DNA from: Leucoraja ocellata
Taxonomy: Eukaryota
Direction of reading: 5' to 3'
NCBI GenBank assembly: GCA_036785375.1
Contig: JAWMAR010000416.1
Location: 930,001-994,000, forward strand
DNA: 64,000 nucleotides
Positions 1 to 64,000 of this stretch are shown here, one piece after another. Numbering within the stretch: position 1 is the first letter of the stretch; each line of letters opens with the position of its first letter. The translations under genes and the position numbers were made by a program. The notes below the pieces were generated by a model that made no database searches, was not told the origin of the DNA, and worked only from the letters and a program-made list of their open reading frames with translations.

Positions 1-1186
1 TAAATAATAAATAAATATTTTGGTTCTTTGGATTATTTAACCTATTACAGCTTCAATTCTGACAGGTTAATGCTTTCTGAAATATGTTTTTCAGGAAGTA
101 TTAATCAAAAATGTAATAATTGAAAGGGGTTGCCAATTATGGATTCTTTCGTCAAGCCCACTAGCCTTCGAATTACATTTTTAACGTAGAAAAAAGTCAC
201 AAAGAGTTAAGCACAGGTCTGCTCAAATTTGGACAATGAGCCAAAACAACTTTTATGATGGTTAGATTTTAGACAGTTTTATTTTTTAACTTAAATGAAA
301 TGAAGAACAGATTCCTTTTCTGGGAGGAAGGAAGGGGATGCTGTGAATGGTTAGAAGCAAATATATGAAAGATGAAGACATTTACAATGGTAATAACCTA
401 GTGGCCTAGTAAAAGGCATGGCTGTGCATGGAGGACTGTTTACAATTTGGAGTGGTCCAGAGTCATAGGTTTAGTGGATATAGAGGATGATATGTGAAGA
501 TCCAGAGAAGCCAGATTTAAAAAAATACTAACATGTTGCCAAAGTATGAACCAAAATGTAACAGTGAGCACAGGGATGCTCTTGATTTGCTTAAAGATCT
601 TAAATGGAAGCATTTTGACCAACCTCAGGTTGCAGAAGATGGATTGTATGTTAGTAAATATATGGGTATGGGTTACATCAGTAAATTAATTGAACCAGGA
701 CAGAAATAGAGTCATAGAGTGATACAGTGTGGAAACAGGCCCTTCGGCCCAACTTGACCACAATGGCCAACATGTCCCAGCTACACTAGTTCCACCTGTC
801 CGCGTTTGGTCCATATCCCTCAAAACGTGTAGGCTGTCATAATGATGATCTGATGTTTTGTCAGAAAATCAACTGATCAAATATCCTAAATATGCAACTT
901 GAGATCGAACAGACAAAATGTTGCGGTTTAGCATCCAACTGTTCCCAGGAAGAAGAATGGTGTTGGTGGCTAAAGGATGAAGGTTGTGATTGGGTCTCAG
1001 GACAGTGGCCTAAGCCGCCCTTCCATTTGTGCAGAAAATTTGTCTTTGTTCAATACTGGATTTCAGACAAGTAGTCTAACAATTTAGAGAATGAAGTGTT
1101 GAGAAAGATGGTAATGAGGGTGAGCTGGGTGGTATCTTGAGCAGAAGAATTAGGGTTGAACAGCCCCACAGTTAGTTAGGCCACTG

Positions 1187-1466
1187 GTTTAGTTTAGAGA
1201 TACAGGATGGAATCAGGCCCTGTGGTCCATGCCGACTTCATACCACTTTCTCATCCACTCCCTACACATCAGGGGCAATTTACAGAGGCCAATTGACCTG
1301 CAAACCTGCGCGTCTTTGGAGGAAACCGGAGCACCCGGAGGAAATCCACGCGGTCACAATTTGAACGTGAAGACTCTACATAGACAACATCCAAGATCAG
1401 AATCGAACCCAGGTCTCTTGCACTGTGAGACAGCAGCTCTACCCGCTGCACCACTACGCGGCACAC
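1187..1466 (-). mobile_element. tRNA-derived V-SINE (HE1-like)
   Basis: Reverse strand shows a tRNA-like head (GGTTCGAT B box), V-domain-like CGGTTTCCTCC and a CTAAACTAAA tail. Confidence 0.75.
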
Positions 1467-1644
1467 AGTCATTCATAGCTCCAACAACCTGGTCAGTTCT
1501 GACCTCCAGTGCTGTCCTTTCAAAGTTTGCATGGTTCTCTCTCTGACCACTAGGCATTCTACAGGTGTTCCACTATCTTCTCAGTACGTGTGGGTTTGTT
1601 GGTTAGCCTGCTGCTGTAAATACTCTCACAAAATGTAGTTGAAC

Positions 1645-2640
1645 AATGACTGGCAGGGTTTACAAAGTTAATGGCAGGGCTCTGGGGTGTGTTGTAGAGC
1701 AGAGGGATCTCGGAGTACAGGTACATAGTTTGTTGAAAGTGGCATCACAGGGAGATAGGGTGGTCAAGAAGGTTTTTGGCACATTGGCCTTCATCAGACC
1801 GAGCATTAAATATTGAAGTTGGGAGGTCATGTTGCAGTTGTATAAGACATTGGTGAGAAGGCATTTATAGTATTTTGTTCCGTTTTGGGCACAATGTTAT
1901 AGGAAAGATGTTGTCAAGCTGGAAATGGTGCAGAGAGGATTTATGAGGATGTTGCTAGGACTCGAGGGCTTGAGCTATAGGGGGAGGTTGAGCAGGCTAG
2001 GACTCTATTCCTTCGAGTGCAGGAGGATGAGGGGTGATCTTATGGGGATGTATAAAATCATGAGAAAAATAGATTGGTTAGACCTACAGAATCTCTAGCA
2101 TAGAGTAGGGAAACCGGGAACCAGAGGACATAGGTTATAAGAGAAGGAGGAAAGATTTTATAGGAACCTGAGGGGTAACTTTTTTCACACAAAGGGTAGT
2201 GGGTGTACGGAACGAGCTGTCAGAGGAAGTAGCTGAGGCAAGTACTATCGCAACGTTCAAAAATCATTTAAACAGGTACATGGATAGGACAGGTTTAGAT
2301 GGATATGTGCCAAATGCAGGCAAGTGGGACTAGTGTAATTGGACATGTGGGCTGGAGTGGGCAAAGTTGGGCCGCAGGGCCTGTTTCCACACTGTAAAGG
2401 GCCTGTCCCACTTGGGCGTCATTTGCGTGTCACGCAGGTGGCGCACGAAGATTTTGTGAATCCCAAAATCCTGGGGCGCCACGTGCAACCGCGCGTCACT
2501 GCCTATGTCACCACGCACCATGTGCGCGTAATGCGCACCATGCGCTAGTCACGTGCGCATCACGACGCGTAAATAATGTTGCATAAATGACGCGCAAATC
2601 ACGCCCAAGTGGGACATGCCCTTAAGACTCTATGGCTATG
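1645..2640 (+). mobile_element. CR1/HER1 LINE 3' fragment (degraded RT C-terminus plus tail)
   Basis: Decayed QRDLGV…LYKTLVR…GLYS…RGDL…VWNEL motifs and a GGGCCTGTTTCCACACTGTA tail, interrupted by a Harbinger MITE. Confidence 0.85.
2398..2622. mobile_element. PIF/Harbinger-type MITE 1
   Basis: TIR AGGGCCTGTCCCACTTGGGCGT / ACGCCCAAGTGGGACATGCCCT; TAA TSD at 2395-2397 and 2623-2625. Removing it restores the LINE tail CTGTAAGACTC. Confidence 0.85.
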
Positions 2641-3649
2641 AGTGGTGTAATCTGCAGGGAGCGGTGGTTGGAGTTAATAGGAATGCGGTGTGAATAAAAT
2701 GGAAATAGTGTAAGAGTAGTGTTAATGAGTGCTCGCTACGCAGCACAGGGGTGATAGGGTGAAAGGTTGCTTTCTTTCCTGCATGACTTCATGATTCTCT
2801 CAGATGTGTTCGAAGCTCAGCATGTGGAAGAGAAATAGAAGGGGGGCAAAGTTAGATCTGTACAGAAACAGCACAGACCACAAGGTAGCGACCATCTTTT
2901 AACTACAGTATTCCACCTACACTCTCAGGAACATTTGGTAAACAAATTAGTAAGAATTCTGCCTTGGAACTGGCAAACACACACCCTGTACTTTGTACAT
3001 TTAGTTCTTACCAGATGAACAATCCAACAAAACAAAAACATAGCTGCATAAAATGCCTCAGACAATTTATCAATGCGGATGTAACAATTATTTTCTCACA
3101 TTTATCCACAAAAATAAATCTGTTTCTCAGTATGTACAATTCAGAGGGTATGTGGAAAATATGTCAACGTGTTCCATGTATGGAAGTGAGCAGCTTTCTG
3201 ACTATTGCCCCAAGCAAAAGCATTTACTAAAATAAATAAATCACAGACAGGGTGGCAGTTAGTGCTAGACTACCAATTACAAATAAGCTGCCTTTCTCAA
3301 AGCCTTTTGGCAACTCTGCATGCTATTTTACATGAATGGACAGAATGTGCTGCCTCTTTGTTTGGCTGGTACCGATCCAGTTTTTCAACAGAGTATTTCA
3401 GTGACTAATCAGACACCAAGGCCAATTTGAAATAAAACAACTTCCTGATTAAATGTGTTATGGGAATCCTACCATAATATACTGACATCATGCCGAACAA
3501 GACTCAACTTGTTGAGAGCCTTTTTCAATTTATCTAAGACCTGCTGCAGCTCGTCCACTAGCTAAAGAGATTTTACTAGGTTTTTTTTTGTTGCAATAAT
3601 GTCATCTGTGTGCCACAGGGGTGGATGTGAGCAACCTGATCAGATGTGT

Positions 3650-3657
3650 TCATGGGC
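3650..3657 (-). CDS. irs2: Candidate terminal coding exon of irs2 (…E-G-P-stop), followed by a putative 3'UTR toward ~2800
   Basis: Minus strand TTATCTTATTATGGTTACAG|GCCCATGA. The acceptor joins the phase-1 G to give GGC CCA TGA. The flanking 2800-3850 region is repeat-free. Not verified by transcript data. Confidence 0.4.
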
Positions 3658-4894
3658 CTGTAACCATAATAAGATAATCCACCAACCTATCAACTGAAAA
3701 TGCTTTAAAAAACATGTATTCATCAGAAACTCACCATGGCTTTGAAAGTGCAAAAGAGAAAAAACTTGGCAAACATTGTCAATACTTTTTGTTTTTCCTT
3801 TATGGATTATGTTCCTGAAAGGCAGCATTTAGAAGTCTTTTGTCATTCCTATGGATTTTAATTAAGAGTTGAACATAGAACATAAAACAGTACAGCAGCG
3901 GGAGAGGTCCCTCAGCCCGATGAAAGACACAAAATGCTGGAGTAACTCAGCGGGAGCATGAGGCAGCATCTCTGGAGAAAAGGAACGGGTGACGTTTCGG
4001 GCCGAGGCTCTTCGGACCGATGAATATGCCGACCATGATGCCAATTTAAACTCCACATCTGCCGGATGTATTGTACATCCATATCTAACAACTACATGCC
4101 TCTTTACCAGTGCCCTCCCCCACCCACTACAAATTAAAAAAGATGCCTAACCTGACAGGTTTAAGCAATTGTATTGCTCCTCAGCAGTAGAAATTCAGGT
4201 GGATGAACATAAGCAAAATAAAAGTAGCTGGATGAACTCAGTGGGAAAATCTGCATCCGGGTGGGAAATGGAATAAAATATATTCATCCGGAGCATTGTT
4301 ATAGACAACGAACAGCTGAGGCACCATCACTTTGCCTTTGCAGCAGTTCACAGTTCCAGCATGAAATTGACCCAAATACTCATCATCTCCAATTTCTGTC
4401 CATTATCGAATATGCGATGCATATTAGTAAAACCGCAATCAAATCCTCTTTTAAAAATCTCTATTTGACACATTGACAACCCTGTATATTCTAAATACAA
4501 CCTATAGTTCCCCCTTGACTATTCTGTTCGTTTCAACCTCAAAACTCAAACTTATGAAATGTCCCTTTCATAAGTCCAAAAGGGACGTTATTATTTTCAA
4601 AGTGAACACTTCCTTCATCAGATGATTCTCGCATTTCCCTGCTACTGATGTCAGGCTTACTGGTCTGCAGTTCTCAGTTTTCTCTCTTCCTTGTTATATA
4701 ACAGGGCTATAATTAGTAGCTGCCATTTTTGGGAACTATTGTAAAACTTAGACATGAAGAATCTTTAGAATTCTGAATAACACTGACCTTCCATAGCTCA
4801 GGTTTCAGCAGTTTTAGTTTTGTTTACAATAAAAGGTTACGTGGTATTGTGAGCATAAATCTTTTTTTTAATGTGGAAACCAAATTCTTTGGCT

Positions 4895-5290
4895 GAAGGT
4901 AGACAAAAATGCTAGAGAAACTCAACGGGTGAAACAGCAACTATGAAGCGAAGGAAATAGGCAACGTTTCGGGTCGAGACCCTTCTTCAGACTGATGTGA
5001 GGTTGGGGGGGCGGGAAGATGAAAGGAAGAGGAGGAGACAGTGGGCTGAGGGAGAGCTGGGAAGGGGAGGAGAAAGTAGGGACTACCTGAAATTAGAGGT
5101 CAATTTTTATACTGCTGGGATGCAAACTGCCCAAGCGAAATATGAGGTGCTGCTCCTACAATTTACGGTGGTCCTCACCCTGGCCATAGAGGAGGCCCAG
5201 GACAGAAAGGTCGGATTCGGAATGGGAGGGGGAGTTGAAGTGCTGAGCCACCGGGAGATCAGGTTGGTTATTGCGAACCGAGCGGAGGTG
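4895..5290 (-). mobile_element. Penelope-like element 3' remnant (endonuclease C-terminus plus pseudo-LTR with hammerhead motif)
   Basis: ORF 5156..5341 HLRSVRNNQPDLPVAQHFNSPSHS…VLGL resembles the GIY-YIG C-terminal region. CTGAAGAAGGGTCTCGACCCGAAACGT lies on the minus strand at ~4963-4990. Confidence 0.8.
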
Positions 5291-6283
5291 TTTGAATTGT
5301 TGATGTTGCTGATTATTGTTTAATCTTGATGACAACGTCACATATCACAGAGCCGACTTCAAAATACATGGGCAAAATAATAATCGAAATACTTATTTTG
5401 GATTTAACCCACCAAGAGTCATCCTCACCCCTTTTAAATTTAAGCACAATCTTAAATGAAAGGTAAAACACAAGCGTGACTGTCAGCTAGTAGAATGAGG
5501 GATCAGGGAGGAGGAAGAATGTCTGAAGTGATTATTTTGTCTTGAAATTGTTAATAAAGTCATGGAATATGACCCTGCATACTGGGAGAATGTGTTGTAA
5601 ATATTCACATTAAAATTTGTTCATAATTAGTGTTCATCTCTAGAAGATGCTGGGCCTGTAACGCCAGTTTAGTTTTCCATGATGGAAATAGACTTGTTTT
5701 TGTTTGAACTACTCAGTCAAACTGAAACCAAAAGGTGAACTAGCAGGTGTCCTTTTCAACGTATTTCTACGCTAGACTACAATATTTACCAAGGCTCGTA
5801 GCACTTACATTAAGGAAGAACTGGAAGCGATTCCAGGTGTATTAACACATTTCGCTGTTGAGAAAATAATTGTCTGGATTTTCTGTCGACTGAGGTTATA
5901 GTTTTCTTTTGTTTTGAGCGTAAAACAAAGCGTGAGACAGATGTCAAGATTAAAATGTCAAAGCAATGACTAAACCATTCCAAACCATATCTGAAGTAGG
6001 GTCCCGACCCAAAACATTATCTATCCATGTCCTCCAGAGCGAGGTGCCACCTGACCCGCTAACTCACTCCAGCACTTTGTATCTTTGTTTGTGTGGTAAA
6101 ACAGGCATCTGCAGTTCCTAAATCCCATCTTGCTTTTCCTAATTAATAAATAATTGGGAACATTTGGCAACAATGGGCCAAAATACAAAATGGATCCTCC
6201 TGGTCATGGAGTATGTTCAGAGCTAGTCAATACTTAGACAAAATTCTTTGACATCATCATAAATAAGTATAAAGTTAACAAAC

Positions 6284-9200
6284 CTTCAACAGCAGCTGTT
6301 TGGTCAAAATTCTTTGACACAAAGTCTATGGTGGTATATGCACCATCATCAGTGAAGTTGATATTTCCTTTGCGTTGAGGCGTCAGTTGATATTGTGCCA
6401 CTTTCTCATAGCTCAAGAAATTGTCATCCCCTAAGCCCAAGGCAACATAATTCAGGCCACTTTGAATTCCAGCTGAGGTTTTACGGCTGATCGGGCTTCC
6501 TTGAACCTCTTCAGCTTCTTCATTCTTTCTGAGGGAAACGTTTTCAAATGAAGCTGAGCTGTGTCTCTTGGGGTCATGAGCAAATGAAGGTGAAACAGGC
6601 GTGACAGTCGTTGTGGAAGAGAACGTCTCCGAGCTGTGGCGTCTGCGTCCCTGAGGGTTGGCGCGGATAACTTTAGCACCCCGGTTCGGATCGGGTGCCA
6701 AGCTTGGAAGAATGAAAACATCTACCCCAGGCATATGATCTATCAGGGAGAGTCTTTCCATCCCGGTTGTGGGGCTGTCCACTTGTTTTGGAGGGACAGG
6801 CAGAGGGGGTGTTGTCGCCATTATAAATGCCATTTCTGTATATTCCGTCTCATCTTCTGAGGGGTGAGCGAGACAGTTGGTTCCAACTTGACTTTTCAGG
6901 AAAACATCGATGGGGAGATTTCTGCTGGGACATGACACTGTAGACCCAGTTATTGCATCAAAGGAACTGATGGAAACAAATCCATTCTTTGGTGACTTTG
7001 AGTTGAGATCGACATTCATGTAATCAGATACTGGCAAACCTTTCTGGACATTTGCAAAATCCGGAAAAGATAAGGAACTTTTATGTGGCACAGATGGTGC
7101 AATGTATGGACATTTGTTGCTGAAATCTATACTGACATATTCCCCTGGGCTTTTTGGTTCAGGCAATGAAGCAGGTTCATTTGGACTCGATAGTGTGTTG
7201 GCTCGTAGCATCTCCAGTGACAGTCTGGAGGGTCTCATAACTCTTTCTCGGCGGGCTAAACCATCCACCAGACTTTGCCTAACTGATGAATGTGCAGCTT
7301 GGTTTACCACAGAAGGAGCGCCACACTTTACGTTCAATGCTGGCTCTTCAAGAATCACACCATGTGGCAAACTCATCAGAACATAGTGATCATTTCCCCC
7401 ATCCTTCTGGCAATGAGGCTTATGAGACTGGGGGAATGTGTAAAAAGAGTCACTGGATCTGGGAAGTTCTTCACTAACAGGGAAAAAGCAATCTGGAGGC
7501 GTAACTGATGCACAGTGATCAACAGGAGACATATTCATGTATTCGTCCGAGGTGAACTTCCCGTCAGAACTTTCTACCGAAAGCTTTGACCCGCACCACA
7601 TTCTCTTGTATTGACTGGTATCAGGTAAGCAGCACCCAGTAGGAGAAATGTTCTTGTATCCACTTACATTCATTTGTGAATGTAATCGCGGATTAATTAT
7701 TTGTTTCGGTGCAGACACACTTTTGGGGCTCATTGGCATGTAGTCATCATTTTTGTGAGGAACATTCCCCATGCCGTGGGTCATCGGCATGTAGCCATCA
7801 TCACCAAGGTTACTGCACCCAGAATTTTTTTGGGACCCTACTTGAATGTCACAATAGTCTTCGGGATAAGGATTGTAGGCTACGTTGGGGGAGACTGGAC
7901 ACGACAGGTGTTCAGAATTGCCAATGCAAGTAGCTTTCATTAAAGTATATTCATCTAATGAAACAGAAGAAACCTGTGAAATGGCACTCTGGCGGCAAGG
8001 TGTTGTCAGGGAATAGGTTCTCTTCCGGTAACTTTTATCAGAACTTTCATCCCTTTCAATGTGAGAACAGCCAGGCCCACACCGGCCACTAGCATGCCTT
8101 TCCATTAACATGTAACCATACAACTCATTGCACTCACGTACAGGCGGGGTGTAGGTGAGGGATTCTGGAGTATTGTTTCTATATCCCATGTACTGCCTCA
8201 AATCTCCAGGACTGGAACCGTATTCATCAAAGGAAATAAACCCTCCGTCACTTGGAGATCCCGAGACAGATGCATTAGCGCTGGATGGACGAGCTATGGT
8301 GTCTGATGCAGACCCATGGCCACTGCTGGAGGACAGGCTCACTGGGCTGGTGGCGGATAAGGGGGAATGAGACACGGGCATGGACATCGACTGGCTATGG
8401 TGAAGAGTATTGGGCTGCATCGCCCTGGGGTTTTTCGACATGGTATTTAACCGGCTGAAGTGTGTTCTCGCCGAGCTTGGACTGATGGGGCTACCGGTCA
8501 TAGACTCTAGTCTACACACGGAGCTGTCTCCTTCGCTGGCTGTCCTCGTACGACTCGGCACAATCTTACCAGCATGAGATGGGGTGGCGATGCTGTCAGT
8601 CCTCGACCGCCTATGTAGTAACCCAGCCTGGCTGGGGGGCAGGTGGACCAAGTGCCGGCGGCCGGGCACCGAGATGGGATGGGAGCCGGACGACTGGCTC
8701 TTGCTGCGGGGCCGGAACTCACACAGCTCCTTCATGGCTTTCATCGCCTCCAGAATGGTTTCGTGGATGTGCTGAGCCACCACCGAGTCGTCCACCTGCA
8801 TCCACAGCTCGCCGGGCCCGGTGGACGCCGACCTGCCCACCTCGATGAAGAAGAAATTCTCCGAGTGGCCGCAGCGCCTGATGTTCATCAGTTGCAGGCT
8901 GACCGAGGGCAGCTCGCAGTTGAGTTTCACCAAGCCCATGCTCTGGCTCGAAAGGCACAGCATGTAAACGCCGCTGAGATTCCTGGCTTGGCCCAGGCCT
9001 TTAGGCTTCAGGTTGACCTGCCACACTTGCTTGTAGAGGGCGGTGGGCAGGGGGCCGTAGTCGCTGTGATCGGTGTAGGGAGGCGGCGGCGGCAGCGGCG
9101 GCGACGAGGAGCCAGAGCCCGGGGGCAGCAGGTCGCTCAGCGCCGTGAACCAGCTGTGTTGCTCCGGCTCGCTGTCCGCCGCCACTGCCAGGTACTCGTC

Positions 9201-9482
9201 CTTAGTGTAGAGCGCGATCAGGTACTTGTGCTTGGCGTCCGCTCGCTTGTTGATGCTCAGGCAGCACTCCAGGGAGACCACCCTCTTGGCCGACGACTTG
9301 TTCCTCCACTTTTTCTCGTTCTCGTAGTACTCCAGCCTGGCCGGGCATCCGCCTCCCCGCTCCCGCAGCACGAAGAACCTCTTGTGTCCGTGTTTCTGCT
9401 TCTTCAAGTAACCGCATTTCCTCACCTTGGCCGGGCACAGAGAACCAGACGACCCGCCTTTCACTGTTGGCGGACTCGCCAT
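6284..9482 (-). CDS. irs2: Insulin receptor substrate 2-like, large coding exon (1066 codons + 1 nt): PH domain, PTB domain, YxxM-rich tail
   Basis: ORF 6234..9692 contains MASPP...VRKCGYLKKQKHGHKRFFVLR (IRS2-type PH), VWQVNLKPKGLGQ...IRRCGHSENFFFIEVGRS (PTB), the IRS2 KRLB-like SLDEYTLM/YNPYPEDY segment, several YMPM/YMNM motifs, RRRHSSETFSST and C-terminal LNYVAL/YTTIDF. The MASPP ATG is at 9482. GAAG|GTTTGT is a donor-like site after 6284, at the position where mammalian IRS2 has its phase-1 intron just before the stop. Confidence 0.93.
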
Positions 9483-9500
9483 TCTTTTGAAACAATGTCC
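8580..9500. other. CpG-island-like GC-rich segment over the PH/PTB-coding part of irs2
   Basis: Visibly high GC and CpG density compared with the CpG-poor 3' two-thirds of the same exon. Confidence 0.7.
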
Positions 9501-9639
9501 TTCCACATATATACATGTAGATGTGAAACGCCGTGAGTGTGGGTTTGTGTGTGTTTTTCTTCCCTTCTCTCTCTCTCTCTCTCTCTCTCTCAACGCTCTT
9601 CGTCTTGTTCTACGTTCTCTCCTTGTCGAAGTGGGAGGG

Positions 9640-9760
9640 CGAGCAGTAAATATCACACACACACATTGACTGGCGAAAAAGCAAAACAACATGTGACGTC
9701 CCTAACACACGCCAGCTCTCCAGTGAAACACAGAAGGTGCGAGGCGGGGCGGGGAGGGCG
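9640..9760 (-). promoter_or_regulatory. irs2 proximal promoter: IRE (TGTTTTG), E-box (CACATG), CRE-like GACGTCA and GC box
   Basis: Minus strand GGGACGTCACATGTTGTTTTGC at 9681-9702; GGGGCGGGG near 9746; forkhead-like GTAAATA near 9647. About 200 bp upstream of the ATG in a CpG-rich context. Confidence 0.65.
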
Positions 9761-10245
9761 AGAAGAGAGGGAGAAGAGAGAGGGGGTAGGGGGGAGGAGA
9801 GAGAGAGAGGGAGGGAGAGGGGGAGAGAGAGAGAGAGGGAGGGAGAGGGGGAAAGAGAGAAAGAGGGGGGAGGTGGAGGGAGAAGAGAGATGGGGAGTAG
9901 GGGGAGGAGAGAGAGGGGAGGGAGATGGGGAGGGGGAGGGAGAGGGGGGGAGGGGAGAGGGGGTAGGGGGGGGGAGAGAGGGGGTAGGGGGGAGGAGAGG
10001 GTAGTGGGGGGGAGAGGCTGGAACGAGGGGGGGAAGGAGGGAGAGCGAGAGGGGGAGAGAGGCTGGAATGAGGAGGGAGAGGGAGAGAGAGAAGGGGGAG
10101 AGAGAGGCGGGAAAGGGGGGTGGAGGAGGGAGAGAGGAGAGGGAGGGAGGGTAAGAGAGGGAGAGAGAGGGTAAGAGAGGGGGGAGAGGCTTGAAAGAGG
10201 GAGGGGAAGGAGATGAGAGGGAAGGGTAGAGGGGGAGGTGAGTCC
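9740..10245 (+). repeat. Polypurine (G/A) low-complexity tract
   Basis: About 500 bp of almost only G and A on the + strand, with many G4-G8 runs. Confidence 0.95.
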
Positions 10246-11169
10246 CCGCCAAGGGTCTCAGCCGCAGTCAGACAATAAGCCGCCTGGGCTCAAGGTAGTC
10301 CAACACAGCGCGCTGCGGTGAGGTGCTCCCGCCCCACTTGACAAACTGTCCCGTTTACATTCAAAACAAAATAATGGCGCATTTTATCGGTATCAGATAA
10401 ATATCTGGACCATTCCACAGACACAAGATTGCTACTCTCTTGTGGTTTTTGTTGTTGTTGTTGTTGGGATTCTCTGAGCACGCAAGGTATTGCATTAGGA
10501 ATAAGTAGAAGTGAGCAGTTGAAAGTTGGTGGCCATTGTGAGACAGGGAGCCCCTTGTTTATCGCCAGTGCGTCAAGTTGAATTGGAAATGAACAGTGTT
10601 TCCATAGTTGCAAGCGCAGTTAGACGCGGGCTGGGCACACCCACCGCGTTCAAAGGAGCCGGGGAAAACTCGCACCAAAGTTATATTTCGCAGTGTTCAG
10701 AGGACTAAAACAGTCACCTTTCCTATTCTACACGGCGTCTGGCGCTGGGATAAGCTTGCACCGAGCTGAACTCCTTTCCCTGCCGAGCCACTGGGATCAC
10801 GAATCTACAGCAATAACATGGCTCCGTTTAGAAACATAGAAAATAGGTGCAGGAGTAGGCCATTCGGCCCTTCGAAACCAGTACCGTCATTCAACGTGGT
10901 TATGGCTGATCATCTACAATCATACCCCGTTCCTGCTTTGTCCCCATATCCCTTGATTCATTTAGTCCCACAGAGCTAAATCTAACAGAATGTTTAAGAA
11001 GGAACTGCAGATGCTGGAAAATCGAAAGTAGACAAAAATGCTGGAGAAACTCAGCAAATGAAACAGCATCTGTCCTTCGCTCCATAGATGCTGTCTCACT
11101 GTCTCATTGTGCATTTCATACGTACTCCGCTTGCAACGAATACCGATCTAGGTCTAACTAAATATAAGT

Positions 11170-11640
11170 TAAATAAAGCCGCCGTAACTATCGCAAAGGG
11201 ATTTGTGTGGGTTTTTTTTTTGTAACATGCAAAGAGGGCGGGTATCCTTTTTGGCTGAAAGGCATGAAGTTATTGACGTGGTTTGCTGAGCGAACCTGCA
11301 GCCCCGCACGTTGTTTACCATCTGCCAACTGGCAGTTCAAAGCAGGATCCGTCGCAGACGGAGCAATGAATATAATCTCCGGGCCAAATAGATTACAAAA
11401 GAGCAGGGTTAATTTGCAATCTAAAGTCTCTAAAGATTTTAATTCAAACATGGAAATAAGCAGATAGACGACACACACTCCCCTTATCCTGGTTTACACG
11501 TGAATTCCACGTTAATGTTTGCGCTTGAAACTTGATGTGACGTTAATGCTAATATCCCCTGACGTTAGCAAACACGGAGTCACTCGTCTTTAAATGTTGA
11601 CGGAGCGTAAACCCACGCTGAATGCAATTAAAGTAAAAAC
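11170..11640. promoter_or_regulatory. Candidate upstream enhancer with a CRE half-site cluster, FOXO site and E-box
   Basis: TGACG at 11274, 11538, 11560 and 11598; TTGTTTAC at 11311-11318; CACGTG at 11497-11502. Repeat-free and retains CpG. Confidence 0.4.
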
Positions 11641-14600
11641 AACTCGCACTAAATTACAACATGTAAGAAGCACTTGAATCGGTAAAGCATAATCGGCTGC
11701 GGATCAAGTGCTAGTGCATTAGATTAGTCTGGAAAGGCACTTGAAGGTCGGCTTGGGTGACCGAAGGGCCCATTTCTATGCTATAGGATAGACACAAAAA
11801 GCTGGAGTAACTCAGCGGCTCAGACTGTATCTGCGAAAGGACTCAGTGGCGCTATAAATAGTGGCTTCAATGTTCAAAACTCCCTGAGAAACCCAGAAAA
11901 GTATTTTCAAAATAGGAAATGATAACATCGGATTACTAAAATCTTGGTTAAAGTCATGTGCTTTAAGGACCATTTTCAGGAAGAAATAGGGCACACCTCT
12001 GGGGACTTATTAGTATAAATGTCTGATTAATAAAATATTAATCAAGGAGATTTGATTAGTACAGGTGTCGGGGTTATGGGGAGGAGGCAGGAGAATTGGA
12101 ATAGGAAGGAGAGATATATCAGCCATGATTGAACGGTGGAGTAGACTTGATGGGCCGAATGGCCTAATTCTACTCCTACTCCTTATTGCTTAAAGGTTTG
12201 GCATAGATTTGTGGGGTGGAATGATTAATTCCAAGGATGAGTAAGAGGCAGGATTCGGAAGGGGTAAATATCCCACAGGGTTATAACCCAGTGGCGTTTG
12301 CATGGAGAGTGTGAACTTTTCAAGTCAAGTCGAGTTTGTTATATGCACAAGTACCGTGAGGTACAGCTACAATGAAAATCTTGCTTGCAGCAGCATCACA
12401 TTCACAAAGACTCAGTAAACACTCAAAAACACAAATGATATGGAAATTATACACATTCTGCAAGAGAGTAAAGGAAAAAGGTTTAGTTTAGATATACAGC
12501 GCTGAAACAGGCCCTTCAGCCCACCAAGTCCGCACCGACCAGCAATCCCCACACATTAACACCTCTCTTCACGCACTAGGGACAATTTTACATTTATACC
12601 AAGCCAATTAACCTTTGGAGTGTGTTCAAAAAACAAAGTGCAAAACAGATTTTGACAAAAGGTATTGCAAGAGAAGGTCCGTAAGTGTTCCATTGCAGTT
12701 TATATAACCATATAGATTAGGAATGTGGCTAAGAAACAATAAGGTTATCAAATGTTTTTATGACGTAGGCATTAGTGTGCATTACAATTAGATCACATTA
12801 TTTTAGAGGCTGGGGAGGAAGGCAAATTGGAGGAACAGCACATCACCTTGGGCATCTTACAATGATTTTACATGTAGAGATGCTTTTCATAGTCAATAAT
12901 ATACATGTGCTTGAAGATAAGGCTGAGAATGCAGAAAGATTCAATGCTGAAGTGATGGAATAAAAAAATAATCTTACTCACAGAAATCATCTCTTATATC
13001 TTACACTCCCAATATGTAGGAAGGAACTGCAGATGTTGGTGTACACTGAAGATAGACACAAAATGCTGGAGTAACTCAGCGGGACAGGCAGCATGTCTGG
13101 AGGGAAGGAATGGGTGATGTTTTTGGTCGAGACCCTTCTGAATAAATGGGGGACGTTTCGGGTCGAGAACCTTCTTCTGATAACTCATAGAAACCAAAGG
13201 CAAACAGGAAAGCTCGTTTTTTTGGGGGGGTTTTATTATTTATTTTTATTAGAAGCAATTGTACAAAGAGAGAATGATCGACATAACAGTTATACAATTT
13301 TCGTACTGTTTCAGTTTTAACATTTTATGAATTAATAGCTAGATCGAAAAAAAGGAAAAAGGAAAAAAGGGAAAGAAAGAAGAAAAGAGAAAGAAAAGAA
13401 AGAATTTCAAGAAAAACACAAAAATGGTTGCATTATGCTCCAGAGTTGCCAATAATGGGTTGTGATCTATAAAAACACATCCAGTTGCAACTAATAGTCT
13501 TTTACCATTTGCAGGTAGTTTAGTTTAGAGATACAACGTGGAAACAGGCCCTTTGGCCCACCGAGTCCACACTGATCAGCGATCCCCGCACACTAACACT
13601 ATCCAACATGCCAGGAACACTTTACCATTTTACTGTAGCCAATTAACCTACAAACCTGTACGTCTTTGAACAGTGGGAGCACCCAGGGAAAACCCAGGCA
13701 GGTCACGGGGAGAACATGCAACTGGACTTTAAGGTCTTAGGAGAGAATTTAGCTCTGCAGATCAATGCAATTGGACGAATAAAAGTACATATCTGCCTTG
13801 ATCATGATGTGACAATAATCTAATCCCATCTTCCCGCTGATGGTCCCTATCTTTGTATTCATTACCTTCTTTACCACCGCGGCCACTTCCATTGCTACTT
13901 TCAGAGCAACCTAAGATCCCTCTGTTTAGCAGTGTTCCTAAAGATCCTACCATTTACTGTTTACTTTCCTCTTGCATTTGGCAAATATAACATATCTCAC
14001 GCCCACATTACATTCCAATTGCCATTTTCTGCCCAAGTTTTGAACGGATCTATCTTCTGTTTTATCATAGAACAAAAAACAGCATTGCACAGGAACAGGG
14101 CCCTTGACCCACATATTTCTTCCCACAGGACATACAAAAACAAATAAAAAACCTGTATGTTACATTGTTTAATAGAGATTCATTACACAAGTAACAATAG
14201 AGGTGATTACTTGTCATTTCCAATGGCCACCCTTATTCCAAAGAGACAATGGCATCAATTACTACAAGGTAACAAATATTTTTTTTCCAGACTTTCTAGA
14301 GTGCAGGAGGATGAGGGGTGGGGGGTGATCTTATGGAGGTGTACAAAATCTTGAGAGGAATAGATTGGGTAAACAAAATCTTGAGAGGAATAGATTGGGT
14401 AAACACAATCTTTGGTAAAGACTCTTGCCTACAGTAGGGGAATCGAGAACCAGAGGACATAGGTTTAAGGTGAGAGTGGAAAGATTTAATAGGAAACTCA
14501 GGGGAAACTTTTTCACATAAACTTTTGGGTGTATGGAATGGGATGCTGGAGGAGGTAGTTGAGGCTGGGACTATGGGTCAAATTTAGGGATATGGGCCAA

Positions 14601-17597
14601 ACGCAGGCAGGTGGGACTGGTGTAGATGGGACATGGTGGTCAGTATGGGCAAGTTTCCATGCTGTATCACTTTATGAATCTATGCCATAAATGAAAGATT
14701 TTCCTAAGGCAGCTTTTTTTTCCTCCTTATCAATTTCCAAGGTGACTTTTAAGTGTTTTTCTAGTTCCTGAACAAAATGGTCTTCAAAATGCAGATGGTC
14801 TTTTGTGATTCATCAATCTCAATATCCAAGTAGTCATTGAGGAACCCACCCACTTCATCTGGATTAATTGACAAATTCACTCATTTGCCTATGAGTGGAT
14901 CTACACTTTCCCTCACCACTCTCTTGTTTCCTAATGTGGATTGATTGATTGATTGAAACAATGAAGCATGGAAACAGGCCCTTCGGCCCACAGAGTCCAC
15001 GTCGACCATCGATCGATCACCCGTTCACAATTGTTTTTATTTTATCCCATTTCAGTATCCACTCTAGATGCACTTAGGGCAATTTAATGAGGCCAACCCG
15101 CATGTCTTTAGAATCTGGGAGCAAAACAGAGCACTGGAGCAAACCCACACGGTCAGAGTCAACGTGCAAACTCTGCACAGAAAGCACCCGAGATCAGGAT
15201 CAAATCTGGGTCTCTGGCGTTGTGAAGCAGCAGCTCTATCAACTGTGCTAAATTGCCTTGGGGCTATCCTTAATCCTACTTCTCAAGGTCACTTCCAGGC
15301 ATTTTTTTAGACCTCTTAATTTTTGAAGATTCTGAAGAAGAGTCTCGACCCAAAACATCACCTATTCCTTTCCTCCAGAGATGCTGCCTGGCCCGGTGAG
15401 TTACTCCAGTTTTTTGTGTCCATCTTCGTAAACCAGCAGCTGCAGTTCCTTCCTACACTCTTAATTTTTTTGTTATTTTCTGCTTGTTTTATTTTGGTCA
15501 CGGACCTCATCTGATTTCAGCTTCTTAAACAATACACTTCCTCTTCTTCTTCCTTTCTCGGACATACGAAATAGAAGAGCAGAGGAACAGGCCGTTTGGC
15601 CCAAATTTTCACGTTGTAGATGATGCCAGGTTAAACTAATCTCCCCTGCCTTCACAAGATCCACATACCTCTATTGTCTGCGTATCTATGTACCTATCCT
15701 CCTAAATGCCACTATCACATCTACCTCACCAACACCCGTGGTAGAACATTCCAGCTACGTTCCACGCCTTCTGTAAAAGAACATGTCCTTTAAATCCCAC
15801 ATCTCCTCTAATTTTTTATGTAAGAAAGAACTGCAGATGCGACTTTAAATCGAAGGTAGACACAAAATGCTGGAGTAACTCAGCGGGTGAGGCAGCATCT
15901 CTGGAGAGAAGGAATGGGCGCTGTTTCGGGTCTGAAGAAGGGACTCCACCTTCCTTTAATTTTTTTCTCAGTTTAAAGCTATCCCTTCTAGTCTTGCATT
16001 TCCATCCTGGGAAAAGGCTTCGGAATGGATCCCTAACCCTCCCTATGCCACTCATCATTTTACATACTTCTATCAGGTCTCCCCTCAGTCTCCGACACTC
16101 CAGCGGTAACAATCCAAGTTTGTCCAAACTACACCTTGTCCAAAGCCTCCACACCCTTCCAGTAATGGGGCGACCAGGACCGCATGCTATACTCTAGATT
16201 CAGGCTAACCAGAGTCCAATAAAACTGAAACATGACTTCCTGACTTATACTCAATGCCACAACCAATGAAGGCAAGCATACCATATGCCATCTTTACCAC
16301 TCTATCTACTTGTGTTGCCCCGAGTAGCTGTGGAGTTGGACTGAAAGATCTCTCTATACATCAGTGCTGTTCAGGGTCTTACCATTAACTGTATACTTTC
16401 TCCTTACCTTCAACCTCCCAAAGTGCAACACCTCAAACTTGCAACATTTCTTGACACCAGAGGTTTCCTTATCTTTTATTTTCACAGGAATACGCTGGTT
16501 CTGAATTCTAATCAACCGGTTTTAAAAGACTCCCACATGTCAAATGTAGATTTAGACTCAAACAGGTGCCCTCAATCTACTTCCCTACTTCCTGACGAAT
16601 ACTGTTGTAATTAGCTTTCCCCGGGTTAAGCACGTTCTTATCCTGAACTATAACTATCTTGAAACTTATGGAATTATGGTCACTGGTCCTAAAATACTCT
16701 CCTACTGAAACTTTGATCACCTAGCCAGGCTCATTCTCCAACGTATAGTCAAGTATGGACCCTGGTTGGACTATGTATATGTTATTTCAAGAAATTCTCC
16801 TGGATGCACATATTAAATTCTGTCCCATCTTAGCCCCGAGCACTCAAGTCCCAGTCGATTTTAGGGAATTTTCAATCACCCACGACAATAACCTTGTTAT
16901 TTTTCCATCTTTCCAATCTGCCTGCCAATATGGGACAATCTTTTGTGTAGCAAAGGACTGCAGCTGCTGGTTTACACAAAAAATAGACACAAAATGCTGG
17001 AGTTACTCAGCGGGACAGGATGCATCTCTGGATAGAAGGAATTGATGATGTTTCCGATTGAGACCCTTCTTCAGACTGGCAGTCAGGGGAGATGGAGACA
17101 GAGGTAAGGAATGGTAAAGTGTGAAAATGAGACATCAAGGGGGATGCGGATCAAGGAAAATGTAGAACACCCATGCTTTCCCTCTCTCTCCATCCCTCCC
17201 CCATCCTAGTTCTCCGACTAGTCTGACTATTCCATTGATTACATTTTATCTCTATACTTTGTTGGCTCCTTCCTCTGGCTAACAATGATCTATTCTGCAT
17301 TTCCCTTGATTCTCATTCAGCATTTTGTGTCTATCTTAGTGTGATCTTTTGTATTGTCCACAGAGAGGTACATTTGACCCTGATTTGGCATCTTGTCCAT
17401 GATCCGTGTAAATATGTGACAAATCGGGTTTAGACAATAGACAATAGACAATGAACAATGGACAATAGACAGTAAACAAAACATGAATCTTATCAACTGT
17501 GCACACTGATGCAAGAAAGATGATGAAGTATTTTGTTCAATGACGACTGTATATTTTAAGTTCACTTATATATGCTTTTATATGTCCGGAAATATTA

Positions 17598-18125
17598 AAA
17601 TCTGGTTTGGGAATTGCTCTGCCCAGGACAAGAAGGCTCTGCAGAGAGTAGTGCTTTCGGCCGAACGCACTATGGGAACTTCACTCGCCCCCCTGCAGGA
17701 ACTTTACATCAGGAGGTGCAAACCAATAAAATCATGGGAGACCCCTTCCACCCATGCAACGGACTGTTCCAGCTGCTACGGTCAGGCAAACGCCTCCGTT
17801 GCCATGCTGTGAGAACGGAGAGGTTGAGAAGGAGTTTCTTCCCAGAGGCCATTAGAACTGTAAACTCTTATCTCACCAGGGACTAACTTTTACTGTACAC
17901 CTCTACTGCTTTTTTTTAAATTGCTGTTTTTTTCCCTTTTTCCTTCCCCCCCACAATATTTAATATGTAAAATAATATGTGATTCTGTTCCATTCTGTTT
18001 GTAGTTTGTTTGGTTGTTTGTTTGTTTGTCTTTTTGCACAAAGTCCGCGAGCATTGCCACTTTTCATTTCACTGCACATCTCGTATGTGTATGTGACGAA
18101 TAAACTTGACTCGACTTGACTTGAC
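17598..18125 (+). mobile_element. Rex1/Babar-like LINE 3' fragment
   Basis: WFGNCSAQDKKALQRVV…GKRLR…RLRRSFFPEAIR, ending in AATAAA(CTTGA)n. Confidence 0.75.
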
Positions 18126-20514
18126 ATGCTTTTGGTAGGACCAATAAAGTTGCTCATTTGCTATGAGTTACTTCGAACAAAATTCAATTTCTTGACCCTT
18201 TTCCAAACTTTTCTTCCGTATGGCTTTTGAAGTGAGAAGAAACTGGCCTTTATTAACAATGGGCAAAAATAAAGGTGCTGGGGGAACTCAGTGGGTTAGC
18301 CAACATCTGTGGAGGAAGGAACTGCAGATGCTGGCTGGAACCACTGTCATCGAGAAGAAGGTACAGGAGCTTGAAAACTGTAACGTTCAGGTTCAGGAAG
18401 AGCTTCTTCCCTTCAGTCACCCCTTCAGACACCAAATAAGGTCTGAACTACACCAGACTATTAATATTATTGTACTATAATTGTTTGTTTTTTGAGTATG
18501 TGTGTATGTGTATATACACACACTGAACTTTTTTTTCTCTCGTTTATGTACTGTGTTTACATATTCTGTTTTGCTGCAGCAAGTAAGAATTTAATTGTTC
18601 TATCTGGAACATATGACAATAAAACACCCTTGACACTTGAACGCTTCCTCAGACTGGAAAATAGAATTGGGGGGCAGGGGTTGGAAACTTGGGAAACAAA
18701 TTGTTGAGGCTAACAAAGACCTCAGGTACACCAATGGGCCATTATGGTCTCCACCCTTCCTGAGGTCATCTGTTGCCAGCCCTGCTTTGCTCTGGCCTTT
18801 TGTCACCCCCAATTTCTACCCCAACCAACCCCACCCATCTTTCAGGAAGGGTCCTGGACCAAAACCTCACCTATTCCTTTTCTCTGGAGATGCTGCCTGA
18901 TCCCCTGAGTTACTCCAGCATTTTGTGGCTATCTTTAGCATCTGCGGAGGGAATGGACAGACAACATTTTGGGTGAGGACCCTTCATGGACTGGTTTGAC
19001 ACCTGGTTTAATCAGTATTTGTGTCTTGGCCCGGATGATTCCTGTGCAGGCATCTTTAAAGATGTCATCATAATTAGATAACAATGTCTATTAACTTTGA
19101 TGCATCCAGAATATTTTCTTCCAACTGGGTTTCAATTTTGGAGGTCAGTTTTCAAATTTTGCACAGCCGAAGCTAATCTGTTTCAAGAATGGCTTGCCAC
19201 TCATCAGGAATGTGGTCTCAGTGTCCTGTACTTATTCAGTGTGGTTGCTTGTAGCAAAGATGCTGTGCAAATTAAATCCTGTGTCCCCTGAAGCAGTAGT
19301 AAAAATGCACACATTCCCTCCTCACAACATTTTACGGGAAAACGATTCTCTCTCTGCTGGGTTACATTAACATGGATCCTTTCAACTGTGCACATTAATG
19401 CAAGAAAGATGATAATGTATTTTGTTAATTGACGACTGTATATTTTATGGTAGACTTTTGTCTACCTTCAATTTTCTGCAGTTCCTTCTTAAACACTATA
19501 TATTTTAAGTTCACTTTGTGGTTGCTGTGCTATCTAACCTGCTCTTATGTGCTTTGGGTAGGACCACTATTAGTTGTCCAATTGCTCTGTGTTGCGTTGA
19601 CCATCCATGTTCCCTGATTATAATACACCATCTCTTCCCTTATTACAAGCAGCTCTTGCATATCCATCCAACTGCATTAGTGTTTAGTTTCTTTAAAATA
19701 TCAATTATTAGGAGAATGACTGCTAGTACAATTGTCAAATCTGGTTTATACCACGTGCGGTATCGCTACATGCGGTATGTTACTAGATCAAACTTTGGGA
19801 CTCATCTTTTGACTGTAGGTTACTTTATGCATGTGGGTGGTGTGACAAAATCTACTGGCAGGTTTGGCAATTCCATAAAGGTTGTAGCCTACCAAGAGAA
19901 ATCAAAGGGGATACCTTCTTACCCATGTTAGAGTCATAGAGTCAGGGAGTGATACAGCGTGAAAACAGGCCCTCCGGCCCAACTTGCCCACACCGGCCAA
20001 CATGCCCAGCTACACTAGACCTACCTGCCCATGTTTGGTCCATATCCCTCCAAACCTGGCCTATCCATATACCGGTCCTACTGCTTCTTAAATGTTGGTA
20101 TAGTCCCAGTCTCAACTACATCTTCAGGCAGCTTATTCCACACATCCACCTTTGTGTGAAAAAGTTACACTTCACCTTAAACCGATGTCCTCTGGTCCTC
20201 GATTCACCTACTCTGGGCAAGAGACTCTGTGCATCTACACAATCTATTCCTCTCATGATTTTATACACCTCAATGAGATCACCCCTCATCCTCCTGTGCT
20301 CCAAGGAATAGAGACCCAGCCTACTCAACCTCTCCATATAGCTCACACCCTATAGCCCTGACACACCCTGTAGACCTATACATTCCAGCCCCTGTGTGTC
20401 TATTAGTCTCAGAACAACAGTAGGCACTGTGTGCTCCTTTTCCAGGGTCACCCAGGGAAGAGAGGTATTTCTGCAGTATTTACATGCAGCATCCAATAGA
20501 TTGATACAAAACGT

Positions 20515-21232
20515 AGTTTAGTTTAGTTTAGTTTAGTTTAGAGATACAGGGTGGAAACAGGCCCTATGGCCCACTGAGTCCATGTCGACCAGCGATCCCC
20601 CCACATTAACACTGTCCTACTCACACTAGGGACAATTTACACTTATACAAAGCCAATTAACCTACAAACCTGCACGTCTTTGTAGTGTGGGAGAAAACCG
20701 AAGATCTTGGAGAAAACCCACATGGTCACGGGGAGAACATACACACTCCATACAGATAGCACCCATAGTCAGGATCGAACCTGGGTCTCCGGCACTGCAA
20801 GCGCTGTAAAGCTCCTGTCCCACTTAGGAGACCTAAACAGCAACCTCTGGTGACCTTGCCCATCACCCAAGGTTTCCATGAGGTTACCGGAGGTTTTGGT
20901 CACACTCCCTAATGGTCGAAAGTGGTTTCCGCGTAGTTGAGGATTCATCTAAGTTGCTGCTATTTTTTCATCATGATTAAAACCGGCCTCGACTAAAAAT
21001 AGGTAGCCATTTTAAAAATCGATAATTTTTTAGTCGCAGGTCTAGTCGAAGCCAGTTTTCTTCATAGTCGAGGAAGGTTATCAACATATGCGTGGGAGGT
21101 GGTAGGAGGTTGCAGGTCACCTCGACCTTGATTTTTTTTTGGGTGGCGGGAAAGGACACCAGAGGTTGCTGTTTAGATCTTCTAAGAGGGACAGGGGCTT
21201 AAGGCAGCAACTCCACTGCTGCTCCACTGTGC
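20515..21232 (-). mobile_element. V-SINE (HE1-like) interrupted by Harbinger MITE 2
   Basis: (GTTTA)n tail, V-domain and tRNA head. The SINE sequence GCGCTGTAAGGCAGC is split at TAA. Confidence 0.8.
20810..21199. mobile_element. PIF/Harbinger-type MITE 2
   Basis: ~45-bp imperfect TIR AGCTCCTGTCCCACTTAGGAGACCTAAACAGCAACCTCTGGTG; TAA TSD at 20807-20809 and 21200-21202. Confidence 0.85.
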
Positions 21233-23317
21233 TGCCCATTAACTGTCCATCTGTGTATATGATGTAAGCATCAAGCATTGGTATTTCTTGCTATTACGCA
21301 AGAATAAAGTATACACTCTTATTTTGAAACTCTGAGTGTTCTATATATGTTATTGAGGTTAGAGCCTGCCAACTCTTACATCATGGTGCATAGTCCAACC
21401 CAAATAAACATAACTGCCCTATATTGCTTATTAATTATCAATTCTAATCATTGTGAAAATAGTTTCATTCTCTTCTCCATGGTGATAAATTACAATTATT
21501 ATCTACACTGTTGATATTTTCATTTCCTTGCTAGTCAACAATGGATTTGTCATACAAATTCTCATAGCGTAAGGTGATATGTCACCAATTGTGAATAAGC
21601 ATTTGGTTTCGGGAAATAATAAAAAAAAAATATCAGTATCATTTTTGTAATCATGTCTTGTGTAGAATATGCATTTCTGAATTTAAGTAAACAAGAATTT
21701 TCATGAGCGATAGCCGAGTAGATTTATAGAACGGAGCTGGTAATTCTCACGCATTGAGTGTGAGATTCACGCATTTCGCCCAATTCTCATGCTCTCACGC
21801 GGATCACAGAATTTCCCACGCTCTGTCGTGAGAAATTCTGTGATCAACGAGAATTTCAAAACAAATATCAACTGCTTGTGTGCGTGTCTGTTGACAAGAC
21901 GGCAGCATTCTTATTCTTTGTTATTCTCACTTGACCGAACCATCACACACCTCCAAACCATGTCCCCATACAAATTTACATTGAAAGACAAAGACGGAGC
22001 AGTGAATGAGTGTCACCCAGCACAGCAAGTAAGGCCAGTCGGAATTTAAGGATTTGCGGGAAGCGGTTGACATGAGCAAGGCCGGCGAGCGGCAGGAGAG
22101 AGGTACATGGGCAACGGAACCGGGGGGGGGGGGGGGGGCTGCAGCCCTCCTCTTTTTTGGCTAGACACGTTTCAAAATCTCCAGCTTTGGACGAGGCGCT
22201 GCAGTGCTCTGAGCAACCTGGTCGTGGGTGTTGGAGAGCCGGGGCGGAGAGAGGGATGGAAGCAGAAGCAGCGAAGGGGACTCATGTCGATGGGACATGT
22301 TTGTGGGTGTGGGCAAGTTGGGCTGAAGGCCCTGTTTCTGCACTGTAAGACTGACTCTATGACTATGGATGGAGAATTAGGTGAGTTCTGCCAAACCCGG
22401 GTTTGAATTGCCGAGGGATTTGGATTTTGCAGCCATTGGGTCAGGACCCAGCAGGTTTAGAGAGGCGAGGCCGGGGGGGGGGGGGGGGGGGTCTTGCGGC
22501 AATCAGAGGGTTTAATAAAAGTGAGAAACACAAATGTAGCAACGGGAGGATGGCGAGAGCTTCCCGTCTGCTTCACAGATGTGAAAGCTTTGCCTGGGGA
22601 GCTGCTCCCTCCTCCACTTACGGTGCTTGCGACACTGGGAATGTAAGCGAGAAGGAGGGAGGCGGTGGAGACCAACTCTGGCCAACTTGGCCGAATCATC
22701 AACACCTTCCACAAGGTCCACTCCACCACTGCCCCCTCTGCTGCCACCTCCTTCTCCTCCTCCCCTGTGGTCGCCATCAGATTCCACTTCCACCAGATGG
22801 AAGAAGTTGGCTACTCCAGAGGAGAAGGAGGCGGCAGTGGAGCATGGAGCAGTGGAGTGGACCAAGCAACGGCTGACAAGAAGGAAGGATGTCGGGTGTA
22901 TGGAACAAGCTGCCAGAGCAGGAGGTTGCCAGGACTCGAGGACTTGAGCTATAGGGACCGGATAAGCAGCCGAGGACTCTATTCCTTGGAGCTCAGGAGG
23001 ATGAGGGGTGATCTTATAGAAGTGTATAACATCATGAGAGGAATAGATCGGGTAGATGCACAGAGTCTCTTGCCCAGAGGAGGTGAAATGAGTACCAGAG
23101 GACATAGGTCTAAGTTGAAAGGGAAAGATTTAATAGGAATCTGAGTGGTAACTTTTTCACACAAAGGATGCTTGATCAAAGGTGTATTATCATTAATGTT
23201 TAATTATTATTAATGTTTAGTGTTTTCTGAATCATTCGTAACTGTCAATGTATGTTATGTTGTTACTTGTGGGCAGAGCACCAAGGCAAATTCCTTGTAT
23301 GTGAATACTTGGCCAAT

Positions 23318-23319
<2 letters not shown>

Positions 23320-23386
<67 letters not shown>

Positions 23387-23423
23387 TACTAACTAACCAA
23401 CTAACTAACTACCTAACTAACTA
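23320..23423 (+). repeat. (ACTA)n microsatellite, probably an expanded retroposon tail
   Basis: Direct tandem ACTA repeat following AATAAA. Confidence 0.95.
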
Positions 23424-23905
23424 TGGAACAAGCTGCCAGAGGAGATAGTTGAGGTAGGAACTATCTCAACATTTAAGGAACAGTTAGACAGGTACATGTT
23501 TGGAGGTATATGGACAAAATGCGGGCAGGTGGGACAAATGTAGCTGGGACATGTTGGCTGATGTGTGCAAGTTGGGCCGAAGGGCCTGTTTCCACACTGT
23601 ATCACTCTATGACTATGAGTCTAAGAAGCAGCAGCTGGTGAGAAAGGAGGGAGCCCCATGGTAACCGAGTGTGTCCTGTCGATGGCAGCGGCCTGAAGAA
23701 AGCGCTGTCAGCCAGGGGCTACAAAGTGAGCCACAACAACAGCCGCATCAATGAGACTGTGCTACAGCTGGTGAAGAAGGACTTGCTGGTGTAGTCCAGC
23801 AGTATCACTGCCTCATTTTAGTGAAATGACGCAGTGTTGGAGTCATTAAACAGGTTAGGCAGCATGTCTGGAGGTCATGGATAGGTGATGTCTCGGGTCA
23901 GGACC

Positions 23906-24829
23906 TGTAAGATATTACGGTCGTGGAATGTAGACAGAAAACAAACACAGGTTTCAGTCAAGAAGTTGTCAGTGTGGGTCTTCTTTAATTTAGAAAAGTA
24001 CCCTGCGCATGCTCGCACTCAGATAAGATATGAATATATCTCATGACTCAAATCTCAATAGACAATAGACAATAGGTGCAGGAGTAGGCCATTCATCCCT
24101 TCGAGCCAGCACCGCCATTCAATGTGATCATGGCTGATCATCCCCAATCAGTACCCATTTCCTGCCTTCTCCCCATATCCCGTGACTCCGCTATCTTTAA
24201 GAGCCTCTCTTGAAAGTATCCAGAGAACTGGCCTCCACCGCACTCTGAGGCAGAGAATTTCACAGACTCACAACTCTCTGTGAGAAAAAGTGTTTCCTCA
24301 TCTCCTTTCTAAATGGCTTACCCCTTATTCTTAAACTGTGGCCTTTGGTTCTGGACTCCCCCCAACATCGAGTATGTGTCCAAACGCTTAACAATCTTAT
24401 ATGTTTCAATAAGATCCCCTCTCAGCCTTCTAAACTCCAGAGTGTACAAGCCCAGACGCTCCATTCACTCAGAATATGACAGTCCCGCCATCCTGGAAAT
24501 TAACCTTGCAAACCTACGCTGCACTCCCTCAATAGCAAGAATGTCCTTCCTCAAATTAGGGGACCAAAACTGCACACAATACTCCAGGAGTAGTCTCACT
24601 AGGGCCCTGTACAACTGCAGAAGGACTTCTTTGCTCCTATACTCGACTCCTCTTGTTATAAAAGCCAACATGCCATTCGCTTTCTTCACTGCCTGCTGTA
24701 CCTGCATGCTTACTTTCATAGGCTGATGAACAAGGACCCCCAGATCCCGTTGTTCTTCCCCTTTTCCCAACTTGACGCCATTTAGATAGTACAGTTCTTA
24801 AAGGTACAGTTACCATTATATACGTTACA
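23906..24829 (-). mobile_element. Solo LTR (TGTAA…TTACA) interrupted by a CR1 fragment, itself inserted in a Penelope pseudo-LTR
   Basis: Terminal TGTAA/TTACA with flanks GGACC/GAACC (5-bp TSD, one mismatch). It splits the hammerhead-like motif CGGGTCAGGACC|CTTCTTCAG. Confidence 0.55.
24058..24790 (-). mobile_element. CR1 LINE 3' fragment
   Basis: ORF 24465..24770 QRDLGVLVH…YRALVR…YCVQFWSP, with (CTATTGT)n tail. Confidence 0.9.
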
Positions 24830-26339
24830 GAACCCTTCTTCAGACTGACTGAAGTTTCATGGTTAGGTGACCAGAAACATCACCTAACCATGTTCTCCAG
24901 TGATGCTGCCTGACCTGCTATTAACCAGCATCTGCAGTTCTTTGTTTCTGTGTAATTTTAAGCTGATTCCGACGTGTAAAATCTGACTAAGGATCCACAG
25001 AATGTAACCCTTACATAAGTCGGGGAAAGCCTGTTTTCTCAGAGATAGGCATAGAGAAAGATATTGGCCATAGGCTGTCACCTTTAACCCACAATGACAA
25101 GAACTCGCATATTTCCAGCTTTCATGCATACAGGATGACAAAGTTTAACACCCCAAACACCCGTAAAGTTCCAACAACTTCATGGAATGAAAATAGAACG
25201 GTGTCATTGTGAACTAAAGGACCAAATGGAAATGCGAGGGAACTGAAAAACCAATCCATGCAAAAGTTACAATAACAGAAGAAAATTATTATTCCGCTCT
25301 CTTCTCTCACCACTTCTTCTGATCACATTATATTATCATTTTGCATATCCACATCTATATCACATTTCTCTTCCAACTATGTCCACCTTAAGGAGGATTT
25401 GTCCTCTCTCTGATGGGAGTTCCATCTGCCTCTTCACCATCATGTTCATCTCAATGGTTTCTATTTCCTCTCTTGCCTTGACTTGTGTTGACCAATATTC
25501 GCATCCACCACCATATCTCTTCACTTAACGTATAAGGCATGGACTTATTCTACGTGGATGCCAACTAGAATTCCCATCCTTCACAGTTGCCATGATAAAG
25601 ACCATGTTACAACTTTAGCATCACTACTCTCTTTGACGTGGGAAATAGGGCCAGTGCTTGCCTGGAACAAGGACTGTTCAACGTAGCCAACAAAAAGACA
25701 GGCACTTTATTATATTTTGGTTTAGTTTTGTCAATTAACGTCACGTGTACCGAGGTACATTGGAAGCTTTTGCTTAATTGCTGCCCAGTCAAAGAAATGG
25801 CTAAACGTGAAATTAAGCCATCCTCAGTATCCAGATAGATAAAGGGAACAACATTTAGTGCAATATAAAATCTGATAAACTGCTATGAATGAAAGTTCAA
25901 TTATCTTCATTGACATTGCTGGAAGGTCAGGACATGCCGTAGCTGATGCGAGGATGGTTCAGTTGCCTGAAAATAGCAGGTAAGAAACTGTCCCTTAATC
26001 TGGAGGTGTGCGTTTTCAAACTTCTGTACTTCTTGCCTAATGGGAGAAGGGGGAGTGACCGGGGTGAGACTGGTCCTTAATTATTATGCTGGCCTTGCTG
26101 AGGCAGCGTGAAGTGTAGATGGAGTCAATGTAGAGGAGGTTGGGGGTGAGTGATAGTCTGGGCTGCGTCCACAACTCTCGGCAATTTCACCCGGTCTTGG
26201 ATGGAGTTGCGATGCAACCCAATAAAATGCTGTCTACGGCTCCTCTCTAGAAGTTGGTGAGTTGTTGGGGACATGCCAAGCTTCCTAAGCCTTCTGTGGA
26301 AGTAAAGGGGTCGGTGTGCTTTCTTGGCCACAGCTCCAA

Positions 26340-27170
26340 TGAGACGGAGGACAGGAAGGAAATCGAGAACCTCGCAACCTGGTGCCAAGACAACAACCTT
26401 TCCCTGAATGTCATCACGACAAAGGAGATAGTGATCGACATCAGGAAGTCAAGTGTTACACATACCCCGGTATATATTGATGGCGCCAAAGTAGAGATTA
26501 TCCAAAGCTTCGAGTTCTTAGGAGTAAATATCACCAGCAATTTGTCCTGGACCAGTCATATCGAAGCAATGGCGAAGAAAGCACACCAACACCCTTGGAA
26601 GGTTGAGGAAGTGCAGCAAGTCCCCAACAACTCTCACCGACTTCTACGGATGCACCATGGAAAGCGTTTTATTGGGATACATCACAGCTTGGTTTGGGAA
26701 TAGCTCCATCCAAGATCGTATGAAATTGCAGAGTTGTGGATGTAGCCAAGACCATCATGCAAACCAGTCACCCTTCAATTGACTCCATTTACACTTCACG
26801 CTCCCTCAGCAAGGCCAGCAGCATAATCGAGAATGAGTCTCACCCTTCTCTCCACTCTCCCATCATGCAAGAGGTACAGAAGAGTGAAAACGCACACCTC
26901 CAGATTCCGAGACAATTTCTTTCCAGCTGCTATCAGGCAACTGAACCATATAGAAAGCGGCCCTGAGCTACCATCTACCTCATTGTAGACCCCTTGGACT
27001 ATCCTTAATCAGACTTTACTGGACTTTATCTTGCACTAAATGTTATTCCCTTTATCCTGTACACTGTGGATGGCACGATTGTAATCATGTATAGTCTTTT
27101 CATTGACTGGATGGCACTCAACAAAAATCTTTTCACTGTACCTCGGCACACGTAACAGTAAACTAAACTA
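26340..27170 (+). mobile_element. Rex1/Babar-like LINE 3' fragment
   Basis: LATWCQDNNLSLNV…TKEIVIDIRK…FLGVNITSNLSW, ending in a TAAAC tail. Confidence 0.8.
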
Positions 27171-27194
27171 TCAAACTAACCGTCAAACTATCAA

Positions 27195-29200
27195 TGTGGC
27201 TGGTCCAGACAAATTGCTGGTGATATGTGGAACTTGAAGCTTTATACCATCTCTATTTTGGTGCCATCAATGTGTGCCATGGTGTGTGTACCGCTTCATT
27301 TCCTGAAGTTGATCACAATCTCATTTGTTTTGTTGACATTGAGGGAGAGGTTGTTGTCGGCACCAGGTTACAAGGTTCTCAATCTCCTTTCTGTACTCCG
27401 TCTCGTCAGTATTTGGCCCACTACAGTGGTGTCGTCTGCAAACTTGTAACGAGTTAGATTAGTATTTGGCTGCACAGTCATGAGTGTACAAGGAGTATAG
27501 TAGGGGGCTGAGAACACATCCCTGTGCGGCACCAGTGTGGAAGGTTATCGTAGAGGATGATTTGTCCCCTGTCCTCAATGATAGTGGTATGTTGGTCAGG
27601 AAGTCGAGGATCCAGTTGCAGAGATGACTGCTGACTCCATGTGTTTAGAGATGAGCTTGGATGGGATAATGGTATTAAAGGCGGAGCTGTAGTTTATGAA
27701 CAGAAGTTTGATGTAGGTGTCTCTCTTATCCGGGTGTTCCAGGGATAGGCCCGGGGTGATGGCATCGTCCGTGGACCTGTTATGGTGGTAGGTGAACTGC
27801 AGTGGATCAAGGCTGCTTGGTAGACTGGATTTAATGTGTTCCATAACCAGCCTGTCAAGCCACGTTTATGATGGTGGATGTCAAGGAAACTGGACGGTAG
27901 TCATTAAGGCATCAGATCTTACTTACCTTTGGCACCGGGATGATAGTGGTCTTCTTGAAGCAGGTGGATACCTCAGAACAGACTAAGGAGAGATCAAAGA
28001 TATCAGTGAATACTCACGCGTTGGTCTGCCCAGTTTCTAAGGACGCGGCCAGGGACTCGGTCTGGGCCAGTTGCTTTCTGTGGGTTTGCCCTCAGGAAGG
28101 CCGATCTAACGTCCGCAATAGTGACCCTGGGAAAAAAGTTTGATCGAGTCTGACAGGACGGATATCATTACGCAGTTGGCCTTCTGCTTAAAGCAAGCAT
28201 AGAATGCATTAAGCTGCTCAATGAGGACTACACTATCAGCAGCGATGCTGCCTGACTTTGCTTTGCAGCAGGTTATCGTGTTTAGCCCTTTCCATAGTGA
28301 ATAGTCAATCAATCAATCAATCAACCTTTATTGTCATCTTGCAAAGCAACAATTGTACAGTGCAAAATCAGAAGACATTTCCCAGGGAATACCGGAGCAT
28401 CGCACATAAAACTTAAACATTTCACACATAAATAAAAACAATAAAAACAATCCAGTCCCTGATGAAACAGTACAAATAGTTAAAAGCAGGTAAAACAGCA
28501 ACATTAAAATACAGTAAAAACAGTCATTAAAATGTCCAGGGCAGCTGATTTGAGTTGCCAGTGCCAGAGTTATTAAATTGTCAGTGCAAAGCAGCAGAAT
28601 CAGGTGGAGTGACTGCAGCACTGGAACAGTTCTTGTACCGAGGGTAGGGAGACGCCAATGATCCTCTCTGCTCCCTTCACTACCCTCTGCAGTGCCTTCC
28701 TGTCTGAACAGTTACAGTTGGAGTACCACGTGTTCATGCAGTACGTGAGTACAGACTCCATCGTGCCCCTGTAACAAACAGGTGACCGAATCATTATACT
28801 AGGACTCAAGCTTGGCCCGGTATTGTCTCATGGCATTCCTGACGGCTTTGCAAAGTTCTCACTGAGATTTTTTATACCACTTGGGATCGTTTGACTTGTC
28901 GCAATTGCAGATCTGGTCTTCACCTGCCAGTGGGCCTTACGGTTCATTCACAGCTTCCGGTTGGGGAACACTCAGATTGTCTTCATCAGCACGCACTCCT
29001 TACACACTTGCTAATGAAGTCACTCATGGCAGTGGTGTACTCATTCAGGTTGGCCGCAGATTCCCTGATATGGACCAGTCACAGTCAGAGTCACCAGGAC
29101 CCAATCTCCAACCACCAATCCTTCCAACCCGACACCTAAACTCTGTTGCAGCACTGGTCGCCGATTCATGTAACAGATGTTCAGCTGTTGACGTCTTGTG
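27195..29200 (-). mobile_element. Rex1/Babar-like LINE fragments, with a nested younger 3' fragment at ~28305-28775
   Basis: [18 protein letters not shown]…[13 protein letters not shown] (RT region), and ESVLTYC…KALQRVV with a (TTGA)n tail. Confidence 0.75.
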
Positions 29201-31029
29201 CCCACGTTGATACTGAATTTTGCAGCATTTTGCCCATAGTCATAGAGTCATACAGTCATAGAGTGATACAGTGTTTGAACAGGCCCTCCAGTCCAACTTG
29301 CCCACATCGGCCAACTGTCCCAGTTACAATAGTCCCACCTGCCTGTTTGGTCCATATTCCTCCAAACCAGTCCTATCCATGTACCTGTCTAACTGCTTCT
29401 AAAACATTGGCGTAGTCCCTGCCTGAACTACCTCCTCTGGCAGCTGGTTCCATGCACCCACCACCATTTGTGTGAAAAAATGACCCCTCAGGCCCTTCCT
29501 ATTAAATCTTTTCTGTTTCCCCTTCACATTAAACCTATGTCTTCTGGTCCTCGATTCACCTACTCTGGGCAAGAGACTCGGTGCCTGTGTGCTCTGTGAC
29601 TCTGTGACAATTTATTCTCCGTATTCAATTTATGCATACGTACAAAAATTAGGTTTGAGCCCAAAACACAACAATTTCAACTGTTCTGCCAACCACAGCA
29701 CCAAAGCAAAATAAAACAGATGCTGGAAATTCGGACGATAATAGTATGTGTTGGAGAGACTCAGCCTTTCAAATAGCACTTGTGGAGTGGGGAACGTTTA
29801 GTCCATGTTTCAAAACGGTAAGAGTAATAAAACATCAAACATAAACATGTTTAAAGATGTAAAGAAGGACAGAAAGGAAAGTCTATGATGGGTTGGAATG
29901 CAGGAGATATTAAATGACATAGAAACATAGAAAATAGGTGCAAGAGTAGGCCATTTGGCCCTTCGAGCCATCATTTAATATGATCATGGCTGATCATCTA
30001 AAAGACAATAGAAAATAGAGAATAGGTGCAGGAGTAGGCCATTCGCCCCTTCGAGCCAGCACCGCCATTCAATGTGATCATGGCTGATCAGTACCCAGGT
30101 CCTGCCTTCTCGCCATACCCCCTGACTTCGCTATCTTTAAAAGCTCTATCTAACTCTCTCATGAATGCATCTAGAGAATTGGCCTCCACTGCCTTCTGAG
30201 GCAGAGAATTCCACAGATTCACAACTGTGTGTGTGAAAAAGTTCTTCCTCATCTCTGTTCTAAATGGCTTACCCCTTATTCTTAGTGCCCTTTTTCGGCT
30301 TTTTTCCCTAATATCCCTTGATTCCCTTAGCCCTGAGAGCTAAATCTAACCAAACGTCAAAGGGGATGAATGTAGGAGAAGAAACATTTCCTCCACTTGA
30401 GTCCTCAGCCAACCTCTTCTCTCCTGGATCCGGATAGGGTTCCCCTTGTTCCCAGATTCCATCCCACCACCTTTCACATTTAATTGATAATCCTTTGCAA
30501 TTTCCACTGCGATGCCACCAAACAGATTTTACATAAATTCGTCATTTTGAGAAGTGGGAGTTAATCCACACAACAGGGAGATGTAACCATTGAGAATCAG
30601 ACCTCAGCCATACACATCTGTTACAACAGGTACATTATCCTTCTTTTCACTCAGTCTTGTAAGCAGTCTCAACATATTGCTTCAATGGGAGGAGCAATAA
30701 ACCACCACTTACAGAGAATTGTTCAGTGCTGGTGTGTGGAAACAGATGATATCCTGAGCGCCTACTTTGTGCCAGCGGACTGGTCCATCCATATTCAGGG
30801 AACCTGTGCCCAACCTGAATGTAGACTGGAGACAAATCAAGCCAATCTCAGGGGCCTACTATCAAACTACCACCAGCATGTCTCTTGTCGCACAAGAGGC
30901 CTGAACACCTTCAACCACTGCTACACATTCATAAAACATGCCTACCGCTCCATTCCTCGGCCACATTCCACAAAATCCGATCACCTAGCTGTGCTTCTGC
31001 TCCCTGCCTGCAATGCAGGAGGATCTAAT

Positions 31030-32023
31030 TAGTTGCCAACTGTCCCGTATTAGCCGGAACATCCCGTTTTTTGGGCTAAATTGGTTTGTCCCGTATTTGA
31101 CTGTTACTTTCCTGAGCACCGATGCCCCTTAATTCTCCTGAGTGCCAGCAAGCCCTCGAAGGAGCGAACACATGGCGAATTGGCACAGCAGGCAGCAGCT
31201 CTGCGATTTTATCAACCGGTTCATCAGATCTGTTGCCGTTCGATGTCCATCTCGCCTCCTGCAAGATTCCTCACAAGTCCCTTCTTCGTCTCTTCCTCCC
31301 ACGGAAAGGCTAATACGGTTATCTTATCTCCCTGCAAAATCTCGCCATACGCCAGCCTCTCAGCCTATATCCACTGCACGCTCTATACTAACAAGCCAGC
31401 TCAGGCGAGGAGTGCATCTGCTCGACAGAGCAGGCGTAAATCTAAATAGACCACAGGAGAGCAATTTTAATTAAGCAGTAAAGCACAACCGCTTAAATTG
31501 TCAATGCAGCCACGAGGCCAGGCACGTGGTACAGTTTCTACTGAATGTGTATGGCTTTTGCACCATCGTAAAGTCGAAATATCGTAAGTTGAAGCATCGT
31601 AAGTCGAGGAGCATGTGTACTCTGTAATCACCAGAGGGCACGCTCATAGACAGATCCTAGTTCTGATACAACAGCGTGCGTGTTGCATGTGCTGTTGACG
31701 CCACACACGAGTGATTCACTTGTCATCCAATCACAGACCTCCTTATGTGCATAATTTGTATGCTATATTTTGCCAATTCCTGCCAAAACAACAAGTTCCA
31801 GTAACGTCTGGTGTTGTTCGGTTGGTTTGGCATCTGCAAATATGGATAAACCTGCAAAAAAGAAAAGACTGTGCAGCTACAACAAGCAATGGGAAGCAAA
31901 AAAGACGTGGGTTAAGCCCGTCAGCGGTGACTCGACGAAGGCCTGTACTTTATGCCGTTGGGAATTTGGCCCTTATTTTGACCTTTTGTCCCTTATTTTC
32001 GAGTGAGAAACTAGGCAACCCTA
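31030..32023 (+). mobile_element. Non-autonomous hAT (Blackjack-like) element with BED-finger-like remnant
   Basis: Ends TAGTTGCCAAC…GGCAACCCTA; 8-bp TSD GATCTAAT/GATCTGAT. Remnant KKKRLCSYNKQWEAKKTWVKPVSGDSTKACTLC resembles a hAT transposase N-terminus. Confidence 0.7.
31530..31619 (+). mobile_element. Tigger/pogo-type terminal fragment
   Basis: CACCATCGTAAAGTCGAAATATCGTAAGTTGAAGCATCGTAAGTCGAGGAGCATGTG-TA resembles the Tigger1 3' terminus as recalled. Confidence 0.6.
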
Positions 32024-32660
32024 GATCTGATACAGAGAGTTGTTGAATGCTGGTCAACGGACACGGATGACATCTGACACGACTGCTTTGAGTCAGTCTC
32101 GCTGCAAACTTTGCAAAGTCATCAGGGATGCCAAGAGACAATACTTAAGGGATACAAGGTATAAACTTAATAGCAGTCTGAGTGGTAACTTTCTCACACA
32201 AAGTGTGGTGGGTGTATGGAACAAGCTGCCAGAGGAGGTAGTTGAGGCAGGGAGTATCGCAACGCTTAAGATGCAGTTAGACAGGTACATGGATGGGACA
32301 GGCTTGGATGGATATGGACCAAGCACGGGCAGGTGGAACTAGTGTAGCTGGGACATGTGGGCGAGTTGGGCTGAAGGGCCTGTTTCAACACTGTATCACT
32401 CTATGACTATGGGCCTAATGCTGCAAAATTCAGTAGCACCGTAGACACAGGACATTGACAGTTGAACATCTGTTACATAAATTGGCGACCAGTGCTGTAA
32501 CAGAGTTTAGCTGTCAGGTTGGAGGGATTGGTGGTTGGAGATTGGGTCCTGGTGAAGATGAAGTGGGTGCATAGACACTGCCATCTGGTGTAGGGAGGAG
32601 TGTACTCCCCTGTGGGGAGTAAATGTTTTTTTGAACATTGACACCCTAGTCTATTAGTTA

Positions 32661-32963
32661 AGCCCCTGTCCCACTTACGTGTCCTTGGCACGCTAATTAC
32701 ACAATCTCCTCGTCGCGTTAAGGCGCACGGGTATCGTGGGACCGATATATGCCTGCGCGCGTACACTATACGTCACGCCGGAGGCGCGCGAAGATTTAGT
32801 TTCCCTACAAAATCCCGGAGCGCCGCGCAATACCACACACAACTCCATACCCCTCCGCGCTTCTCCATGCCACCGTCCCGCGCAGCTCACATTATACCCG
32901 TGCGCATCAACGCGACGACGAGGTCGCGTAATTAGCGTGTCACACGTAAATGGGACAGGGGCT
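32661..32963. mobile_element. PIF/Harbinger-type MITE 3
   Basis: TIR AGCCCCTGTCCCACTTACGTGT / ACACGTAAATGGGACAGGGGCT; TTA TSD. Confidence 0.85.
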
Positions 32964-32964
32964 T

Positions 32965-33402
32965 TACTCTATTGGGGATCCTCCATTGTCAGAGTGAGGC
33001 CAATGCAAATTGGAATAACAGCACCTCATATTTAGCTTGGGCAGCTTACAACCCAGTGGTATGAACATTGACTTCTCTAACTTCAAGTAATGCTTGCTTT
33101 CCCTCCATCTTTCCTTCCCTCCCCCACTGTCTCTGTTCTTCTGATTAATTCTCCAAATAGTTTCACTGACCCCCTCATTAAATTTTACTGATTGTATACC
33201 TCATTGTCACCTTCCCATCAGCTATTCTGCATTTTCCTTGGAACTTCATCCCCTTTGATCTCTCATTTTCACATCTTACCCATATCTCTGTGTCTCCCCA
33301 GACTAACAGTCTGAAGAAATGTCTCGACCCGAAACACCACCCATACCTTCTCTCCAGAGATGTTGCCTGTCCCACTGAGTTACTCCAGCATTTATGTCTA
33401 CC
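32965..33402 (+). mobile_element. Penelope-like 3' remnant with pseudo-LTR
   Basis: CTCCATTGTCAGAGTGAGG…CTTGGGCAGCTTACAACCC (same as the other copies) and a degenerate CTGAAGA…GAAAC at 33311. Confidence 0.7.
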
Positions 33403-33520
33403 TACAAACCATGATATTTATTAAGCAAATGTACTTTCCACCTCAGTATGTTGAATCGGGTTAACAACATTGGGGATAAAAAGAAAGAAAAACGTGTAAC
33501 ACTTTGTATCATGTACCTAA

Positions 33521-34204
33521 TGGGCCTGTCCCATTTAGGCGACTTTTTAGGTGACAGCAGGAGACAATGCAGTCGCCACATGGTCACTACATGTTCACAG
33601 GTGGAAAAACAAGTTGAAAAGTTAGCGGTGACTAGAATGAAGCCGCCATGGAGAATAGCGAGAATTCTCGTCCCATTGGTGGGTCGCCAGGTGGTCCTAG
33701 TGGGTTGCCAGGAGGTCGAAAGTTCTCGTAGGTTGTAGCTGGTGCTGACCGGTGAATTTCATTGGCTCATTGGGAAAAAAAACGTAAGCAGTTGTTTGCA
33801 GAACCAAGGATAACCGACCGGTAATGATAAATGTCCGCCGGGTTTCATAGCCGTGTATCTCTGGCTTCTTAAAAGGTGGCTCCACTCCTTCTCCCCCCTC
33901 TCCCCGCCCCCTCTTTTAACAGACTCACCGTACACTGTGCCTATCTTAATTACAGCGCCAACCTTCCTGTTCATCACGGTGTGTGTCTGTATCACATTGG
34001 CTTTGCACCGTGTGAATTTCACTCAGACAGCGCTCCCCCGCTTCTCCTGTCCCACGCCTGCATAACGGGCTGGTGAAGGAAGCGATGTGTGTGTGTGTTC
34101 CACTCTGACAGTCGCCGTTCCAGTTGCCAGTTTTTCAGGCGACTGCTGGCAACTTGACAGTCGCTGGCAGTCCACTGAAAAATCACCTAAGTGGGACAGG
34201 CCCA
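33521..34204. mobile_element. PIF/Harbinger-type MITE 4
   Basis: TIR TGGGCCTGTCCCATTTAGG / CCTAAGTGGGACAGGCCCA; flanked by TAA and TTA. Confidence 0.8.
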
Positions 34205-34708
34205 TTAGTGCTTTACAATCAATGATGTTAAATCGCTGATTCAGGAGATTCTGGCCACACTGTTTATTTGCTTTGTCAGTTATTGGTGAGATCTACAATT
34301 TCGGTTTAGTTTAATTTATTTTTGTCATGTGTACCAAGGTACAATGAAAAGCTTATTAGATTTTAGTGTTTTTTATTTTAGGGAAACAGGCTCTTCGGTC
34401 TACCTCGTCCGCACCGACGAGCGATCCCTGCACATTAACACCATCCCACACACACTAGGGACAATTTGATATTTATACCATGCCAATTGCCATATAAACA
34501 CGTACGTCTTTGTAGTGTAGGAGGAAACTGAAGGTCAGAGGAAACCCACATGGTCACGGGGAGAAGGTACAAACTCCGTACAGACAGCACCCGTAGTCAG
34601 GATCAAACTCGGGTCTCTGGCACTGCATTCGCCACCGTGCCAATTGTTGTAAATAAAGAAATTGAAAAAGCTTGTTTAGTTAAATGTAATTGTGAGATTT
34701 AGTACTAA

Positions 34709-35950
34709 CTAAACTAAGCGGGACCCGTTGGGTCCCAACATCACACAGGAGGGCTGGTCCCCCAACACAATATTCCACCTCCCCATAAATTCCAATATTG
34801 GTAGCCAGTGGGGGGGGGGGGGGGTAGGGGGGATAGGGGGGGGCTTTCTGAAGCACTGGTATGGGTGTTGTGGGCTGAAGGGACTGGTTTCCAGAGGGCT
34901 AGTATCGACATTGCGGGCCGAATGGATTCTTGGACTGGCGGCTCAGTCACTCAAGCCTGTTGTGCTTGCAGCTCACTCACTCACGGCTGGTCGGCTGGCA
35001 GTTGACTCACGGCTATTCCTTGAAATTCCATTTCAAGCATGATGCAAGGCCACCAAATTCAAATGCAGTTTCTTACCACTTGAAGCAGGGTGCAAGGCCA
35101 CCAAATTCAAGTGCAGTTTCCTACCATTTCAAGCAAGGCCACCAAAGACAGCGAGTCGTGACCTCCCCCTCCTCCATTTTGCAGATTCTGAACCACGCTC
35201 ACACTTCTGGGTTTTATAGTCCATCCTCCCCTCCCACCAGAAGGTGCATGGCTGACAGGAGAGAGAATCTCAACATTTTGAAAACACTAATAACTCTTTT
35301 ATTTTCCATCGATGGGAAAATTCTTCGGCACCTGATTAGCGGAGGGGGACTCTGAGTAAGATGGCCAAAAGTCACAGCCATATGTGATAGTGTTTATTCT
35401 AAAATCAATATAAAGCGCAAACAGGAAGTGGTCAAGATTAGACTTTTAATTATATAGAAGACGGCAACTTTAATTAGGCAACACAGCTTTAGCATTTCCA
35501 AACCAAAGGCAACACAGCTTTAGCATTTCCAATCCAAAGGCAACACGGCTTTAGCATTTCCAAACTATATTTTCAAACACATTAAGGGTACTCAAGGTCA
35601 GTAAAACCATCACAGTTAGTGGACATGTGTTCAGTGTTATTCACAGTTCAGACTGAGAGATGTGTCCCTCCGCTCTCCCATCTTGCAGAGACTGACTGAG
35701 GCACTCAACACTTCAGTTTTATAGTCCCTCCGGAAGCGGGTTGGCCTTCAGGAGAGAGAATCTCAACATTTTTTAAACATTAATAACTCTTTTATTTATC
35801 ATCAATGGGAAAAACACTCTTGTCCTGCGCAGCGGAGAGGGACTCGGAGTAAGATGGCCAAAAATCACAGCCGCAAGTGGCAACATTTTTTCTAAAATCA
35901 CTATACAGAACAACAGGAAGTGGTCAAGATCAGACTTTTAGTAATATAGA
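34709..35950 (-). mobile_element. Non-autonomous Helitron, composite with two 5' ends
   Basis: Minus strand starts A|TCTATATTACTAAAAG at 35950, with a second TCTATATAATTAAAAG at 35458. It ends with hairpin GGGACCC-AAC-GGGTCCC followed by …TTAGTTTAG|T. No TSD. Confidence 0.8.
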
Positions 35951-38274
35951 TTTCATCGCGTAATTTTTTTTCACTTGTTTTAACAAAAAACTCTGTCTAT
36001 GATAAGAACAAGTTTCACCTGTTTGTAAATGAAAACCAATCAAGACAAATGTTACAAATCAGCATAAAATAAAAGTATCTGTGGGAATTAATTTGAATCT
36101 TTTATCCAGAATAAATGATAAACCTAAGTTGGGTCTGAGAGTTTTAATTGAGAGGTAGCAGTTCAGTGTCATTTATGTTTAATTCAGTTAATTGATTCCT
36201 TTCACGATACGATACGATAAGATAGAATTTTATATATGCCAGGAGGGAAATTGATCTGCCAACAATCATAAAACACAAAATACATGAAACATGAAATTAA
36301 AGTGATGAGTGGAAAGGATGGGGGATGTGCAAAGATTGGGATGGGGGGGTCAGTCTCAGTCTGCCCCATGACAGAAGGGGCAGGAGTTCTACAGTGTGAT
36401 AGCCACAGGGCTTTCTGTCCTGCATCTTGGTGGATTTTGACCATCCATTAACTAGGGGCAGCCAACTCAACAGATAATATAGATTACAACTGTAAAGCGT
36501 AATTACACCGTTTAAAAAATACTCTAAAGATGTGAAATTAAACAATTAAATTCAGCAATTCCACATTTGCTGTGGCTTAATCAGTTTGGATTTAATTACT
36601 ATTACTTTCATCTCCCTGGGTTTCACATCTCTAAATAAGCAATAAGAGCTGGGATATATGCATTTTCATGTTATCAAATACACAACGGCCCATTTAGCAT
36701 TGTAGGAATGTGTTAATATATTTCAGGTTTGTACTAGATCAAGTATGGAAGTTAAGGTAAGCAGGTGCAGTTTTTTTCCAGCATCAAAGTAAAACCCTGT
36801 CAAAATACTATGTGACTAGGTGGTGAATTATTGGTAGGGAATATTGGAGGTGAATTATTGGTAGGGAAACAGGCCCTTCAGCCCACCGAGTCCGCACCGA
36901 CCATCAATCCCAGCACAATAACACTACCCTACACACACTAGGGACAATTTTACATTGGTGCCAAGCCAATTAACCTACAAACCTATTGAGTACATCTTTG
37001 GAGTGTGGGAGGAAACCGAAGATCTCGGTGAAAACCCATGCAGGTCATGGGGAAAATGTACAAAATCCCAACTCCATATAGACAAGCGCGCATACCCGGG
37101 ATCGAACCCGGGTCTCTGGCGCTGTAAGGCAGCAACTCTACTGCTGCGCCACCGTGACGCCCTCATAACATTGAGGATTTTAGAAGGTTGAATATATCCT
37201 GTGGTTTCCCAAATTGTAATACGATTTCCCTAACATTACCGTAGAACATTTTTCAAAGTTGCTGCAAATATGTAAGGAGAATCCTTGAGGAAATTAGTGG
37301 CATTTGTCTTTCCTAATTTTATATTTGTGAAAGCTGATTTCCAATATTCAGATATTTTGTGTAGTGTGTATGTTATTGAAGCAATTTTAAGCAAGACTCA
37401 TCTGCAGAAATAATGGGTGGCACAGTAGCGCAGCTGGTAGTGTTGCAGCCTCACCGACTAGAGACCCAAGTTCAATCCTGACCTCAGGTGCTGTCCTTAT
37501 GGCGTTTGTACGTTCTTCCTGTGACCACGTGGATTTCCTACAGGAGCTCGGTTTCCTCCCACATCCCAAAGATTTGCAGGTTTGTAGGATAATTGCTGTT
37601 CGTAAAATTAGCCCTAATGTTTAGGGAGTGGGTGTGAAGAATGGGATGATGTGGTCGGGGTGAGCTCGGTGAGGGCCTGTTTCCATTCCGTATTTATTAA
37701 TCACTCAAACATTATGTAATATGCATAATTGTCGGTCATGCTTTTCAATCAGTATTTTTCACCAACATTGTGGTGCCATTTCCTGTTCACTTCTGCGCAA
37801 AATCTTGCTGGATGCATGGATTGATATATATTTTTTTTCTTTAAAACTCTTCAAAACTTTTTCCTGAAACAAAATGAATAATTACTGAGCACTGGCAACA
37901 TCACATTGTATCAGGCTTAGTTGTAATACTTTTGTTTCTGATTCAGTGTTTAAGAGTTGGACAGCATAGAACCAGGCCCTTCAGCCCCACCTAACCCTGC
38001 CGACTAAGATGCCCCATCTACACTAATCCCACCTACCCGTGTGATACCCATATCCCTCAAAACCTGTACTACCCATGCACCTGTCCATATGTATTTTAAA
38101 TGTCATTATATTGTAGTACCCATCTCAACTACTTTCTTTAATTCCATATACCCACTAACTTCTGTGTGAAAAAGTTTCCTCTCAGGTTCCTATTAAATCT
38201 TTTCCCTCTCACCTTAAACCTATGTCCTCTGGTTCTTGATTCTCCTACTCTGGGTAAAAGACAGTGCGCATCTG

Positions 38275-38745
38275 GTACCTGGACGTGGCGTCCAAGGATG
38301 AGAAGCCGAAGCAAAGAAATGGAAGCCAAATAATCGAATGGAAACAAAGCCGAAAAGCCAACTAACCGAAAGGGCGGGATGCCTAAAAGCCAACTAACTG
38401 AAAGGGTAGGACGCCTAACAGCCAATTCACCGAAAGGCCGCTCTGCCGAAACGCCAACTAACCGAAAGGCCACGTCGCATAGAAGTCAACTCACCTAAAA
38501 GCCGCTGTGCCGAAAAGCCAAATAACGGACATGATGTCGCCGGGGGGGAGGGGGGGGGAGGCGGGACCTGTCAGCGATTCAGACCCCCGCGTCCATCACA
38601 TCACTGGCCAGGAGGGTGGTGGTCATTTTCCCACACAAGACCACCCTGGGCTAGAGGGTGACTGGGCACTTTGACCCCGAGCACCAAGTTGTAAGCGGCC
38701 GAAGGAGCACATCCCTTGGGACAGCCCCCACTCTCCCACGGCCAC
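38275..38745. mobile_element. Unclassified insertion with tandem (CCGAAA…GCCAACTAA)n subterminal-type repeats, inside a CR1 fragment
   Basis: Recurrent CCGAAAAGCCAACTAACCGAAAGG-like units at 38325-38525. CR1 sequence flanks both sides. Confidence 0.45.
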
Positions 38746-41079
38746 TAACATCTTGTACAACTAACATAACATCCTAACTTCTATACCATAGCCAGACTGA
38801 TGAAAGCCTTCTTGACCACCCTACCTAGCAGTGATGCCACTTTCAAGGAATTATGTACCTCCCCTGCTAGATACCACTGCTCTACAACACTCCCCAGAGA
38901 ACCTGCCATTCATTGTGAAGGTACTGTCCTGGTTCGACTACCTAAAATGCAACTCCTTACACCAATATGCATTAAAATCCATTAACCATTCCTCAGCCCA
39001 CTTGCCCAACTGAACAGGTTGTGGATGCAAGCATCATTGTAGAAGATAGTATATTCTGTTGAGGAAGAACTACTGTCTTTCACCTGAAATCAACCCTGAC
39101 TGCTTTTTCACGTGGATGTAAGTGATCTCACTGTATAATTTAAAGATGAGCTGGGGAGATGTCCTGCAATATTTATTTCTGAACAAATTCCACTCAAGCA
39201 AATTAGCTGGTTATTCATCTCATTGCCCATTGTGAAGTTTTGCTGTATGGAAATTGGTTAGTGAGGTCCAAAATTGCCGCAGTTTTGAGAAAACCATCGA
39301 ATAGTCCCTCAACTCCATTATCCATTTTTTTCTCCATTATCCTACAGTTCTCCTTACCTTTTTATCCAACTACCTTTTCATACTATTGAATCAGTTTCTA
39401 ATTTCCATTGTAAATGATATAAACTCGAAGACAAAAGAGACTGCAGATGCTGCCTGTAACAAAAATCTGAACATTGGAAGTATTCAGCAAGGAAAACAGC
39501 GTCACTGAAGATAAGCGGTGTACGATGGTATTATCAGTTGAAACCCTGCATTCAGGACTCAAGGATAGAGGAAGGATTTGCAGTATTCAGCAGAATGGGT
39601 GGTGTAGGAATAAAAGCTGATAGTTGGAGCCAGGTGAGCAGGGGACGATGGGCAAATGGAACTAGGTGGGGGAAGGGAATAGAAAAAGTGAACAACAGCA
39701 GCGTAAAAATACAAGGACAGGTGTGTAGGAAGGAACTGCAGATGCTGGTTTATACTGAAGATAGACACAAACTGCTGGAGTAACTCAGTGGGACATCGCC
39801 CATTCCTTCTCTCTGGAGATGCTGCCTGTCCCACTGAGGTACTTCGGCATTTTGTGTCTATATGAGGACAGGTGAATGTGTACGGGAGGAGATCACTGTA
39901 GGTATGGGTTACCTGAAAGTTTATAGCACTTTAAGACATTTCCTATGTCCATTCCGGCTCTTTTAGCAATCATTTAAAAAAAACAAATCTTACTTTGCGA
40001 TATCCTAATAGACAATAGACAATAAATAGACAAGAGTAGGCCATTTGGCCCTTTGAGCCAGCACCGCCATTCAATGTGATCAAGGTTGATCATCCACAAT
40101 CAGTACCCCGTTCCTGCCTTCTCTCCATATCCCTTAACTCCGCTATCCCTAAGAGCTCTATCTAACTCCCTCTTGAAAGCAGAAAATTCCACACACTCAC
40201 AACTCTCTGTGTGAAAAAGTGTTTCTAAATGGAGATGAGGACATTTTCATTGTGAAATCTCCTAACACAAGTATAATTTTATTACACTTGTGTTAGAAGA
40301 TTTCAACTCTAACTTAGGGTATTTGAAACAAATATGGAAATAAATATTTAATTCCGCAATATGATTGCCCTAACCTTTACAATCACAACAATATGTTGTG
40401 TTTGAGATTTCAGCATGCCATATCCTTTCTCTAATATTACCATTATCAATGCTTTTGTAGCGGCACCTGCTGGTGCTCGCAGGTAATCGAACCCTGTGGT
40501 CGGGGGCTTTGGACATGTAACACTGGGGAGGTGTTGCGTTTCGCGCGCTTTCTGTGCGATGCCCCTTCAGTCGCTCTAGACAACTGTTGTGGCTGAATCA
40601 GTTTTTTGGTTGTGTTGAGACACTTTGTCAGTTTACTCGTTTCGTTAATGAAACTCGTTTGAAGAATCAACTCTCGTCTCATCCGCCAAACGTTCATTAT
40701 TTTCTGCCTCTACTATCCTCACAGAAATTGCTTGGTACAATTTGTATCAGAAGGAATGATATTCTGCGTGTTTGCTGCTTTCCGCTGATTGGGAAATCAG
40801 GATCTTAGTTTAGGTCAGTAGTTTATTGTCACGTGTACCAAGGTACAGTGAAAAGCTTTTGTTGCGTGCTATCCAGTCAACAGAAAGACAATACTTGATT
40901 ACAATTGAGCCATTTACAAAGTATAGACACATGATAAGGGAATTACTTTTAGTGCATGGTAAAGCCAGCAAAGTCTGATCAAAGATAATCCGAGGGTCGC
41001 CGATGAGGTAAAACGTACGTCAGGACTGCTCCCTATCAGCGGTAAAATTGTTCAGTTGCCTGATCCTACCGCAACCAAC

Positions 41080-41825
41080 ATCAATATTTATTACATGTCA
41101 TTTGAACCTCAGTGAGGCTCAAACGAAACTCCGTTTCCACAGCCATACAAGCAAAGACAATTTCCTACAGACATACACACAATTCAATTTACAAAAACAT
41201 CCATCACAGTGAACCCACTGTGATGGAAAGCAAAGTCTTTTCTCTTCCCTGTTCTCATTTCTCTCCCGATGTCGAAGCCCCAGGCGGGCGATGATAAGTC
41301 CCACGGCCATTTTTAGGCCGCGCGGATCGATGTACGATGTACGGCCCCGCTCCCGGTCTAAATGTCACGAAGTTGGAGCCCCTGGTGGGCGCTGGACTGT
41401 CCCATGGCCATGAAGCCACACCGGGTGATGTACGGCCCCGCTCCGGGTCGTTCCAACCCCGCGAATCGGGCTAGAGAAGTCGCATTGCAGGAGCTCCGGA
41501 AAGCGGTCTCTTCACCCGGACCCGCGAGCTCCCGATGTCCCGACAGTCCACCGGACCTGCGGCTGCAGCTGGAGCCTCCGAGCTACGTGGTCGGGTCGCA
41601 GCAGCGAGTCACCACCGCTCCCCACGCTCCGATGCCGGCCAGGTCTCCCGTACAGGAAAGGGATTTTTACAAAGTTTCCCTCTTCCTCCTCCCCCCCCGC
41701 CCCCCACATATACACAGTCAAAAACACTATTAAAAAATACATTTAACTACATTTAACTAGACAAAAAATTAAAAAAAGACAGACAGGCTGTAGGGGCCGC
41801 TGCAACAGTGAGTCGCGCCACCAAC
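41080..41825 (-). mobile_element. GC-rich non-coding retroposon with Rex-like 3' tail
   Basis: Minus strand ends TTTCGTTTGAGCCTCACTGAGGTTCAAATGACATGTAATAAA. Its 5' part resembles 50370-50560. Confidence 0.5.
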
Positions 41826-42019
41826 AGGTCATATGTAACCAGAGAGCAGTCCTGATCTACTTTCTACCTCATTGGGGACCCTCAGACCCACGGACACTCT
41901 CATGGTTTAAAAAAATATAGAAAATTTAGAAAATAAAATCTGTTCTCAGAAAGGATTTTTTTTTTTTAATATAAAGTTCTAATAAATCCAGTTATTTTAT
42001 GAGCTGGATTAGTCATGGA

Positions 42020-42632
42020 AACATAGTAACATAGAAATTAGGTGCAGGAGTAGGCCATTCGGCCCTTCGAGCCTGCACCGCCATTCAATATGATCATGGC
42101 TGATCATCCAACTCAGTATCCTGTTCCTGCCTTCTCTCCATACCCCCTGATCCTTTAGCCGCAAGGGCCACATCTAACTCCCTCTTAAATATAGCCAATG
42201 AACTGGCCTCAACTACCTTCTGTGGCAGAGAATTCCAGAGATTCACCACTCTCTGTGTGAAAAATGTTTTTCTCATCTCGGTCCTAAAAGATTTCCCCCT
42301 TATCCTTAAACTGTGACGCCTTGCTCTGGACTTCCCCAACATCGGGAACAATCTTCCTGCATCTAGCCTGTCCAACCCCTTATGAATTTTGTAAGTTTCT
42401 ATAAGATCCCCCCTCAGTATTCTAAATTCCAGCGAGTACAAGCCGAGTCTATCCAGTCTTTCTTCATATGAAAGTTCTGACATCCCAGGAATCAGTCTGG
42501 TGAACCTTCTCTGTACTCCCTCTATGGCAAGAATGTATTTTCGCAGATTAGACCAAAACTGTACGCAATACTCCAGGTGTGGTCTCACCAAGGCCCTGTA
42601 CAACTGCAGTAGAACCTCCCTGCTCCTATACA
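42020..42632 (-). mobile_element. Young CR1 LINE 3' fragment
   Basis: Open ORF 42094..42654 (YRALVRPHLEYCVQFW…QRVVNLWNSLP); tail (TTTCTATG)n. Confidence 0.92.
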
Positions 42633-42689
42633 CAAGGAATATCTCCTTGGTCACTGAAAGATTTCATTTCTTCCATAAATGTCTTTATT

Positions 42690-43010
42690 TTAGTTTAGTT
42701 TAGTTTAGAGATACAGCGCAGAAACAGGCCCTTCAACCCATCGAGTCCGCACCAACCAACGATACCCACACACCAACACTATCCGACATACACTAAAGAT
42801 AATTTAATTTTTTTTATACCAAGCCCGTTAATCTACAAACCTCTACATCTTTGGAGTGTGGGAGGAAACCGAAGATCTCAGAGAAAACCCACGCGGTCAC
42901 AGGGAGAACGTACAAACTCCGTACAGACAGCACCCGTAGGCAGGATCGAACCCAGGTTTCTGGCGCTGTAAGTACTGTAAGGCAGCAACTCTACCGCTGA
43001 GCCACCGTGC
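42690..43010 (-). mobile_element. V-SINE (HE1-like), near full length
   Basis: tRNA head, V-domain and (TAAAC)n tail. Confidence 0.85.
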
Positions 43011-43252
43011 TGTGTATGCTTCAACATTGATGTCTCCAGGTGATCAGGGCAAGATAAGTTACCTGGTTACCCAAGTTACCATAAAATGAAGAGCAGTGTG
43101 TGCTGTAGAGAGCTGGCACACTGCATTATCATTTAAACACAAAGTATATGAAATAGGTACAACAGGCAAGATAATAAGAAACTTGCAATATGGTATTTAA
43201 AATCACGGACTTAAAAGTGATGCCGGATTAAAGGTATAGGTATTATTTCACA

Positions 43253-43568
43253 GGCGGCACACTGGCACAGCGGTAGAGTTACTGCCTTACAGCGAATGCA
43301 GCACTGGAGACCGTGTTCGATCCCGACTACGAGTGCTGTCTGTACGGAGTTTGTACGTTCTCCCTGTAACCTGTGTGGGTTTTCTCCGAGATCTTCGGTT
43401 TCCTCCCACTCTCAAAGGTGTACAGGTTTGTAGGTTAATTGGCTTAGTAAATGTAAATATTGCCCCTAGTGGGTGTAGGATAGTGTTAATGTGCGAGGAT
43501 TGCTGTTCGGCACGGACCCGGTGGGCCGAAGGGCCTGTTTCCGCTCTGTATCTCTAAAGTAAACTAAA
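43253..43568 (+). mobile_element. V-SINE (HE1-like), near full length
   Basis: GGCGGCAC…TGGCACAGCGG (A box), GTTCGATCCC (B box), GGAGTTTGTACGTTCTCCC…GTTTCCTCCCAC (V domain) and GGGCCGAAGGGCCTGTTTCC tail. Other copies lie at ~12480, 13517, 14950, 34380, 36865, 37415 and 45820. Confidence 0.88.
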
Positions 43569-45110
43569 GGTAAATAGAATGGTTATGTAGGTGTCACATA
43601 CAGCACATAATTCTCTGACATTTTCGCCACCTCCATCGGCAAGCCACATCTTCCCATCTCCACGCCTTTCCGCTGTTCGTGGAGACTGTTCCCTCAGCAA
43701 CTCCATGGTTAACTGAATGCATTACCTTTTGAGTTAATGAAAGCTATTAGAATCATCACCAGCTGTTATTTTTTAACATCTATGTGAAAATCCAAGTTAA
43801 ATAACTTGCCAACATTGCTGTACTTTCATTTCAACATGCATCACTAAACTAAACTACCACCACAATAACAACGGGCTTATCTCAATTGAATTACCACAGT
43901 AGCAGAGATCTCAGTCAGGTTTATGACCTAAGTCGAGCCTCCTGTTAAGTCAAATTCTTATTTCTTATATCACTACTTGATACTTTGCCCCACTTTAAAT
44001 TTATATTATCTGGTTAAGAACCCCTTGGCTATCGAAAATATCAAAACCCCATTAAACCTCAGCATTTAACCGCTTTGTTAAGTTTCATTTTAGCCTTCTT
44101 TATTTGAAGGGGTTCAAGTCATCACCTCCAGCTGAGGCATGCATAGCTGCATAATACCTTGCAAAATTATTCCCTCTTCTGAATATATCTTCTGTGTCTT
44201 TTGTAACGCAGTCTATCAAGAATGTTCAGGCCTGCGACATTTGGTTCCTTTCATCATTTTTATGTTATTTTCTGGCACCATCACAAGTTAGTATGGAGCT
44301 AGCATCAGCTTTCTCCTTCCTTCATGGTCTGATGCTCCTCATTCATCCAAATAATACTGTTCGATCTTCTAAATGGCAGTTTGACAGCAGGACTTCTAAC
44401 TCAGCAAGTGGCCACACCCTGTAATCCCATCATCATTTACTTGAAGAAGTTGGGCGAGTTGGGCCAAAAGGCCTGTTTCTATGCTGTACAACATAATTGT
44501 TAATCTGTTTAGTCTTTGGTCTTTGAAACCAAATTAAACAAAATCTTCTGTGTACTATATTTGAGTGGGAACCACTAATTATCTGTACAACAAAAGATAG
44601 ACTTTTGTGATTCTCATCCAAAAGCACATTTTATAATCAATTGAATTCATTTGAAATGTAATTACAGTTGTCCTCCCTGGAAAAGTGCCCCCAATTTGTC
44701 CAAGGCAGATTCGCACCAACAGTATATAGATAAATGTTACCTGGACATCAGAAATAACTCTCACCTCTTCCTTCAAATGGTGTTGTGTGACTTTTAACTT
44801 CCAACCGAGAGTAAAGATAGGGCCAAACATTTTTCCATCAGTCTGAACTGAGGCAACAGATCAGATTTTTATGCTCAAGTCTCAGGAGTGCTACTTGAAC
44901 TCGGGACCTTCAGGAGAGCAAGACTACTTCCAAATCAGGCACAACAGGCACTTGAAGTAAATGTTAATGTTTATTTCAATGGAAAAGTACCTGAACTGGA
45001 GCAGCACAATATCTTTACAGGGAGAATCACCTTCTGTTTCAGTTTCAGTTTAGTTTATTGTCACCGTGGTACAGTGAAAATCATTTGATGCCTGCTAACC
45101 AGTCCACCTA

Positions 45111-45629
45111 AGCCCCTGTCCCACTTTCACTACCTAATTGGCGACCTCTGCCGAGTTTGCCCTGGATTCATACTCACAGCATGGTCACCGTGAGGTCGTA
45201 GGAGGTTTCCTCCTCATGCTCGTGAGTGGACACTGCGTACTCGTGGCCTCAAATAGGTTGCGGCGTTTCTTCCAGCCTGATAAAAAATGTCCACGAGTAA
45301 AAAGAGGTCGCCATGGAAAAAATCAATACTTTTTACTCGTAGGTAGGTCGCAGGTAGGTCATAGTAGGTCATGATGCTAGTCGTAGGTAGTCTTAAGTAG
45401 TCGTAGGTGGTCGTAGGTAACTGGCCCTTGAGAAAAAAAATGTGGGTAGAAAAAAAAGGTGAAGTAAACATCAGCATGTGACCTCTGTCACTCCAGGTCG
45501 TAGACACAGTCGTAGAAGGTGGTAGGAGGTCTTTTACTTTGGTGAGTCAGCACAACCTTGACAATTTTTTAAACTCGTTTTAAGGTCTTCTAAACTCGTG
45601 GATTAGGTCGTCCAACTGGGACAGGCCCT
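45111..45629. mobile_element. PIF/Harbinger-type MITE 5
   Basis: AGCCCCTGTCCCA…TGGGACAGGCCCT; flanks CTA/TTA; internal (GTAG/GTCGTAG) repeats. Confidence 0.7.
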
Positions 45630-47304
45630 TTAGTCCACAGGGTGAGGAGGTTTAAAAAAGCCGGGTAGTGAGGTGGGAACCAGAGCAGTTGGTCAGGAAA
45701 TAGAGGGATTGAGGGGAAGGTAGGGATTAGAGCAAGTAAGGACAGGCAGGGCCAAGTCAGTGAACATGGTGGAACTGGTTTCTGAAGTGTCCATATCTCA
45801 ATGGAAGGAGTATGAAAATCAGTGTAGGTTAATTGGCTGCTACAAATTGCCCCTAGTGTGTAGGGAGTGGATGCAAGAGTGGAATGGAACTGTGCAAACA
45901 GGCGATCGATGGTCGGCATGGTTTCAGTGGGCTGAAGGGCTTGTTTCCATGCTGTACCTCTAAACTAAACAGTGATGTCAAAAAGTGTAACAAAGAATGA
46001 TGACTGTGCCAGAGATTTCTTTCTGCTTCTTCCCTTCACTTTCACATTCTAGGCTAACTGATTTAAGGGGACACAATAAAAAAAACAATTGGATTCTGGA
46101 AGCGGGTCCTGGAGTAGCAGATTGGAGTGGTAGTCTCGGAAAATCATGATTGCTTCTGAACTTTCCAGTTCAAGAAATTACTAACAAATAGATCGTCAGT
46201 GGTAACAGTTGATTATAATATCTTATATCAAGGATTAAAAATATATGAGGGAATCATCCACGCATCTTGTTACACTGTAGCTGTGAATAAAACATGCTAG
46301 CAGTGACATTCTACACTTCCTAGTAGGTATATTAATGTTAGAGTAAGAATATGGAGTACCATAGATGTTGTTAAGTGGTGGCTGTGAATTCTAGTATCAT
46401 AAATCAATTATCTTCAGTTCAATTAACCAAATTGCACGTGTTTGCTGTGCACTTTGCCATTTTTATGCTCTTTGGTGGATAAATAAGAAATAGTGAACAC
46501 ATGAAGTATAATGCCTGACCTTTCGCATTTGTTTCTCTTAAGTGGTTTTGCTGGAAAAGTGCAGGCGCGTTCATGCTCAATTACATTTAGCAACATCATC
46601 TAAAAGGATTAAGTCTGGGTTTGTTACAAAATGTACTCAAGTTAGCTTTAGGATATATTTAAGGCACAGATCGTTTGGATTTACATCCTGTAATATACAG
46701 GTCAGAATGCTCAAATGCCCCCAAAAGGATTACCAATTAAGCTGGTAATCTTCTCAGTTATCAGTAATTACATGATGGAAAGTGGGTTTAATCATCTCTC
46801 CAAGCTGCCTAATAACAAATTTGTGTCCCTTTACAGTTTCTGCAATTTTTCAAAAATTATGTGGTTTGTTTAGGAGATGATAACGATTTAAAACTTACAG
46901 CCATATTAATATTGTTTTGTTTTGCAAGAGGTTTCCACGTGCTCGGTTGAACTCTGGAGGAAACAAGTACTGTGGATGAATGGGATGCATTTACATTAGG
47001 GAAAGTTCATTTTCCATTGTAAAATTCATGCCAATGCACTGGTTTGGATATTGGGTTCCGGAAATTTTAGTCATCTGCTTATGCAAATTCTTTATATGGA
47101 ATCAAAGGCGTCCCATATAAAAACCTTGAAGTAAAATTGAGAGTACTTGGAAAAACAGACCATTTAGAACTAGAAGTGATTTCGTAGTTCATATAGAATA
47201 TTGATTACGAGTAGGTTTCACCAACTAGGACAAGGCTGTACTTAATAGATTCATTGAGCCGATCACATCCATGCTGACATAGTAATCATATCCACCATCT
47301 ATAG

Positions 47305-47461
47305 GAGGGGTGTCAAACACGTGGCCCGTGTGATGATTTCCCCGATGCCAGAGAGGGCTGCAGCTGTCCGCGGTGCCGGATCAGACTGCGTTTGCGCATG
47401 CGCGGCAGTGGTCGAATTTGCCCGTGACTTAAAACGAGTTAAAATTAGTTTGACATCCCTG
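47305..47461. mobile_element. hAT-Charlie-type MITE
   Basis: TIR (G)AGGGGTGTCAAAC / GTTTGACATCCCTG; perfect 8-bp TSD ATCTATAG at 47297-47304 and 47462-47469. Confidence 0.88.
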
Positions 47462-48566
47462 ATCTATAGCCTGCAATTGATCATCGTAGCATAACTGTAT
47501 GCTATGCATAACTGAGCAAGAAAGTTCCAGAATGTGAGACTCTTTGTGTGCTGATCCCAGAGGGGTCTACTATCACTAGATATAATTGCCCTATTCTTTT
47601 AAATCTCTTTTCCACTTATAAATCTAATGCCATTTCTAGCTGAACTAACAATATTCTCTTTAATTGGCTGTCAGATTTGGCAATCTTACAATTTCCTTCC
47701 AAGATCGATGCGTTACTGGATCTGTGTGGGCCTGGCCCTACTGTGACCAGCAAGACCTGTCACCTCTCTGGAGAGAAGGAATGGGTGATGTCTCGGGTCA
47801 AGACCCTTTTTCTTCCCACTGAGACTCCAGCATTTTACGTCTACCTTTGTGTAAACCAGTATGAACAGCTCCTTCCGAAACAAAACCTGCAGCCTACTGT
47901 TTTTCCTCCAGACATCTCCCACAGCCCTGTCCTTGAGAAGCTGCCAATTGGGAAGGGCAACCAGGCTTAATCGAGTGCAGGCCCTGAACAAGAGGGGTCA
48001 TCAACCCAACTTGGCCCGGCAGAGTGGAGGGACAACCCAATTGGACCACTGGCCCCGATCCCTAGCAGTCATCGACCCCACTCAACCACCAAAGTCTGAC
48101 CCCCAAAGTCAAGAAATCACTGACCTGATCGCACCACAAGCCCAACCAAGTCCGATTCTTGACCTCCTGGAGCACCTGACACTGTAAACCAACATCAAGG
48201 CTTGACCAGGCTGAAGGCCCAACCTCCTGGAGGGCTCAGCGCCTCAACGCAACTCCCGGACCATACCAAGCGCATCCACCTACATCACGGAGCGGTTGGC
48301 TCCCCGCTCCGGCTCCAGCTCCTGGGCCCCACCAGGAACAGCCATCCTCCCAGGGAATAGGGAAGATGCATGGACTGCAGTTGAGGTTACAACAGTGTGA
48401 TTCCAAGTTCCCCCTACTCTCCTAGCATACTGGTGGCAAACATCCAAGCAATTGAAAACACATTGGATGAACTTAAAGCTAGACTTACTTACCCTGGAGA
48501 ACTGAGAGACTACTGTTTACTTTGCTTTACAGAGACATGGATAAGTCACAGGATTTTAAGGTCATA

Positions 48567-49515
48567 CTAGACTAAGTGGAATTGTTGGGTCCCATGTACA
48601 CACAGGAGGACTGGTCCCCCAACGTAATATTCCACCTCTCCATCAATTCCAATATTTCTGGCCAGTCGGGGGGAGGGGGGGGGGGGTTTCTGGAGCGCTA
48701 GTATGACTCTAGTGGGCTGAAGGGACTGGTTTCCATAGGGCTAGTATGGACATTGTGGACGAATGGATTCTTGGGCTGGCAGCTCTGTCACTCAGGGCTG
48801 GTCGGCTGGCAGCAGTCACTCGGGGCTGGTGGGCTCGCAGCTCAGTCACTCAGGGCTGGTGGGCTGGCACTTCAGTCACTCAGGGCTGGTGGGCTGGCAG
48901 CTCAGTCACTCAGGGCTGGTGGGCTGGCAGTTCACTCACGACTATTGAAATTCCATTCCAGGCAAGGTGCAGGCCACCACATTCAATTCAATAGCACTCC
49001 AGGCAGGGTGCATGCCACCACATTCAATTGCACAGCACTCCAGGCAGGGTGCAGGCCACACATTCAATTTCATAGCATTTCAGGCAGAGTGCAGGCCACT
49101 AAATTGCCAAACAACTAATTGCATTGTCATTAAGGATAACAGTTCATTTATTGCAAGTACACTGCAGACTCACAGTTCAGTTGATTCACAGCTTAGAATA
49201 ACAGTCGTGGCCTCTCCATCGCGATCTTGCAGAGTGACTGAATCAAGTCCAGGCATCCGGGGTTTTATAGTCCTGCCCTCCCCGTGACAGGGGCGTTACC
49301 TTCATTGCGGTGATTGACAGGCAATAAGAACAATCAGCTGATCTCAAGGTTTTTTAAACACTCATAATTTTTTTTTTCATTGATGGGAAAAATCCTCGGC
49401 AGAGGAGGACGTGAGTAAGGGCCAAAAATCACAGCGACACAGGGTAGCGTTGTTTCTAAAATCAATATACAGCGCAGACAGGAAGTGGTCAAGATGAGAC
49501 TTTTAATTATATAGA
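48567..49515 (-). mobile_element. Non-autonomous Helitron with 30-bp and ~43-bp internal tandem repeats
   Basis: A|TCTATATAATTAAAAG…TTAGTCTAG|T. Homologous to 34709-35458. GGGCTGGCAGCTCAGTCACTCAGGGCTGGT repeats at 48770-48935. Confidence 0.85.
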
Positions 49516-50364
49516 TGCTAGTAGCAGAATTAGGCCATTCGGCCATTGTCTACTCCACCATTCAATCATGGCCGATCTATGTCTCCCTGCTAACCCCATT
49601 CTCCTGTTCTCCTCATAACCCCCGGCACCCGTACAAATCAAGAATCTATCTATCTCTGCCTTAAAATTATCCATTGACGGCCTCCACAGCTTTCTGTGGC
49701 AATATATTCCACAGATTCACCACCCTCTGACTAAAGGAATTCCTCCTTGTCCTCTTCCTAAAGGAACATCCTTTAATTCTGAGGTTATGACCACTGGTCC
49801 TGGACTCTCCCACTAGTGGAAACAACCTCTGCACAATTACTCTATCTATGGAAACCTTTCACTATTCGGTAAGTTTCAATGAGGTCGACTTTCATCCTTC
49901 TAAACTCCAGCGAGTACAGGCCCAGTGCCGTCAAAGGCTCCTCATATGTTAACTCACTCATTCCTGCGATCATTCTGGTAAACCTCCTCTGGACCCTATC
50001 CAGTCCTGCTTCACCTGACTGTGTCATTCATCCCAAGGGCTTCTCAGTTCGCTGGATGGACAGCACGGCATGGTTGGTCAAGGTAAAGGGTGGAGGGGTC
50101 TGCTTCCTATTTAACTGGAACCTGCTAGAACCTGATATCCTGGCAAACTCCAGCCTGCCAGACAGTGAAGTGTCGTCCTTACATTCTGCCGTGGTAATTC
50201 ACTTGGCCACCCTATGCTGATGCTAAGCTTGCATTTGAGGAACTATACACCATCACCAAAAGCCGTGAAACAAAGTATCCCAAGGCCTTGCTCATAGTAG
50301 TTGGGGACTTCAATTCGGCCAACCTCAATAGCGTGCTAACAAAATACCGCCACTATGTATACTG

Positions 50365-51247
50365 CAGGAGTGGGGCGCCATTGTGTATGGCTGCTCCGCC
50401 TGCAGTCATTCCTTTCACCCTTTTTTATTTTTATTTTTAGTCCTGTTACTTCAAAATGTTTGTTGGAGGTCTTCTTTTATGTGGTGGGTAGGGGGAGGGG
50501 AAGGGGGAAACATTTCCTGGTCCCTACCTGGTCGGAGAGGCGGTTTCCCTCCGAGCTGCTTCTTCGCCCCTTCCTCGTGGCCGACCATCAGACTGTTGCA
50601 GCGTTTCCTGTCGGGATCGGCCGGGACTACAGCTTCGGCGGCGGTGCAGTGCTGGGACACCAACACGGAGTGGGTGATGCCTTACCGGGTCACCGTGCGG
50701 TAAGCTCCGGAGTACTGTGACCGCCGACCAACATCCGAGGAGCTGTGGCTGCGGAGCGTCCAGTCGCGGGTGGCGCTGGATTTAAACACACCGCGGAGCC
50801 TGGGATTCGAGATCACCAGTCGGAGCTCCAACCAGCGCGGTCTGAAGATTTCGGGTGCCGCGGTCTCCGGGGAGGAAGCGGCCGCTCCAGACATTTCCAA
50901 GCCGCCGAGGAGTGTTCACCCCATGCCGGCATTCCAGCTTTCTGGCAAGAGGGCCTGAAAACATCGGACTGGCTGCGGAGGCCACAAATAGGCCCCGACC
51001 TCGGGTGATCACAGAGGGAGAGGACTGAACTTTCTGATGAACGTCCCCCCACAGTGGAAATTTTTTATTCTGTTGTGGGAGGACGTTTGTGTTGAATTAT
51101 ACAATATGTTGGGTCATTTTTCTTAATTTTAATTTTTCTATGGATGTATGAAAGCTTAATTAATTTTTTTTTCTATGTAAAGCACTTTGGTCTCAACGCG
51201 AGTTGATTTAAACGTGCTATATAAATAAATTTTACTTACTTACTTAC
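50365..51247 (+). mobile_element. GC-rich non-coding retroposon with L2-type 3' tail
   Basis: Ends TGTAAAGCACTTTGG…GTGCTATATAAATAAA(TTAC)n, the same tail type as the L2 fragment at 62895-63265. Confidence 0.6.
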
Positions 51248-51839
51248 TGCCCTTCCAAAAGCCACCTACCACTCAGTCCCCCAACCACATTTTGGAAAAA
51301 CTGATGACCTAGCACCTACTCCCTGGTTCCAAGCAGAAACTCAAGGTAGACACAAAATGCTGGAGTAACACAGTGGGACAGGCAGCATCTTTGGAGAGAA
51401 GGTATGTGTGACGTTTCGGGTCGAGACCCTTCTTCAGACCAGGAGGATCTGGTACAGCAAGCCAAGCAGTGCTGGTCTGACGAAGCAGATGAGATCATTC
51501 GCCACTGCTTTGAGTCGGAGGACTGGTTCAGATTCAAGGACTCTGAGGTTAAGCTAAATGAATATGTCACTGCTTTCACAGACTTCAACAGCAAGTGTGT
51601 TGAGGCATGCATACCAAAGAAGACGACACGTGTGTTCTCCAACCAGAAAACATGGGAGAACCATGAGGACCACCCTGATGTGAAGTCCAAGTTTGCAGCA
51701 TTCAAGCATAATGATTCCACGTGATACAAGGAATATATCTTGCATTTGCAAAAACATTAAGGATACCAAAATTCCAGACCAACCTGGAGTCTCGTGGCAA
51801 CTGCACAGACACACATAGATTGCAGCAAGACTTGCGTAC

Positions 51840-52060
51840 TGTAGATTGGCTATTTCCTACTAGCCAATTATAGTGCTTGTTAGTAGTGACTCCGCCTATT
51901 ATGCTCTTTATATTATCAAGCTTGCCTATACTAGTTAGTACGAGTAGCTGCTAGGAAATGTAATGTCTTGCAGATCTATGCTGTAAGTAGATTTAATAAA
52001 CATGTGTTGTAGCTTGATATGTGTTCGACTCAACTCATTACATGGTGTCAGAAGTGGGAT
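51840..52060 (+). mobile_element. Gypsy LTR (51840-52042) and tRNA-Leu primer-binding site (52043-52060)
   Basis: TGTA…TACA termini and AATAAA near 51995, immediately followed by TGGTGTCAGAAGTGGGAT (complement of the tRNA-Leu(CAG) 3' end including CCA). Confidence 0.8.
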
Positions 52061-54140
52061 GATGTGTTGTTTTTCCAGCCAGCCATGCCGGATGACTGCA
52101 GACAGCAATTGTAAAGTCTCATCAGCAGCTGTGTGTTCTGCAAGGCTGCTCAAGCAATCAGTCGGAACACACGATACCTTTACTGATAACTGGTGCTGTT
52201 CAGAGTTGTTGTTCATTGGTTTTGCGTGGGTCTCTTGATAGTGTATCAGCTTCTTATAGACCATGTTGAAATCAAATCGCTGCATTTGCATCATCATTTG
52301 TTGTGGTCGTGCTAGGGCAGCGTGAATGGGTTTGTTCAAAATAGTGACCAGCGTCTGGTGGTCAGTTTCTATAGTCACAGACTTCCCAAAGATAAAGTCC
52401 TTGAATTTCGTGCAGGCGAAAACCACTGTGACCGATTCTTTTTTGATCTGGGAGTAACGTTGTTCAGTGTCAGTTAGAGTGCGAGAGGCATACGAAATGT
52501 GCTTGCAGTCACCATTGGTAGTGGTCTGCAGGCAAGCAGCGCCAAGTCCGCTCTGGGACGCATTGCAGGTGAGCGTTACTGGTAACTCCAAAGCAAAGTA
52601 GGCGAGAGTAGGTGCGCTAGCCAGCTGCAATTTGAGAGTGTCAAAAGTTCTTTGGTGCTACAGATACCAGGACCATGCAGCGTCCTTGTGTGTCAGTTCT
52701 CGCGGGGGGGGGGGCAGATATGTTGCTGAGGTTGTGAATAAATTTCCCCAGGTAGTTGACCATTCCAAGGAACCTTTGTAGGCTCATGGCATCAGCAGGA
52801 ACCTGGATTTCGTTGATAGCTGCAGTTTTTGATGGGTCTGGTCTGAGACCATCACTTGTGAAGACATGTCCGACGTAGGTAACTTCTGGAACTCAAAACC
52901 TGCACTTCAGGGGATTGAGTTTGATTTGAATGTCTTTGGCACGGCCTAGTACTTTTTTCAGATTGGCGTCATGTTCAGCCAAATGATGTCCGTAGACGAG
53001 AATGTCATCAACAATTATGGCGCATGGGTACTCAACAAACAATTGTTCCATCGTGCGCTGGAAAACTTCGCTGGCGGAGTTGATGCCAAAGGGCATTCTC
53101 AGAAATTTGTTTCAGCCAAAGGGGGTGCTGAACGTTGTGAGATTGGACGAGTCTGGGTCCAGTGGAATCTGCCAAAACAAGCTCTTGGCATCCAGAACAG
53201 AGAATACTGATCTGAGCAGCAGCTTCCTCTAATGCTCGCATAGGGCAGTGCAGGCGTTTAATGGCAGTTAAGATTTCTGGGGTTTATGCAGATATGGATC
53301 TCCTCCTTGTTTTTCTTTGTCGCGACTACCATGGTGGAAACCCAGTCAGATGGGTCAGTAACTTCAGCAATAACACCCGTGGAGACCATCCGCTTGAGTT
53401 CATTGTGTACTCTGTCATGCATGGCATGCAGAACACGATGTGGTGCTTGGACCACAGGAGTGACATTGGGATCAACAACAATGTGATAGTTGATAGGCAA
53501 CTTGCTAAGCTTGTCGTTAAACAGATCTTTGTATTGATAGAGTACCTGTTGAGTAGGTCCGTCAGCGAGAAAGAGTTGATGGACGGCACGGCCAAAGTAT
53601 ACCAGACCTAGATCGTGGCATGCATTGATACCGAGCAAAGTCTCTGAATCCCCCTTAACAATATAAAACTTTAAGGTACGGGTCTGCTCGTCTATGGTGC
53701 ACGTTAAATCAGTTTGTCCAAGAGGGTGTAGAACATCTCCCCCGTAAGCCCGAAGTGTGGCCGAGGCCTTTTCAATATGTTCAGCAATACGAATTATTTA
53801 AAACTCTGATAATGAGATGATGTTGCATTTGGCGCCAGTATCAACCTTAGTGATCAAAGGCCTGTTATTCACAAACATGGTTACCTCAGGGTCAAGTTGC
53901 TCATTAGACGAAGGGAGGAGAGAGTGGATGGCAGAACTGGTATCTGTACTTACTGAGAATGGAGCGAGGTATGGCAAGTCAGGCTCTTGGAAGTCATTAG
54001 CAGGAAGCTCATGTTGTAGCAGGTGCAGGTTTGTCCTTGAAGCTGCTTGAGTCACATGGGAATGGCAGCATCGAGCAAAGTGGTTTAACTTCTTGCAGAA
54101 AGTACAGGCTTTACCATAAGCAACGCAGAACTGCCGACCC
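52061..54140 (-). pseudogene. Degraded Ty3/Gypsy gag-pol (zinc knuckle, protease, RT, RNase H)
   Basis: CTFCKKLNHFARCC CCHC knuckle (~54070-54110), KVDTGAKCNII protease, MPFGINSASEVFQR…IVDDILVYG RT, SYASRTLTDTEQRYSQIKKE RNase H. Contains frameshifts and stops. Confidence 0.92.
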
Positions 54141-54884
54141 GTAGCATGAATATTACAACAAACAACAAAGCGAAGCCAGGCGGTATCACTGGCAACAATG
54201 GGTCCCTCCCAGGTGAGCTCAATGCATTCTACACTTGCTTGGAACTAAAGGTCTGTGGTGGAATGTCACCCTCTTTATATCCTGCTTTAGCTGTTATAGG
54301 CTCACAGAATAATGAAAGGCATAGATAGAGTGGATGTGGAAGGGATGTTTCCACTGGTGGGAGAGTCTAGGACCAGAGGTCATGGCCTCAGAATTAAAGG
54401 GCAATCTTTTAAAAAGGAGGTGAGGAGGAACTTCGTTAATCAGGGGCAAAGATCCTAGAGGAGCAAGATAGACCACTCCTTCGAAATTCAATGGGCTGGC
54501 GTGTAGTACGTGACGGAACGTCACGGCCGCCATTTTTCAATGCGACACGTGACTTCCGGTATGCCACCCGCTGTGATCCAAAGCAAAGATTATAGAGCTC
54601 CACTATAATCTTTGATCCAAAGCAAAGATCCTCGAGTATCTTGTAGCGGGAACAGCCCCCTCCTTTGCGTAGTTTCCCTTGCATTGTATTGCTTTAACAC
54701 ACACTGCACAAAATTAAATTTAACGTATACATATTATATATATTTATATGAATGTGTGTCTGTGTGTGAGAGGCAAGTTAGAGATAGTTAAGTTTATTCT
54801 CATGGATCAGAAGCAACTTTGATTTAAATAATCACTATTAATTTATTTGTCTTGTAAGATGATATACATAAACCATAAAGGCAA

Positions 54885-55170
54885 TTATATATATAATTAT
54901 ATAGTAATAATATATATATGCATATATATATTTATACACACATATATATACACATACATATATACACACACATATATACACATACATACGTATACACATG
55001 CATATGCACACATACAAATACACACATACATATGGATACATTTATATGCATACATACACACATATAAACATATATATACATACATGTATACACACATATA
55101 CATATACATGCATATATACACATACATGCATATATATACACATGCATATATATTTATACATATGATTAAC
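54885..55170 (+). repeat. (TA/CA) compound microsatellite
   Basis: Alternating purine-pyrimidine TATACA-type tract. Confidence 0.95.
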
Positions 55171-55174
55171 ATGT

Positions 55175-56565
55175 AGAGGAACCAACGAGAGAGCAGGCTA
55201 TTTTAAACTGGGTATTGAGTAATGAGGAAGGGTTAGTTAGCAATCTTGTTGTACGTGCCCCCTTGGGCAAGAGTGACCATAATATGGTTGAGTTCTTCAT
55301 TAGGCAGGCAGTGACTAGTGGGGTACCGCAAGGCTCAGTGCTGGGACCCCAGCTATTTACAATATATATTAATGATCTGGATGAGGGAATTGAAAGCAAT
55401 ATCTCCAAGTTTGCGGATGACACTAAGCTGGGGGGCAGTGTTAGCTGTGAGGAGGATGCTAGGAGACTGCAAGGTGACTTGGATAGGCTGGGTGAGTGGG
55501 CAAATGTTTGGCAGATGCAGCATAATGTGGATAAATGTGAGGTTATCCATTTTGGTGGCAAAAACAGGAAAGCAGACTATTATCTAGATGGCGGCCGACT
55601 AGGAAAAGGGGAGATGCAGCGAGACCTGGGTGTCATGGTACACCAGTCATTGAAAGTAGGCATGCAGGTGCAGCAGGCAGTGAAGAAAGCGAATGGTATG
55701 TTAGCTTTCATAGCGAAAGGATTTGAGTATAGGAGCAGGGAGTTTCTACTGCAGTTGTACAGGGTCTTGGTGAGACCACACCTGGAGTATTGCGTACAGT
55801 TTTGGTCTCCAAATCTGAGGAAGGACATTATTGCCATAGAGGGAGTGCAGAGAAGGTTCACCAGACTGATTCCTGGGATGTCAGGACTGTCTTATGAAGA
55901 AAGACTGGATACACTTGGTTTATACTCTCTAGAATTTAGGAGATTGAGAGGGGATCTTATAGAAACTTACAAAATTCTTAAGGGGTTGGACAGACTAGAT
56001 GCAGGAAGATTGCTCCCAATGTTGGGGAAGTCCAGGACAAGGGGTCACAGCTTAAGGATAAGGGGGAAATCCTTTAAAACCGAGATGAGAAGAACCTTTT
56101 TCACACAGAGAGTGGTGAATCTCTGGAACTCTCTGCCGCAGAGGGTAGTCGAAGCCAGTTCATTGGCTATATTTAAGAGGGAGTTAGATGTGGCCCTTGT
56201 GGCTAAGGGGATCAGAGGGTATGGAGAGAAGGCAGGTACGGGATACTGAGTTGGATGATCAGCCATGATCATGTTGAATGGCGGTGCAAACCTCGAAGGG
56301 CCGAATGGCCTACTCCTGCACCTAATTTCTATGTTTCTATTATTTTCCAACGATCAATAGATTTACGATCAGTTCCTGTGGATTGGAGGATAGCTAATGC
56401 TATCCCACTTTTCAAGAAAGGAGCGAGAGAGAAAACGGGGAATTACAGACCAGTTAGCCTGACTTTGGTGGTGTGAAAGATGCTGGAGTCAATTATTAAA
56501 GATGTAATAATGGGACATTTGGATAGCAGTAAAAGGATTAGTCCAAGTCAACATGGATTTATGAT
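55175..56565 (+). mobile_element. CR1 LINE composite: young 3' RT fragment (55303-56340) between two upstream CR1 pieces
   Basis: ORF 55215..56249 has SDHNMVEF fused to GVPQGSVLGP…FADDTKL…WNSLP. After the tail comes VPVDWRIANAIPLFKKG…NYRPVSLT. Confidence 0.92.
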
Positions 56566-56857
56566 TTTACAATGCATTTAAGCCTCTCCCATTTTTATGA
56601 GATTAATTCCTGGAATATGTAGGAAGTATATTGTAACCTAGTGCTACTTGCCTGAACAATGGATGATATATCACTTAAATGCAATTGTTTTCAGTTGTGT
56701 GGAGAGACCTGTATATTGAAAATGCGTTTTGCCTCTAATATGTCAATTTACCTTAAATGTAGAAGAGCTTATTAAAATCTTCTTACAAAGACCATTAAGT
56801 ATTTTCTATCTATCCTCTTTTGGACCCAAGGCATAGCAGAGCTGCCAACTCTCACGA

Positions 56858-57120
56858 AGAGGTAAGGGAGGGAGAGATGGAAGGGAGGGAGAGAGGGAAG
56901 GGAGGGAGATCGCGAAGAGAGGGAGAGAGAGAGAGAGAGAGAGAGAGATCGAGAGAAGAGAGGGGAGCGAGAGATCGAGAGGAGGGGAGAGAGAGATCGA
57001 GAGAAGAGAGGGAGAAGGGGGGAGAGGGAGAAGGGGAAAGGGGGGGACAGGGAGAAGGGGGGAGGGAGAAGGGGGACAGGGACAAGGGGGAGAGGGAGAA
57101 GGGGGAGAGGGAGAGTGGAA
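56858..57120 (+). repeat. Polypurine (GA) low-complexity tract
   Basis: G/A-rich with GAGATCGAGA units. Confidence 0.9.
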
Positions 57121-58129
57121 CGATAGCACATTATAACGCGCAGCCGTCCCATTCCGACCAAAGATTATAGAGCAGAGCTCCACTAGTATCTTTGATTGCG
57201 GCCGCCGCCACCAAACCCCCCGATCCACCATTGCACCCAAAGATAGAGCAGTTATATAATATTTGATTGCACCCTTCTTCACGACGGGCTTGTGATTTTT
57301 GCTTGTGATGTCTTGTATGTATGTGAGTGTTGTTTGCTATGTCCCTATGTTCGAGGAATATAATGGGTAACAGCCGCCCATTCTCGGACTTGAATCTGAG
57401 CTCGAAAAATCTCCTGGTCACTGGACCTGATGTGTCCGCGGGCCATATTGTGGAGACTAATCCTTTACAAAACAAAACCAAAAACGTACAGAAGTGTTAA
57501 AATTGTCTTTATTATTGTGGTGAGTAAAGAACTATTAAAAATAAGTCTAATAACTTTCTAATGTACCGACAAACCCAGTTTCCCAATGGCCGTTGATGGG
57601 AGAACAGAAAATAACATTTTCACGACAGAATATCGACTGAAAATAATAAAAATATTTTCTCACCTTTCTTTTTTATTGGGGAACCTAAAGAGTGACAGGT
57701 TGGGTCATTTAGATTTACGATTAGAATACTTGATAGCAGAGCAGTGAGATGAAATTTAGATAAGGACGCCATGACAGTGTGGGGGAAGCCCAATAAATGC
57801 CTCGAAAAATGGCGTCGACGATCACACACGTCATACTACGCGTTTTTCGAGGAGTGGTCTATCTTGCTCCTCTAGGATCTTTGATCAGGGGGTCGTTAAT
57901 CTGTGGAACAAATTGCTACAAAGGGCTGTGTAGGTCGTCAGTGGATACTTTTAAGGCAGAAATAGACTAATTATTGATTGGAACGGGTGTCGAGGGTTAT
58001 GATGAGAAGGCAGGAAAATGGGATTAAGTGGCAGAGATCACCCATGATTGAATGGCTGAGTAGACGGGATGGGCTGAATGGCATAATTCTACTCCTATCT
58101 CTTGTGAACGTAGCCCGAGGCTCGGCTAT

Positions 58130-58660
58130 CGTTTCACTGAACACCTCCGCATAGTCCGCCTAGGCCTTCGTAATCTCCCGTTTGCTAAACACTTCAACAC
58201 CCCCTCCCATTCCCACACTGACCTTTCTGTCCTGGGCCTCCTCCACTGTCAGAGTGAGGTCCAATGACAATTGGAGATACAATACCCCATATTTTGCTTG
58301 GGCAGCTTACAACCCAGCCGATTGAATATTGACCTGTAACTGAATAACCCTTCCTTTCCCTCTCTCTCCTTCCCTCCCCATACAATTTCTCAGATTAGTT
58401 TCACTGTCCTTCGGTTTAATATTACTGATTGTATGCCTCCCTGTCACCTGCCCCTCAGCCAACAATGAACCATTCTACATTTCCTTATCCCCGTTGGCCT
58501 AGACCTGTCGTTTTCACACCTTCCCTTCCATATCTCTAGTCTCCCTCTCCCCTGACTCTCAGTCTGAAGAAGGGGTTCGACCCGAAACATCACCCGTTCC
58601 TTCTCTCCGGAGATGCTGCCTGTCCCGCCGAGTTACTCCAGCATTTTGTGCCTATCTTTA
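58130..58660 (+). mobile_element. Penelope-like 3' remnant with pseudo-LTR and hammerhead motif
   Basis: GAACACCTCCGC…CACTTCAAC…CCCATTCCC endonuclease remnant; CTGAAGAAGGGGTTCGACCCGAAAC at 58564. Confidence 0.78.
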
Positions 58661-59610
58661 GCCCGAGACAACCTTGCTTGTTATCCACAACCGTGCCAAT
58701 TTTCACATAATCCGCACGTAGTTTCACATAATACTAATAACACCTCCAACATTCACACCCAAATTAATAATGTATATTACAAACAGCAAAGATCTCAACA
58801 CAATCTCTCTGATGCACCGTGGATCACAGACTTCCAATATGAAGAAACAATACTCTGCTACCCTCTGCCTCCTATCATTAAGCTAATTTGGAATCTAATT
58901 CGCCAGCATTTCCTGTTCAACATGAGCCTTACACTTCAGTACCTTATCAAATAGAGTCAAACAGCATGAAAACAGGCCATTCAGCCCAACTCATCCATAG
59001 TGATTAAGATGCCCCAACTACACGTGTCCCACCACCCCACATTTAGCCAATATCCCTCTAAACCTTTCTGATCCATGTCCAAATGTCTTTTAAATGTTGT
59101 TATAGTACTTGCCTCAACTACCTCCTCAATCAGTTCAGTCCCTATACCCATCACTCTCCTGTGTGAAAAAGTTGTCCCCCAGGTTCCTATTAAATATTTC
59201 CCCTCTCACCTTAAATCTATTACCTCTGCTTCTTGATTCCCCTACTCTGGGTAAAAGTCTCTCTCATACCTATTAAATATTTCCCCTCTCACCTTAAATC
59301 TATTACCTCTGCTTCTTGATTCCCCTACTCTGGGTAAAAGTCTCTCTCATACCTTTAAAAAAAAATTCTCCCCTCACCTTAAATTACCCTCTCGATTTGG
59401 ACTGTTTTTGCCCATTTACACTAACCTCATCTACCTTATCTATTTCCCTCATGATCTTATACACCATAAGATCCCCCCTCATCCTACTGCATTTCAACAA
59501 ATACATTCTCAGCATGCCCATCCTCACCATATAGCTCAGACCCTCAACACCTGGCAACATCCTTGTAAATCTTCTGTGCTCTCTTTCCTTCTTTGCAGCA
59601 TCTCTCCTAT

Positions 59611-60670
59611 GTAGCAATGTTTGTAGCAAAATTTTGAGATTTTAAAAATCAAGTCTTTAATTTATCCCATCAGATAAAGCATAAAAAGAAGTTTAATTTG
59701 ACACTTAATTCACTTCCATATCTTCAGTATTAAAAAAGGTATGGCCATTTTCATACTCGGAAATTGGCATCTTGTTCCCTATTGCTTTTTCGTTGATTTA
59801 ACACAAAAGCTGTGATCGAGAACATTTAAAAGCCGACAACTTTCTTAAAATTTAAGAGAACTGAAAGAAATGTTCAGTTATTATAGATTGAAGCATTCTG
59901 AAACAAATAAGAAACAATCTTACTTAGATGACTTGAAATTAAAGTATACAATTAGTTAGTTACCTAATTGTAGCTAATTACAAAATTCAATTACTAGATC
60001 TGAACATCTATCCATTTCTTAAGAATAGATTAAATAGCCTAAGTGTCCAAATAACATTCACACAAGAATTCAGAATATAACATCATTTTTAAATCTCATT
60101 GTCATGGGTTTATAGGTCAAATGGAAGGAATTTAATGTTTAATACCTGTAAATTAATGGCCATTTAAATCAGCTTGCAAGTGGGATTTTCTGGAACGGGA
60201 CCATTTGGAACGTTCAGAATGTGGTGAATTTATACCCCCATATCGGCAGCGAATACACTGCCGGTTCTTCGGGGGAAAAAAATCACCGTTTCACAACTTA
60301 AAATATGAATTAATTACATCTTACAAAACACTTTAATACATAAAAATAAACTACTTTCTTTTACCTGGTCCTCCATAAAATCCGTCCCAGTTGTCGGCAT
60401 TGACGGCTTCAGAAGCTGGTTTTAAAATGACTCCAGCGATTAACTTTTTTTTTTTAAAACACACAGAACGGCCGTAGGAACGATTCTTTAGCAAAATCTT
60501 GCACTCCAACAAATATAATTCAGGACCAGGTCGGGAAAAAACCCCGTTTTAACCACCCCCCCCCCCCCCCCCCCCCCCCCCACCCACCTCAAACGCGCCA
60601 AAATCGCGCACACGGCCAGTGGCAGAATTGCAGCGCCGCTGAAGGTAAGTTTTGTAACATACATACCCTA
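59611..60670. mobile_element. Unclassified ~1-kb non-coding DNA-transposon-like insertion in a CR1 fragment
   Basis: CR1 sequence is interrupted at CCTAT(G) and resumes at CCTATGGCAG. Imperfect inverted ends ATGTTTGTAGCAAAA / TTTTGTAACATACAT. Confidence 0.5.
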
Positions 60671-61007
60671 TGGCAGCCTGACCACAACTGAACACAATAC
60701 TCCAAACGGGCCTCATAAACATCCTGTGCAACTGCAACATGACCTCCAACTATTATACTTAATAATCTGACTGATGATGGTCAATGTGCTGAAAGCCACT
60801 TTCAATGATCTATGTACCTGCACTATAGAATCCACTGCTCTACAACATTCCTTGGGGCCCTACCATTCATTGTGGAGGTCCTGGCCTGGTTCAACATCCT
60901 AATATGCAACACCTCGCACTCATCTGCATTAAATTCCATTAACCATTCCTCAGCCCACTTGCCCAACTATTCCTGCTGTAGTTTTTGATAAATATATTCA
61001 CTATCTT

Positions 61008-61420
61008 CACTGAACACCTCATCTCAGTCCGTCTTAACCTACCTGATCTCCCGGTGGCTCAACACTTCATCTCCCCCTCCCATTCCCAATCTGACCTTTC
61101 TGTCCTGGGTCTCCTCCATTGTCAGAGTGAGGCACAGCGCAAATTGGAGGAACAGTACCTAATTTTTCGCTTGGGTCGTTACACCCCAGCGGTATGAACA
61201 TTGACTTCTCTAACTTCAGATAGCCCTTGCTTCTCTCCTTCCCTTCCCCTTCACAGTTCTCCCTCCAGTCTTACTGTCTCCGACTACATTCTATCTTTGT
61301 CCCACCCCCTCCCCTGACATCAGTCTGAAGAAAGGTCTTGACCCAAAACGTCACCCATTCCTTCTCTCCAGAGATGCTGCCTCACCTGCTGAGTTACTTC
61401 AGCATTTTGTGTCTACCTTC
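61008..61420 (+). mobile_element. Penelope-like 3' remnant
   Basis: ORF 60985..61197 EHLISVRLNLPDLPVAQHF…RKLEEQYLIFRLG, followed by pseudo-LTR with CTGAAGA at 61325. Confidence 0.8.
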
Positions 61421-62894
61421 ACTATCTTCCACCCATCTAGCACCCATTTTGGTGTCATCTACAAACTTACTAATCACACCCTGGATATTTTCATCCAAAT
61501 CATTGATAGAAACCACAAACAGCAATGCGCCCAGCAGAAATCCCTGAAACACCCTGAAGATGGAATTCTCAGCCTCAGAGGGCAGTGGAGGCGGGTTATC
61601 TGGATGCTTTCAAGAGAGAGCTAGATAGGGCTCTTAAAAATAGCGGAGTCAGGGGATATGGGAGAAGGCAGGAATGGGGTACTGATTGGGGATGATCAGC
61701 CATGATCACATTGAATGGCGGTGCTGGCCCGAACGGCCGAATGGCCTACTCCTGCACCTATTGTCTATTGTATATTATATATTATCTATTGTCTATTGTC
61801 ACACCACTAGTCACAGGCCTCTATCTGAAAAACAACCTTCCACCATCACCCTCTGTTTCCTTCCACAAACCTACTTTTCTATCCAGTCAGCTTTTTCTCG
61901 CTAGATCCAAAGAGATCTAACCTTCCAGAGCAGCCTACCATGCAGAACCTTATTAAATGCCTTGCTGAAATCCATATAGACAATGTCTACGGCTCTGCCC
62001 TCATCAACCTTTTTGGTTACGTACCTCTTCAAAATAACTCAACCAGATTTGTGAGGCACAATTTGCCACGTACAAAATCATGCTGACCACCTCAATTAGC
62101 CCCTGTATATCCAAATGCATATGTATCTTATCCCTCAGACTACTCTGCAGCAAATTGCCTACACCAGATGCTAGGCAGCCCTTCTTAAATAGCCGCATTA
62201 GCCACATTAGCCACTTTCCATTACTTCTGGCATCTACCCTACTAAACTCCATATATAAAACATTTACTGCTCTGCCTTCAATAATCTCAAAATAACTCAA
62301 TCAAATTATTGAGACAATGATTACAAAACCACGCTGACTGTTGCTAATCAGTGTCACACTATTGGATTTTCTCTAATAATTTCCTTACCACTGACATAAG
62401 CTTCACTATTCTATAGTCACCTGCCTTATCCTTGCTGGGAAGACAAAGTGCTAGAATTCCTGTTAGCCTTCTTAAATAAAGTAACAACATTAGCCATCAT
62501 CCAGTCTTTTTGTGTTTTACTTCTGGCGAATAAAGTCACAAAAATTCTCACCTGGGCCCCTACAATGTTTCTTAATAACATTCTGGGACAGGTCTCATCC
62601 AATCCTGGGAAATTTTCCACCTTATGTTACAGTCACAGTTTTGTTTATTGTACAGTGAAAAGCTTTTGTTGAGTGCTATGCAGTCAGCAGAAAGCCAATA
62701 CTTGACTACAATCAAGCCATTTCCAGTGTATAGATACATGACAAGGGATTATGTGTGTTAAGGCATCCAATACCTCCACCTCCTTACTGCCTATAGTCCA
62801 GATAATCTATTTATCACTCCCTGTTCACTATCCTTCTTCAACATTGTGAAGAAATTCCCTTACCCGAAAACAACCTATGGTGGAGGCAGGAACA

Positions 62895-63265
62895 ACCACC
62901 ATTCTACATCCAGGTCCCTCAGGTCGGCCGACTTGGGGCGACTGACTATCCCGTGGTCCAAGTTTAAGCTCAGGGGCGACCACACTTTTGCGGTTGCAGC
63001 ACCTAGACTGTGGAATAGCATCCCTCTTTTCATCAGAACTGCCCCCTCCATCGACTCCTTTAAGTCTAGACTTAAAACCTATTTCTACTCACAAGCGTTT
63101 CTTGAGGTCCTCTGAGGGAGCGCTGTTTGTCTGTATTTATTTATGTATTGTTAGATCTGTGTACCATTGTATGAAGCATGTTAGTACCTGCACTGATGTA
63201 AAGCACTTTGGTCAACGAGAGTTGTTTTTAAATGTGCTATATAAATAAAATTGACTTGACTTGAC
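62895..63265 (+). mobile_element. L2 LINE 3' fragment
   Basis: RSLRSAD…GDHTFAVAAPRLWNSIP…SFKSRLKTYFY, with AAAGCACTTTG…GCTATATAAAT(TTGAC)n tail. Confidence 0.85.
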
Positions 63266-64000
63266 ATCATATAACAGGCACATTGACAGGTACTTGAATG
63301 AGCAAAGGGGAGGAGGATATGGAATTAATACAGGCAGGTGGGCTTACATCTCAGTGGTATGAATATTGATTTCTCTAACTTAAATTAACCCCTGCATTCC
63401 CTCTCCCTCCCTCCCTCACCCAAGTCGTACCAGCTTCAAAGTTGTCTTGTTGAGTCTCATTGTCCGTAACTCATTTCACCAAGCACACAGCTAACAATGG
63501 CCTGTTTCATTTATCATCATTACTTGTTTGCATATCTTTCATTCATTTGTTCTATATCTCTTTACCTTACCATATATATCTCTTGTTTCCCTTTTCCCTG
63601 ACTTTCGGTCTGAAGAAGGATCTCGACCTGAAACATCACCTATTCTTTTTCTGCAGAGATGCTGTCTGACCCGTTGAGTTATTGCAGTTTTTTGTGTCTT
63701 TCTTTGGGATTAGCATAGATAGGTATGATGATCAACATAGAAACAGTCAGGCGAAGGCCCTGTTTCTTTGCTGTACATCTCAATGACATCCTAGTAAACC
63801 TTATCAGCACTCTGTTCAGTAGAATCATATAATTTCTATAGTGTGGTGACCAGAACTGCACATAATATTGTAGGTATCTGGCAGAGAGGTGGGACCTAAA
63901 GTAGCAGTGTGGCAGATCAAAATGTTGAGCAAACTATAGGTTAAAGAAACTAAGTTCAGAAGACGGACAGGCAAGGGCAGTGTAAAGGTTTGATTTACTA

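Follow-up and report, generated by a model that had tools for sequence, protein, structure and literature searches.

Probable fossil scars of P-type excision inside a non-autonomous terminal inverted repeat element of the skate Leucoraja ocellata

A stretch of 64,000 nucleotides from Leucoraja ocellata, analysed here as a whole (hereafter the window), contains three very short palindromes, P1 to P3, which raise the question of whether they are what a P-type transposase left behind on excision or small elements in their own right. An initial annotation had reported them with lengths of 31, 36 and 28 bp at the positions listed in Table 1, and all three are indeed present there. Comparison of their flanks over lengths of 2 to 12 bp revealed duplications matching at 8/8 positions for P1, 6/8 for P2 and 8/8 for P3, length 8 alone giving the full or best match. 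The 8-bp duplications that had been claimed are thus borne out, although P3 is less palindromic than was implied: mismatches fall in 6 of its 12 first positions because of a 3-nt deletion. The decayed fourth copy proposed at 54623 (P4) also exists but is not accompanied by a duplication, the sequences compared at length 8 matching at just 1/8 or 3/8 positions.

Table 1. Coordinates in the window of the putative scars, of the element enclosing them and of the neighbouring features.
Feature	Position	Strand	Remarks
P1, putative scar, 31 bp	54584..54614	+	left end ~14 nt + right end 17 nt, sharing 1-2 nt at joint
P1 duplication, left copy	54576..54583	+	8/8
P1 duplication, right copy	54615..54622	+	doubles as left flank of P4
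P2, putative scar, 36 bp	57159..57194	+	17 + 2 + 17 nt; both 17-mers fit end pattern with 0 mismatches
P2 duplication, left copy	57151..57158	+	6/8 to 57195-57202
P2 duplication, right copy	57195..57202	+	6/8 to left copy
P3, putative scar, 28 bp	57238..57265	+	left 17-mer minus 3 nt, ~3 nt filler, right end ~11 nt, as aligned with P1 and P2
P3 duplication, left copy	57230..57237	+	8/8
P3 duplication, right copy	57266..57273	+	8/8
P4, decayed end remnant	54623..54643	+	left 18 nt match host TIR at 15/18; no third duplication copy
Entire host element, 3,437 bp, non-autonomous with TIRs, probably P-like	54447..57883	.	TIRs, duplication, paralogue; no transposase domain in six frames
Host left TIR, 34 bp, starts CAAAGAT	54447..54480	+	100% complementary to 57850-57883
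Host right TIR, 34 bp	57850..57883	-	100% complementary to left TIR
Host target-site duplication, left copy	54439..54446	+	8/8 to 57884-57891; single copy in paralogue
Host target-site duplication, right copy	57884..57891	+	8/8 to 54439-54446
Imperfect subterminal homology with right end, to ~position 90	54481..54540	+	alignment
Decayed LINE 3' segment, left half of target	54301..54438	+	76% to paralogue 49873-49724
Decayed LINE, right half of target	57892..58097	+	77.6% to 49736-49519; abuts left half on paralogue
TA/CA microsatellite in host	54883..55163	.	repeat scan
Nested LINE fragment with reverse-transcriptase remnant	55170..56341	+	Pfam RVT_1 E 4.6e-11; 91% to 42635-42023
Possible second RT fragment	56420..56572	+	RVT_1 E 0.024, under cut-off
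GA-rich simple repeat in host	56858..57115	.	repeat scan

A chance origin of the palindromes can be rejected, since shuffled sequences give 0.05 per window with a motif-pair pattern as well as with a motif-blind scan. The motif-pair pattern found 5 strand-matches at 3 sites where 0.05 were expected, and none of 100 shuffles reached 5, a statistic that is post hoc as the pattern was derived from P1-P3 themselves. The motif-blind scan, which sought an exact 8-bp duplication flanking 18-60-bp inverted arms, returned 5 matches (P1, P3 and 3 in the TA/CA microsatellite) against a mean of 0.05 over 20 local shuffles. Once up to 2 flank mismatches were tolerated, 9 matches were obtained (P1, P2, 5 in the microsatellite and 2 unrelated) against a shuffle mean of 0.75, and consequently the 6/8 flank of P2 is not significant by itself; P2 rests on its likeness to P1, with which it is identical in 29 of 31 columns.

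The initial annotation had proposed, as a check, that longer elements with the same termini be sought. One such element is present in the window, a 3,437-bp host that had been missed and that begins, like the palindromes, with the CAAAGAT motif. It splits a decayed LINE, which we take to be a CR1, and a paralogous empty site at 49873-49519 in the window is continuous across the insertion point with one target copy (6/8 alike), showing that the host is a real insertion. The two host ends are imperfectly alike to about position 90, a stretch in which transposase sites may lie. A 17-nt end pattern derived from the host ends, P1 and P2 gave 6/6 matches at those very sites, with 0.69 expected. All four target duplications (starting at 54439, 54576, 57151 and 57230) begin with AT in one orientation, while their ends vary; given an AT frequency of 0.072, this post hoc observation may reflect an oriented target preference. 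Other candidates with TIRs and a duplication were also sought in the window: 4 of the 5 matches at length 8 are, by eye, inverted pairs of interspersed repeats, and lengths 7 and 9 gave 7 matches. A 10-bp inverted repeat pair lies just within the host right TIR (57800-57852) and its motif recurs at 57401, and a single motif without inverted partner in the window, presumably resembling a hAT-type end, was noted at 56844-56856.

P1 to P4 all lie within this one host and none was detected in the remaining 60.5 kb of the window. Finding 3/3 scars in 5.4% of the window has a probability of ~1.5e-4 if they are independent; they are therefore not independent genome-wide scars, and either the host brought them along, perhaps as fixed parts of the family consensus, or self-targeting produced them. 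Because of this confinement, it is fairly likely that the scars are fixed internal parts of the family consensus, the very case that the initial annotation had given as refuting its proposal. The confinement also suits the idea that the palindromes are native TIR-like repeats of the host, either binding sites or slippage copies, that never were separate insertions and whose flank duplications have another origin, as does the lack of an empty site for the scars in the window and in indirect prokaryotic, plasmid and protein searches. We find this most improbable, as in each scar two ends meet head to head and are flanked by a duplication of exactly 8 bp that differs from scar to scar, which slippage does not predict, and as shuffling yields such arrangements at the low rate given above. 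No second copy of the sequence surrounding the scars, be it an empty or a full site, was found in the window; searches for paralogues gave 0 matches in bacterial and archaeal genomes for both patterns, and none in plasmids.

What points to excision is where the arms stop. When the four intact arms are aligned without gaps to the 34-nt host TIR, those of P1 cease to match after position 14 (left) and 18 (right), and those of P2 after 17 and 18 respectively; of TIR positions 19-34, none of the 3 scars contains more than 5 nt in one piece. The yardstick for these stops is the TIR of a related element, the host, rather than that of the parent of the scars, positions 8-9, 13 and 15 being different, and the left arm of P2 may consequently extend up to ~20 nt. 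Gapped local alignments reach TIR positions 21-31 in 5/6 arms, which we read as borrowing from the opposite arm, although this is not provable. The scars can accordingly be read as 14+17 nt (P1), 17+2+17 nt (P2) and ~14+3+11 nt (P3). P2 can also be read as P1 with a 5-nt tandem duplication, so that P1 and P2 may share one event. If arm lengths are taken, crudely, as uniform up to a total of 60 nt, the probability that both arms measure at most 18 nt in three scars is 0.0016, and 0.0044 for at most 20 nt; this calculation is post hoc, ignores the bias towards noticing short copies and concerns a selected sample of n=3. An excision scar should hold at most ~17 nt of each end between two target copies, and 14-18 nt were found by ungapped comparison with the related host TIR.

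This anatomy recalls that of Drosophila melanogaster P, whose transposase cuts such that each flank retains a 17-nt 3' tail of element sequence, according to passages of PMC2895639 and PMC7776569. Table 1 of PMC2895639 includes joints of 14+2+14, 15+2+15 and 17+2+16, the first and last of which closely parallel P1 and P2. The 66 isolates tabulated there come from Rad51-null flies, and 28 of them measure 28-38 nt while 38 fall outside this range; a tally of 28/44 is obtained when 22 are left out, namely 19 that retain 4-7 nt and 3 whose deletions run beyond the target copy. As in the skate, the tabulated fly junctions consist of two 8-bp target copies around at most 17 nt per end, joined through 1-3 nt of microhomology or a short filler, with 30-37 nt as the commonest long class. 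However, they are induced laboratory events in a Rad51-null background, whereas those of the skate arose naturally, are either fixed or old, and sit inside a relative. The terminal sequences of the two are unrelated past the first two bases, and the fly P target motif is near-palindromic in the text of bioRxiv 158386, unlike the skate duplications with their AT starts in one orientation. The use by P4 of a duplication copy of P1 resembles P double insertions described in the same preprint, but the expected third copy is absent.

It is probable, in our view, that P1-P3 are fossil P-type excision scars, formed at donor sites and brought in as cargo of the host element. The proposal of P-type scars rather than mini-MITEs accordingly gains from the arm stops and from lengths that fit fly P junctions, and loses from the confinement of all copies to one element. 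Its main rival supposes extreme internal-deletion derivatives of a TIR element with 8-bp duplications, either hAT or P, whose lengths are unrelated to the cut position and of which aborted gap repair or hairpin-loop deletion would have left the ends alone. Ends and 8-bp duplication fit what we take to be the terminal consensus of P and hAT alike, so that hAT is compatible too, and noticing palindromes favours short copies. Moreover, repair in wild-type flies mostly proceeds by partial synthesis followed by joining, as reported in parts of PMC2895639, and a gap-repair origin was proposed for P-MITEs in the main text of PMC1562414. We nevertheless hold internal deletion to be unlikely, as it leaves unexplained why arms end at 14-18 nt in each of the three scars and as the window contains no intermediate-length copy bearing such ends, the host excepted.

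Could the 31-36-bp unit itself be a transposing mini-MITE, each copy with its own 8-bp duplication? The near-identity of P1 and P2, in the same orientation and with different flanks, speaks in favour. Of a MITE one would expect many dispersed copies, uniform in length and sequence; the window holds 3 copies (28, 31 and 36 bp), all inside one element. Yet the centres differ among P1, P2 and P3, as expected from separate joining events, and the units are devoid of TIR positions 19-34 and of the subterminal block that the host retains at its two ends. Fly P requires further transposase sites, located internally to the TIR, according to the excerpted text of PMC7776569, and pairing of ends across such short DNA seems implausible. 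Mini-MITEs are consequently quite improbable.

Which superfamily was involved is best approached through ends and duplications, by which non-autonomous elements are classed (passages of PMC4455052). As expected for P, 8-bp target duplications are found at 8/8 for the host, P1 and P3 and at 6/8 for P2, with an empty site for the host. The host TIR starts with CA and, at 34 bp, is slightly longer than the ~13-32 bp typical of P, a trait that is not diagnostic against hAT, for which the 8-bp duplication and short TIRs hold as well. A hAT element would leave no long ends at the donor site, whereas 14-18 nt per end stay in the skate scars, a distinction that holds only for direct excision products. 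Sections of PMC5499845 present hAT and MULE, which resemble the skate elements in their long target duplications and TIRs, as the other main long-duplication groups, in which the flank forms a hairpin and the element end goes with the excised piece; direct excision should therefore not leave 14-18 nt per end. P superfamily membership of the scars and host is likely, and the 8-bp duplications and common termini tie both to one kind of transposase.

The enzyme itself was sought in the window. Translated in six frames, the host yielded only reverse transcriptase with Pfam and no THAP or P-type DDE transposase domain, an absence expected in a non-autonomous copy. Beyond the host and the IRS2 region, all 300 frames without a stop over 62 aa or more were searched, and the only domains above cut-off were RT/RNase H of retrotransposons, with no transposase among them; remnants that are shorter or more broken would escape such a frame-based search. 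The view that THAP9 was the agent finds no support, as nothing favours this host gene over the family's own transposase. A 121-aa frame across P2 and P3 is spurious, without a match at E<=1 among 8 candidates; its 2 phmmer matches are due to chance, being to proteins with tandem repeats, at 29-39% identity along short segments that recur. Rfam gave sub-threshold matches only, all in the microsatellite. The bases flanking P1 and P4 (54564-54680) read loosely, across frames, as THAP-like, presumably as the start of a THAP domain motif, a speculative reading without Pfam match.

For these fossil P-type scars, we infer the following order of events along with cut position and P membership. Members of a skate P-type cut-and-paste family with CAAAGAT ends would have inserted inside a non-autonomous relative, every insertion duplicating 8 bp of target. 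A transposase would then have excised them by a long staggered cut, a 17-nt one to judge from arm lengths, so that the flanks kept ~17 nt of each end as 3' single strands, which end joining may have fused with the help of 1-2 nt of microhomology or by adding a short filler. The host most likely brought at least the older scars to the present site, and they may therefore be fixed parts of its family consensus. All 42 TIR and duplication positions of the host are identical, while P2 has mismatches at 2/8 flank and 2/12 arm positions and the nested LINE is 91% identical to its paralogue, a divergence at which 42 identical positions have p=0.022, a weak hint that the cargo predates the host insertion. 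Skates might harbour a P-like family that has been mobile recently, that inserts in its own relatives at targets starting with AT in one orientation, and whose scars, made up of 17(-18) nt of the ends, build up within non-autonomous copies. We advance this tentatively, together with its corollary that a cartilaginous fish retains the long staggered cut of the fly enzyme and that genome sequence by itself suffices to read it.

Related elements offer partial parallels. Zebrafish Pdre2/zfTHAP9 is, like the skate host, a vertebrate system with TIRs, subterminal repeats and an 8-bp duplication, but passages and the Discussion of bioRxiv 2024.03.22.586318 give it TIRs of 13 bp with a different sequence, report larger flanking deletions in cell assays of zebrafish THAP9 and attribute the 17-nt stagger to the fly enzyme alone. 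For human THAP9, the terms 17 nt, stagger and overhang are all absent from the main text of PMC8230255. Anopheles gambiae P masters and P-MITEs share with the skate elements 8-bp duplications, non-autonomous copies and unrelated internal cargo, and have 27-32-bp TIRs and several coexisting subfamilies, according to the main text of PMC1562414; the P-MITE references are at least 205 bp long there, unlike the skate scars, and the word 'footprint' is absent from that text. As the 17-nt staggered cut has been described as a peculiarity of fly P transposase, natural scars would provide a test, by sequence comparison only, of its conservation in vertebrates, and would also help to sort non-autonomous elements with 8-bp duplications between P and hAT. 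No paper on vertebrate P-type scars was found in a literature search lying mostly outside subscription papers and outside Repbase and Dfam, a result that speaks only weakly for novelty. To judge from the perfect ends of the host, the family seems fairly recent, and an intact skate transposase may therefore be findable.

The target LINE of the host adjoins a broken LTR-retrotransposon pol remnant, presumably Gypsy-like, with RT and RNase H domains (51938-54244, minus strand). Minisatellites with periods of 30-64 bp occur at 35028-35565, 38349-38526 and 48772-49099. The host lies ~45 kb upstream of a large IRS2 exon (6234-9701, minus strand), which marks the window as that of a rajid skate, being 98% identical to IRS2 of Amblyraja radiata and at most 78% identical to that of the other cartilaginous fish listed.
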